Assembly (NCBI RefSeq): GCF_018350175.1
Contig: NC_058375.1
Span: forward strand, 189,906,001 to 189,970,000
From: Felis catus
Taxonomy: Eukaryota
DNA length: 64,000 nucleotides
Direction of reading: 5' to 3'
Positions 1 to 64,000 of the stretch are shown here, one piece after another (the first letter of the stretch is position 1; each line of letters opens with the position of its first letter). A program made the translations under genes and the position numbers. The notes beneath the pieces are model-generated. The model searched no databases. It saw only the letters and a list, made by a program, of their open reading frames with translations, and was not told the origin of the DNA.

Positions 1-189
1 TCTCGTAGATAAATGGATGGAACAGGAATATGGTAGCCTGATGCAAGGTGACTTCCCAAAGGTTCAAGGAGAGGTAGAGAAGCGAATGCATGTGTAAATG
101 ACTCTCATGTTGGGAGAGGTGGGCAAGTCTGGTGGTACAGGCTCAGGTTTTCAGGGACAGCACGTAGCGATCACTTACGAAGGGGAACT

Positions 190-330
190 TTAATAATTTT
201 ATATAATCCTCACAATGGTCCTGTGAAGACCATGGTTTTACTGAAGAGGAATCTGAGTAGAAGAAAGATTACATGACTGGTCTGGAGTTCCAAGCAAGTG
301 ACAGAATGAAGATGTCTGTCCAGGCTCTTA
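190..330 (-). mobile_element. MIR fragment
   Basis: Degenerate MIR core (cctcacaa...gaggaatctgag...attacatgact); boundaries approximate. Confidence 0.45.
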
Positions 331-661
331 GCTTATCCCTTCCCTAGCTGCGTTCTGGAAACTTGGGTGCTGCAGTATGTTAATAAATGGTAGTGAGGAT
401 TTTGGGGGCACAGATAAATTTGGGGACCACAGAATGAAATTGTAGTGACTGCGGTTATGGTCAGTTTGCTGCAGAGCTGTTCAAAGACTCTAATATGCCA
501 GTGTGAATTGTGACTCTCCAAGAAGAGAATGTGTTTCCCCAGCTTACTTGAATGGAGATCCCTATCTTCCCAGAGCTTTCCTGGGAAACAGCCATGGCCC
601 TTGCTCAGCCTTCTACTCATATTGCCTACCTCCCTTCTAACTCCAAGATTTGGTCATTTCT

Positions 662-790
662 GGGGCACTTGGGTGGCTCAGTCCATCGGGCATCTGACTC
701 GATTTTGGTTCAGGTCATGATCCCATGATGCCAGTGTTGTGGGATCAAGCTGCATGTCAGGCTCCCTACTGAGTGTGGAGCCCACTTAAG

Positions 791-842
<52 letters not shown>

Positions 843-871
843 CCCCCGTCCCCGCTTGCTGTCTCTCTCTG

Positions 872-899
<28 letters not shown>
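662..899 (+). mobile_element. Can-SINE (older SINEC type)
   Basis: ggggcacttgggtggctcag head, (CT)n tract, A27 tail; imperfect TSD aagatttggtcatttc / aaggatttggtcttttc. Confidence 0.95.
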
Positions 900-903
<4 letters not shown>

Positions 904-984
904 TTGGTCTTTTCTAATCCTTCAAGTTTTAAGTTTAGTAACTAGGATCATTAGTGAAAACATAATCCCTGTTTAATCCTCTTG

Positions 985-1115
985 TGATTTAACAGTTATT
1001 TGTTAAACACGTATGATATGCTTGGAGCTCTGCTATATGCTGTGCCATACCACAAACCATGAAAAGGTTCCTGTTCTTGTGACAATATTACTACTGAGAG
1101 AAGCAACACAAACAA
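985..1115 (-). mobile_element. L2 3' fragment
   Basis: Resembles the reverse complement of the L2 3' end (ttatttgttaaacac...tatgctgtgcc). Confidence 0.4.
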
Positions 1116-1424
1116 TGACAATGACAACATGAGCCATACAGTACCGTGCTTTGTTTTTAGCGAAGTGCATTCAGAGCTTACCTCTCACTTGCTGCCTGAT
1201 GGGATGGATGCAGTGGTACTACTGGGCCCCATATGATGGGTTTCACAGGATGTAATCCTAAGGAGTCAGGTGAATCGCTCAGTCACATGGCTGGCCATCC
1301 ATCCGGGGTGTTTATTTGCAGCTTTCCCTCAACTTTCCGGTATGGTAGATTTCCTCTTTTCATACACATCTGAAACGATAGAAACTCTATCACGATGTTT
1401 ATAGAATGATGGAAGTAGAATGGA

Positions 1425-1530
1425 CCTGGGTGATTTTTAAAAGCCAATCTCCCATTTTACAGTTGAAGAAACTGAGGTCCGAGGAGGCTCAGCGATATGC
1501 CTAAGGGCCCCCCCTGCCATGCGCTTACGA
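1425..1530 (-). mobile_element. MIR fragment
   Basis: MIR core cccattttacagttgaagaaactgagg. Confidence 0.6.
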
Positions 1531-3549
1531 GCACAACGATAAGAAATGGCTCTCTGCTATCTACCATGCACAAATCATCTCTGATTTTTAATTCTACCAC
1601 CGTTTCGTGAAAAGTACATTCGTTTTATCCCCGCCTTAGTATTGGGCCTGCACCCACTCAGACGTCTGTTTGTTTCTGTCATCACTATCCTGAGTGGGTC
1701 TTGTTTATTCCTCTATTGTTTGAGGAGCTTTGGAAAGGAGTGAAACTGTTAAGTCTTTACACTGGCAGTGATCTTTAAGACCCATAAAAGATTAATTACC
1801 AAGGGAACCTATAACTTTGCATGATCAAACTAAAAATTCTATTTTTATGGCTGCCTGTGTTTTATCCTCTATAAATTTTATAATAATGATTAGGCTCAGA
1901 GTCTGAACATAATTTACATACATCAACACGTCTCACACTGTCCTTATAGCCAGTGAAACACCTGCAGCAAATACGAGCAAGCAGAAAGCTCCCAAGCTCT
2001 CCGAGGCGTTGATCAATTCAAGCTCTCGAAGGAAAAGAGACACACACACTGAGACAGAGAGAGACGGGGAGAGTCTGACCGGGCTGGGGGCTCCTGTAAC
2101 CACCGTCGTGTGGCCTGCAGTGTTCACACAGGAACAGTGCCTTCTGCACTTGTCAGAAATACACTTACTTCGGCTTTTTCATCCCTTCCCAAGGTGATCA
2201 GCCTTATTTCCCAGAAATGCTTTTTCTCTTCCACTGACCAGAAACTCTTTAGAAGTGTCAGCACAGGAAAGACTTTAGAGAATGTGGCTATTTAACACGA
2301 CTGGTTTCTCCCACCCGTGCCCAGAATATGTTCCAGTCTATAGATAGATGCGGCGCATGTCCCCTGAGTCCCTGCAGCACCTCCCTCTCCTCTAGCCTCC
2401 CACTTACTCTACCTTGGATTGATTTTGCCTCCTAGCGAAGAGCTAAAGGTTATCAGGCAGGGATTTAAGTCCGGGCACGCTAGCAGACGTGTACCAAGGC
2501 AACGGCAGCTGCAAATAGCGTATGGTACAAGCTTTCAGGGTAAACATCAATTTCTCCAATTTGCTATAGCCTGAGAACCTTATAAGCCTAGCGAATGAAT
2601 TGTGAGTGTGGGTTTTGTGCTGGATGGATGGAGCAGGCTTGTTTCTATAAAGCTCTGTTAATGTACACTGAGTCCTCAGCTTAAATATCATGAAGGAGTA
2701 AGAAGTCACAGCTGTTTCATTCGCCACCCTCTTTACCTGTGCCAGTTTCAATCTTCTTGGACAAAGGCTGCCTTGGCGATCTCTCACCTGGATTCGGTTT
2801 CATTCTGATGGGAGAGGAGGCCAGAGCTCGTCCCCAGACACCAGGGCTCACCCTTCATCTCTCTGCTTATTGAACCCCCATCTCCATCTTCAAATGCACC
2901 ACCTACCTGGCCTTCAGCTCAATATATGCTTTTGAATTTTTAAAAGTTTATTTTAAAACTGTGTACGTGCAGTTTAAATCATCCATGTCATTTCATGAAG
3001 GACTTTTTAACCTATATCATTTACTCTGGTTTAACAAATTTTCCAAAACTTTCCAGCACACATAACAAACTTTGATACTGACTTAAATACCTTCATTTAA
3101 GTTGACAAATACATTTTTTCCCTTCCAAGTATGGATGGTTTACAACTTCACCAATTGGCCGCTAATTTGGTTTTCTGAGAAACTGTATAGGACTTACTTT
3201 ATGTTCACTAAATATGGTTGTAAGAGAAAGTGAAATTCCGATAACCACACGTATTGAAAATAAACACTGTGCAAGTACTTGGATGCAATTGAATAAGAAA
3301 ATGTGCACTTTGGATAAAAACACATAATTTTATGTATTGAAATCATTGTGTCCAAATCTGGGTTAAAAGAAGGTAGCGTAAGGTGTAATTCAATAGGGAC
3401 CCCGAGACCCATTATAATGATTCGTGTTCGAGTGTTTCCTCAGCTCTTCCCATTCTTTCTCAGAGAACATCCATGAACTCCTCCCTATGCTATGAAATAT
3501 TTCCTGTTTCTATGAGATGCTCTATTTACCATAACAGGCGCTGAGGTCT

Positions 3550-3745
3550 TTCCGTGTGCTAGGCACTATGTTAAATGCTTTACACGGACCGTCTTGTTTA
3601 ATACCTACGCTTTTAAGAAACAGGTAGAATTATCACTCCCATTTTCTAGATGAGGAAACTAAGGCCAAAGTGAAATCGCTAGGCCAAAGTCATAGCACTG
3701 GTGAGTGCTGCAGTTTAGATCCACACTCAACCTAAACCCATTCAG
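3550..3745 (-). mobile_element. MIR
   Basis: gtgctaggcactatgttaaatgctttac...cccattttctagatgaggaaactaagg. Confidence 0.7.
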
Positions 3746-5668
3746 AACTTTCCTGTTTGTATCTGGACTTTTACATTGGACACAGCTTCCCCAGAGCTGG
3801 GCGTTCATTATGCGCCTTTGTTTCCCCCTGTGTGCCCAGAACACCCAAATATTTGTTAATTTTAAAGGGCCAAAGCAATTCCAGGAAAAGCCAGAATAAC
3901 AATATAAAACCAGCAGGCCTAGAAATACAATTCTCCCAAAGGAGATCGAGCTCTTCTTCCTGATCATGTTAAAAGACTAGAATCCGATCATTTGGTTTAA
4001 GGACAACCTTAAATAAAAGTCTCATTAATCAGAATGAGTCTTCCCACAATAATGAGCCCTGGATTGAATTTTAGAACCCTCTTTATGCTTTGTTAATAAC
4101 AAAGCTGTTATAAAAATAATTTGATAAGACAGACCGTTGCAATGGTGTCACTTAGCTGTAAAAAGGGTTCCTTAGCCTGGTGTCTGAGCATACCCAACTT
4201 ACGTAATGCTAACATAATGGATTATGCATATTGGATCGGGTTAAAAAGGAAACCCAGTGAAGTATTACAGCAATTTAAAAAATATATATCAGGGCTTGTT
4301 CAGCACAGATATTTAAAATTTAAACCTGTTTAAATATTCAACTGAAACTAAAATAAAATTCTGAAAAATGGCATTCAATAGAAAAGCTCCATTAAGAATA
4401 AAAATGCTTTTCCAAACCCATTTAGTTCTAATGGAAACCCATCGAATGACGTTCTCATTGTTACCGCGCCAGCCAAGGGAAAAATTACACATAGGTTTCG
4501 GTAGGAGGAAATCCGCTGGACTTCTTGTGGCGCAAGCCTCCCTTGGAAAAGTCAGAGAAAAGAGATGCTTCAGACCAACCCTCAGATCAGGCCACGATTT
4601 GTTTAAAATGGTCTGGAGCTTTCTTAAATAGCATCTTCTCATTTGTCCCCTTGCTTCAGTGAAACCTCATTATACGTCCACACCAGATGTAATCCTAAAA
4701 AGAAAAAAAATTGGCACTTCTTGCTGCGATATCAGGATACTGACCAATTTGCCTCCTGAGAGCCAAGCTTTATTTCTCCGATAAACATCCTGCAGGATGT
4801 TTTTATTCAATTAATTGGAATGATTGCTTACACAGAAATGTACCGCTTTATCAAGGTCTGCTTGAATATCAGGCTTGGGCTGAGCCCCAGCATTTTTGTT
4901 CCTGAGTTCTCCTAACAGCAAATGCATGTGGATTTTGCAACACAATTAAAACAATCAGCAGGAATTAGCCGGTTTGATGCCTCCACTCAAATAGCAAACA
5001 CAGAGAGGTAAATAGGGAAATGTATGTGTACGTGAAAGAAGGCTTCCAGAGATGGAGGGAAGGCTTTTAGGAGACATAAAATGGAAGGTATTATGGGAAG
5101 AAATATAGGATAATATAAACAGAGTCTCTAATCCTGAGGACTGTAAATCCCTTTTCCTTAATTGGTTTAGAAACTGTGGTCTGTAACGTGAGACGGAGGG
5201 CTCTGGCTGCCTTTCTTCTTTGCTGCCCGGAATCACATTAAGTGGAAAACAATAGTGGGGCTGACAGCTCCCTTTCTGTGGGGCATTTACAGCTAATGTG
5301 CTATTGAGACTAATACAATTACACGGGATTAGCATGCTGCCAACCCGGCTCAGATTGGAGGATTCTCTTCTAGGTGGAGGGACCTGGGCTCTCTCGGAGG
5401 AAGGTCTGGAGGTCTGAGAGGGGTAGTGCATCAAGTGTACATTTCTCCTAATTATTCTAAAATCCAGGCGAGTAACCATGACTTTGTGATTTACTCAAGA
5501 TCTTGATTATGAATTCTAATCCAAACAAAATCCTAGTTGGAGTTTTTCATTGGTGCTTTATGCTAGTTGGCTTGTTTTTAAAGATTCATAATAAATCTAG
5601 AAACTTCCTGCTGGGACTACACCTTTCCACTTGTTCTCCGTGTGTGCTTTACTTCTGTTTCCCAAGAT

Positions 5669-5707
5669 GGGGCGGGGGTGGGGGGTGGGGGGGGGAGGCG
5701 GGAGGGG
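5669..5707 (+). other. G-quadruplex-forming motif
   Basis: G4-c-G5-t-G6-t-G9-aggc-G3-a-G4: at least four G-runs with 1-nt loops. Confidence 0.7.
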
Positions 5708-5917
5708 ACCTGTATTTAGGAATTCAGGAATCACTACTGCTCAGATCATCATTCCCTGGTATCCACTTGCATTCTCTTGGCAAACCTGAGCTGACAGATA
5801 ACACTGGGGTTTTTACAAAATGACTACAGAAATCTACTGTACCTACATGGTAGATTTTACAGAATGACTAGAAATCTGCTACGATGACTATAGAATTAAA
5901 CTAATTCAAGGTTTTCT

Positions 5918-6049
5918 TTCTTTCTTTTTAAATAAATATATACATCCATGTTTGTTTGTTTGTTTATGTCTACACCCAACATGGGGCTCAAACTTACAAC
6001 CCCAAGATCAAGAGTCACATGCTCTACGACTGAGGTAGCCAGGTGCCCC
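5918..6049 (-). mobile_element. Short old Can-SINE (SINEC_c-like)
   Basis: Reverse-complement head gtagccaggtgcccc, B-box-like ggggctcaaact; TSD taattcaaggttttct / taattcagggttctct. Confidence 0.8.
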
Positions 6050-6171
6050 TAATTCAGGGTTCTCTTAAGTATCCCTGGGAACCTGACGTTGGTCTCACGC
6101 TACACAAAGGAAAGCTGTTTATCAAGGGAATAAATGAGAAGGACACAGTGTTTTGGAAAAATAACTTTTTT

Positions 6172-6835
6172 TTTAAAATTTTTTTTCCCTCAACGTTTAT
6201 TTATTTTTGGGACAGAGAGAGACAGAGCATGAACGGGGGAGGGGCAGAGAGAGAGGGAGACACAGAATCGGAAACAGGCTCCAGGCTCTGAGCCATCAGC
6301 CCAGAGCCTGACGCGGGGCTCGAACTCACGGACCACGAGATAGTGACCTGGCTGTGAGAAGTCGCAGCCCCCACCTTTCCCACCACAAGACAGGTTGCTA
6401 CAAAAATAACCGCCTCCATTCCGCTTCTGTAAAACTGCTTGCGCACCCCACCCTAGCCGGAGGGTCCCCAGCCGCTTCGCAACCCGGGCCCCAAGTTGCA
6501 TCAGCTGAGTTGCATCAGCCGAAAGAAACTGCATTTCCCAAGTGTCCCCAGGACAAAATTACCCCCACCCCTAGCCACCACCGAAAAGAGAGCCTATCGC
6601 CAACCTGTATGCAAATGTAGCCCAAATGCTATAAAAGACCTGTAACCCCGCTTTTCGAGGCTCTCCCGCTTTCCAACACTGGGGAGCCCTGGTGCACCAG
6701 TAAAGACTCTCTGCCGACGTCGGAGTGCCGTGTGGTTCTTTGCGCCAACTCTCATTTCATAGGGCCTAGGAGCTTGGTTCCTAACAGCTGAAGTCGGACG
6801 CTTAACCGACTGCGCCACCCAGGCGCCCCCCCCCC
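6172..6835 (-). mobile_element. Young SINEC_Fc-type Can-SINE interrupted by a solo LTR
   Basis: Removing 6355-6790 restores gtgacctggctgaagtcggacg as in the intact copies at 42969 and 46566; CpGs largely retained. Confidence 0.97.
6355..6786 (+). mobile_element. Solo LTR, RD-114/ERV-DC (feline endogenous gammaretrovirus) group
   Basis: 432 bp with TG...CA ends and 4-bp TSD GCTG (6351-6354, 6787-6790). Octamer ATGCAAAT 6609-6616, TATAAAA 6630-6636, AGTAAA poly(A) signal 6699-6704. R/U5 (ggggagccctggtgcaccagtaaagactctctgccgacgtcggagtgccg...cctaaca) matches my recollection of the RD-114 LTR. Confidence 0.9.
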
Positions 6836-6885
6836 TTTTTTTTTTAATTTTTTTTTTTCTCAACGTTTATTTATTTTTGGGACAG
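6836..6885 (-). mobile_element. Extra Can-SINE 3' tail fragment fused to the SINE head
   Basis: The 27 bp ctcaacgtttatttatttttgggacag at 6859-6885 is identical to 6189-6215. It lies inside the 17-bp TSD ggaaaaataactttttt (6155-6171, 6886-6902). Confidence 0.9.
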
Positions 6886-7939
6886 GGAAAAATAACTTTT
6901 TTAAAAACACCGCCCATTTCCTCCTTAGGCACCTTAAAACTATCTCCAAGAAAATGAGCATAGCTACATGTTGTTAGCTATCCAGTGCTATGTTTCTCTA
7001 TCATTCAGTAACTAGTTCCAACTATTTTTATTCTTATAATTAAAAAAAAATAGCAAATATGACATGCTTGTTACATCCCCAGCATGGTGCAACAATACTT
7101 TTCTAATTTAATTCCAAAGCTGTCAGTCCTAAATAAGTGCCCCTAGTGAATGCTTTAGTTCCCCCATCTATATGGTCTATTCAGATGATCACTCCATTTT
7201 GAGCAGCTTTCTCAAGATCAGAGTTATCGGTCTGATGGTCCAGAAATGTCGAAGAACCTTTGGTCTGACACTCTTTTCGGTGATGGTATTTTCTTCAAAA
7301 GGCCCATGTTTCAATGCAAATGTGACCATTTGAAAGTTAACTGAATGTTACAATTTGTCTCTGAATGTGAGGCCTAAAATGAACACGATTCTGGTGCCTC
7401 TGATGCAGGTGTGGGAAGTAGGGAAAGGAAGAAGAAAAGTCTAATAAGACAAGGTAAAGACAGACATGAAGGGTTTCACATGTTAATTAATATGAATTTT
7501 ACCCAGTTCTGAGAAAGATAGCAAAAGGACTCTTTTTGGCTTGCTTTTGATTTAGTGCTCTCGCTTGTACCCGGCTTGTGCATCATACAGAGAAGTCTGG
7601 AGTCCCTTCTTCAGGTCTGGAAGGGAGCATTCCTTCAGTTCTTCAAGGGAGGGACTCCTTTCTCCCTTTCCTCCAAAGGCCTGGTTCGCGGAGGGGGGCA
7701 ACACTGATGCCAGGCATCTTACATCAAAGCCGACGATGCGCAGGCCAGTCCTAACTGGGGAAGAATGAAATATTCATTTGGTTGGTTGGCGAGAAACCCA
7801 TGACTTAGAAAGTTGAAGTCGTTTGTGCACAGACTGGGCCTGAATTCCAGTGATTCTCTTTTCCTTCCTTCCACACCACACACGGTTCTGTGCTGTTTCC
7901 CACCACCATCACCACCCCTGTGACCACTATCTGTGAAAG

Positions 7940-8176
7940 CCCTGTTCTGTGCCAGGCGCTGGGCTAATCACCTGCACACATTGTCTCCTACATGCATCGC
8001 AACAACCCTGCGAGGCAGGTAGGTATTTTTATGCCCACTTTGTAGAAAAGAAAACTGAGTTTCAGAGAAGTTTCAGTGACTTGCCTGAAGCCATGCCTCC
8101 AGAAATGTCAAATTCAGGGTTCCAACTCAAGACTTTGTCAAACTGGAACTTATCCTTTCCATTACATCGTGATACC
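7940..8176 (-). mobile_element. MIR
   Basis: tgtgccaggcgctggg...aaccctgcgaggcaggta...aaactgagtttcagagaagtttcagtgacttgcc. Confidence 0.7.
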
Positions 8177-8178
8177 TT

Positions 8179-8384
8179 AAAAAAAAATTTTTTTTAATGT
8201 TTGCTTATGTTTTTGAGAGAGACAGAGTGTGAGTAGGGGAGGGACAGAGACAAAGAATCTGAAGCAGGCTCTAGGCTCCAAGCCATCAGCACAGAGCCGG
8301 GTGCAGGGCTCCGACCCACAAACCGTGAGATCATGACCTGAGCTGATGTCGGATGCTCAACCGACTGAGCCACCCAAGTGCCCC
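8179..8384 (-). mobile_element. Can-SINE (SINEC_Fc2-like)
   Basis: Full head and tail; TSD atcgtgatacctt (8166-8178) / atcgcgatacctt (8385-8397). Confidence 0.95.
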
Positions 8385-8424
8385 ATCGCGATACCTTTTT
8401 AGCTATTATACGACTGGTAGGAAT

Positions 8425-9034
8425 GTGTGATGCTGTGTCTGTGGGTTTGCCACACCCAGAATCAATTCCTTTGAGTGCTCATTGGGGAATCCTAATCCCT
8501 GCCTCAGGAATAGGCACATGACCAAATCTTATCAAAAAAGTGTTTGTCCCCTGGCCACAGTGACTGACAGGGCCAGCTTTATGGGCCTGAGACCTGTGTG
8601 GTCTCACAGGACCCTGACCTCAGAAAGGTCCCACCCTTGATTAAATGTGCAGTGGTTGCCATCTTGAAATTCTTAGTAATTTTTTAACAAGGGGCCTTAC
8701 ATTTTCATTTTGCATTGGGCCCCACAGATTGTGTTTTCGGTCCTGGTAATTGGTCTCGTCCTAGCACATAAAGCAACAATCTACACCAATGAGGCTCGAT
8801 TCCAGAACTTTGCTGGACTTTTTGAGAAAGTTCTACTTTCTACTGAAGTGGTAAGTCTGGAGCTTCTGGAGGCCATGATGTGCACAATCTGCCTGAGAAT
8901 GAAGCCAGAGGAGAGCAGAACTGCGGGTGTCTTGACTAAATCGCTGGAGTTCCTGGGCCTAACCCATTCCCCTACTATTTTTTGCCTAAGTCAGTTCAGG
9001 CTAGGTGTTTCTGCAACCCCCAAAAGCTCTAACT
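8425..9034 (+). mobile_element. MaLR LTR (MLT1J/K/L-like), interrupted by MER91A
   Basis: ggcacatgaccaa...ctggccacagtga...gagaatgaagcc...tgcctaagtcagtt...ctctaacta. Confidence 0.55.
8568..8745. mobile_element. MER91A-like hAT-Tip100 MITE
   Basis: cagggcc...ggtcctg termini, internal ccatcttgaaattcttagtaatttt...cattttcattttgcattgggcccc; decayed 8-bp TSD gtgactga / gtaattgg. Confidence 0.8.
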
Positions 9035-9039
9035 AGTGC

Positions 9040-9450
9040 TGTTGCAGACTGTCTTCTCCAGAGAAGTACTGAGGCAGGGTTTAGGGTATAGGATGTTTAT
9101 TAGGATACATTTGTAAAGGGAGGGGGAAGAAGCAGGGTTGGGTGGAGGAAGAGGTCAAACTTCTGCCTCTTGCAGGCCCAGTGAAGCCTCAGCCAACCTG
9201 ACAGTGAGCTCTGGATAGAATATTGCTTGTCAGAGGTATCCCATGTCAGGTCAAGGTGGCCAGGACTTCACAGCCTGACTGCTCAGTCTCCAGATGGAGC
9301 TGTCCCAGGAAAGGTATGGATCTGAATGAGGCAGTTCTCTACAGCTAAGGCAGAGCCTGAAGGAGCTGACAGCTCAGATATGTCTGCTGACCTCACTCCC
9401 TGTAGCCGGGCAGCAAGTCCTTCTTTAGAGAGGTCACTGTGCCTGTGTCT
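9040..9450 (-). mobile_element. ERVL-class LTR (LTR16/LTR33 group)
   Basis: gtttattagg...gaagcagggttggg...gcctcagccaacc...gagctctgg...cagctaaggca...ctgacagct, recalled pattern. Confidence 0.55.
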
Positions 9451-9459
9451 TCGCTTCAG

Positions 9460-9700
9460 TTCTCCAAAAATCAGAACCCGAGACAAAAGTTTATACGCAC
9501 TGTTGTATAAAGGAGTATAGTCCTAGAGAAGCAGAAACTGGGGATGGGGGAAGAGTGAGGCAAGAAAGAAAGGATGGCCAACAAGAAGGTGTATTATGGA
9601 GCTGGTCTCTATTTGGAACCAAACACAACTCATGCGCATCTGATTATGTCCCAGGACAGTCCATCATGGGGGAGGAAGAAGAAAGAGCGTTCATAGATGA
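9460..9700 (-). mobile_element. ERVL-class LTR fragment
   Basis: ttctccaaaaatcagaacccgagacaa...gagtgaggcaagaaagaaagg resembles an LTR16-group end. Confidence 0.4.
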
Positions 9701-10018
9701 CCCTCTGCTTTGGACAGCAGGAAGAGGCATTTAGTGTCTCCGAAGTGGCTTTATAAAAGGTGCAAATTCCAGGTGCTGGGATTACTGAAAGGTAAACTTG
9801 AAATTCTCTTGCCCTCACCTTCATCACCTAGCTGGGAAGAGGGAACACACAGCAAAAATAAAAAGGTGACATAGGCTAAACAGGCAGTCGGTGCAAACTA
9901 ATGGCGTTCACAATACGCTCTGTGGTACCTCTGAAAAGCAATGGTTGTAAGATACTAGAGTAGTGGGCTATTTACTTAGAGGTGGGACAAGGGCTGAACC
10001 TTTAAGTCACAACTTTTC

Positions 10019-10235
10019 GGGGGCGCCTGGGTGGCGCAGTCGGTTAAGTGCCCGACTTCAGCCAGGTCACGATCTCGCAGTCCGGGAGTTCGAGCCCCGC
10101 GTCAGGCTCTGGGCTGATGGCTTGGAGCCTGGAGCCTGTTTCCGATTCTGTGTCTCCCTCTCTCTCTGCCCCTCCCCTGTTCATGCTCTGTCTCTCTCTG
10201 TCCCAAAAATAAATAAAAACTTTGAAAAAAAAAAA
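10019..10235 (+). mobile_element. Young SINEC_Fc-type Can-SINE
   Basis: Perfect 18-bp TSD tttaagtcacaacttttc (10001-10018, 10236-10253); diagnostic gacttcagccaggtcacg. Confidence 0.97.
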
Positions 10236-12689
10236 TTTAAGTCACAACTTTTCTAACCGTAGGGAAAAGGAGCAAAGTGGGCGAAGTCAAAATGGAAATG
10301 AACAAAAAACAAAGGGACTACATCTTAGAGTAGCAAATGGATGGGAGAGCTGAAGGTCTATAAGAGAGCTGGAAAAGAAGTACTGAGAAAAAGGGACAAA
10401 AAGAGAAAAAGCGGACAGGGGGCTGGCTGGTGGAGATTGGTATTGTCATATGTACAAAGCCAATGTCATTTTAGGACCGTGAGGTGCAATTCTCTTCAAA
10501 AGGCGTCTTCTTACCCAATTTCTGGTACCAGTGGCGTGGAACTGCCACATGCTTATTCTACGTTATGTCTATACGTTGTTTAGGGAACTCTGCCATGTAG
10601 ATTTTGGAAGCGCGTCACTTTAGCATAGTTAGCAATGACCACGTATCTCTTTCCCTGGAAACGTAAAACTCTTCTTTAAGCAGAACTATCATTTGCTGAG
10701 AATCTCTTATTTGGCTTGTCAAAGTTTAAGGAAAGGAAGCAAGCATTAGAAACTCGTCCAGTCTTGCCAGCCATGAGACAACTGAAGAGATATTCCAATC
10801 ATCCCTGAATTTGTTTCCTCATGTGTGCTCATGACATTTTCTCACGTGCTCAAATGGAGTAATTGTATTGAATAAAACACACAAAAGTGGAATCCTTAAC
10901 GATGGTGCTTATTCAGAAAACGGGGAGTTATTGATTCCAGATCTAGCTTTCTGATTTCCGCCAGAAACTGCACACCTGGGTTGGGAATGTCTGTCTTTTC
11001 TGGAAGTTGATGTGCCTGGAGATGTTGGAGGAAAAGGGAGACGCTTTCCAAAACGGTTTCTTTTTCTTTCAAGTACTCCCTGTGGGTGCTTTACCCACCC
11101 TTGTTGGAGATGATCCTACTAGTTTGCAAAAACCTTTGTGCATTGACAGATGGCTTTGGGAAACTGCAAATATAGGAGGCTTCAAAGGACCTCTCAATTA
11201 GGCATGATGTTGGGAGAGTTTAGGTTAAATTCAAGGATCCTAAGTTCACTTCTCAAACAAATTCAGAATGAGACGTGTTTCCTTTGCTGCAGAATAAACA
11301 GATTGTTAGGGCACCTCTGCTATGTAGTATTCACAGCTGCAGAGGATGGGGGGCCACACAGCTCATGTCACTCTAGTCTCTGATCTAGCCCCAAGCACCT
11401 GGTCATTATTTGTTTACTATTTGTTTAAGGGAACAAAGAAACAGGCTCTCTCTTCCCAGGCAGTGAGAAAAGGCATTCCCGTCCCAGGTTCATAAAGCTC
11501 TAGAGGCCCTCTCCCTACAGAGAGCTATCAAATCCCAGGTTTGAAGAGCCACCCCCCCCCCCCCCCCAGTATGTCATCAGAGGCTGTGTCCTTCTTTTTT
11601 GTAAGTCACTTTCCTGAGGCAGGGTCAATATTATTATTCCCATTTTGCACATTTTGCACAGTAGATCAATTTTCGGTTCCCAACAACAGAACTTCCTCAA
11701 TTTTTATATGATGAAACTTAACTCCAATCATATGGGCATAAAGAATATGCATAGCCACCAGAGCATTGTTTGATTTCAGGAAGGAATTTTATTTCACCTT
11801 AAAATATGGTCTATAGTAGCCTAATTGTGAAAAAAAATGCATTGTGTGTGGGCCTCTTTTGCATATTTAGATACAGAAGAATGTGAGCAGTCGCCAGATA
11901 ATATAATTTTCATCCAGCCAAATATCGAGTACAATGAAGAAAATGCAACTTTTGCAGTGTGATTTATACATGCTTATATACCCTTCATTTTTAGTCTATA
12001 TGAAATGCAGACATTTATAGTTCTATAACCAGAGGAATAAAATTTGAATGTGTAGTAAAACGAGAAATGTATTTTAAATGGGCTTTAGAAACAGAACTGG
12101 GGAAGTCATCAAGAGGCCACAGTCACTAATGTCATTGGTTATTTTGTAGATGGCCACTCAGATGGAGGCCTGGCAGGCGCAGGATTGAATTTGGGCTGAT
12201 GGGCAGTGGGAGATGGAGTGATGGCTTCCTGTAAGTGATTGAGATACAGCAACATAGTAATCCAGGCTGGCCATAAAGCAGCTATAAAGCCTGTATGAGA
12301 AATTCCTTCTGCCCATTTGAGGCATCCTTATTGTTTTTACTTTTAAAAGAAGAACTATTTTATGATTTGGCATAGATCATTGATTGTGGTGCTTTTCTAT
12401 TTCAGGTATCTCCCAGCTGTGTTCTGTGTCAAATTCATAAAACAAACCAACAAAAATAAACCATTATTTTCACAAAATATTGGAAGAACGAGTGGCCATT
12501 TGCCTATCAGTGCCTATCACTTCCAATGTAACTCCCTTGGACATGTATTATAGAAGCAACTTATCAGCCCCAAGTGATATATGGGAAAGAGGGAGAATTA
12601 AAGAATGTTCCTTATTGTGATGGGCAGCTGAAATTCTTCTCCTTTGTCCTAGCAGAACTCAGTATATCAATTGGAAACGTGTGTCATGT

Positions 12690-13105
12690 GGTTTGAGTGG
12701 TGATGAATCTGTTCCCCCTCCAACCCCGACTGCAGGGATGTCATGTGACCCAAGCTGGGCCAATCATAGTCCTCCTCAGGACTTTTCCATGAGCACTCTA
12801 AGGGAAGACTGGTTGTTCCAATAGTATTACTAAGATGGGGGGATATGGGCTAGACGTTGCTGGCAGCCATTTTTATTAAGCACATGGAGAAAAGCATCCT
12901 AAAGACCAAAGCCAAGCCAAGCTGAGCTCAGAGATGGAGAGAAACCAAGCTTGTTACCCAGTTTAAATCTCAAAATTCAGTCATACTTGATTCTAGTAAT
13001 AAACCTCCTTTTTAATTTTGTGAAATTGAAAACTTCCTTTTTTGTTTATTGTAGTTTTAGTTGAGTTTCTTCTATTACTCTCCACCCCCAAAAAGCCCTA
13101 ATACA
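12690..13105 (+). mobile_element. MaLR LTR (MLT1J/K-like)
   Basis: catgtgacccaagctgggccaatca...ctggcagccattt...ccctaataca end. Confidence 0.55.
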
Positions 13106-13129
13106 CTTGAAGTTTATAAGACTATACAT

Positions 13130-13430
13130 TGTCCATACTTACCAGCCTTCCTTGTAGCTTAGGCGGGGGCCACGTGACTAGTTATTGTCAATAGACTGTG
13201 AGCAGAAGTGATCAAACTTTGAGGCATTTAAGAGGTGGTGTGCCTCTGCCAGCCCTCTCTTCTACTGTTGCAGAGACTAAGAGGCCATGTCTACAAGCTA
13301 GTGTGGCTAGAAGATGACAGAGCCTGCATCAGCCCAGATCACTCAGACCATGTAGATAGAGCCTCTCCCCCACTTCTGCCAGCCTTTGCTGTGTTAAGCA
13401 ACTAAGATTTCAAGAATAATTTGTTATGGG
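13130..13430 (+). mobile_element. MaLR LTR (MLT1H/I-like)
   Basis: ccagccttccttgtagc...ccacgtgactagtt...gagcagaagtga...gtgttaagcaactaagattt. Confidence 0.55.
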
Positions 13431-13589
13431 CACCCAGGGGCTTGTGGTAGAAATTGAGCTCAGCTCTATGGAACAATTAAGAAAGTTAGATTTTTCCTTG
13501 TTCCCCTGAGTTTGTGGCTAAAATCCATGTCCATCAACTAGTTTTTTGTAATGCTTCTTCATAGCATACGAAGTAGAGGTAGGGGATGT

Positions 13590-13668
13590 CACAAGACACA
13601 AAAGAACCAAGACACAAGAAGACACAAAAGAACAAAGAAGAACCAAGAAGACACAAAAGAACCAAGAA
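13590..13668. repeat. T-free patchwork minisatellite
   Basis: aagacacaaaagaaccaag at 13593-13611 and 13648-13666 (exact) and 13619-13637 (1 mismatch). Confidence 0.85.
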
Positions 13669-13759
13669 TAAGGAGACAATGAGCACAGGAGCTCTCTTCA
13701 GTTTTGTGCCTAGAGAGAGTGGTAGGATCTCAGCCTCAGAGGAAACCAACATTCCCTGA

Positions 13760-13940
13760 GTTCAACTGTGAGTCAAACACTTTACCTACATTATTTCATT
13801 CCACTTGCACCAAGAAGCCATGAGATGATATGATTTCTGTTTCATTGACAAGGAAACTGAATTCCAGAGAGATTAAGTAGAGCCACAGTTTCCTGGCTAT
13901 GAGGGGTCAGCTTTGAACCCTATCTGTTCAGCTGTACAAT
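13760..13940 (-). mobile_element. MIR
   Basis: attatttcattccac...aagccatgag...ggaaactgaattccagagagattaagt. Confidence 0.55.
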
Positions 13941-14019
13941 CTAGCCCAAATTATTCTGTTATTGCTATTAATAGTAGTGTAAATATTACTTACAGATAAT
14001 CCGTTCCAGATGTACTTAA

Positions 14020-14520
14020 AGCACCAGCCTCTCCCACCCACCCTTCAACATAGAGAAAGCAGGATCCACCCATATCTGATCTGAGTCCTCAGGTTCAACC
14101 ATGTCAGCGCTTTAGGAGCAAAATGCATGCCTTCCAGTCCCTGGCACCCCAATTACCCTGTCCCTGAATTCTTATGTCCTTTGTCTGGCCACCACTGGAA
14201 TGTGCTGGTCTTTTCTTCAATATCCTGTCTGGCATTGTCCTTCTTAGCTTAATCAATTTTGCTTTGGGCACCCAGCCAATTTGGGTCCCATAATTCCTCA
14301 TTCCCAGTTCCTCATATTCTCTAGGCTATTTCTCTTTGCCTTGACAAATTTCCTGAACTGATGGTCCCCATTTCTAACTAATTTGTCAGCCAATATCCTC
14401 CCTTCAGCTTAACCTACAAGTTTCTTAGTCTATGTCCAATCATTTTCTCTGCACCTATGACAGGCTACCCATCATTCTTATCTCTTTGCAACATTAGCGT
14501 TCTCAAAAAAACATTTATAA
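14020..14520 (+). mobile_element. L2 fragment(s)
   Basis: Pyrimidine-rich, L2-like composition and motifs. Confidence 0.35.
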
Positions 14521-15544
14521 GTGATCACCCTCTGGGTTTCTAGTAGAATATGGTTTAAATTTCAAATCACGGTAATTTGGTGAAGGAGATATTTTCTTCT
14601 CAAACTTCTAACTTATCTTAGCCTCAATGAGTGTCTTATTCTAAATCCCCATGCATTTACACCAAATATATATTGCTACATAACGTGTAAAACATGAAAT
14701 ATAGAGAAACTGATTGGACATTGTAGGATTCTCCCAAACTGAACAACAAGCACAAAAGTATTGAAGGGGAGTTTGAAGGAGAGTCAGTAGGCCTCCAAAA
14801 ATACAGAATCAGGCAAAACCATCCACTGCTTCATTGCCATTAATTAAAAACAAAAACCAAACAAAACCTTGTAGAAGAATATAACTTCCCAAAGGGAAAT
14901 CTGGGGAAGAGACCAGGATTAATTCTCTGAATTTCCATGAAAGGGCACGAGTGATCATGAGCTGTCACAGTGTTCATGCAGTCACACTTAAATAATGTCA
15001 TTGTGCTGCAACACAATTAGGACTCCTTATGGCCAATCACTTAGATCAGTATTTATGAAGGCTCAGGCTGCAGATTATGAGCCAAAATCTGGCCTTTTTC
15101 CCACCAGTGACTAAAATAATGCACAAAAGCCCATTTAGCACATCTCTGTGAACATCACATTGTCATGAACTCATCTCTGAGACAGTAAATTCTATAAGCA
15201 TTAATGGGTCTTATTCAACAAACATCCATTTTGTAGTCAGACAATTTTGTCACGGACACCTGCCAATTCATAGTCTAAGAAGAAATCACTGAGCTTATAG
15301 AGTTGTCATTTAAAAAATGAATATGTCTCATTATCTTTATTTATATCCTTTTTACAGCTCCAAACTATCAATCCAGAAGACCTCTGAAGCTTTTTTGGGG
15401 GAAAAAAGTGTTTTCCAGTCAAAATCAAACACTGTACTTTGCCAATTAACCATGGCTTGATTTTGGCATTAAATTCTCATTGATTTTATTCAAATAGGAA
15501 AGTAGACATAAGTCCTTGACATCTGGACCTTAGCATATATCTTA

Positions 15545-15700
15545 GCATTGGAAGGTTTCATAAGAGATTGGGTGGGAGAAAGGAACATGGGTTCTAGTTC
15601 CTTTGTGACCTGCCACTATCTAGCCTTCAGCCTTTCGTCAAGGCATCACACCGCTTTGGGCTTCCAGTTTCCTCAACTCTTAAATGTTGTGTTTGGAATC
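15545..15700 (+). mobile_element. MIR fragment
   Basis: gggttctagttcc...ttccagtttcctca. Confidence 0.45.
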
Positions 15701-16100
15701 AGAGTTTCTCTAAGATATTTTGCTGTTTTGTAAGTTTCTGGTCCTCTAGAATGATCCTCTTTCTTCAAGCATATAAGATATCATTGTTCTCCCTGCTCAG
15801 CTTTGTTCCAATGTCTCTATCAGGCAAATGCCCATTCAGTCTTCAAGTCCCAGCTCAAACATTGCCTCTTCTTGGGTTCTCAGTAGATTTAAGACAAGTT
15901 CTCCTAAGCTTATATTTTATTTTATAAAGAGGATGCTTTTATGTCATAATAAATACTATGGTAGAAGAAATAGTGGCCCTTCAAAGATATTCATTGTTTT
16001 AATCTCAAGAACCTGTGAATATGTTACTTTCCATGGTGAAAGGGACTTTGCAGATATAATTAAATTAAGAATCTCAAGACAGGAAGTCTTTTAAAAATTT

Positions 16101-16306
16101 TTAAATGTTTTATTTATTTTTGAGAGGGAGAAAGAGAGAGACGGAAAGACAGAGTATAAGCAGGGGAGGGGCAGAGAGAGAGAGGGAGACACAGAATCTG
16201 AGCTGTCAACCCTGGGCTCAGCACTGGGCTCGAACTCACTCGGACTGTGAGATCATAACCTGTGCCAAAGTTGGATGCTTAACCAACTGAGCCACCCAGG
16301 TGCCCC
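16101..16306 (-). mobile_element. Can-SINE with internal deletion
   Basis: Head ccacccaggtgcccc; lacks aagcaggctccaggctctg; TSD about tcttt(t)aaaaatttt. Confidence 0.92.
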
Positions 16307-16319
16307 TCTTTAAAAATTT

Positions 16320-16532
16320 TTTTAATGTTTTATTTTTTAATGTTTGTTTATTGAGAAAGAGAGAGAGAGAGAGAGAGAAAGCATGAGAGGGTGGAGAGGC
16401 AGACAAAGAAGAGAGAAAGAGAATTCCCAAGTTGAGAATCCTGACACAGGGCTTGATCCCATGATCGCAAGATCATGACCTGAGCCTAAATCAAGCATTG
16501 GGTGCTTAACCAACTGTGCCACCCAGACACCC
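16320..16532 (-). mobile_element. Can-SINE (older type)
   Basis: (GA)n tract, gatcatgacctgagcc, head ccacccagacaccc. Confidence 0.9.
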
Positions 16533-16737
16533 TAAGATGGGGAGATTATCTTGGATTATATAAGTGGGACCAATGTAATTATAAGGGTTTTGAAGGGTAT
16601 ATGACGGAGACAAGAGGGTCAAAATTAGAGAAAGGAGATATGACACTGGAATGATGCAATTCGAAGATGAAGGAAGAGGCCATGAGCAAAAGAATGTAGA
16701 CTTCTAGAAGCTGGGAAAAGTAACAAAAAAAAGGGGG

Positions 16738-16798
16738 GGAAGGAAGGAAGGAAGGAAGGAAGGAAGGAAGGAAGGAAGGAAGGAAGGAAGGAAGGAAG
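16738..16798. repeat. (GGAA)n microsatellite, about 15 units
   Basis: Directly visible. Confidence 0.95.
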
Positions 16799-16833
16799 AA
16801 AGAAAGGAGAGAAAGAAAAAGATTTTCCTCCTT

Positions 16834-17039
16834 GGGGTGCTCGGGTGGCTCAGTCAGTTAAGCATCCGTCTCTTGACTTCAGCTCAGGTCATGATCTCGT
16901 GGTTCATGGGATTGAGCCCCAAGTGGGGCTCTGTGCTGACAGGGTGAAGCCTGCTTGGGATTCTCTCTCTTTCCTACTCTCTCTTCCCCTCTCCCATGTG
17001 CTCTCTCTCTCCCTCTCAGTATAAATAAACATTAAAAAA
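16834..17039 (+). mobile_element. Can-SINE
   Basis: ggggtgctcgggtggctcag head; TSD aaaaagattttcctc / aaaaagattctcctc. Confidence 0.95.
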
Positions 17040-17224
17040 GATTCTCCTCTGAAACTTCCAGAAGGAACATAGCTCTGTCAACACCTGAAGTTTAGACTTC
17101 TGACCTCCAGAACTATAGAATAAATTTATATTGTGTTAAGCCATTGAGTTTACAGTAATTTGTTAAAGCAGCAAAGACCAATACAATGATTCTGACATAT
17201 GATATAGCATACCAATATTGTAAC

Positions 17225-17380
17225 TGTTTATTTGTATGACTGTCTTTTTGCTAGTCAATGGATTTCTTGAGGGTGAGGACCGTATATTTTTATCTTTATA
17301 TTCTCAGTTCTTAGAAGAGTCCTTGGTACATAGTAGATAACTCAAAAGGTATTTGTTGAAAGCCTGACTAGATGAATAAA
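17225..17380 (+). mobile_element. L2 3' end
   Basis: tttcttgagggtgaggaccgtat...ttggtacatagtagataactcaaaaggtatttgttgaa. Confidence 0.65.
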
Positions 17381-18389
17381 TCTTGTTTTACAAAGATAAT
17401 GTCAGAATTTAGGGGATAAATGACTTGCTCAAGGATTTCATACTAATAAGAATGCTCCCAAATGCTGCATTTTCTCCAGGATGTGGTATTTTTGGTGACT
17501 CATATTTTCACTGAGAGTGCCACATCAAAAAGGTTGACGTACTGTCTCCATCACTTCATATGAAACCGTGCTACACAAATCTAGACTCCTGGGTAGAGAG
17601 TGACTTTTATTTATTTATTTTAAGCATAATTCTTGAGATTCCATAGGAGAAAAAAAACCACATTCAAACATTGGCAGAGTGCATTATATTATACAGTTTT
17701 ACTTGGAGCTCTTTCAATGATTCAATTTAATGCTAAGTAGTCCAGATTTTGAGTAGTAAAAATATTATGTGCACTTCATCTGTTTGTTTAAAATGGGCTC
17801 TCTAAACAAAACCTACACTTTGCTTGAAGTTACCAGTGTCAGTGGGTGTGAATGTGTGTATTTATTTACACATCATGGAATGGAGAGGGTTTTGGGTGGG
17901 GGAGGGGGGAGGCAGAAAAACCCTCCCCCAACCCCTTCCAATGTAAAGGTGCAGCTAAACTCCCACTGGTTCTGCATGATGGTCCCACCCGGGGCTGTGA
18001 CAAGAATAAGAGCCCATTTTTGAGCACCCGTCCTTGGAAGAAAGCATAAGTGTGACTGCCATTTACACTGCAGATGGTCCGGGTTGTCTCAATCTTTGTG
18101 TGAACAGCTGCTTGTTGTCCTCTCACGGTTGTAGGAGAGTTTGTTCTGTTGTTTGGCAAGTTCCTTCGTCCAAAAGTTCTTCCCATTTGAAAAGGAGAGG
18201 AGTTGGCTTAATGTCATCTTGTAAGAAGAGTTCAACTATTTTAACTCAAGTTTCACTGAGAGAAAATTCTACAGTTGCCCATCACAGGAATGCACTTTGA
18301 TTCCAATGGTTAGATCCTGCCATGACTGTACGAAGAAGTTATTATTTTAGAGGTTCAGATTCTGTTTTTCATCATAAAATACATATTTA

Positions 18390-18828
18390 GGGGTGCCTGG
18401 CTCAGTTGGTTGAGCGCCTAACCATGGCTCAGGTCATGATCTCAGGGTTTGTGAGTTTGAGCCCTACATCGGGCTCTGTGCTGACAGCTCAGAGCCTGGA
18501 GCCTGCTTCTGATTCTGTGTCTCCCTCTGTCTCTGCCCCCTCTTCCGCTCATGCTCTGTCTCTTTCAAAAATAAACATTAATGGGGCGCCTGGGTGGCTC
18601 AGTTGGTTAAGCGGCTGACTTCGGCTCAGGTCATGATCTCGCGGTCCGTGAGTTCGAGCCCTGCATCGGGCTCTGTGCTGACAGCTCAGAGCCTGGAGCC
18701 TGTTTCAGATTCTGTGTCTCCCTCTCTCTGACCCTCCCTGTCTCTCTCTGTTCATGCTCTGTCTCTCTCTGTCTCGAAAATAAATAAACGTTAAAAAATC
18801 ATTTAAAAAAATAAACATTAAAAAAAAG
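18390..18828 (+). mobile_element. Can-SINE (outer, host of a nested SINE)
   Basis: TSD aaaatacatattta (18376-18389, 18829-18842). Confidence 0.93.
18583..18806 (+). mobile_element. Can-SINE nested in the tail of the previous SINE
   Basis: TSD aaaaataaacattaa (18567-18581, 18807-18821). Confidence 0.95.
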
Positions 18829-18884
18829 AAAATACATATTTAAATTTTTTCTTATATTTGCAGCTAGAAAATCTTTAGGAGCCT

Positions 18885-19135
18885 GGGTGCCTGGGTGGCT
18901 CAGTCAGTTGAGCATCTGACTCTTGATTTCAACTCAGATCATGATCTCACGATTCATGGGATTGAGCCCCAAGTGGGGCTCTGCACTGACAGCATGGAGT
19001 TTACTTAGGATTCTCTCTCTTTCCCTCTGTCCCTCTCCCCTGCTCTCTCTCTCCCTCCCTCTCTCTCTCTCTCTTTCTCCTCTCTCTCTCTCTAAAATAA
19101 AATAAAAGATAAAAACTAAATAAAATTAAAAAAAG
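18885..19135 (+). mobile_element. Can-SINE
   Basis: TSD agaaaatctttaggagcc / agaaaatgtttaagagcc. Confidence 0.93.
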
Positions 19136-19233
19136 AGAAAATGTTTAAGAGCCATCGATCTTCAATATTTTTCTATTTTTTGAATGTCTAGTCCTCAATG
19201 GTGAGACAAGGAGAATAAAATGCAGTATGTCCA

Positions 19234-19470
19234 GGGACACCTGGGTGGCTCAGTTGGTTGAGAGGCCAACTCTTGATTTTGGCTCAGGGTAATGATCCCA
19301 GGCTTGTGGGATCGAGCCACACGTCAAGCTCTGCACTGAGCATGGAGCCTGCTTGTGATTCTGTCTCTCTCTCTCTCTCTCTTGCTCTCTCTCTTTCTGC
19401 CCCTCTCCCCAACTCATGTAGGTCCTCTTTCTCATTTTCTCTCTCTCAAAATTGAAAACAATTGAAAAAA
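19234..19470 (+). mobile_element. Can-SINE
   Basis: gggacacctgggtggctcag head; imperfect TSD aaaatgcagtatgtcc / aaaatgaaatatgtcc. Confidence 0.92.
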
Positions 19471-19889
19471 ATGAAATATGTCCCCACAAATGATCTTCCA
19501 ACCTCACTAAGGAGATTGGACATCCTTCACGCTAATGAAAAATTTGTGTACAAGGCACATGTATTAATAACTTTATTGAAAAGATATACCAAAAATGCTA
19601 AATAATTTTGGGAACAAAAAATATACTTATTCTCCTCCCACCCTGGCACAGCCATTTTCATTTGCATAGTTCTTACTTGCCATATGTGGCTGTGTGCAAG
19701 AAAGCAATATGCAAAAACAGTATGTTTCAACTCCACCATTATCACCCCACAGTTTTTCCGGGGTTCCTCATGTGGTGTGGGAAAGTGGTACACAGTGTGT
19801 TTGGAAGTTTATGAACACATTTTTTTTTTTTATAATTTTAGCACCATAACAGTTAAGGAAGCGATTTTCCTATCTTCCTGAACCTGTAG

Positions 19890-20195
19890 CCTTGTCATTT
19901 AGATCTCAGCTCAAATGTTGTCTCTTTGGAGAGACCTTTTTTGAGAATGCCATCCAATGTCGCGCTCGAACCTGTCCTGGTCACATTATACCATTTAATT
20001 TTCTTCACAGTCCTTATTTCGATATGAAATTCCGTTTTTGCATTTATGTGTTTGCTTGAGTGTTCTCATGTAGTGCATGTTGGAAAAGAAACTATGTCAG
20101 AGCAGGAAGCTTACCTGCTTTCACAGCTACACCCCAAGTGCCTAGAACAGCACTTAGTATGTAGTAGGACCCCTTTGACACGTGAGACTGAATTA
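19890..20195 (+). mobile_element. L2a 3' end
   Basis: agatctcagctcaaatgttgtctct...cccaagtgcctagaacagcacttagtatgtagtagg. Confidence 0.7.
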
Positions 20196-21129
20196 ATGAA
20201 ATACAAACTATCTGTCTTTGGCCTAATTCATAGCTAATATGACAGAAAAAAAAACCCCACAAAACAAAATTGACAATGACTAAAACTTGCACACAATAAA
20301 ATTGATCATAAATGGAAAAATTGACTAAAGAATCAATCTTGGTAACACTGCAAAGTCAAAAATTGATCTGAGGAAAAAAATACTTGGTTGAAACAATTGA
20401 CACACACAAAACAGACGATGGCTAAAACTGCATATGGAAAAATTTGCCCTTGACTAAAAAGTGGCAGGAGAACCAAATTTTCTAAACAAAATCTGTACCT
20501 GTAAAATTTGACCCTGGGCAATTATTCTTGGTGGAAGTAAATGTCATAAAAGAAAACCCATATAACAGGTAACATTTGACATGTTTGGGGGAAAAAAAAA
20601 CCTGGTTGATAAATCAAATCTTCATCATAGAATCCATGAGGAAGAGTTGACGTTGAGAAAAATAATTTTGGTGAGATGAAAAGGAAAAAAATGGAAACTG
20701 AATTATTTATATAGAAAAATTGATCAAACAATGCAATTGGCTTAATGTAGTTTGAATCAAAAAAATCCTTCTTGGCAATAGTGATATAATTCTGATTAAA
20801 ATTATTGTGTTCATAAATATGGAGCCAATATATTCTAATGGTCAAAATGGTGGGATAACAACTTTGTACAATCTGCCCATATATACAGCAATATAAATAA
20901 TAAACCACCAAATTGTGAATCATAAACAGTCATAAGATAGACCAGTGTATAATGTGCTGAGAATAAAAAAAATCATTATATATTGTCAGGGGAGTCTCCT
21001 CTGAAAGCAGGGCAGTCACTGACCAGCTGGCCAGGCTTGGGAAGGTCACTCAGCTCCCCTAGGTCTTGGACATATTCAACAAGGGTTTGAACTACAGAGC
21101 GCGAAGAGAAAGTGTGTATTATTGAGAAT

Positions 21130-23260
21130 GGGAGCAAAAATAGTAGCAGGATATCATGGGCTCACCTTTAGGGACCACCTACATTCAGGGGATAGGGAGA
21201 TGAGAAAACACTGCACAAAGAGGCAGAGAAGGTCCAAATCAATAAGAGAATAGAATAGCATCATGTAAGAGGGCTTGAGGATCTGAGCATATTTGAAAGG
21301 AGACAACCAAATCCTATTGGGAGATAATGTCAAAAACAAAAAGAAGGCTCTGAAATTTGTCTAGAAGGCTAACTTTAAAATGGAAGCCTCATAGGATGCA
21401 GTGGTCATTGAGAACAGGAGAATTCTGGGAGTTTAAAGGGGAGGACGCTTGGTCAGAGCTTTTTCGTTTCCTGGTGATAGTACCTGAACTTGAGCAAGCA
21501 TAGGCAATAGGGTGAATTCACTGGCTGACTTGTTCAAACCGTAGGTGGGGTCGTAGGTGTGGTAATTTCAGGAATTAATGTAACCAGGGACTGGAATATT
21601 ATGATAACTCTTTCCCCATTCCATCTCTGCTTCCCTGTGGGTTTTGGCTTCATTTTCTCCCACTGCTTCTTATACTTGGTACAGGAAGTTGTAGCTGATA
21701 GCTCTTATACCTTAGCTTTGCCACAAAAAAATTTTTTTCCTTAATTCCAATGTTAATAATCTCAAGGCAGGACTGGCCCATCGCTACTGTCAATGAAGCA
21801 GACTATGAGGAAGGCACAAGAGGACAAGACATTTTCCAAAAAAGAGAAGGTTACTGATTTCCAGAACATAGATGAAGAGTTACAGGACAGACAAAACAGT
21901 ATGTCCACTACAAGTAGTTAGGAAATACAAATGCTTTCAAGATTAAGCAAAAGAGGAATATGCCTAAAAGCAGAAAGGAATAGATGAAGTTGAGAAGGAA
22001 AAACGGATAATAATCAAGGAACTAGAGATGGAGAAAGGTGAGAATACCAAAGCTTTAGTCCTTTCTTGATTTCTCTAATCGCTCACTACTCTAATTTAGT
22101 GGTGCCATTAACTAATTCTTCTGCTTCACTGCTAGTCCAAAGTTTATCTTCCTGCCTTCTGATACATCCTTTAATTCAGACTTCTCTTTCTATAATGACT
22201 CTGCACGTCTAGGAGATGCTGACAGCCTTGGACTCTGCCTTCTCCTCAGGTTGGAACTGAGAGGGCTGGGCAACAGACAGCTAGGTCTCTTGAGACCAGC
22301 AAAGGGAGGAGTCAGAAGCGAAGATGGAGAACTCAACCTTTGCAAAGAAGGGAGAATGGGCATCTTTCCTGTAAACAAACTGACAGAAATTAAAAAAAAA
22401 AAACCTGGATATATTTCTACAAAGACAGATCTAGGGAAGAAGAGAGACAGGGTATTGTAAAGGAAAGGGTGAATGAGGGATTTTAGGGGGAATGGCCTCA
22501 ATCTCTTCGGAAAAGTAGAAGTCAAGGCCATCTACTGCTAGGAAGGATGGAAATGCATGAGGGTAACCAGTGTACTAGTTCTCTCGGGCTTCTGCAACAA
22601 ATCTAGGCAGCTTAAAACAACATAAATCTATTCTCTCACAGTTCTGGAGGCTAGAAGTCTGAAATTAAAGTGTTGTTAGGGCCACATTTCCTCTGAAGGC
22701 TCTAGAGGAGAATCTATCCTCACCCTTTCCAGCTTTTGGTGGCTGTTGGCATTCCTAACTTGCTGCATTGTTCCAATCTCTGCCTCTGCCTATACACCAT
22801 GGCTTTTGGTGTATATGCCACATCTCACTCTGTCTCGTTCATCATTGGATTTAGGGACCATCCAGATCATCCAGGATGATCTCATCTCAAAATCCTTAAT
22901 TTAATGACACCCTTTCCCCAAATAAGGTAGCATTCACAGACTCAGGGATTAGAGGAGTATGTATCTTTTTTTTTTTTTTTTTTGGACCACCATGCAACCC
23001 ATTATAAGGGGAGAGAAAAATGGTCTGGATTAACTGACATAGAAAAGCAGGCTTGGAGCACGGAATAGAAGAATAAATGTGATTACTGAAAAGAGATGAT
23101 GGCCAAGTAGGAGTTGGACACATGAATTTTTCATAGGCCAAGACTGCATGATTTTCCAGCAGCTTTTGGCAGCCTGGAGGCAGGAGCTGAGCAGGCAGAC
23201 AGCAGAGGTAACTCAGAATGGGGTGTTTATAGGTGGACTTAACGGAGAGTTAAGGACATG
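21130..23260 (-). mobile_element. Fragmented L2 remnants (interrupted by an MLT1)
   Basis: Purine-rich segments resembling antisense L2; extent uncertain. Confidence 0.4.
22571..23005 (-). mobile_element. MLT1B/C MaLR LTR
   Basis: tgtactagtt...cttaaaacaacataaatctattctctcacagttctggaggctagaagtc...gatgatctcatctcaaaatccttaa. Confidence 0.85.
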
Positions 23261-25019
23261 AAAGATCTGCTTTTTCCCCCCTTCCAGCTGTGGAATATGA
23301 GAAATCTGATTATTGAAGCAAAATAATACATGCAATTCGTCTTATAAGTCCTAAAGCATTTAGCAAAATTAGGAGGTATAATTTTTATTTGTTCCCCTCA
23401 CTCTTCCCTATGCCTTTTCCTAATATCCCACATACAGTCTTACCGTCCAACTCTACATTTGTTCCTAGTCCTCCAAAGTAAATCCCCACAAAGTAAAACT
23501 TTACACAAAAGTCTCTATTTCAGTAAACCCAAACATCTTCTTTTCATGAATGATGCCTGCAACAAGCATAGACCTCAGTATAATAACCGGTGCTAAATAC
23601 TCCCAACCTCTCCTGGGTCTCCAAAACCCTAGTGGCAGAGTATCTGTCTGTATCACAAGGTTCTAGAAAATGTGTTAGAGGATTTTCATTTATTGTTGGG
23701 ACCAGAGATGGTTCAAAAACCAAGCCTCTGGGTCATATTTCCAGGGCAACGCTCAATAATTCCACCTCATCCTGGAAGGCTTGCTGGGGAAACGAAAAAG
23801 CACAGGTTACTTCACACGCTGCTAGATCTGTGATTTTTAAAGTTCATTTTTCCTCTTTATCTTTTTCTGTTTAAAAAAAAAAAAACAGCAGAGCTCTCTC
23901 CTCAAACAAAAATTTATATCAAACAGATAAAAGTGGAACTGCCATGGTTGAGGTGTGGGAGAAGAACTCAAAACCTCCCCAGCCTGCTTCCCCAGCACCC
24001 TAGTGATTTTTCCCATTTTTCCCTCCTGTGGTGCCTCCTGAGCACCGCTAAGAAATAATCTCTGAACAACTGCAATGGATAAGTATACAGTAGGCTTAAG
24101 AGTATAGAAGACAGAAACAGCCTTGTGGTCCAGAGAAATTCAAAGTCTTGTCTATGGAGAGTCTGACTTAGACTGGGCCTCCATAAATTAACTTTATTAC
24201 TCAAGTAGTGGAATCACCAAATATTTACATTGTGAGAGACTTTAGTTAACATCCAGTCCAATTCTGGCCTTTTCGGTCAGTTCTGGGAATATTTAGCAAT
24301 ATCTAACTCAAGTTCAACTGCTCCTTTCAACAGGAACACATAACTTCTTTCTTTCTTCTCTCTGTGAACCTTTGCAAGAACACCATTAAAAAGTATCTGA
24401 TACAGAAGTCTCCAGGATAAATGATTCTATTTTCATTAGTGATGACATCTTACCATTTTTAGAATGCTTGCGAGCCCAATTAAGGTCTCTGAAGAAAGGG
24501 TAAGTGTCAGGCCAGGCTCTATCTTATACTAATGGCCTCATCTTCATCTAGCTACTTTCTGAAGAACATTCTAATCTCCCTCCCCTCCTCCTTCTTCAAG
24601 ATTTTTTTTCTTTACCAAACTTTTTTCTTCTAATCTAAGGATATGTTTTTTTTTTTCTTTAAGCCTATTTATTTCTTAGCCATCTGACATGCCCAAGATA
24701 GCACAACCCTCGCAAGATCTGTTTTTACTGCGCTACGATTGGCAATTCTCCCTGCTTGAATAAACTTGCACACATTAAAAGTTTTAATAGAGGAGTGAGG
24801 ACTGCAAGTAGGTGTTAATAGGGCAGGCCTCCAAAATGAGCCAAGTACAAAGGTATTTGGCAGAAGAAAAATAGTTCACTAACTCGAAATTGCAGATAAA
24901 CAGCCAATGGAGTTAGATTCAAATGCCATTATTGGAGACAGGCATTCAGTAGAGTCCCTTAATACATATCAAGAAACTCTTATTCACTACCTCCTATGTG
25001 AATGAAATTGTGCCAAACT

Positions 25020-25760
25020 CACTTTTGGGGGGTGAGGTGGAGATGGGAATACAAAGATAAGTAAGACAATTTCTTTTTTTGTTTGTTTGTTTTTAAAAGA
25101 AATGACCGTGTAACTGGAAGGATTAATAAATGAACTATATGCAACATGAAGAAGTTATTTAAGGTGGATTTTGAAGAGTGAGAAACATCTTCTTCTGGAT
25201 GTGAAGAAGAACGGCTTATCAGTGTGTCAGTGAGAATGGAAAGAGTAGAAGGGGTTTGTATATATATTTTTTTAACGCCCTCAAGGAGTGAGGGAGAAAG
25301 ATAAATCAACGATAATGTCATGGTTTAAAGCATGGGTTAGTGAGAGAATAAAGTATCATTATCAGAAAAAGGTGACAAGGATAGCTATGGAATAATAAGT
25401 TTTGCTTTAGATGGAAAAAGTTTAGGTGTTAGGAGATCAACGTAGGTGCAGATACTGATAATTATGAAATTGAAAGAATGGGGTTCTCCCCAAGAGAGAA
25501 CTTAGCTCAAATCATCTCCATACAGTGACTCACAAGGAAGAAGATGAGATTCTCAAAAATAAAACAAAGCAAAACAAGCAAAAACAAGGATAGAAACAGA
25601 AAGGGAGGAGGGATAAAACACTGGGGGAAGAGAAAGTTTCGGAAGAAAACACAAAAATACCCAAAGTCTATGAAGAGGATGAAGACTGAGACATTGTTGG
25701 AACTAGCAATTCATAGGCTACTGGGGACTTTAATGAGAGTTGTTTCAAGAGATAGTGGGT
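25020..25760 (-). mobile_element. L2 remnant
   Basis: Antisense L2-like motifs (gaagactgagacattgttggaactagcaa...gactttaatgagagttgtttc). Confidence 0.5.
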
Positions 25761-26539
25761 TTTCCTTATCTCATTGCCCCTGTTTATTCATATATCTGTT
25801 ACCTTATAACTTGAGTTTCCAATGACTTTGGCTTCATCTCAGGGCTTCTCTCTATTCAACTTTTTCAGTTTTCTGTACTGAGCACTTCCATTTACAAAGT
25901 GCTACCTTTGTAAAATGTTATTCTAAGAGGGTTCAGAGACAGAAGGGTATGTGTAAACATACTCTATGAAGGCACATACTTCACAGCTTTATTTTATGCA
26001 AATGCATCGATGAAAAAGTGTAGGATGACAATATCTAAACAATGCCCCATAACAAATTGTCACAGCTCAGGGTGCCTAAGAAAACAATCAAATCTATCAA
26101 CTTCTTTGGTTCTATACCTTTAACAACACATCTACCACTTTTGCAGGTGAGCAACAACTATTATTAGCTTGAGGGCCAAAACATTTGCCTCTCCAAGTGT
26201 CATTGTTACTACAGAAATTGAAATTAGGTCATAAGGCCCCATGTCCCTTCCTCTGGACTTGGTGCCCTGGAGGTGGTGTTAGAAGCAGGAGGAAATCCCA
26301 GGCCCACAGAGAATGAATCGGTCCAGTTCAAACACAGTAGGTCTTCTGAGACCCACAGTAGCAATGAGAAAATGATGTCGTCGAGGTCATACCACTGCAT
26401 ATGGGCAGTAGCTGGACAAAAATTCTTACCTCTTTAGTCTCAGCCCAGTAAGTACTCTTCCCAGTGCTGAATAAGTAAGGTGATATTAGAAGATGGAACA
26501 AGAAGAGTGGAAGGAAAGAAATATTTGAACTTCTGATCC

Positions 26540-27365
26540 ACCCCGTTTTCTTCATTCGTCACCACTCTCCACCTAATTATTTAAGCCGGAAACATTTCCC
26601 CTTTTCTCCGCCCATCCACCAACAATATGCAATAAATCACTAAGCTCTGTCAGTCGACCTCCAAAATATGTCTGGAATACATTCTCTTTTCTGTCTTCAC
26701 TGTCGCCACCTTACCCCAAGCCACTATTATCTCTCGCTTAGACTACTGCAAGTGGTCTCCCTGTTTCAGCACTAGCCTACCTACAGTCCGTACTTAACAG
26801 ATGGGCCAGAGTAGTATTTTTAAACAAAAATTAGATCTCATTTTCCCCCTATGTCAAATTCTTCACTGGCTTCTAGTTTCATTTAGAATGAAATCTAAAT
26901 ACCGTACTCAGGCTCTGCATGATCTTGGCAACTCCACCAAGATCACTCACTCTCCCCCTCATTGACAACTCCAGGCACACCAGCCTTCTGACAATTCCTA
27001 GGATGTGCCAAGCTCATCCTGCCTCGCGACCATCACGCAGGCTCTTCCATCTGCCTGGATTGCCCTTCCCCGGGTCCTTGCCTATCTGGCTCCTTTTCAA
27101 CCTTCAAATCTCCTCCTCATGGGAGGCCGCTCCATGACAACCCAATTTAAGTAGCCACCTACTTCCCCCAACCCCAGTTATTCTCTATTACATCACTCTG
27201 CTTCTTTCTTTCCTAGAGATTATCACAACATGTACATATTTTAAATGTATACAGTTATTTATTATCTCTTCCTCATTGCAATATGATCTCCATGAAAGCA
27301 GGCATCTCACTTGTATTTTTGTGACTGTAGCCTCAGGGCAAAGCCCAATGCTTGGCATACAGCTC
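26540..27365 (+). mobile_element. L2a 3' region
   Basis: cctccaaaatatgtctggaat...ttagactactgcaa...ctccaggcacaccagcc...ctccatgaaagcagg...cttggcatacagctca. Confidence 0.8.
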
Positions 27366-27545
27366 ATCCTGTCAGTTGTACCTCCAAAATACATCTCAAA
27401 TGTGTACTCTCTTCCCTGTCCCCACTGTCCCTGTTCTGGTCCAAGCTACCATTATCTTTTCCTTGGACTAAGGCAATAACCTCCCAGTTGGTCTTCTTGC
27501 TTCAACTCTAGCCCAGCACTCAAATATTTATGATGAGATAAATAA
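27366..27545 (+). mobile_element. Second L2 fragment
   Basis: Same L2 segment as near 26650 (acctccaaaatacatctc...ggtccaagctaccattatc). Confidence 0.65.
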
Positions 27546-28742
27546 GCATATCATTGTGGGAATAATAATAATATCTAAAAGAAATGGAAATCTGAACCTG
27601 GACGGAAATCACTTGTGTTTGTTTTTCTTTTTTCCCCAAAGCCCTGAAAGAACATCAGACAATTCTCACCAGGTTTAGATACTTGAGTGATAGAATATGA
27701 GCCACATCACTCAAGCTCGGGCACAGCCCAGCTAAAGAGCAGCACGGAGAACAGAGAGCATTCAATTTTTCTATCTACGAGCTACTATTCTTGTCACATA
27801 CATGGAGCTTCTAGGCTCCAAAGGATGATGCAAAAGGAAAAAACTCAACCACAAACACCCGCAAAAGTAATACTAACTTAAAAAGGCCTCCACAATGTCA
27901 ACCTGACCCTGACCACATCAGAAAGATCTAATCTGGAGGCTTTTCTCTAATACCTATACCTATGAGGTTGGGGGTGTTGTAGATCCCAGAAAGAAAATAG
28001 GAGCACTGTTAATTAAAGAGATCGCGCAAAAGCTTTCATTACACCTTTGAACTGAGTACTAAGAGGATTGTAGTTTCCCATTCCACTTCCCCATTGTCAG
28101 ACCCAGAAATGGTTTCTTAGCTAAGCGGTGACAGAGTGGAACAAAAGCAGTGTGCAATCCCTCATGCCAGGATGCCACTTTAATCATGCCAGGCCTATCG
28201 TACAGTCTTAACTTGAATCCCACTGAATTCAAGACACCCCAGGAACCATCCATAATACACTGTCACGCCAAAAGTGCAAATGTGCGTACATATGGACTGT
28301 GGCAGCTGGTTGTGTTGGAGGCCGTGGATGCTTGAAGAGGGTGCAGCTAGGGCAACAAACACCCTCTCCTTGCTTCATCGGAAGTGACTTGGAGGAAAAA
28401 TCATCCTGAGGTGACAGAAATAATTATGTAACTTTGTCTAGAACTGACAAAAAATACATTTGAGTGGCACAAAGCAATTACGAGTGCCCTCCTCCGAGCC
28501 GGCACCAGGCAGTTGATTGCCCCAGGTTAAAAATTCAACAGAGAGCACAGTGACTATTAGCATCATCTTGTTAGCACACTCTCTTCTCCATTCCTCACCA
28601 CCTCCCAAGTTAATTCAGCACGGTTCTGTGGTGCAGCCCCCTGACGTCCTGAGGTGGTATTCTAGATATCACCAGTTAGTTTCGTTGTGGCTGTCTCCCC
28701 ATCCCCCACATAGCTTTGTGGGCTGGCCTTGACCTGAAATCC

Positions 28743-28882
28743 NNNNNNNNNNNNNNNNNNNNNNNNNNNNNNNNNNNNNNNNNNNNNNNNNNNNNNNNNN
28801 NNNNNNNNNNNNNNNNNNNNNNNNNNNNNNNNNNNNNNNNNNNNNNNNNNNNNNNNNNNNNNNNNNNNNNNNNNNNNNNNNN
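28743..28882. other. Assembly gap
   Basis: 140 N. Confidence 1.
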
Positions 28883-29319
28883 TAACTCACAAAACGCTGG
28901 CTATCGTCTGAGGCAGAGATTCAAGCTGGTTATGCATAAAGGGGCAAACTCCTGCATTCGCTGTATCTCCTAATGAGGCTCCATTTGGTTCTCACATGCT
29001 GGGGTTTTCTGCCTCAGAATCTACATCACAAAACATACCAGTTTGCTCTCTTTCTTGCCTCCCCCGAGTATCATAATTTGACACAATGATGAAAAATATG
29101 GAGATGCCATTGCGATTTTGATTCTCCACCATTTCTCAATGTTACAGAAGTTTCAGGAAGGCTCACTCAGCTCACAGCCCGGCAAAAATGTACCTGCTGA
29201 ACCAGGAACCCTGCATGCTTCACGGGGAGTCTATGCCACGCACCTAAATCCCCCAAAGCATTTCTTGAACACCGCTGACTTGACATCAGTGGCCCTCTCT
29301 TTGCCACTCGTAGTATGGT

Positions 29320-29560
29320 GGTTATTTTCTGTTAATCACCTCCCTTCATTCATTCTCCACCACTCTCTGTCTTCCCTTGTACCCAAGCAGTGTGGCCCCT
29401 TGTGGATGGCATCACCCAGGCTCCTTGCCAAGGAGAAGCCCCGCAGGAGGTCATTGGTGGGGAGAGAGTGGGGTCAGAGTAGTTTTTCCTTCACTCTTCA
29501 ACTTCAGTGTTTGGCCTCCTGGAGTAGTTATGTTCCTCCAGAATTAAAAATACACACCAG
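29320..29560. mobile_element. ERVL-class LTR fragment (LTR16 group)
   Basis: ggatggcatcacccaggctccttgcc...ggaggtcattggtggggagagagtgggg. Confidence 0.45.
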
Positions 29561-29569
29561 GAAATCCCT

Positions 29570-30640
29570 CCTCCTAGGCTCCAGCTCTTGCTTACTTCAT
29601 GTACTAACATTTCCTCTACTAACCTTTAGTACTTGATTTGCCAATATGCCTCACCATCCTTTAATTGTCCCTTAATTCTGTCCATACCCATGCAAAGCAT
29701 CCCTCCAATTAGGGCTCTTCCCTTGAACCTGTGTGCAAATTCTGTTTCCCCCTGGATGCAGGTAGAACCACCTGTCTGGGCTGAGAGTCCTGCCCCCAGA
29801 ATTCTGGTTTTAGTATTAAGAGAATTTTGCTTCAAGTCCCCCTTGTTACTGGTCTGGTCTGTTCTTGGGTCTTTGCCGCTAGTAAGTCACTCAGCATCCC
29901 TCTGAGATCATGCGATCATTCAGCTGATCGCTGATCAGCTGATCATTCTGATGAATGATCATGCTGATCATTCATCATGCTGATCAGATCAGCATCCCTC
30001 TGAGATCATGCGGTGGCCCCATTCTGTTAACTAGTTGCCTGTCTTGTGAACTTTGGCCTTGTTCCTGAATGGGGCACCTTGCCTGGTACCCGAGACCTTC
30101 TAGAGCTTGAAACTTGCTTTCATCGTGATAACTTCCCCCGTCCCAAGCCCTGGCGTCTGAATTCCCACTGAAAACTTTCCTTCTCAGTATGTTCACCTAG
30201 TTACCTAAATAGTACCTGCTTTTGGTTTCCTTTCTGCTTTATTACCATTGACTCTGTATCCATGAAGACAATGGCTTGCCGGTTCAACCAGGATGACCAC
30301 CCGTTGCTTTTGCGATATTCTCCAGATGGCATTTATTACCTGTTTCCCTGGACTTGCCACCCCAGATCCACTGCCTAGGATCAGAATTCTCCTCTCATGT
30401 GCAATCTTCCTAATGTTTTTGTGTACATCTCTAAAGACAGCTGCCTGCCAGGACAACCACTGATGTCCTCCCATATAATTTTTAGATACTGTGTCCAAGC
30501 TGCTGTTCGACCGATTAATGACAGCTCCCCACAACCTAACTGACCAATAGCCACCTACTTCACTGAACCCACATCTGAATACCAACCAGTCATTGGCAGT
30601 CCCGAACTTTTGAGGGTCCACCAGTTTGTAGTAGAGTCAT
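29570..30640 (-). mobile_element. Degraded ERVL-class internal (gag-like) remnant
   Basis: Adjacent to an ERVL LTR fragment; the minus strand reads ttg aac cgg caa (LNRQ), as in recalled ERVL gag; weak similarity only. Confidence 0.4.
29891..30012. repeat. Exact 24-bp direct duplication enclosing a 74-bp scrambled filler
   Basis: tcagcatccctctgagatcatgcg at 29891-29914 and 29989-30012; 8 GATC sites in 29914-29990. Confidence 0.95.
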
Positions 30641-30929
30641 TCCAGTGACAATTCTAAAACAGCCAGTCAACAAGCCTTCCTTCTTCAAAACGTACTTTTA
30701 AATTTGGTGTCAACCAGCTGCTACCTCTGTCACCAACATAATCCCAGAACAATCCCTGACCCCAAACCCCACTAAGATCAGCAGGCTACTTGGCTCAGAG
30801 GGATTATGGCTAACTAGTATACTCTTTCTTATTTAAGTAATGAATTCAGTGGTTTTGTTTCAGTTATTGAATGCTGATACCTTCCCTCCACAATATAAAA
30901 TAGCACCTTTTGGCAACCTAAGAGTAGAA

Positions 30930-31190
30930 GTAGTCTTCCTTAGCTTCATAAAAGAAACGTGCTAGATCTATAGCAAGTATCACAATGAATGGTGACACAG
31001 TACTGGCATCTCCATTAAAGGCAGAAACCAGGTTGCCTGCCTTCACTGCTATTGTTTCAGTGTGAAAGGTAAGACCAGGGCAGTAAAATAAGACAAAGAA
31101 ATAAGGAACAAATATTGGAATTGTCATGATTTGCCAGGAAATGATTGTTGACCAAGAAAATCCCAACTACTCAACTTACTGTTTGGGTTC
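30930..31190 (+). mobile_element. Old L1 ORF2 (RT region) fragment
   Basis: aatgaatggtgacacagtactggcatctccattaaaggcagaaacc...cagtaaaataagacaaagaaataaggaac...tttgccaggaaatgattgttgaccaagaaaatccc. Confidence 0.75.
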
Positions 31191-31254
31191 AACAGTTTAG
31201 AACCTAAAAGAAACTTAGTAAGGTGGTCGGATACGAACTCAACACAATACTATC

Positions 31255-31500
31255 AGTGCTAATGGTAATTGTTAATCTTTATTAAGTGCTCATAATGTGG
31301 TGGACCCTATTCTAAGTGCTTTGCAGGTTTCATTTAATCCAATACTCACAATAACCCTTGAAGTAAGTACTATTATGGTCCCTATTGAAGATGTAAGTTA
31401 CAGTAAGATTGAGTAAATTGCCAAGAACAGCGAACTTATATACGTTAAGTCCAAGATTCGCACCCAAGCAAATCAATATTAGAAATCATGCTTTAAACCA
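31255..31500 (-). mobile_element. MIR
   Basis: ttattaagtgctcataatgtgg...tattctaagtgcttt...aacccttgaagtaagtactattatggtccc. Confidence 0.7.
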
Positions 31501-31859
31501 CTGTTACAGAGGTCTCCAAGAGTTTTATTCACAGATCCACGAGTAAAAGAAAAATTGAGCACACATCCACACTATATGCATAATTTTTTATTTTTAAATT
31601 ATATACACATGATAAAACAAATAAATGTTTAAAGGAAAAGATAAAAATGAACCGAACAGTATTTTCAGATACATTTTATTTTACTAGTGGCCCAAGATAT
31701 CCCTTAGCCTTCTCTGAATTAGTACACGTATGGTGACAGAACATGTCTTTTGATTTTTTAAATGCATAGCGTTGATACTTAAAACATGGTTTAAAAATAA
31801 TAGAATACTCATTTGTTACTGATATCATTTAAGAATTTTTTTTTTTTCAACCCAACCTT

Positions 31860-32350
31860 CAGTTGATTCCCGTTACTCTTCAGGCAAAGCAGACATTCTT
31901 GCATGACCTGGCCCTGATTGCCTTTAGTCTCAACTGACACTTTCAACCTCTTTCTCTGCTTTTCATTGACAGTGGCCTGCTGTTCCTTCAACAAATGATT
32001 CCTCCACCTCCTCCCAGTTTTAAGGACTTCACACACTCTTCCCTCTGGAAACTTTTCCCCCCAACGCCACACTTGCCCCAGCTCTTCCTTATCCCTCAGA
32101 CGCATCGCGTCTCCAGAAAAGCCTTCCCAGGCCCGCCAGCAGGGATCAGACCCTGTTATGGTTCCCTTCACTTATCACAGATTATAATTATACTCTATGT
32201 GATAAATATGTGTCTTTCCCATAAAATACTAAGTTCCACCGGGCAAGAACCATCTGTTTTGTTCACCATTGTGTCTTCAGACTCTAGCACAATGCTTGAG
32301 CATATGGTAGGTTTTCAATAAATACTTGATGAGTTCATGGCTGATTGAAT
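31860..32350 (+). mobile_element. L2 3' end
   Basis: catgacctggccctg...ttgttcaccattgtgtc...tcaataaatacttgatgagt. Confidence 0.75.
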
Positions 32351-32682
32351 TCATTCCTATTTGTGATGTCAGCCTGGACACAGGAGGATTAACAGAACAT
32401 TCCTAAGTTAGCTCCCTTCCCAGGATACTTGTGGAGGCGTTTGAAGATTCCCACACACTCCTGGATGTTGGCTAGCCACTGCGCACTTCCCACATTGGTT
32501 ACCTTCTACTCGCCATGTCATGGATTGAGGTAGCAAGACAACTTTGGCAGCTTGGGTCTTAAATTGCATAAGGGAAGCACTGGTAAAGGATTCATCAATG
32601 TATGAGCGTGTTACCTGCCGTGTCAAAAGAAACTGAACTTGCTAAATATATAAATATACTGTCTTGGTGATAAACCATATTT

Positions 32683-32686
<4 letters not shown>

Positions 32687-32732
<46 letters not shown>
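32687..32732. repeat. (TA)23 microsatellite
   Basis: Directly visible, followed by poly-T. Confidence 0.95.
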
Positions 32733-32735
<3 letters not shown>

Positions 32736-32764
32736 TTTTTTTTTTTTTTGCTCATTTGGTGCTG

Positions 32765-33110
32765 AGTTTGCTTTCCCCTTAAAGCAGTGCCCAACACAAG
32801 GACTTGGATGAAGGTAGTCTATTTAGGAGATAATGACAGAAGTAGGAGCAAAGGAGCAGGGGGACTGAGACAGGCAAGGACAAGCCAACATTATCAAGGT
32901 TGCCACTGGAGGCAACGGGGGTTCCGATTGGCTAGGAGTTCTGGAAAGTGTAAAGTATGCCTCCTCGAAATGTCTGTCAAAGGACAGAGACAGGGCATTT
33001 CTCTGCAGGCTTGTGCCCCACCCTTGGTTCAGAGTAACCCCATGGGCATGAACTCTCCTGTGCTTCCAGCCCGCACAACTTGAGACATCAGGCTGAGTGC
33101 CACCCACAGA
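32765..33110 (-). mobile_element. ERVL-class LTR (LTR16 group)
   Basis: caaggacttggatgaaggtagtctatttaggag...gagacaggcaaggacaagccaa...ggttgccactggaggcaacgggggtt. Confidence 0.55.
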
Positions 33111-34050
33111 CGTTCAACGTGATGGTAATGGAGTAGCAGTGAACAAGCGGCTCTGATTTGTAATTGTACCCGCCACCAGGAAGGAAACTTCTAGGGCAGC
33201 ACATTTCATACAATAATCAGGAATTCAGAATAGGAAACGCAGACACTAGATGAAGACACTCTTTGTCTGTGATGATGATCATGGCTTTGCTCAAATTGAC
33301 AATTTAAGTTGGCAATGCAGATAACTACAGAGCAGGCTGCCCAGAGTTTCTTACTGAGACGCGTTGATTTTGGTTCTCCCATGAGCCTCTTGACTTCTTC
33401 TTCCTCCTTTATCAGGGGGAGTGACAAGTTGCAGGCACCCCAGTGAATAAGGTCAAGAGGAATGAAGAGAGGCTATTTCTTGCCCAAGTTTTGTAGTCTT
33501 CGTGTGCAACTGCACGCTGTTGGATGACAGACACCATCAAGGAGAAGTGTGAGTGCAGAGCCAGGCTTTAAGAATTACCCACCTTGTAATGTGGTTAAAG
33601 GTGCTGTGGCTCTGACCTGCCGCTCTGTCTTCTCTGCCTCCCTTACTCTCCCCACACCCCTCAGGCTCCTTCTCAGCCTGACTGCAAAGGCAGCGGAACA
33701 ATCAAACTCTCAGTCAGAAGGGCCTGCAGATGACACTCTGGGTCCTTCCTTTTCAGCCCAGGGTGGGGCTGGCCACCACCCTCACCCCTATCTCCTACCT
33801 CGCCTCCCCAGAGAACCTCTATAGGACCTCTGCAGGTCCCAAGGGACCATGAATCCTTCAAACAACAGCCTACAACCTCTTTGTGTTTGCAAACACTTCC
33901 AGAGACGTCTCTCTGGGTCTCTTGTGCTACTCATTTGACAAGTATTAAAAATCACAAACCCATCCCTTTCCCTCAGGTGATTAATGTACTTTGGTCTTTC
34001 TGCAAAGCACAGAGTGCTCTTCCTTCAGGCACAACATTTGATAAAGAAAT

Positions 34051-34212
34051 NNNNNNNNNNNNNNNNNNNNNNNNNNNNNNNNNNNNNNNNNNNNNNNNNN
34101 NNNNNNNNNNNNNNNNNNNNNNNNNNNNNNNNNNNNNNNNNNNNNNNNNNNNNNNNNNNNNNNNNNNNNNNNNNNNNNNNNNNNNNNNNNNNNNNNNNNN
34201 NNNNNNNNNNNN
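34051..34212. other. Assembly gap
   Basis: 162 N. Confidence 1.
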
Positions 34213-34764
34213 GGGAGGAGAATGGGGGAGAGAGGGGAGGGTAATTTGATTGTGGCCTAGAGATTAGGCAGGCTGGCATTACAAAGCACCTCTTTACCCA
34301 GAACCTGAGCACCAGTGTGACAAATCACTGCTTTCTCCCCCTCCCCACCTCTCTGTCTGATTAAGCCCAAACCAGCCAATCACAGCACATGATTTGGGAA
34401 ATATTTCCTCCTTGACATTCTGGAGAACAATCTCTTGCTGAGGAAAAAATACATTATAAAATAAATGGAAAAGCATCAATCAGCTGGGAAAATGTATTCT
34501 ACTGGTTGGAGGCAAGTGATGTTTTTATTTAAATGGGACTGAAGGCAGAGAGGTTTGATTTTTTACTAAGATACCCAAACAGAGCTGGGAAGAATTTGCA
34601 TAGACACGATGTCCTTTCTCCCCTAGATGGGAGTTTCATACAGCAAGATGGACCAGTAGGTAGTTATCAGTGAGGCAGGCTCCACATGGAGGCCAGTAAA
34701 TTACTTGTCCAATTTGGTGTTATTTGGATAAAAGTACAAAAGTAATTTCATTGCCAACAGTCTT

Positions 34765-34789
34765 TTCCTCTCTCTGTTTCTGTTTCTCT

Positions 34790-34832
<43 letters not shown>

Positions 34833-34864
34833 GCGCGCGCGCACGCGCGTGCACATGCACACGC
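34765..34864. repeat. Compound (CT)n-(AC)13-(GC)5 microsatellite with a purine-pyrimidine alternating extension
   Basis: Directly visible; Z-DNA-prone segment 34807-34864. Confidence 0.9.
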
Positions 34865-35706
34865 CTTCCTCAGATGAAAGAATGGTCAAATTGTGGAAGA
34901 GGAAACCTTTTCCCTGTTGGAATGCACCCCGGGCTAGGTTTTAGCGATTGGCTGGCAAGCTTTCATACGGGAGAGGAAGCGGGCCTGGCTGCTAAACCTT
35001 CACGCGGGATAGAACCTACCAAGACGGGATAGGATCGCCTCCGCAGACCTACTCCGTGAGGCCCCAAAACATCTATCAGTCCTCTCCCCCTCCCTCGCTT
35101 CTCATGGCATAACCTTCTACCTTCCTCCTGTCCCCAAAGATAAAGAAACAGCCGTGTTTGTATGACTCATAGGTCCATGAACTCAATCCAGAGGGTAAAT
35201 AACTCACTGAATGAATGAGATATGTCATTTCCAGGCTATAAAAATAATTCACTGCCTCACCTTTTCCTAATGGGGCCTCATGGTCTGGTGCTTTCATGTC
35301 TGTCCGCCGCAGCTGCAGCCCCACAGCCCTTGCTAAGTCCCTCCAGCCCCTCTTGTGCCTATGGACTGACGAGCAAGGACTTGAACCACTCTGAAGGACA
35401 TCTGCCTCTTCCTGGATTGGGGGAAATGTATATATTTATATACATTTCTTTCCATTTGTGATATACCAAGATACCTACAGAGAGATTTTTTTCATGAATT
35501 AATAAAAAATGTGAACATTCTATAGTTTCCTTTTCCTTTCTTAGTTAAAGGACAGAAACTTCCACGACAGAATTATATGTCTGAAGTTTAACCTGACCTG
35601 GTTGTGGGCCAAATAGCGAGGAAGGCTCAACTGATAACCCGTGACTTTTCCCTGCCCAATCCAGGCTCACCACTGTGTGTGCACACACACTCACACCCAT
35701 ACCCAA

Positions 35707-35708
<2 letters not shown>

Positions 35709-35742
<34 letters not shown>
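35709..35742. repeat. (AC)17 microsatellite
   Basis: Directly visible. Confidence 0.95.
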
Positions 35743-35744
<2 letters not shown>

Positions 35745-36308
35745 GCAAACAACCAGATGACCCAGTCCAAATCACCCATTACAGCTCTCATAAAGCAGTG
35801 CCTTTGTTACCTCACTGAGGTCTGCGGCCTCCTAGGACAATGCAGAGAGCCAAACCTCATGGATTCCTTTCACTTGCCAAAAGTCAACTCAGTCATTTCC
35901 TTGGTTACATCTGCTGTCCAGCCCCCAGAGCAGCAAAGACCCTATCTCCAGCTCCCTGAGCTCCATCCAGACTCTACCTCCAAAGTTCCAAGTTTCCCCT
36001 CAGCACCTACCCTCAATACGTCTTCACCCCTCAGTTTTTCAGAAAAAAAGAATGTTTTGTTGTTTTTGCATTTGATTCTTTTTCCCAGCCAGGCTCTGAA
36101 CTCCACTAAAGGCAAGACCCTTTTCTGCAATTACACCGAGCACACACACGTGTGTGCGCGCATACACGCATGCTCCATCCAGAAATGTTCATTGCACAGA
36201 GCCAGCGTTTTGTAAATCTTTGCTATTAAATTTTAGCAATTTCAAGTCCTAAGAGACCGCCAGGAAGAAGGTATTTGGAGGCAGGGCAAGAGTTTGAAAT
36301 CAGACCAG

Positions 36309-36347
<39 letters not shown>

Positions 36348-36348
36348 A
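36309..36348. repeat. (TAAA)10 microsatellite
   Basis: Directly visible. Confidence 0.95.
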
Positions 36349-38066
36349 AAAGAGGGCACTAGAGTTTGGCAAGTTCCATAACCATTCTGACGCTCGGTAC
36401 TCTTGCACGTTAAATGGCGATAATAAGGCTTTGCGCTGGGTGGGTGTGGGAATGAAGAGACCGGGGTGTGTAAGGAGCGAGCCGAGTGGCTGGTCGAGGT
36501 CAGCGGTCAATAGGATACCGTTAGTAGAAAACACATCGTGTTGGCTTCTATGTCCTCATGGGCAGGCCTTGCTACCAACCCAGGACTCGACTCACTGGTT
36601 CCTGGGCTGTGCCGTCTCTGGGCTCACGTCAGGGTCCACTCCTCCCCCCACACGTCCCATTTTCAACACGGCTCTCTGGTCCTGTTTTCCCATCTCCCCA
36701 GTCTCCCTTTCTTTCTTCCTAATTTTGCCTTTGCAAAGCAGTCACTCTAGCACGGTCCCTTCTTTCCAAGACACACAAGAAAAATTAAACATTTGAAACC
36801 CCTTCATTCAGGACATTAGTCCAGGATATCAGGCAGGTTTTCAGGGGCCTGGGGAGACGCTGCCACAAGAGCACCTGGTAACCATCTCCCTAGCAACAGA
36901 GCTCCACTGGCCAACGGACGTTCCTTCTGAAGCTCTAACAGAGTTTTTATTTCCAAAGCATGTCTGCTTCTTCCACTTTGACTAATCAACATCACGTCTT
37001 TCAGTGTGTGTTTGAGTGAAATAACAGATTACTGCTCAACCACAGTTGAATGACGGAGGGGTCTGATGACTCTCAAGAAGAAAAGGCAAAAGACAAAATC
37101 TACAATCGATTTTGTTGAAAAGAAAAAGCTTATAAACCTCTCTTTCTCTGCCTGCCTGAATTCTTATAAACAGTTATGTTTGAAAAACTGATCTCTTGAA
37201 TCATGAACCATTCTCCCCCCCCCCCCCTCCCCCTGCCCCAGCCCCGCGCCCAGGCTCATGAGGACTTTGGGTTATGTCTCTACTTTTCTTCATCTCTTTA
37301 TTTTTGCTTGGAATACTTGAAGCCCTACAAATACAGCCCACGCTTGGCTCACAAAAGTAACACCTAACACTGTCTGATGCCATGTCCAAGTAATTCCTAC
37401 AAGTCTGGTTTTTGAGATTCTGACAACTGTTATGGACTGTGCCTTGTGTTTTCTAGCAGGAATGGTTAAAATGTAGTTTTGAAGACAAATTTCTCAGGTA
37501 AAATGTTTTCCTCTCTCTCCTTTGGAATCTTTTTCTCAGCCTTAGAAAGTTCTCTTGCCATTCTGTGACACCTGGAATTTGTCTGTGCCTCCTCTTTATC
37601 CTTTTGAGCCAGGACTAGGATTCTTGATTTTTTCTAATATACCTAAGGTCCTCATCCACATTTGAGTAAGATATTTAAAACAAACAGAGAAACTCCTTAA
37701 AATGTGTCACCCATTAGTTTCTGGCTCACTTTCTTCTCTAAATCCTCCAATACTTTTGAAAAGGTAAAGTAAGAAAGTGGAACCAGTTCTGTCTTGTATT
37801 CGGTTCTAAATACTTAAATAATTCTTGACTTTAAGTTAAAATGGTATTCATTGTCTGGCAAGGAAGAACACAAAAGAAGCCACGTGCTTGATTTTATGTT
37901 ATTAACATGTGCTGAAAATACATTTGCTTTTGTCTTGCACAAGCTCATTTTCAAGATGATTAACAGAATGGATCGACACAGGATTTTTTTTCTAGGCTTA
38001 AGGAAGAATGTTAAATTGGGGGCAGCTGTATTAACACGTAGGTCTTTGATGGAGTCCTGAAAGTCA

Positions 38067-38080
38067 CCACAAGGTGGCAC
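38067..38080 (+). promoter_or_regulatory. Candidate CTCF site
   Basis: CCACAAGGTGGCAC matches 13/14 positions of CCASYAGRKGGCRS, in repeat-free sequence. Confidence 0.4.
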
Positions 38081-38841
38081 ACTAGCACAACATGAAAAAA
38101 GAAATCGCGTCCCAGGGGCCCAACTCTGTAGTCTCTGTTAATGCCTTGATTTTCCACTTACAAGCAAGAAAATGCCATGGAAACTTTTGTTTCCCTCTTC
38201 GAGGGAAAGAGGAGGGAAAGGGATGGGGAAGGCACAGAGCCCCCTTCCACTGTGTGTTGTGCGCTGCCCCATAACCACATCTGGACATTATAAATCATTG
38301 CGTTGCTGGAATCCAGCATTTTCTGATCTTAGCAACAGCCTCATTCTAAGCAAAAAAGAACCAGCATGTTCTGTTTAGCTTTAAAACAACTAGAATAACA
38401 AAGGAAAGAAAGAAATCATTTTACAAAGGAGAAACCATCAGTGGAGTTTGTTTGACAGCCAGGACGGGGCGAGTAACTTCAGAACCTACCAGGTTGCTGG
38501 TTCCTTAGTCCCTACCTGTAACTTGTTCTGCTTCTCACATAGAGACGTGAAACAGCATCAGAGTTTCCCCTTAAAACTTCTTCTCTGTTCACAACCCTCT
38601 CCAACACCCCGCTCCTCCCTTTTGTTACTCTTACTTTTTAACCTGAGCGATCGCTTGGCATTCCACAGAACCTGCTCGGAAAAGGTGCGACGCTGCTGCC
38701 TTTGGGGAACAAAATCACTTCTGGGCATTCCAACAGCTGTGTTCTAGCTCGGCTGAGTCTGATGCCTCAATCTGTCACCCTCCCGCATTTCCGAGCTCCT
38801 GGATCTCCATGCAAAGTACCTTTAGACCATGTGCATGAGGA

Positions 38842-39013
38842 NNNNNNNNNNNNNNNNNNNNNNNNNNNNNNNNNNNNNNNNNNNNNNNNNNNNNNNNNNN
38901 NNNNNNNNNNNNNNNNNNNNNNNNNNNNNNNNNNNNNNNNNNNNNNNNNNNNNNNNNNNNNNNNNNNNNNNNNNNNNNNNNNNNNNNNNNNNNNNNNNNN
39001 NNNNNNNNNNNNN
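38842..39013. other. Assembly gap
   Basis: 172 N. Confidence 1.
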
Positions 39014-40489
39014 GCCAGCAAGAAATGCTGGCTGAGAGAACAAGCTTTCTGGGCTCTTTGTTTTGCCTTAAAATAAAATAGGTGGAGTGCTGTCAAGCTC
39101 CAGAGTTTTTTCCTTTGCACAACATTAACCTCCATCACCCAATTGGGAATAATAAACAGAAAAGAGTACATCTGTATGGATTGGTATAAATTTACCTTAG
39201 AGGCTTAGAAAACACACAAACACACATATGCAAGCTTAATATATTCAGCAGATCCCCGTCCTTCACAGCTTCTAGTGTGCCTGACTTTCCTGTGAGCTTG
39301 GCCTTAAGACCTTGCAGACTTTGAATCCCATGTATTTCAACGGTGACTTGAGGATGTAGGGTTAGGTCAAAAAAAAATTTTTTTTAAGCTTATTTGTTTC
39401 CTTATTTTCCCTCAGGGCAAAGCTGGACTCCAGAAATCCCAAAATGTGTAATAGCAAAGTGAAGGTCAGGCCCTTAACAAAGGAACTAGGAAAACAGAAT
39501 GCAATCAGAATCATTGTGGTTTCAGGTGTTCTTGAAAATGTAGCCCTGGCTTAAAAATTGATGCTTAAAATAGTTTTGTTTTTTTTTTTTTTTAAATTTC
39601 TGTACTTGTCTAGTCTTTTGGGGGAACGAAAGAAATTACTTCTGTTGGCAAAAAGATAAGCTTTCGTGATGGCCACCGAGCAGGCCGGTGCAAAGCCACA
39701 GGACAGTAAGCTGTCTTCCGTTCTCCTCCATGGCTCAGTAACGCATGCGCCGTCACAGTGACACTTAGCCTGCACCTGGCTGCTGTATCTTGAAGCTGAA
39801 AGCAGAGTTTGAGTTTTTAAGAGGCAAGTTCTGCAAAGCAAGGTGGTTGGCCTTTGTGTTTTGACACACACGCCCAGCCAACTTGACATGGGAACGGCGG
39901 CCTCGGAATACGCAGATGGCCTACTCTGTGTTTGGACCTCTATCGGTGCTTTCTGATCGGTGCACGGTAGTTCGTTCCCCAGGGTCTTCAGAAATGTCTT
40001 CAAAGGATGCACTAGGGAAGTACTTCAGGTTTGTTTCCGCTCATTTGTCGCACTTCTGCTCGATCTTGTGTTCTGTTTTATAATTGCTAGCCTTTTTAGG
40101 TTATGAGCTAACAAAGGCAAGTTTTGTGTTCGAGCTTTGTGCCAAACGGAGTATTACTGTCTTGCAACTGACATGAGCTTTCTTTCACTGGCTTCAAAGT
40201 GAACCGCGTGGCGCACAGTCACAATCACTGAGAAGCTACCTGGAACTCAGGGTCCCCGCTGGACGCCCACGTGAGAGATGGCACCTGTCGCTCCCATTCC
40301 TTCACTGCTCTTTCCTTTCTCGTTGTCACGTCCTGAAACATACAGAATTATGCTTGATCCTGCACCTTAGCCAAGCCGATAGCCCCTTCCTCCCTCATCT
40401 GCTGCATGGTCAATCAAGGAGATTGACTGATTGATTTCCCTATTTGATGACAGAGGCAAAGATTGCCAACAGAAATGAAGACTTGTCTC

Positions 40490-40910
40490 CACAGAGACTG
40501 GTACCTGAATTTTCATAGCACGTTTCTTTATAATAACCCCAAAGTAGAAGTAGCCCAAATACCTATCAGCCGGTGAGTGGGTAAACAGATTGTGGTATAG
40601 TCACACAATGGAAATGCGACAACACAGAAGAACCTGAAAGATGTCAGATTCGGAAGGTTACATGCTGTATGAGTCCATTTGTATAAAATTCTCAAAAAGG
40701 CAAAAAACATAATAACTGAAATCAAGTCAGTGGTAGTCCGAGGCTGGGGGGAGGAGGGGTAGAGAAAGGACAAGAGGGAATTTTTTTGGGTAGATAGTAA
40801 AGTTCTGAACATTACTGTAGTCACAATTACACAAAACTGTCAAAACTCATGAAATTGCACACTTAGAAGAACTTTATTGCACGTTGATTACACCTCAATT
40901 AAACAAAATT
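40490..40910 (+). mobile_element. Old L1 (L1MB/MC/ME-like) 3' end
   Basis: ccccaaagtagaagtagcccaaatacctatc...gggtaaacagattgtggtatagtcacacaatggaa...ctgtcaaaactcatgaaattgcacactta...ttacacctcaattaaa. Confidence 0.85.
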
Positions 40911-42035
40911 TTTAAATCCTTTTTGGATGGATACGTTTTCGTATTTTATAAAACTGCCATACAAGTCAAACACAACAGCTAGAATGAGCCATTTTGTCTG
41001 TTTTGCCTTTATCATATTAGCTTTTCAGCTGCAGTCGAATTTGAAGAAGATCAGAATGATGTCCTGGAACGACAAAGCAAGTCGGTGCAGGTAATAGTAC
41101 CACCATATTCCGTCACACATCCACAGTCTTCCTAAGTTTCTTTACACGACATGTAAACAATGTGAACTTGTTCATGTGAACTTATTAGAAGTCGACGAGT
41201 CAAGCGCCTGGTTCTTCCATTAACCACAACCAAGGTAACCACTCTACGTCATCCTCCTCTCCTTGCCCTACCTGGACGCTAATGACAACTTGCAACCACA
41301 GTCCGCATCCTCGGCTTACCTCGGGAACAGGGCGCAAATTGACGATCGTTTTTCTTTGTGAATTATGACACAGGCGCATCGCCTCACCCCTGGAAGACAG
41401 CAGCCCCTGCCAATCCTCTAAAACAGCCAGGACAGAAATGAGAGACCCGAGAGGGCCTATCTGCTTCCCTGCTGACTCTAATTACCCAGCCGGGAATTTT
41501 ACAATCCCTCCCCCCCCCCCCCCCCCATGTTGTGATGGTCGACTCTGCACTCTGTAGACTTGGCTGGTTTTTTCTTTTGTGTGCCCACTGCTGCCAAGTG
41601 CATTGGGCTCCTAATGAGGTTTGACACTAATGGAGCTGTGAGACAGTGTGATTATGGGTCCTCCCCCCATGCGGCGCAGACCTGGCAGGAAATGACCCCA
41701 GACTCTGCACCCTTCCACCACCCCCCGCCCCCAATTCTGTTGAAACCATCTTCAGCAGCCAGCTGGAGCTCCCCCCCTCCCCCTCTTCTCACTGCAGTTT
41801 CCCCTTCCCTCCATCATCATCCTGCAGGTGGCTGAAAATAAGATTTTATGGCCCGATGCATGGTGGCTTGGTTGACAGCACTGGAGACCTCCTTTCATTT
41901 GGGGGGGGGGGCTGTGGAGCAGGGAGGTGAGATTGGAAATGGGACCCGGGGCCCGTAAAAACAAAGACTTTCCCAACTTGCGTTTAAAAAGTGCTCCAAG
42001 GAAGGGAGGGATCTAGGGAGGTTCTGGCTGTTTTC

Positions 42036-42214
42036 NNNNNNNNNNNNNNNNNNNNNNNNNNNNNNNNNNNNNNNNNNNNNNNNNNNNNNNNNNNNNNNNN
42101 NNNNNNNNNNNNNNNNNNNNNNNNNNNNNNNNNNNNNNNNNNNNNNNNNNNNNNNNNNNNNNNNNNNNNNNNNNNNNNNNNNNNNNNNNNNNNNNNNNNN
42201 NNNNNNNNNNNNNN
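42036..42214. other. Assembly gap
   Basis: 179 N. Confidence 1.
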
Positions 42215-42968
42215 ACTCGCGCGGCTAGGAAGCCGGAGGAAGCCTGTTGCAGGCTTCTCGTGGATCGCTTGCTCGTTACAAAACACTCCCTGCCACACAC
42301 TTGGTCACTGGCCCGTTCTCACATCCACTCCAGCAGGTGATAAGTAATTTTCACCTCACCGTGTCTGGAGAGAGGAATATGTCCCCATTTTATTAACCTC
42401 TATGCTCCTTTTATTTTTATCCCCCAGCAATGTGTCATTCCCGACCCCCGGCCGTGCATCACCAGGACGGGCGCCCCTTCCCTAGCCCCCCTTTGATTTC
42501 TTTCAGTCCATCCCGTTCCCATTTTTCTGTGTTTCCCGAGCGATCGGATATTCCCAAAGCTGTCACCTATTCATCATGTGATGTAAATGCTTGCCTAGGC
42601 CACATTTTCTGTTTCTTGGTGCTCCAGTGTTCTCCCCACAGTCCCCTAAAGGCGACCAAACATCTTTTTAATGTCGCGGAATGCGGACCTCAGAGGGTCT
42701 GTTGGTGGCAAGAAACACGACTTCCCGTTTGGATGTCATTCCCAAACACGTAGGGGAAGTGTTAGTTTAAAGCGTTATTTTTAAAATTACGTTTAAATGT
42801 TAATAAAATCCCATGCTCGCGTTGATCCAAGTATTTAGGACACGTTAAACCTCAATACCTTGCAAGGACAGAAAGAGTCAAAATCCACCAAATAAGCTGA
42901 AGAAGCAGGTCTCTGCTCCATTACCCCTAAAAATGCTCCTTTCTGATCAATGAAGAGAAGGCAATTTA

Positions 42969-43171
42969 CAACGTTTATTTATTTTTGGGACAGAGAGAGA
43001 CAGAGCATGAACGGGGGAGGGGCAGAGAGAGAGGGAGACACAGAATCGGAAACAGGCTCCAGGCTCTGAGCCGTCAGCCCAGAGCCCGACGCGGGGCTCG
43101 AACTCCCGGACCGCGAGATCGTGACCTGGCTGAAGTCGGACGCTCAACCGACTGCGCCACCCAGGCGCCCC
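42969..43171 (-). mobile_element. Young SINEC_Fc-type Can-SINE without a poly(A) tail
   Basis: Perfect 16-bp TSD aagagaaggcaattta (42953-42968, 43172-43187) directly abutting caacgtttattt. Confidence 0.97.
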
Positions 43172-44534
43172 AAGAGAAGGCAATTTAAAGTGACCACCCC
43201 CCCCACCACCACAATATATAAAGTTTCATTTACTGTGCCATTGAATTAAAAACAAGGGCTCGCTATGGCAACCATCCTAACAAGAGGCACTATTCACAGG
43301 CTATCTTGGAAGCCCGGGGTCCGGGGCGCATGAAGCACCTTTCTGAAAGCACTTGTGGGCGAGCTGGTGGCATATGTGTGTTTTATAGCATGCACGAGAC
43401 AGGGCTTGTACCACGAGAGCTTTCTCTGCAATCTGTACTGCTTTTAGAAGGGAAAGGGTAGCTCCAGCAGCTATGTTTTTCTGTAGCTTAGGATTAGTGG
43501 AAATTTAATTGAAAATAAAACACAGACCAACACTAGTGGCTACTAAGAGGAAGAACAAAGAGTTCTTCATTGAGCCAGCCCACCACATGGCAGCTGAGGG
43601 ACTGCTGTGGCCTCATCTGCTCGCTTCAGGGCAGCATCCAGGGCTTGGGAACAATCCACTCTGTTGTCACCCGCCGTGCGGCCCCATTTGTGACCCAAGC
43701 ATTCCTGAAGGAACCAGAGTTTTCTGTAACACGGACAGAGAAGGGTGCGTTTAACGTATACGTTGGTGGGTGTACCCACTTAAGGTGAATGTCTGATTTC
43801 TTCTTACCCCAGTACCCTTTTCTTACATTTTCACCCATACTTTCTAGAGCCGCCTTTGTGCCACACAATATCTCTCAAATCTTTATCTCACTGCCTTTTT
43901 AGTTTAACCTCAGGGAAAGGAATCTTTCCTCCTCTCTCATGCTCTCTCTCTATTCTCCTTCTCCCTCAGTGAATTCTCAGGAAAACATAGATACTAATTA
44001 CAACACACTGTAGGCAAAGATTACGTAAGAATTAAGGGCTGAGAACATTTTATCCACCCGGGGAATACAGTTTCTGGTTAATCTGAGTGGCCCTCTTCAA
44101 GCTTCCCAGGTGTTAGGGATGAGCATTTTTTTCCTGCTGTTTTTTTTTTTTATCCCTTCCTATCCCCCCAATAGAAGCTTCTGTTGTGTTCTGGCATGAA
44201 CTCCTCCAGTGCTGAGCCTCCATGTGAAGGTGACATCTGGCTAAGTGTCTCTCGCCCTCCTGCTTTCTTCTTTAGATGCCAAAGGTCACCCCTCAGTATT
44301 CTCACTGCCTCCTGACCGTAGCTAAAAGTAAAAGTATCCTCCAGCTTGTGATTTCTGGGGAATCCAAGAGGCCAGGCGCTCCTTCCCTAGTTCCTGGGTC
44401 AATTATGTTAGCTGCCTTGATTCAAAGTGACTATGTCCAAAGTACGGCTTTTTCATGAATATGATGCTCAATAATTTAAATCCATGCATTCAGGGGTTTT
44501 TACCCACTTCAGCTTCCACACCATTCAGAGACTA

Positions 44535-44655
44535 TGTCAGAACCCGGTATGGTGCTTTGTGCGTATCCGTGTTAAATAAACGTTTTGCTATGAATGAATG
44601 GGCGGATGGGTGGATAGATAGATAAATGGATCGATGAAGAAATGAATGAATACAA
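44535..44655 (+). mobile_element. L2 terminal fragment
   Basis: ccggtatggtgc...aataaacgttttgctatgaatgaat. Confidence 0.55.
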
Positions 44656-44788
44656 GGTTTGTTCTGCATTGGAAAATAGCAATTTGGTTTAGCCTATTTG
44701 CAGATGAAAAAAAAAGCAGCTTAAAGCACAATTAAAAGTGCCATCTAACTCTTTTGAGGAGCTTGCATGTAAAGAATTCTTTGATTTA

Positions 44789-45011
44789 GGGGCGCCTGGG
44801 TGGCGCAGTCGGTTAAGCGTCTGACTTCAACCAGGTCACGATCTCGCGGTCCGTGAGTTCGAGCCCCGCGTCGGGCTCTGGGCTGATGGCTCAGAGCCTG
44901 GAGCCTGTTTCCGATTCTGTGTCTCCCTCTCTCTCTGCCCCTCCCCCGTTCATGCTCTGTCTCTCTCTGTCCCAAAAATAAATTAACGTTGAAAAAAAAA
45001 TTTTAACAAAA
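44789..45011 (+). mobile_element. Young SINEC_Fc-type Can-SINE
   Basis: Perfect 18-bp TSD aaagaattctttgattta (44771-44788, 45012-45029). Confidence 0.97.
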
Positions 45012-45143
45012 AAAGAATTCTTTGATTTAATGTATACATTAAAAATATTTCAATAGGGGGAAATAAGCAAAAAGAGCCCAGCGAAGCTTTTCTAATTTTG
45101 ACAGTTATGTTCTTAGGGAGGGACACAGATTCCATGTGGAATA

Positions 45144-45468
45144 CAGGTCCACAACTCCTTATTCATCATTCTGAAATCCAAAGAACTGTGACAAATAAAA
45201 GTGTTTCATAACTCATTTGGCAGAAAACCTCACTTGAACTGACACGAGACTATTTACAGGCTTTGTTTATATTTATCCTACCAAGTGAGGCTATTGACAC
45301 ACGCGACTGTGGAAATATTAATGTTTGATTATAGGGGGCTCCAGATGTCCCTGAGGTGTTAAGTAATAGACGGCATATTCACCATATTTATTCCATCTCT
45401 AAAATCTAAAAAAATCTTGCATTTCAATACATATGGCCTCCAAGCATTGAGGAAAGGGATCGGGACTC
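45144..45468. mobile_element. MER46C-like TcMar-Tigger MITE
   Basis: TA-flanked; caggtccacaactccttatt...cataactcatttggc...gaaatattaatg...aagggatcgggactc. Confidence 0.8.
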
Positions 45469-46565
45469 TACACTAACAAAATGCCGCTTTAGTAGTCCGA
45501 GTTTATTCAGTAACTGGAACAGATTGCCAACAAGACAAGACATTCAGAGGTCGTAAATATTGTATATAAAAGATCTTAGTGCTTGAGACCTTACAGCATT
45601 ATATTTTCAAAGCATGAATTCTTCATACGGCAAACATATCCTGAGCACAGGCCAGGCAGCTTCGTGATTATACAGCAAAGACCTCAGAGCAGACTGCTAC
45701 CGTGCTTGTTCTCAGAGAGCTCAGTCTCCTGAATAATTTTATAAGTGGCACAACAATTACTTCCTACGTACCGGAGGCTCTAAACATGCTTCCGTTTTTG
45801 ATCCACTTGAAGCTTTCTTTGTTTCTTTTAATTCTTCTGCATTAAGACCTATGAAAATCACAAAGCGATTTCTTAATTGCAGCCACACTAACCGCTCCCG
45901 ATTTTAAAAGCATGGGGTGTTTTCTATCCCAACGGGGACCGCCCCAGTGCTTCTTCCGTGACCCAGGGTCTTCTGTGGACCAACAGCACCACTGATCGCT
46001 CGGTGCACCTTGACTGGGGACAGCAGTTCCTGGTGGGGTTTGGATCAAAGAAACTTTGAAGTGACAGCTCAAGCCCGGACACCAGCTCTGGAAAGATCCA
46101 TTTCTGCCCCTAAAAAAGCATTTACTCCTGAATTTTAAATGAAATGAAATGAAAAATTCACTGACCGACATCAAATCCCAAGTCTCTCTTGCCAACCTGG
46201 GTGGGAAAAGAAGCGGGTGAGGGCTTGCCGGGCGGGAGGCCGGCTCAGTCAGCACGTCTCAGACAAAAGTCTTGGTTTCGTCGGCGCAGGGCTCCAGAGC
46301 CCAACTTCTCAAAGGCCCCCTTAATGCAAAAGCTACAGATTTCACTGTATCCATAGAAACTGATGTTAAGCAAATTACGTGTCTGGCAGGTGAACACCAA
46401 AAGTGGGAGCCTGGGCCACTTCCGTGAGGAAGCCGTGTGGCACTGTGGCGCTTAGAATGTGTGAAGCTTCTAGACGAAGGTGATTTCTGTGCCTGTGTTG
46501 GGTCTACACCATGGAAGAGTTTCGCTATGTAGTTATTTTGCTGCACTGTGACTCCGTGATCTTTT

Positions 46566-46782
46566 TTTTTTTTTTTCAACGTTTTTTATTTATTTTTGGG
46601 ACAGAGAGAGACAGAGCATGAACGGGGGAGGGGCAGAGAGAGAGGGAGACACAGAATCGGAAACAGGCTCCAGGCTCTGAGCCATCAGCCCAGAGCCCGA
46701 CGCGGGGCTCGAACTCACGGACCGCGAGATTGTGACCTGGCTGAAGTCGGACGCTTAACCCACTGCGCCACCCAGGCGCCCC
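46566..46782 (-). mobile_element. Young SINEC_Fc-type Can-SINE
   Basis: Perfect TSD tgactccgtgatctttt (46549-46565, 46785-46801). Confidence 0.97.
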
Positions 46783-48434
46783 ATTGACTCCGTGATCTTT
46801 TAAGGAAGTGCTTCTGCCGGTGTGTTTTCTATGTACTTTCCTTGCAGCAATAAAAAGGCCTGTGGAACTTGCTAGGAAGGGTGAGAAGAACCAAGGGCTC
46901 ATCTAAACTTCCACGTAGGGGACACATTTGGGTCTCCCCGTTGGGTCCCACCAAATCTTTGTTAATGGGCATTTTGTTCCAGTCATGGGACCTTCACAGG
47001 CTGCTGGTACTCATATCTCCAGGGGGACAAATTCTATTTCAAGAAAAATAGCACCTCTTCTCTTCCAAGAGATCTGTCACCACTGCAGAGTTGGGAGGTG
47101 CTGCTCACAGCCCTGGGTGGGAAGGCGGCTTGCTGAGTCAGCCCTACCGAGTGCGAATGGTGTGCAGTCATTAGGGTGATGACTTCCATGGGAAATGACC
47201 TGAAGAATTTCAGTAATGAAATTCCATGCAGGAGTCGTGAACAGCCCGCAAGTACCAATCCATTCTAGAGCCTGGGCTCAGAGCAAACTCTGTCAAGCAT
47301 GAAGTCGGGTCCTTTCAAAGCATGCTTTGACATGGCTTTAAACAAAGAGGAGCAAGCCTCTGCCTTGGACTTTTATTCATTCACACCAGATCTCAAGAAA
47401 GAGGACAGACTAATCTCCTTCGTTGATGCTGTCACAGCATTGGATTTCTGACCAGCCAAAGGTCACTCCGGTGACACTGCAGGTGGTAGCCAACAAAGAT
47501 TCCTAATTTGGGAAGCTTTGGGGGGAACACTGGGTGAAGGCGGAAATCCAGACTTCTGCTACAAAGCAAACTTTGTGCCCCAAACCAACCGCAACAGAAA
47601 AACAATCCTTCCTCTGGTTTGCTATATCCTATTTTCTTAATTGGGTGGGCGGGAGAGCGAATTTCCACATGGAGCAAGTAGGTGGGCACAGGCTGTATCA
47701 ATCCCATACTTGCAATCTTTGGCAGGGATAGGCACTGCCATTATGCCTTCTAAATGTCAGCTGAGGTAGAAACCGGTTCCAGATCTGAGAGGTGCCAGAC
47801 ACCTGCTCCCTCAGCTCCAAGACGTGCTTTGGCTGGGAGGTCGCCCATACACAACCCTTTCTCAACACGCACCGGTCCTCTGAACCCAGGAGCCGTTTAG
47901 AATGCGGAATACGCTCAGACTTCCCTTCCTTCTCAATGCCCACATTCCCCTCCTACGATTTGCTTTTCTGATAGGAGGCTTAGCCGGGCGTCTGTGCTTT
48001 CGTTTGGTACCGAAGTTCTAGAAATTTCCGAAATGCCATCTTTTCTGTGGAAGGCTGTGACCTTTCAAAGAGCCAAATGCCTCAGTTAGACAGTAGCAAC
48101 TTCGAAGACCACCTTTCTTACAAAAAAAAAAAAAAAAAAGTTTTTAACCTAGAAGAGAAGCTCTGCTGACAAGCTGCCTCACGAGGGAGAAGCAGGAGGA
48201 CAAAGGTAAGCGACAGTGATCACATTCTGGGTTATTTTCATTTCTTTTCACAAGCAATTTTTATAAATGGTTTTGTTTACCTTTTCTAAAATGAGCGTGG
48301 GTACAGCTATATCTAAAATTCAGTGCACCCGGAAATTTGAATCCCAGGAGGGGTGGTCTGGCACCCAGAGCTTTGTTTGTGGAATATGGGTTCTTTGTGA
48401 CTACCGTAGCCTCCAAATCCATCAGGCTAGGACC

Positions 48435-48590
48435 TAAGACAGTAATAGCTAATTTATTGAGCATTTACAAGGTTACCAGACACTAGTATCTCCCTCGTAC
48501 TTGTAGCAGCCCTATTAGGTAGGCAATGTTATTACCCCCATTTTACAAATGCAGAGAGTAAGAAAGGACACGGAAAGGTTAACTAACCTG
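48435..48590 (-). mobile_element. MIR
   Basis: atttattgagcatttac...cccccattttacaaatgcagagagtaag. Confidence 0.7.
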
Positions 48591-48599
48591 CTACTTTGG

Positions 48600-49280
48600 G
48601 TGAGACACTCTTCTAAATGCTATGAAGCACATAGCACGTATAAACATGTTAACTCGCAGTGATCCCGAAGGTGCGTAGTGAAGGTGTTCAGAACGAGTGT
48701 CCCCAAAATGTGCCAATTTCGCATGTTGGACTGTTTGGAGATGAAGGCAATCAAGGCCCAGCAGACTCAAGAAAAACTTTTACCTCCCTCGGCTACCTAA
48801 AAGAATATAGATAGGGGGCCTGGCCCAGAATGAAAACTATTACCAAGAGATTACTTTTTTATGTAAATGACTGTCTGGATGGCAGGACAAACATCTAACT
48901 ACCAAACATCTGCTTTTCTTACTGTCCTGTGAGTCACCCCCCTCCCCTGGTCCCTTTCTCATTCCTTAGCTCAAGATGCCATATAGGCTTCAACTGCCTG
49001 GCTTGTCCATGGGGCTCCCACATATACATATATAATCACGTTTGTTTTTCTCTTGTTAATCTGTCTTATGTTAATTTGATTATTAGACCAGCCAAAAAAC
49101 CTAGAAGGATAGAATAAAACATTTTTCCTCGCAGCAGTGGTATTATTATCCCATTTTACAGATGAAAAAGTGGAGGCACAGAGAAGTTGTCCAAGGGAAC
49201 ACTGTAGGGGGGGCTAGGATTTAAAACCTTGACAACGTAGTTCCAAATTCTGTGCTCTTAGATAGGATGCTAAATTACCT
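48600..49280 (-). mobile_element. MIR split by a solo LTR
   Basis: The left half (ttctaaatgct...gatcccgaagg) continues after 49136 (tattattatcccattttacagatgaaaaagtggagg). Confidence 0.65.
48679..49136 (+). mobile_element. ERV1-class solo LTR (MER34/MER39-related)
   Basis: TG...CA, 458 bp, tccccaaaatgtgcc...tgaaggcaatcaag...ttgttaatctgtctt...cctagaagg; TSD gtag / gtgg. Confidence 0.7.
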
Positions 49281-49299
49281 CTCACATAGTCTTTAATAT

Positions 49300-49440
49300 T
49301 GTTCTTGCAGTCTTTATTTTCCTTAATAAATATTTCTCAGGGTTGTTATTAGGATTATGTCATATACTCTACGTGAGGAACTTCGCACAGTGCCCGCACG
49401 CAGTAAAATACCACGATAAATATTAGTTACTATTATTACT
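49300..49440 (+). mobile_element. MIR 3' part
   Basis: cagggttgttattaggatta...cagtgcccgcacgcagtaa...aaatattagttactattatt. Confidence 0.65.
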
Positions 49441-49734
49441 AGTTGTAATAACGTTCACGCTGCATGGCTTTTTCCCAGTGGGAAACAGAATGGGAAGAAC
49501 ACACTTTTATCTACCTTAAAGCAGCAAGAGCACCCAGCTACAGACAGTTACTAAAACCTCGTTTGTGTATGACGAGGAATGCTGATAAACTCTGTACTAT
49601 TTGCCATTCTTCCTGTGACTGTGAAACATGGCAACCATTTCTCTCCTTTGGAATGCTCATTCGTGGCAAGCTTCAGAGCCAAAGAGCGAGTGGAAAAGAA
49701 CGAGGAAGTTCTGTTAGATTTTAAGGAGGGAAAA

Positions 49735-49850
49735 AAGTAAGAGCCTCTTCATTCATCTCTATAAATACGGATCATAATCCCACCTTATCTAGTACTCAGA
49801 GACTGCGTGAGCCTCCGGTGAGATAGCAAATACGAAGAGGCTCTGAAAAC
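49735..49850 (+). mobile_element. MIR fragment
   Basis: ttcattcatctctataaatacggatcataatcccacc...gtgagatag. Confidence 0.5.
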
Positions 49851-51691
49851 CGTGCACTCGAATCAAGCAGTATCATCCGCAGGGGACGGGGGCCCGGAGA
49901 AATCCCAAACGTGCACCAGTCACACACACACCGTAAGCAAGGAGAGCCGCCCTGGGGGGCCTCAGACATGGGCTCAGAGGCTGCCGGAAAAAAGGTAGCA
50001 AGTCTGGGGGAGGGAAGAAGAGAAGCTGTGCTTCTTGGAGGCCGAAAGGGAACTGCATGAAATCACGATGGCAGGAAGAGAGGCTACCGCCCAGGGGGCA
50101 GGTACCAAGAGCATCCAATGCGGGAATGTCTCACACTTCCTGGGGCACAGCTGCAGAGGGCCAGCCTGGAGGGCCAGCCTTCCCCCTGGGGCGGCGAGAA
50201 TACCGGGGCGCAGTTGCTGTGACAAACCTCTGGGGCAGCGGGTAGTCAGCAGGCAGCACATTCCCAGGGACGTTATCCTGCCGCCGGAGGCTCCTCCAAG
50301 CAAACTGTGGAATGTAGGACTTCAAGGACGAGATGAATGTGTTTGAAGGCTCAGGCAAGCCCACCGCCAGAAGACTTACAAAGAGCTGAGAAAACGCAGA
50401 GAAATGGCTCGGAGAGGACCCATTATGCACAGCCTCAGCGATGTGCCATTGCTCTCCGTTTTTCACCAGTGTCCCAACAATGACAGATGAGGAGACACTG
50501 GCAGTTGATGCTTAGTGGAGTCGCAGACATGTGGCAGGCAGAAATTCCTGTGTGACTCTGTTGCTGGCCAGTCCACTAAGGGGGGGGGGGGAAGGATTTG
50601 CAGAATGGGGTAGTTTGAAATCTTTTCGACAGCATCACCAGCTAAAATATTATACCCCGGCAAATTTCTTCCAGCTTGCGTTTAGAGCCAAGTCTGGAAG
50701 AACGCATTCCATCAGCCAAACCGATGGGTGTTAGAGTACTTGCAAATAGGCTCATTTGTTAAAATGGCAAATTGTGATTTAGTATCCTTGGAACTGGCCA
50801 GATTAGCAAATGAGAATGCTTTCTAATGATAAATTGTGCTAATTTGGGTTTCATTGGTCAAGTGAGCTGTTACTCTGTATTTTACAACCAAGTCTGACAA
50901 CAGGAGTTACTGAAGACGTTCCAATCATATTTTGGGGGAGTGTTTCTGCCAGAACTCCAAACAGTTCAGCAGTAACAGTTGCCTCAGATTTCCTTTTAAT
51001 AAACAAAGTTATTTTGGCATGTTTATGCTGTGTTCCTTGCGGATTTTTGGAGATCAATTCTAGCTTATTTGGATACACTGCTTTGTAAGGCTTCGTGAAT
51101 ATCAACACACGGATGACACATAAAATAGAATGCCATTTATCACATACACTTTTCAAAGTTATTTTTTTCCACTTTTAGGAGAAATACATGAACAATAGAG
51201 AAGATACATAAATTTATAAAAGCAGCACAATTAGTCCTTATTTGTTTGGTAATAAAAGAAAAAAATCAGCTCAGTCTGTTTCACTGGCTCATGTAAGGAG
51301 GAAATCCAACTGGAGTTGATGGCTTCAGGCATAGCTGGTTCCAGGAATTACGCTGTCTCCTGTGTCACATGCTGTGGGAAAAGCAGACAAAAACTCTGGC
51401 TGCACAGTTCACTACAAATAGAGACAAAACAATAGCCCATATTTCCGTCACTCAAAACAATCATGCTTGATATTTTGGTGTATTTTCTTATCTCTCTTTC
51501 AGGCACATCTTACCTTGCTCATTGATAAATTTTCAAACGAGCCAGTTAATGTGCCCTGAAGATGCAGTAAAGATACACATGCATTTTCACGTCAGTGTCC
51601 AGACACTGACTCACAGTCTTTGCAGGGAAATGTCAGAAGGGCATGTGCGCGATGCCTGCTCGGGCTCTCTACGGCTGCCACTCTTTGGTGA

Positions 51692-51889
51692 CAGCACTAT
51701 CCAAAGAAACTCTCTACAGCGATGGAAATTTCCTACATCTGCCTGTCCAGTAATTAGTCACTAACACACTGAACGCTGTAAATGTGGCTAGGTGCCACTG
51801 AGGAAATAGAGTTTAAATTTTGTTTAATTTTGAGAAATTTACATTTAAATAGCCACATGTGACTACTGGCTGCCATACTGGATCACGCG
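51692..51889. mobile_element. MER3-like hAT-Charlie MITE
   Basis: cagcactatccaaagaaac...aaatgtggctag...atttaaatagccacatgtgactactggctgccatactgga. Confidence 0.8.
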
Positions 51890-52296
51890 GGGCCCACACG
51901 AGTTCCATGAGGAGAAGCCACCGCTTAAACATGAATACACGTCCTTCCCCTCTACGGATAATAGAAGTATCATCGAAGGCTCAGATGGGAAGAGTCTAAT
52001 GGAAAGACATTTTAATAAGCTTCCTTGGTAGCTCCTTTTTGTCCGCAAGTGAGGTCCTTAGCTCTGCTGCAGGCTGAAGCCCTAGTCTTCCTGCTCACCC
52101 AGAGCCGGTGTTGAGTGCCTGCTTCTCACTCACACAGCACAGTTCTCAGGAAAGTTCACGGGTTTTCCAGCACTGTCTTGATTTACAAGTTATTTCCTGT
52201 TTTGTTCTGAAGAGGCAAATATGGTGTGGAGGCTCAGGAAGGTTAAGGAAGAGCCTGTCTGGATCACAGAGCATATCTGTGAACACCCACAGCTGT

Positions 52297-52298
<2 letters not shown>

Positions 52299-52340
<42 letters not shown>
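52299..52340. repeat. (AC)21 microsatellite
   Basis: Directly visible. Confidence 0.95.
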
Positions 52341-52348
<8 letters not shown>

Positions 52349-52376
52349 AAGCAAAAACAAACAGAGCTAAAAAGGG

Positions 52377-52384
52377 TGACGTCA
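52377..52384. promoter_or_regulatory. Full palindromic CRE (TGACGTCA)
   Basis: Exact CREB/ATF consensus with the CpG retained. Confidence 0.35.
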
Positions 52385-53091
52385 TGGTGATTTTAGGGTT
52401 TCTACTGAAACAGAAATGTTTAAGTGTTGTGCCATGACTCTTTTCCTCATTTTCTTATCTGTTAGTGAAGGTTTGCAGTCCTTTGGCAATTACAACACAG
52501 ACCCTATCACTGTCACCGTGGCATTTATTTTATCAGCGTCAGCGTTGTAAATACCCCAAGTGATGCAGAGAACCATAACCTTCAAGGAGTGGCTAACACA
52601 AGACTTCCACGGCAAGCGTCCGATTTAATATGATAGTCTCGGAGATACAACAGCAAAACCTCTTTGGGAAGATCCACGATAATGTGAAATCTGTTACGTG
52701 CCTTCTGTTCTAGATTTCAAGCGCTTAACAGGCAGGGACCCATCTGTCTACTGCCCAAGATGCTAGACTCCTTAGGAGGCCAAGCAGGAGCCTGAAGGCA
52801 GGGCTGCCTGGCTCTGGAGTCAGTGTGTTTCCTGGCACCAGCCCATCACCTCTTCCCCTGGATGACTTGGTATTGCCAGCATTCGGAGGAGCAAAGAATC
52901 GAGGGAATGTTCCCCCAGAGAACGTGACCGAGGGATTCAACAGGCTTTGCTCCCTTTTTTTCCCCAGTATGGTCAACACCGATGTACTCCTGAAACATTG
53001 CGCTCCTGGAGTCTGTTTGATAACAGTTTTGGTTTTTGTTTTTGGATTTTTTCTCAGTCATAATGTGAGGAATATCTGAAGCGTACCAAGC

Positions 53092-53360
53092 GGGGGGTGC
53101 CTTTGTGGCTCCGTCGGTTAAGTGTCTGACTTCCGCTCAGGTCATGCTCTCACCATTCATGAGTTCCATCTCCGCGTCAGGCTCTGGGCTGACAGCTCGG
53201 AGCCTGTTGTCTGCTTCGGATTCTGTGTCTCCCTCTCTCTCTGCGTCTCCCCTGCTCGCACTCTGTCTCTCTCTTTCTCTCTCTCTCTCTCTCAAAAAGA
53301 AACAAACATTTTTTAAAAATTAAAAAAAAATCATTCTTGAAAAAAAAAAAAAAACAAAAA
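53092..53360 (+). mobile_element. Can-SINE
   Basis: Head ggggtgcctttgtggctccgtcggttaag, (CT)n tract, long A-rich tail. Confidence 0.93.
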
Positions 53361-53489
53361 GGGGAAAGAGTACCAGGTGCGTGCTGGTTAGCCCTACACA
53401 GTGTCATGTTGCCCAGTGTGCCTGGCATTCTACAAGACTCTTCCAGATGAGCTCATGCTGCCTTTTCTGAGTTTCCCTGCCAAGGGGGA

Positions 53490-53820
53490 AGCAGACCACT
53501 CACTCTCTCTCAACCCCTCTAAGCCTCAGTCTTCATGTCTACAATGGAGATAACCATACCACCCACCTCTTAGAGCAGGAGTTGGAAAACTATGGCCGAT
53601 GGGCCAAATCTGGCCTGGCATAAGGCAAATCTAGCCCTGCCAATTCATTTACTAATTGTTTATGGCTGCTTTCACACTAGGAAGGCAGAGCTGAGTAGGT
53701 GTGACAGAGACCATATGGTCCAGAAGACTTTCTAGGAAAAGTTTGCCAATTCTTGTTGTGAGGACCATGGCATATAGTAAGTGCTCAATAAATATTAATA
53801 GCTGGTATTATTATTGTCAG
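53490..53820 (+). mobile_element. MIR split by MER58A
   Basis: ctctaagcctcagtcttcatgtctacaatggagataa...ttgtgagg...tagtaagtgctcaataaatatta. Confidence 0.7.
53576..53755. mobile_element. MER58A hAT-Charlie MITE
   Basis: caggagttggaaaactatggcc...gggccaaatctggcc...gacagagaccatatgg...aaaagtttgccaattcttg. Confidence 0.85.
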
Positions 53821-54389
53821 GCTCCTCTTCTTTTCTCTCTTCCTCTCCCCCAAACTCACTTCCATAAGAACATTGTTGAACATTCTTCATGCTATCGGTG
53901 TCAGTTCTATCCTTTCTCTTTAGATCAAAACTACTCTCTCAGCCTGAATTCTCTAGCTCCAATGGAGTGTGTTTGCCTTTATCAAGCAGGGTTCGGGGTC
54001 CCCTCAACTTTGCTAAAGTCATTTCCCTATCCAGTCGCCCCACTGCTTTGGCTTTAGCTTCTTGAGTACATGAGGAGTCCCCATGGTGTATGGTTATATA
54101 GACTGGACATTGTTCAGCCATGTTCAGGGATTCTATGGGTGCTTGGATACCAGCCACAGCTCTTTGTTTGGTCCTGCTTTGATTTCTGCCCAACTCTCTG
54201 ACTGTTCTTCTGTTTGGAGAGGAAACCTCAGTGGCTTCTGTTAATCTTCTCCTTAAGTTCACATCCCCACTGGGCAACCACCATCTTTTCTTTCCCCTGG
54301 TTGCCACTCTGACCTGCTTTGCCCTCTCAACTTAAAAGACTTCTTAGAAAAAAAAAAAAGCACACCAAGTTTTACATATGTCAGTTTAA

Positions 54390-54607
54390 AAAAAATTTTT
54401 TTTTACTGTTTATTTATTTTTGAGACAGAGAGAGACAGAGCATGAATGGGAGAGGGTCAGAGAGAGAGGGAGACACAGAATCTGAAGCAGGCTCCAGGCT
54501 CTGAGCTGTCAGCACAGAGCCCGACGCGGGGCTCGAACTCACGGACCATGAGATCATGACCTGAGCCGACGTCAGACGCTTAACCGACTGAGCTACCCAG
54601 GCGCCCC
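54390..54607 (-). mobile_element. Can-SINE (SINEC_Fc2-like)
   Basis: TSD ttacatatgtcagtttaa (54372-54389) / ttacctatgtcagtttaa (54609-54626). Confidence 0.96.
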
Positions 54608-56189
54608 ATTACCTATGTCAGTTTAAGTCAGGAAAGTGAAAATTCGGCCACAGGGAGTTTGAGCCCTCTCATTCATTTCTCAAGAGCTCCTTGTGCAAGG
54701 ACACCACCCAAGTGGGGATTCTTAGGCTTTTATTGCATTCTTGATGAAAGACAGTATCCCTTCTTGGGAATAGAATGATGAGGGTGTGGGAGTGGGTAGC
54801 TAAAAGCAGTCTCTGAATCTTATTTTTAAATCCAGCACTTGGCCTTCCCTATGTTCTGTATACATGCAGATATTTCTATCCCACACTGTCAAACCACTTC
54901 TCAGTTTAACAGTCAAGGTTGACATACTAATTCTATTCCACATGTTATTGTGTATCCCATCTTCTATTGTTTTTTCTTCCATCCTTTTAGAATTCTATTT
55001 ATGTTCTTGTTTTCACCAAATGTTTCGGGCACAATAGAGATTTTGGTTTTGGATGTTCTTACAACTAAAAAAAGATGGCCTCACCGTTCCCAGTCACACA
55101 GGGGCAGGGGTTTTGACACAAAAAAAGTCAACTTTCAGACTTAAGATAAAGATGTTACTTTGGAGCAGTTGTCTCCGTGTTTTGGGAGTTTGTGGGTGGA
55201 AGAGATGGTAGGGAATCTCTGGGTGTCTTCCGCAAACTCTCTACAGCTGTCAAAGATTCTGACATACCTCAGTTCTGATATACTTGTCTTGAAATTAAAA
55301 CTCTTTATAGACTAGGAATTCACTCTCCTAAAGACTAGAGATTAAGTCTGTAGGAAGCTAAGGTTTGTTTGGGCAGCTCCAGGGTATTGGGAGTGTGTTT
55401 TAAAATTGGAACAGTCACTTTCTTTGCTCAGGAGGCCTTTTCTCCAGCATAAGGATGACAAGGAGAGACAAAGGAATCCCAGCCATCATGCAATCCTATT
55501 TTGCCTTCATCGAGGCAACCTCAAGACACCAATAACAAATTTTTGAACTAGGAAGTCCAATTTGTTATAGTTGCATTAAAATTTGTTGAGTCTCAACTCA
55601 AACTTTCCTTGGCTAGACGTATAGAGAATGTGAAATGTGACTCAGCCCTCAAGGAGGTTGAAGTGGATTGAAAGCCATTTCCAATGGGAGATTTTTTCCT
55701 CCTCTTCGAAAAGGGTTAACTTTCATTGTGGGGGGAGATTTTTTAAAGATCCTCACAGAATATACATTAAAGACAGTTTGCTCATGGAAAGCACACAAAT
55801 TGACAGTCTGAAGTGAATTTTCTCTAAAGGGACTTTTCCCTTTTAAGAACTTCTAAAATGTGACCCCACAGAATAAAAAATTTGACCTAACCCACCATTA
55901 GTCTTGGCTAATCCAAATCCAATTTAGGTCTATCCAAGATGTGGCCAATGTTCTCATCCTCTTAAGTCCTTGAATAAGACAATTCCAGAAGTTTAATCAA
56001 GAACCAAAATTTGCTCCTCTGCCCACACAAATCCTAAAGTGATCTCAATATATTGGATACATACGCTTTTTCTCAAATTAGATTGCAAGTCTCTGAGATG
56101 GGGGAATGATCTTTTTATCCCTTTGTATGCTCCCCTCTTCCTAAACACCCCCAAACTCTTAGCATATATTTCTTAGGAATAATAACATC

Positions 56190-56365
56190 AATGAAGGCTT
56201 ACTATTTGCCAGGCACTGAGTGGTTACAGGCATTACTGCACTTATTTCTTACAATTACCCTTGGAGATATGGAAACTGAGGGTTAGGAAAGTTAGAATAA
56301 TTGCAGTAAGGCATAAAGCTAAAAAATGGCGGAGTGAGGATTTGAATCTAGGCAGTCACGACGGA
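56190..56365 (-). mobile_element. MIR
   Basis: cttactatttgccaggcactg...ggaaactgagggttaggaaagtt...ggatttgaatctaggcagtc. Confidence 0.7.
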
Positions 56366-59300
56366 GAACACACATGTTGAACCACCATGCTGCCCGGGCT
56401 CCCTCATTGCTCTCTGGCTAAGCTGGCCAAGATGCCAGAGGTGCTCAATGCTGGCTTGTGGAAGGAGAACACTTCTCCCCAAGAACACTTGAGAGGCATC
56501 ATCAGTGAGCTTGTGTGCTGTGCTAATGAACGTCTGCACCCTCCCTGTGCAACCAACTGAGTGTCTGGCCACCCAGTTTCACATATTCTGTTGGAAGTGC
56601 ACTCGATCGCATTGTTATGATCTATGCTTTTTTCTTCACAGTTGTCCAAAGAGGCAAATCACTCACAATCTTCCTCCAGAGATAAATACAAGGCAGAGAA
56701 AGAAGAAGCAGGTCAGCCGAGTTTAGGAAGAAAGTCAGTGGGGAAACCAAGGTTGCGTCTGCACCCCTTGATTTCTCAACAGCCTCTTAATTCAGACTTT
56801 CCCCCCCTCCAAACAGATCCCCAGACATGCCTTGGTGAAAACACAGGGCTATGAGACCCCCCCCTCCCCCGCCAAAGAAGCAAGATAAAACCACAAGGAA
56901 AAAAAAAAGAACGTGATATAAATGCAGGAGAAGAAATGACAAGTCATTCGCTAGTCTATTGGTAAAAATGTTTTAAAGTATTTTTCCGTGTGTACCAATC
57001 TTGTGGAATGTTCTTGGGATCCTGACGCCACAAGAGTTCTCTGTGCTAATACAGTTTCAGATATATAATTTACAGTAGAGTAAAAATCCCTTTTTTGTTT
57101 CCTTCAAAGAGGCACTGTGTGAAACTGTTTTCCGTATTGGGAGATTCTTGAAAGAGGTCCATTACACCCAATTAAATGCTGGTACTTACAGAACATTCTT
57201 TGCAACACATCTTCTGCATCTTACTTAGGGTTATTACTTGGGTGGCCCAACTATCGTTGGATTTAGAAGGTCTATGTTGAAAGGAGAATATGGGAATGGT
57301 CCTGGAAAGGAATGATATATTTAGGATCCTTTAAACACTGTTAGGTATATTTAGTATATCCACTTAATGCTGTTTTGGGTGATTTATAGTCTGGGCTATG
57401 TTCTGCTTCTTAGAAATTATTCCAGTTATATTTCAAATTTTAATTTGCAAAATATTTTAAGAAGTACAAAACAAACAGAGGTGGGTCCAAGTTTTCTTAG
57501 ACGGCTGGAACAGTGATAACACAGATTCTGATACAAATTCTGGGCACAAAGTGGGCTTTAGCACCTCTCTACCTCTTCATAATTTTTCACTATCTCTGGC
57601 AGTATGAGAACGAAGACAACTTGCTGAATTTCAAATGTCCTTCAGTAACTGGAACATTGCATTCTAATGCATTTTGATGAGTCAGATTAGTTATTTGTCA
57701 CATATGTTGGTAATGCAAGGAAATGTATTCAGTCCAGAAAATTAATCCAGGCAGCCAGCCATGAGCAGATGAATGAAAGTGACCAAAAGCAGATCGGAAC
57801 AGTGGGCTGAGGAAAGTATTTTTAAGGAGGCTATTCGGTAGTCACATCCTTTTAATACTGACTAATAGATTTAAGAGGTGAAATCTCCACCTTTTTTGTG
57901 AAGAAGGAAGAAAACTTTTCTGCATTTGGGGGACAGAGGGGGTGCACAGAGATACTGCACTGATAAGACTATATAATTTTTTTCCTTCCCTGGATATATA
58001 TATCTCACTTCTAGGACACATGTGGATTCCACTAACCTGTGGAAAGAAGGAGATGGGGAAGTCTCTGTTGCCAGCAAGCTGTTTACTAGAGATTAGAAAG
58101 TGTTAGGATTCCCTGACACAGCTGGCTGGGGACCCCTTGCCTTGGAGATCAACAGGAAAGTGAAAAGTCTGGGCAAAATTTTGCTCTGTCGCTGGTCGCC
58201 TTTCTCCCACAGCTGAAAATGACATCGCTCTTCCCGGGCCGTCGACATGAGATAGTGTCACATCCCGAATGAGATCACTAGGTCATAATCTCGTCCTCAA
58301 CCTGATTTTCTTGGCCTGTGTGACCATTACTGGGGGAAGAGGGGAAGGATGAGCATGGGCTGAGCAAAGCCATCCCTTTAATTAAGCTCACGGTCACGTC
58401 GCCTTCTGCCCTGATCCTATCGGATCTCAGCAGCTAAGCAGGCTGGGCTGGGGTGGGAAATTACACTATCTGCGGCATGTAGTACTGTAAGGTGTAAGTT
58501 GAAGCCTTACACTCCTGGCCAGGTGTGTGTTGCTTTGTGAGTTTGCAGAAAAGAACGTTAACAAGGCAACGATCCTAATGTGCTTTGGGGTCTCGGAGAG
58601 GTCGGTGTGACAGGAGTGAGGTGTGCTTCAGGGTCCATATGCTGATACCCAATGAAGAGATCCCTGGAGACAAAGCTTCTCTGTCCAAATCAGACAGGAC
58701 CTGCAGTCAACTGAGAGAAATTCCAGCCTTCTCAGATGTCAGGAGAGTGGAAACAACCATCGAGATTTAGTAGGTAGCGTGTTGTCTCTGGCACACAAAT
58801 CCCCAGTCTTGGCTGAGGAAATGATTGAAGTTCTTAGGGCTTCTATGGCATGTTTTAGTCAGTCAGATCTGACGAAAACTTGCTGAGACTGATTCTGGAT
58901 ATTGCAAATCTCATTAAGGGGTTATGAAACTATGATGCTATTTTCCTGGTCTGCTTGCCAGAGTCACCTTCTCTTTCGACAAGGAGCCCTTTACCACAGC
59001 CAGCTGTGACACTGACCCCGAACCCCAGCAGGGGACCTCAGAGACTGGAGGATGTCTTTTGCTTAGCTAGAGGCAGTTCTAGAAGCAAATCGTGCCTACC
59101 CGTCTCCACGTCTTCACATTCTTCACACCGGAATGGGAGTGTCAAGCAATCTGAGAAAAAACAAGGTGGTTAATTGAGAAGAGTGAGAGAGAATATCTAT
59201 TAACTGCTACTCCGTTTAAAGAATGTCTTCCCTATGTCTGGCTTTATCATCTCCTTTAATCCTTTATGTCTTCAGGTTTCTGGAAGCAAGTTCCAGAGTA

Positions 59301-59678
59301 AGAGTCTACCGTTATGGACTGCCTTCCCATCCCTTTGTTCCTGGCAGGGGAAACTGTAACTGTTGGCATTTTGGTCCAGTGAACCCTCTTGCCCTTGACC
59401 CTCACTCATCCTTGGCAGGGAGAAAGGAGGAGAGAGACGCCAGGTGAAAGGGGAAGAGAGAATGGATTATGACTGTAAGACACCACACCCTGGACTTTTC
59501 TTCACGGGAGTTCACCATGCACCATGCACAGACCAGCAACAAGGCACGTGGATGATAACTTGTCACTTTACTCTTTCACTTTATTGGCCCTGATCCATTT
59601 TGATCCTGCCTTTCTTTGGGACCTTAGGCTTCCCTCTTTTTGGAGTGCATTTGCCAGAACCAGCAGAGAGTATATTTT

Positions 59679-59918
59679 AATCTTTTTTTTTTTTTTTAAT
59701 GTTTATTTTTGAGAGAGAGAGAGAGCTAGAGAGAGAGAGAGAGAGAGAGAAAGCAAGCAGGGGAGGGGCAGAGAGAGAGGGAGACACAGAATCTGAAGCA
59801 GGCTCCGGGCTCTGAGCTGTCAGCACAAATTCCAATATGGGGCTTGAACCCACAGGCTGTGAGATCATGACCTGAGGCGAAGTCAGATGCTTAACTGACG
59901 GAGCCACCCAGGCACCCC
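59679..59918 (-). mobile_element. Can-SINE
   Basis: 23-bp TSD with 3 differences (59656-59678, 59920-59942). Confidence 0.95.
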
Positions 59919-62647
59919 AAGAACCAGTGGAGAGTGTATTTTGAGACAGGGCTGGCTCGTCTGACAGCAGCCAGACCTGTAATATATGAATACAGTCATC
60001 CCCAAACTGCGGCCTGACAAGCAGGAGGGACTCTTCCTCTGCAGTTTACTTCTAGAAATCTGAAGAGGTAAAAGATTAAAGGAGATGATGATGACACCAA
60101 GTATATAGAATTAAAATCTGCCCTTCCTCTCATCTTACCCTCTGATCTCCTACTAGCGCCTTCCGCTGGATACAGCCAATCACTAAGTAGAGGGCAAGGG
60201 AACCCACCTCTGCCATCCCATCCCCTTTTGGGGCCCAGAACAGGATGGAAGACTAGAGGCGCAGGTGAAGAACATCAATAGAGTCCACACACACGTTTGG
60301 ATGTTTTGTTGGCTCGTGTGATTTTTTTGATCTGATCAGAGGCCTAAAGGGCTGCTTGAAAGCAAACACAATCCAGAGCAGGAGGACCATTTTTATTACT
60401 CCAAATAAGTGTGTAGGTTTAACACACACTCGATCAAAAGCCCCATGGAATTGAGTCAGGGAGAGAGGGGTGTAGTCTATGAAGTTAGCCTTTGTTCTTC
60501 AGAAGTATTTCTTTCTAACACAAGTTTGCCTACAAAGCTACTTTTACATTCTAAAAAGTCCCAAATGTATGACCACTACCTCCAGATGTGTTAATAGTGC
60601 GAAAGCAGCTCACAACAGGCTACATGAGTTATTGAATAAAAGAACTCAACAGGCAGCTAAGCCTTCCGACCACACACTTTCACCTTTGCACGCTCTGAGT
60701 CAGCTTTCAATAGGCATTAAATTCTCCCCTTGTTTTCATTCTTTGCTGCAGTAGCTTTAGTGGGGACCCATGAATACCTGGGCTACAACTAAGTACCCTT
60801 AAATATAGCTATTTGAGAAATCTCTGTATGTATGCAAGTACCATACGTAAGTCATGTTTAAGGGGGAGGTTGAAATCCTGAAATATTGAAATAAAAGGCA
60901 GGAAGCTCGAGTCTACGCCTGGTCTGTTATATTTGACCCAGCCCCTCAGGTTAACCTTGGACAAACTTCTTTACCTTTCCAGGACTCAACATTTTGCTAC
61001 TCCCCAAGCAGAAAACAGAGTCACGTCATCAGGGAGAGGTGGGCTAGTACAGGCCCACATCCATAACTCTGGGCTTGGCCGAAAGTGAACAGTCCTTTAA
61101 GGTCAGGGAAAGGTGAGTTTTGTCGTAGCGTTTGCTTCTAGGCAGTTCCTTCCAGCGGATTCACAGGTTTACAACTTAAGAGACAATCAAGCATGCGGAT
61201 AAAACTTACATTAAATGGCGCTCATGTTTCTGGTACTCTGACAACTCACTAAGCCATGCTCCCTGGCTCGGTTTATTAATTTTCACATCTGAAAATTTTT
61301 ACATTGCTTCATTTCCTACTGCTGTTTAGAGTCGTCCCCAGAAAGTGTTTCACAGTGAGTTATTTATTTAGTGTGACAGGGAAGGGATTAAAAATGCGCC
61401 GCCTTACGAAAATCATACCCTCATCTTCTGCGTGTCCACATAACACGTCAGAAGGAGCAATAACGTGATGGCTCCGGGATGGTATCCAAAAACAAGTGCA
61501 ATTGACCATCTCCCCCCTCACCCTCATCAAAGCCCCAGGCTGCTGAAACCCACTTCTGTCCTCCATATTTGGCTGGCTGGTTGGTGCATTAATACATACA
61601 TGCTTCCCACAATATGTTCCTACCACCAGAAGCATTCAGAGACTTTCTAGATCATTCGACATTTTTCCTAATTCAACATCTTCTGCAAGGAAAACCCAAA
61701 AGCATCTGTATGTCTGTTTTAGCACCATTCTTGTGACTTATTTCACGCTTAAAGGTTTTATTTTAACTGGGGTTAAAGGTGGAAATGCCAGTTCTAGGAT
61801 GCCACTTCACTAACTGCAAAAGAAGAGAGAAAGAATGGGTAAAATGGATTTATCCAGTGTTGAGTGAATAGAAAAATACCTGCTTCAAAGCCGAAGTCAT
61901 TAAAGAGGTATTCGATAAACCTGTTGTCAATAACCACCCCCCCCCCCAACACACACACAGCCAAAGTCCAGAACACTCAGATCCTTTAGAAAACTCGCAG
62001 TATTTAGATAACAGAATTTGTTTTTTCTTCATTTGTGCTTATGTCTAAAGAGCCCCTCTGTTGAAGGGAAGGGCAAAGTAGAAAGGCAAAGAGCAGAAAC
62101 ACTTAAGTACTTTGGTGGGGAAACATTAGAAGGTGAGAAGGAAACTAGGGCAATCAAAGAAAAAGAAACATCTAAGACTAGGGCGGCTTTGTGAAGAAAT
62201 CTGCCCCAAACTCATTTTCCTCTGCCTGAGGAACAGACACTGACCTGTGTTTGTAGTCAGAATTTTAATACAATGTACATGGTACACTATAAATGGTACA
62301 TGCATTTCTCAGCAGTTATGATGGGACCAGGTTTCTAAAACTTCAGTTGTATACTTATTGCTCTCATAATTTTTATTATAGGCACACAGTGGTGTCCATG
62401 AGAATGGGGCTTTTAGGTCTCCAATTTCAGGGAGTGCATGGATGAAGGGTCCCAGCTGCTGCCTTCATTTCTAATCAGCCCCACTTCCCGTGGGCTGCTC
62501 CCTGCAGTGACTGAGCACATCAGGGATATTGAGGCAGACCCATTCCTGGGAGATGTTCCTAAAATGGGTCTACCTACCAGGTGGTAGTTGAATTGATTTT
62601 AGGTACTATGCTGAATATGTTTCTCCTTTATGTAAATTTAAATTTGT

Positions 62648-62760
62648 GGGGCATCTGGGTGGTTCACTCAGTTAAGCGTCCAACCATTGGTTTGGGCTCG
62701 GGTCATGATCTCACGGTTCATGGGTTCGAGCCCTGCATCAAGATCTGTGCTAGCAGCATG
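62648..62760 (+). mobile_element. Can-SINE 5' part (runs into a gap)
   Basis: ggggcatctgggtggttcactcagttaag...gggttcgagccc. Confidence 0.9.
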
Positions 62761-62895
62761 NNNNNNNNNNNNNNNNNNNNNNNNNNNNNNNNNNNNNNNN
62801 NNNNNNNNNNNNNNNNNNNNNNNNNNNNNNNNNNNNNNNNNNNNNNNNNNNNNNNNNNNNNNNNNNNNNNNNNNNNNNNNNNNNNNNNNNNNNNN
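62761..62895. other. Assembly gap
   Basis: 135 N. Confidence 1.
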
Positions 62896-64000
62896 TGTAT
62901 TTACTTTTATGTACGGTTTCACAGATGATATAGTATAGGAAGAGGCTAAATATAGGTTTCCCTGAAGACTGATGCAAAGGGTTGGCAGGGAGTTCACTTG
63001 GAAAGGTATCCTAGTGGGGGTCTGTAACATGAAACATGAAAGGCGTAAAGCAGGGCATGGATGCATGACCGAATTGACCACAGGTGTGACTGGGCTGGAG
63101 GACTCCAAAGACAGCCTTGCCAAACTCTCTCTAGACTGCACTACTGTCTGAGACTTGGCCACCTGATTTCCCTTCCCTCCTTCCCTCTCTCCTTCACACG
63201 GGAACAGACCTGACATGACCCTCATGGTCTTAGTCCTTCCTGGCTGCATTTCCATTTCCTCTTATAGGCGTTTCTCCTAATAAATTTCTTGCACACTTAA
63301 TCCCACCTCTGTGTCTGCTTCACGGAGGACACAGATGAACACATTTGGTAATCGCACTTGCATTATATACATAACGGTACACAATTACACACAGTTCCAT
63401 ATTTAATCATTGTATTCCATTATGTATATACTTTGCATACTTTTATAATAAACTCACGGTAACAGATGGGACACTCCCAGTTCATCATTCAGTTGCTCCT
63501 GGGCCCGCCTCTTACTCCAGCCACTCCTACAACAACCAGTTTCAGGTAAGTCTCAACCAACTTTGCCCAGCTACGACTTGTGTAGCACCTCAGAACACCT
63601 GCCAGCACCTGCTGGCCACTCATGCTTGAAGTGTGGGGTGTTAATACCCATGGGGCCATCTTTCATTGGTGGAGGATAGGGGTGACCAGATAGACATTTG
63701 CCCCTTTCATCCTCTGAAACTCATGGAATAAGGTACCTCAGAAGGTGCTGTGGATCAAATGCTAGCAGTGCTTGGCAACAGCCAATTCAGCCATGCATCT
63801 GTCACCTGGGTTCCCTAGATCCCTGTTTTACTCTCTCAAACCCTCACCCCTGCTTCCTGGGTGAGACACCGTTTCAAGTGAACTCTCTTTGTTGTGACTT
63901 TCAGGAAAATCCATATTTAGCATCTTCCTAAACCAGACCATTTATGAAATCACATATAAAAAATAAATACATGAGTATCAAAACTAAAATTATTTAGGGC

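What the first reader, a model, noticed from the sequence alone, without database searches (positions are those of the whole stretch)
29891..30012. Exact 24-bp duplication enclosing a 74-bp filler scrambled from local GATC motifs
Seen: two identical copies of tcagcatccctctgagatcatgcg (CpG intact) flank a filler with 8 GATC in 77 bp. The filler contains a 14-bp palindrome tgatcagctgatca (29932-29945), gatcattca twice (29914, 29966) plus its reverse complement tgaatgatc (29952), and catgctgatca twice (29960, 29976). Its atgctga is the reverse complement of the flank's tcagcat, and gatcatgc is a direct flank copy. Known: iterative direct and inverted copying of sequence next to a break, with a short duplication, is the signature of polymerase theta-mediated end joining with templated insertion. 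Inference: a recent germline staggered-break repair with many rounds of snap-back synthesis, unusually long, written into an ancient ERVL remnant. It creates new 98-bp sequence that is strongly self-complementary.
Basis: partly seen in the sequence, partly recalled or inferred. Interest (0 to 1): 0.7.

Follow-up and report, generated by a model that had tools for sequence, protein, structure and literature searches.

The report
Polymorphic patchwork DNA-repair scar
A 98-base insertion in apparently non-coding DNA of a mammal, made of a 24-base duplication plus 74 new bases built from that duplication's own short words, was likely written by a repair polymerase at a staggered chromosome break; it is real and probably still varies between individuals, but it is a known kind of repair scar with no sign of function.

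Summary
Every detail of the observation checks out. The insertion is real: 20 of 24 listed runs hold all sampled words. It is derived: a distant organism's contig lacks it. One raw read of the same species skips exactly these 98 bases, so it is probably polymorphic (a single molecule). The filler draws on the duplicated 24-mer (5-mers cover 69 of 74 bases; six equal-sized neighbours cover 0-24) and on its own earlier product; about 10 copy steps rebuild it. No distant donor was found. This fits iterative primer-template switching at a staggered break, as in the patchwork inserts of polymerase-theta end joining. The enzyme and the strand extended are inferred, and plain duplications at such breaks are Pol-theta-independent in mouse cells. 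GATC is not special, and the form recurs: a 15+65-base twin lies on another contig, and this scan noted a 207-base case on other DNA (e1-9098777, unchecked). The ERVL label could not be confirmed. Verdict: a clean, fairly long new member of a known class; interest low.

The parts
29891..29914 (.). Left copy of the 24-bp exact duplication (likely one single-stranded overhang of a staggered break)
   Evidence: exact, not extendable
29915..29988 (.). 74-bp patchwork filler of 4-11-nt direct and inverted copies of the 24-mer's two ends and of its own earlier product
   Evidence: 10-step parse; 5-mers of the 24-mer cover 69 of 74 bases
29989..30012 (.). Right copy of the 24-bp duplication
29932..29945 (.). 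Perfect 14-bp palindrome in the filler
   Evidence: (I14)
29949..29977 (.). Perfect 12-bp stem with 5-nt loop: the clearest fold-back copy of newly made sequence
   Evidence: (12-nt inverted step); lies within I1
29977..29995 (.). Perfect 9-bp inverted repeat with 1-nt spacer spanning the right junction: fold-back copy of the start of the right 24-mer
   Evidence: I16
29891..29988 (.). The 98 bases missing from the empty allele (one 24-mer plus filler)
   Evidence: depth table of run X23, reproduced by five reads including one 79+72 = 151-nt split read; organism B contig has 41 letters where the window has 153
30514..30870 (-). Right-hand flank with one diverged look-alike elsewhere in the genome (62% over 369 columns): an old interspersed repeat, family not established
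   Evidence: score 176; 20 shuffles reach at most 43

Best explanation
This is a real, derived 98-base insertion, probably still polymorphic, that was likely made in one germline repair event at a staggered double-strand break with 24-nt overhangs, where a repair polymerase (most likely polymerase theta) would have extended a free 3' end through about ten short rounds of template switching before the ends were joined. Shown: the duplication; the empty ancestral state; that the filler's words come from the two ends of the 24-mer and not from the DNA beside it; that the longer pieces copy the filler's own earlier product in both orientations. Inferred: two nicks 24 nt apart on opposite strands gave each end one copy of the 24-mer. 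Instead of re-annealing, a 3' end mis-primed on 1-4-base matches (the 24-mer's two ends share complementary 4-5-base words), copied 4-11 bases from the other overhang or from itself, let go and re-primed. After 74 bases the ends were joined with little or no microhomology, and fill-in fixed both copies. No function is implied.
For: Real: 20 of 24 listed runs hold all 136 sampled words, from 9 studies; 14 rows are flagged as possible sources, the 6 unflagged rows come from 4 samples. Run X19 has one contig spanning the 431 bases without a difference (the tool notes it may be the source). Derived: the organism B contig (under 90% alike) joins 29838 to 29992 with 41 letters between; an empty site predicts 55, a filled one 153. 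Polymorphic: five reads, one split 79+72 = 151 nt and skipping exactly 29891-29988, reproduce all 29 depth bins on both tracks of run X23. Template confined to the duplication: 5-mer cover 69 of 74 from the 24-mer against 5, 0, 0 (left) and 22, 0, 24 (right) from six neighbouring 24-mers, concentrated on its two ends. 1 of 2928 random 24-mers explains the filler as well; among GATC-containing ones 31 of 2990. Primed parse with microhomology of 2 or more: 15 steps, reached by 0, 1 and 28 of 1000 shuffles that keep 2-, 3- and 4-mers. No donor: a genome search returns only the site itself (1 candidate scored); the longest match in 264 kb around is 13 nt, chance about 12.6. [quoted passage not shown]
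Against: The enzyme cannot be read from sequence. Plain duplications at 3'-overhang breaks in mouse ES cells are mostly NHEJ- and Pol-alpha-primase-dependent, not Polq-dependent (PMC8355091), and TMEJ-made duplications are almost all joined at microhomology (PMC5730883), whereas the final joint here has little. Reported Pol-theta inserts are short (median 7 bp, occasionally over 25 bp; PMC4912351), and Osia et al. set long multi-template germline inserts apart from TMEJ (PMC8421209). Once 4-mer content is fixed the parse is only weakly better than shuffles: 161 of 2000 unprimed; 506, 28 and 221 of 1000 for microhomology of 1, 2 and 3 or more. So much of the signal is vocabulary, and the step order is not unique. 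Top versus bottom strand is unresolved (difference reached by 164-784 of 1000 shuffles). With self-copying allowed, 330 of 2928 random sites parse as well. Polymorphism rests on one read, below the tool's listing threshold; X24 gave 0 reads. The organism B piece may be a paralogue.
Confidence: 0.68

Rival explanations
1. Replication-based serial template switching (MMBIR-type complex templated insertion, serial slippage): a stalled or broken fork switched templates several times near this site and returned 24 nt upstream, so the duplication is the last switch rather than a relic of two overhangs.
For: Complex germline templated insertions of 25 bp or more are common in people: 33 of 103 and 26 of 99 events in two individuals, up to five templates each (PMC8421209, passages). 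The outcome can look the same. A 7-nt piece of the filler also matches the right flank just outside the duplication (R1).
Against: Fork models predict templates from DNA on either side of the site; here they are almost confined to the 24-mer and the new strand. About ten switches of 4-11 nt exceed the five templates reported.
Confidence: 0.17
2. Stepwise growth: an ordinary short duplication arose first (NHEJ with Pol-alpha-primase fill-in, or slippage), and the filler grew over generations by further slippage and hairpin correction, as a young degenerate minisatellite.
For: Tandem Repeats Finder calls overlapping arrays here (periods 7, 16, 25, 27; 68-80% matches). Among 39 other hexamer-triple loci there is a range of short forms with 1-5 steps.
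Against: No single period fits. Both 24-mers are identical, CpG included, and an exactly empty allele appears to survive, which favours one recent event. Inverted pieces are needed for the shortest parse (10 vs 13 steps).
Confidence: 0.1
3. Insertion of a small mobile element or a piece copied from a distant site, with a 24-bp target-site duplication.
For: Exact flanking direct repeats look like a target-site duplication. The genome search scored only one candidate, so a donor is not strictly excluded.
Against: No poly(A), no terminal repeats at the filler's ends and no T-rich nick site. No second copy found. The filler is built from this 24-mer's words, which a foreign element would not be.
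Confidence: 0.03
4. Assembly or library artefact, for example ligation junctions from a GATC-cutting proximity library.
For: Dense GATC. No raw read over the filler's interior was seen: X23 has zero depth there and X24 gave no reads.
Against: 20 of 24 runs from 9 studies and years 2016-2025 hold every sampled word, and an independently assembled contig spans it without a difference. Triples of other hexamers are about as common genome-wide.
Confidence: 0.01

Closest known systems
[quoted passage not shown] 2021 PMC8654963; van Schendel et al. 2016 PMC5068794; Kent et al. 2016 PMC4912351; passages seen)
   Same: Several short stretches copied from break-proximal DNA in both orientations, stretches repeated within the insert, short primer matches at the switches.
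   Different: Here there is no deletion, the insert is 74 bp (median 7 bp in Kent et al.), about ten steps, mostly copied from its own product, and it is a natural heritable allele whose enzyme was not tested.
Small tandem duplications from paired nicks, including TMEJ-made ones with in-cis templated inserts (Schimmel et al. 2017 PMC5730883, passages and one discussion section; Schimmel et al. 2021 PMC8355091, passages)
   Same: Exact short duplication with no loss of sequence, as from a staggered break; an insert between the copies is described for the TMEJ route.
   Different: Most such duplications have no filler and are NHEJ/Pol-alpha-primase products; the TMEJ ones were seen in NHEJ-deficient cells and are joined at microhomology.
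SD-MMEJ loop-out, snap-back and trans synthesis (Khodaverdian et al. 2017 PMC5728401, passages)
   Same: Short direct and inverted primer repeats next to the break drive the inserted sequence, which becomes part of longer repeats.
   Different: The passages seen describe mostly single rounds at induced breaks in flies; this needs many rounds.
Complex germline MMB-TI (Osia et al. 2021 PMC8421209, passages)
   Same: Heritable, polymorphic, multi-template local insertions of 25 bp or more in a mammal.
   Different: Up to five templates there, each long enough to map; here about ten pieces of 4-11 nt confined to the duplication and the new strand.

Membership tests
TMEJ patchwork templated insertion | Insert made of several stretches identical to break-proximal DNA | tested here: met
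   5-mers of the 24-mer cover 69 of 74 bases; 1 of 2928 random 24-mers does as well. Longest flank match is only 8 nt.
TMEJ patchwork templated insertion | Both direct (trans, loop-out) and inverted (snap-back) copies, and stretches repeated within the insert | tested here: met
   10 steps with both, 12 inverted only, 13 direct only; 12-bp stem and 13-nt direct repeat.
TMEJ patchwork templated insertion | Microhomology priming at each switch | tested here: inconclusive
   With 2 or more bases: 15 steps, reached by 28 of 1000 4-mer-preserving shuffles; with 1 or 3 bases, 506 and 221 of 1000.
TMEJ patchwork templated insertion | Genetic dependence on POLQ | not testable with these tools
   Needs a cell assay.
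Paired-nick small tandem duplication | Exact duplication of the sequence between the nicks, ancestral state single copy, no loss of flank | tested here: met
   the split read skips exactly one copy plus filler.
Paired-nick small tandem duplication | Copies directly adjacent | tested here: not met
   74 bases lie between them; it is the compound form.
Complex MMB-TI / replication template switching | Templates mappable in the surrounding reference DNA beyond the junction | tested here: not met
   No 9-mer of the filler matches the flanks within 60 bases; longest match in 264 kb is at chance level.
Retrotransposon-type insertion with target-site duplication | Poly(A) tail, T-rich nick site and a donor copy elsewhere | tested here: not met
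   None seen; no second copy (search not exhaustive).
Minisatellite | One repeat unit in head-to-tail copies | tested here: not met
   Four competing periods with 68-80% matches.
ERVL remnant (flanks) | Significant similarity to ERVL gag/pol or to a curated repeat family | tested here: inconclusive
   No retroviral Pfam match at E up to 1 in six frames read with X at stops; 3 weak matches (best E 0.007) to 14 retroviral-type RT/RNase H loci; one frame finds only itself; one 62% look-alike of the right flank. No repeat library on hand.
Known structured RNA | Rfam score at or above the gathering threshold | tested here: not met
   4 matches, 16.6-21.1 bits against thresholds of 56-80.

The most novel reading that the evidence does not exclude
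This is one of a genome-wide, under-catalogued class of mammalian germline scars in which a polymerase trapped on a short overhang with self-complementary ends feeds on its own product and writes 60-200 bases of sequence that existed nowhere before. The class could be counted from single assemblies, would give a natural record of germline polymerase-theta activity, and could seed new hairpins and minisatellites.
Probability: 0.25. Interest if true: 0.5.

Novelty: new member of a known kind. Interest (0 to 1): 0.27.

Why it matters
As a single locus it matters little: no coding or known-RNA signal, no sign of function. Its value is as a clean natural specimen. Both alleles seem to exist, the duplication is exact, and the filler's templates are bounded by the duplication, so it shows directly how new sequence can be written at a break. 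With its twins it offers a search rule (exact duplication plus self-compressible, partly inverted filler) for measuring how often this happens in mammalian germlines. It also gives a defined 24-nt substrate for testing whether polymerase theta, rather than a replication fork, makes long patchwork inserts.

Tried and rejected
GATC-specific cause: rejected. Triples of TGATCA number 122 per strand, ACTAGT 176, and the non-palindromic TGACTA 77/76 and ATCAGT 85/90, at similar single-word frequencies in 157 kb. Independence predicts about 5 (hand arithmetic). Palindromic words are 1.6-2 times commoner as triples, but only two pairs were tested. The count of 21 of 39 triple loci enclosed by an exact duplication of 10 or more bases (background 5 of 600) is largely circular, because the repeated hexamer often lies in the duplication; I do not use it as support. 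L011 (15+69) was set aside as a simple-repeat tract. Direction of synthesis: the bottom strand parses shorter (10 vs 12; 15 vs 17) but not beyond shuffles. Unbiased density: in 863,212 bases (window plus 80 stretches of 10 kb), 235 non-simple exact duplications were tested and 2 passed the filter: this feature and L144, which on inspection is a long-period tandem repeat. That gives fewer than about 4 such scars per Mb (hand arithmetic). Gene context: 14 of the 20 open frames of 120 aa or more had no Pfam match; 6 were not scanned in that call, and short exons would be missed. ERVL tests were inconclusive. Rfam matches were chance-level. Paper searches returned nothing; (listings only) showed no title on a catalogue of natural mammalian duplication-plus-patchwork scars. 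The library lacks most subscription journals and I opened no supplements, so this is no claim of absence from print.

Full report
Observation. The sequence is as described. The 24-mer occurs exactly twice, at 29891-29914 and 29989-30012, cannot be extended, and encloses 74 bases. Eight GATC lie in 29914-29990, and the window has no other comparable cluster. All the named motifs are at the stated places. The repeat finder adds a 9-bp perfect inverted repeat across the right junction and a 30-nt, 80% complementary arm pair. The 122 bases fold better than 199 of 200 shuffles. Tandem Repeats Finder gives four competing periods, none clean.

Is it real? 20 of 24 listed runs hold all 136 sampled words of 29300-30600; they come from 9 studies, and 14 rows are flagged as possible sources of this DNA. 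The ranking favours carriers, so it gives no allele frequency. Four runs were laid on 29740-30170. X19 has one 3957-base contig spanning the stretch with no difference. X24 gave no read. X23, picked by species label only, gave five reads and zero depth over the filler. Its depth table is reproduced in all 29 bins on both tracks by five reads, one of which covers 29812-29890 and 29989-30060: 79+72 = 151 bases, the run's read length, skipping exactly 98. It is one molecule, below the tool's threshold for listing joints, and slippage between 24-bp repeats during library preparation is possible, so I call polymorphism probable, not proven. X21, a different organism under 90% alike, joins 29838 to 29992 with 41 letters between; empty predicts 55, filled 153. 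Whether orthologue or paralogue, it shows the older state lacked the filler.

Where did the filler come from? Not from afar, as far as tested: the genome search returns only the site (one candidate scored), and the longest match in 264 kb around is at chance length. Not as long copies of the flank either: no 9-mer matches within 60 bases. Its vocabulary is that of the duplicated 24-mer: 5-mers of it cover 69 of 74 bases, against 0-24 for six neighbouring 24-mers, and the cover falls on the 24-mer's two ends. 1 of 2928 random 24-mers and 31 of 2990 GATC-containing ones explain it as well. The longer pieces copy the filler itself: a 12-bp stem and a 13-nt direct repeat. Read from the right-hand end, ten pieces of 5, 7, 4, 4, 11, 9, 11, 8, 10 and 5 bases rebuild it; the short pieces come first and the long, self-copied ones later. 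This beats shuffles that keep 1-, 2- and 3-mers (0, 0 and 17 of 2000) but only weakly those that keep 4-mers (161 of 2000). With primers of 2 or more bases required, 15 steps are needed, reached by 0, 1 and 28 of 1000 shuffles; with 1 or 3 bases the 4-mer control is not beaten. The exact order and the strand extended are therefore not determined.

Mechanism. An exact duplication with no loss, and templates bounded by that duplication, is what a staggered break gives: each end carries one copy, and those copies plus the new strand are the only single-stranded templates (inference). Repeated mis-priming, short extension and release would then give the patchwork. This matches published polymerase-theta behaviour: cis, trans and untemplated modes, median insert 7 bp (PMC4912351, passages); patchwork inserts from iterative primer-template switching (PMC8654963; PMC5068794; passages); loop-out, snap-back and trans synthesis (PMC5728401, passages); and TMEJ-made duplications with in-cis inserts at 3'-overhang breaks (PMC5730883, passages and one section). 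Duplications with junction inserts in worm germlines are also Pol-theta-dependent (PMC7368036, passages), and a zebrafish preprint describes Pol-theta inserts as often patchwork (10.64898/2026.02.02.703001, passages). Against: plain duplications at such breaks form without Polq (PMC8355091, passages), and complex germline templated insertions in people were assigned to an MMBIR-like route (PMC8421209, passages). I put 0.68 on a single iterative end-joining event, with Pol theta the likeliest but untested enzyme, 0.17 on fork switching and 0.10 on stepwise growth.

How unusual? Triples of one hexamer within 12 bases number 122 per strand for TGATCA and 76-176 for three other words, so GATC is not special. 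I examined all 39 distinct loci among the first 50 of the 122 places listed. One, L035, is a twin: a 15-base exact duplication around a 65-base filler, 9 steps, 54 of 65 bases covered by 5-mers of its own duplication against 0-17 for neighbours. L050 (18+9) and L033 (13+12) are short forms with inverted fillers. L010 is a 32-base scrambled insertion absent from 5 of 5 paralogous copies aligned. In 863 kb scanned without selection no other long case passed, so long forms are uncommon but recurrent. The scan's notes list a 207-base case in this genome (e1-9098777; not checked by me).

Context. The ERVL label was not confirmed. Six frames around the site have no retroviral Pfam match; comparison with 14 RT/RNase H loci gave three weak matches; one frame finds only itself. 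The right flank has one 62% look-alike elsewhere, so it is probably an old interspersed repeat. 14 of 20 long open frames scanned had no Pfam match, and Rfam gives chance hits only. Nothing suggests function.

Verdict. It is a new, clean, fairly long member of a known class of repair scar. Interest 0.27. The bolder reading, a countable class of self-feeding germline synthesis scars, has probability about 0.25 and would merit about 0.5.

Noticed in passing
L035:259-353 (G000:C2, stretch from 121074186): Twin scar: 15-bp exact duplication around a 65-bp filler built mostly from the duplication's words (54 of 65 bases by 5-mers), 9 copy steps. No empty allele was sought.
   Followed up: partly
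L010:1489-1530 (G000:C1:84216759 region): 32-bp scrambled insertion with direct and inverted pieces inside an abundant repeat; absent from 5 of 5 paralogous copies aligned. The repeat looks like LINE-1 (recalled, no call names it).
   Followed up: yes
L050, L033, L015, L040, L045 (around place 300; L015 around 1500): Shorter duplication-plus-local-filler forms with 1-5 steps, several with inverted-only pieces; they suggest a range from single switches to long patchworks.
   Followed up: partly
whole genome G000: Triples of a hexamer within 12 bases are some 15-35 times commoner than independence predicts, and the two palindromic words tested are 1.6-2 times commoner than the two non-palindromic ones.
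   Followed up: partly
L144:5446-5690: GC-rich tandem repeat with a period near 100 bases; it passed the scar filter as a false positive.
   Followed up: no
window 30514-30870 and L080: Diverged look-alike (62%) on another contig; the flanks are probably an old interspersed repeat. Short pieces of the minus-strand frames recall retroviral pol motifs by eye (recalled; no call supports it).
   Followed up: partly
window 16726-16825, 32676-32750, 52276-52350: Ordinary microsatellite tracts (GGAA, AT, AC), the only other 74-mers in the window as compressible as the filler.
   Followed up: no
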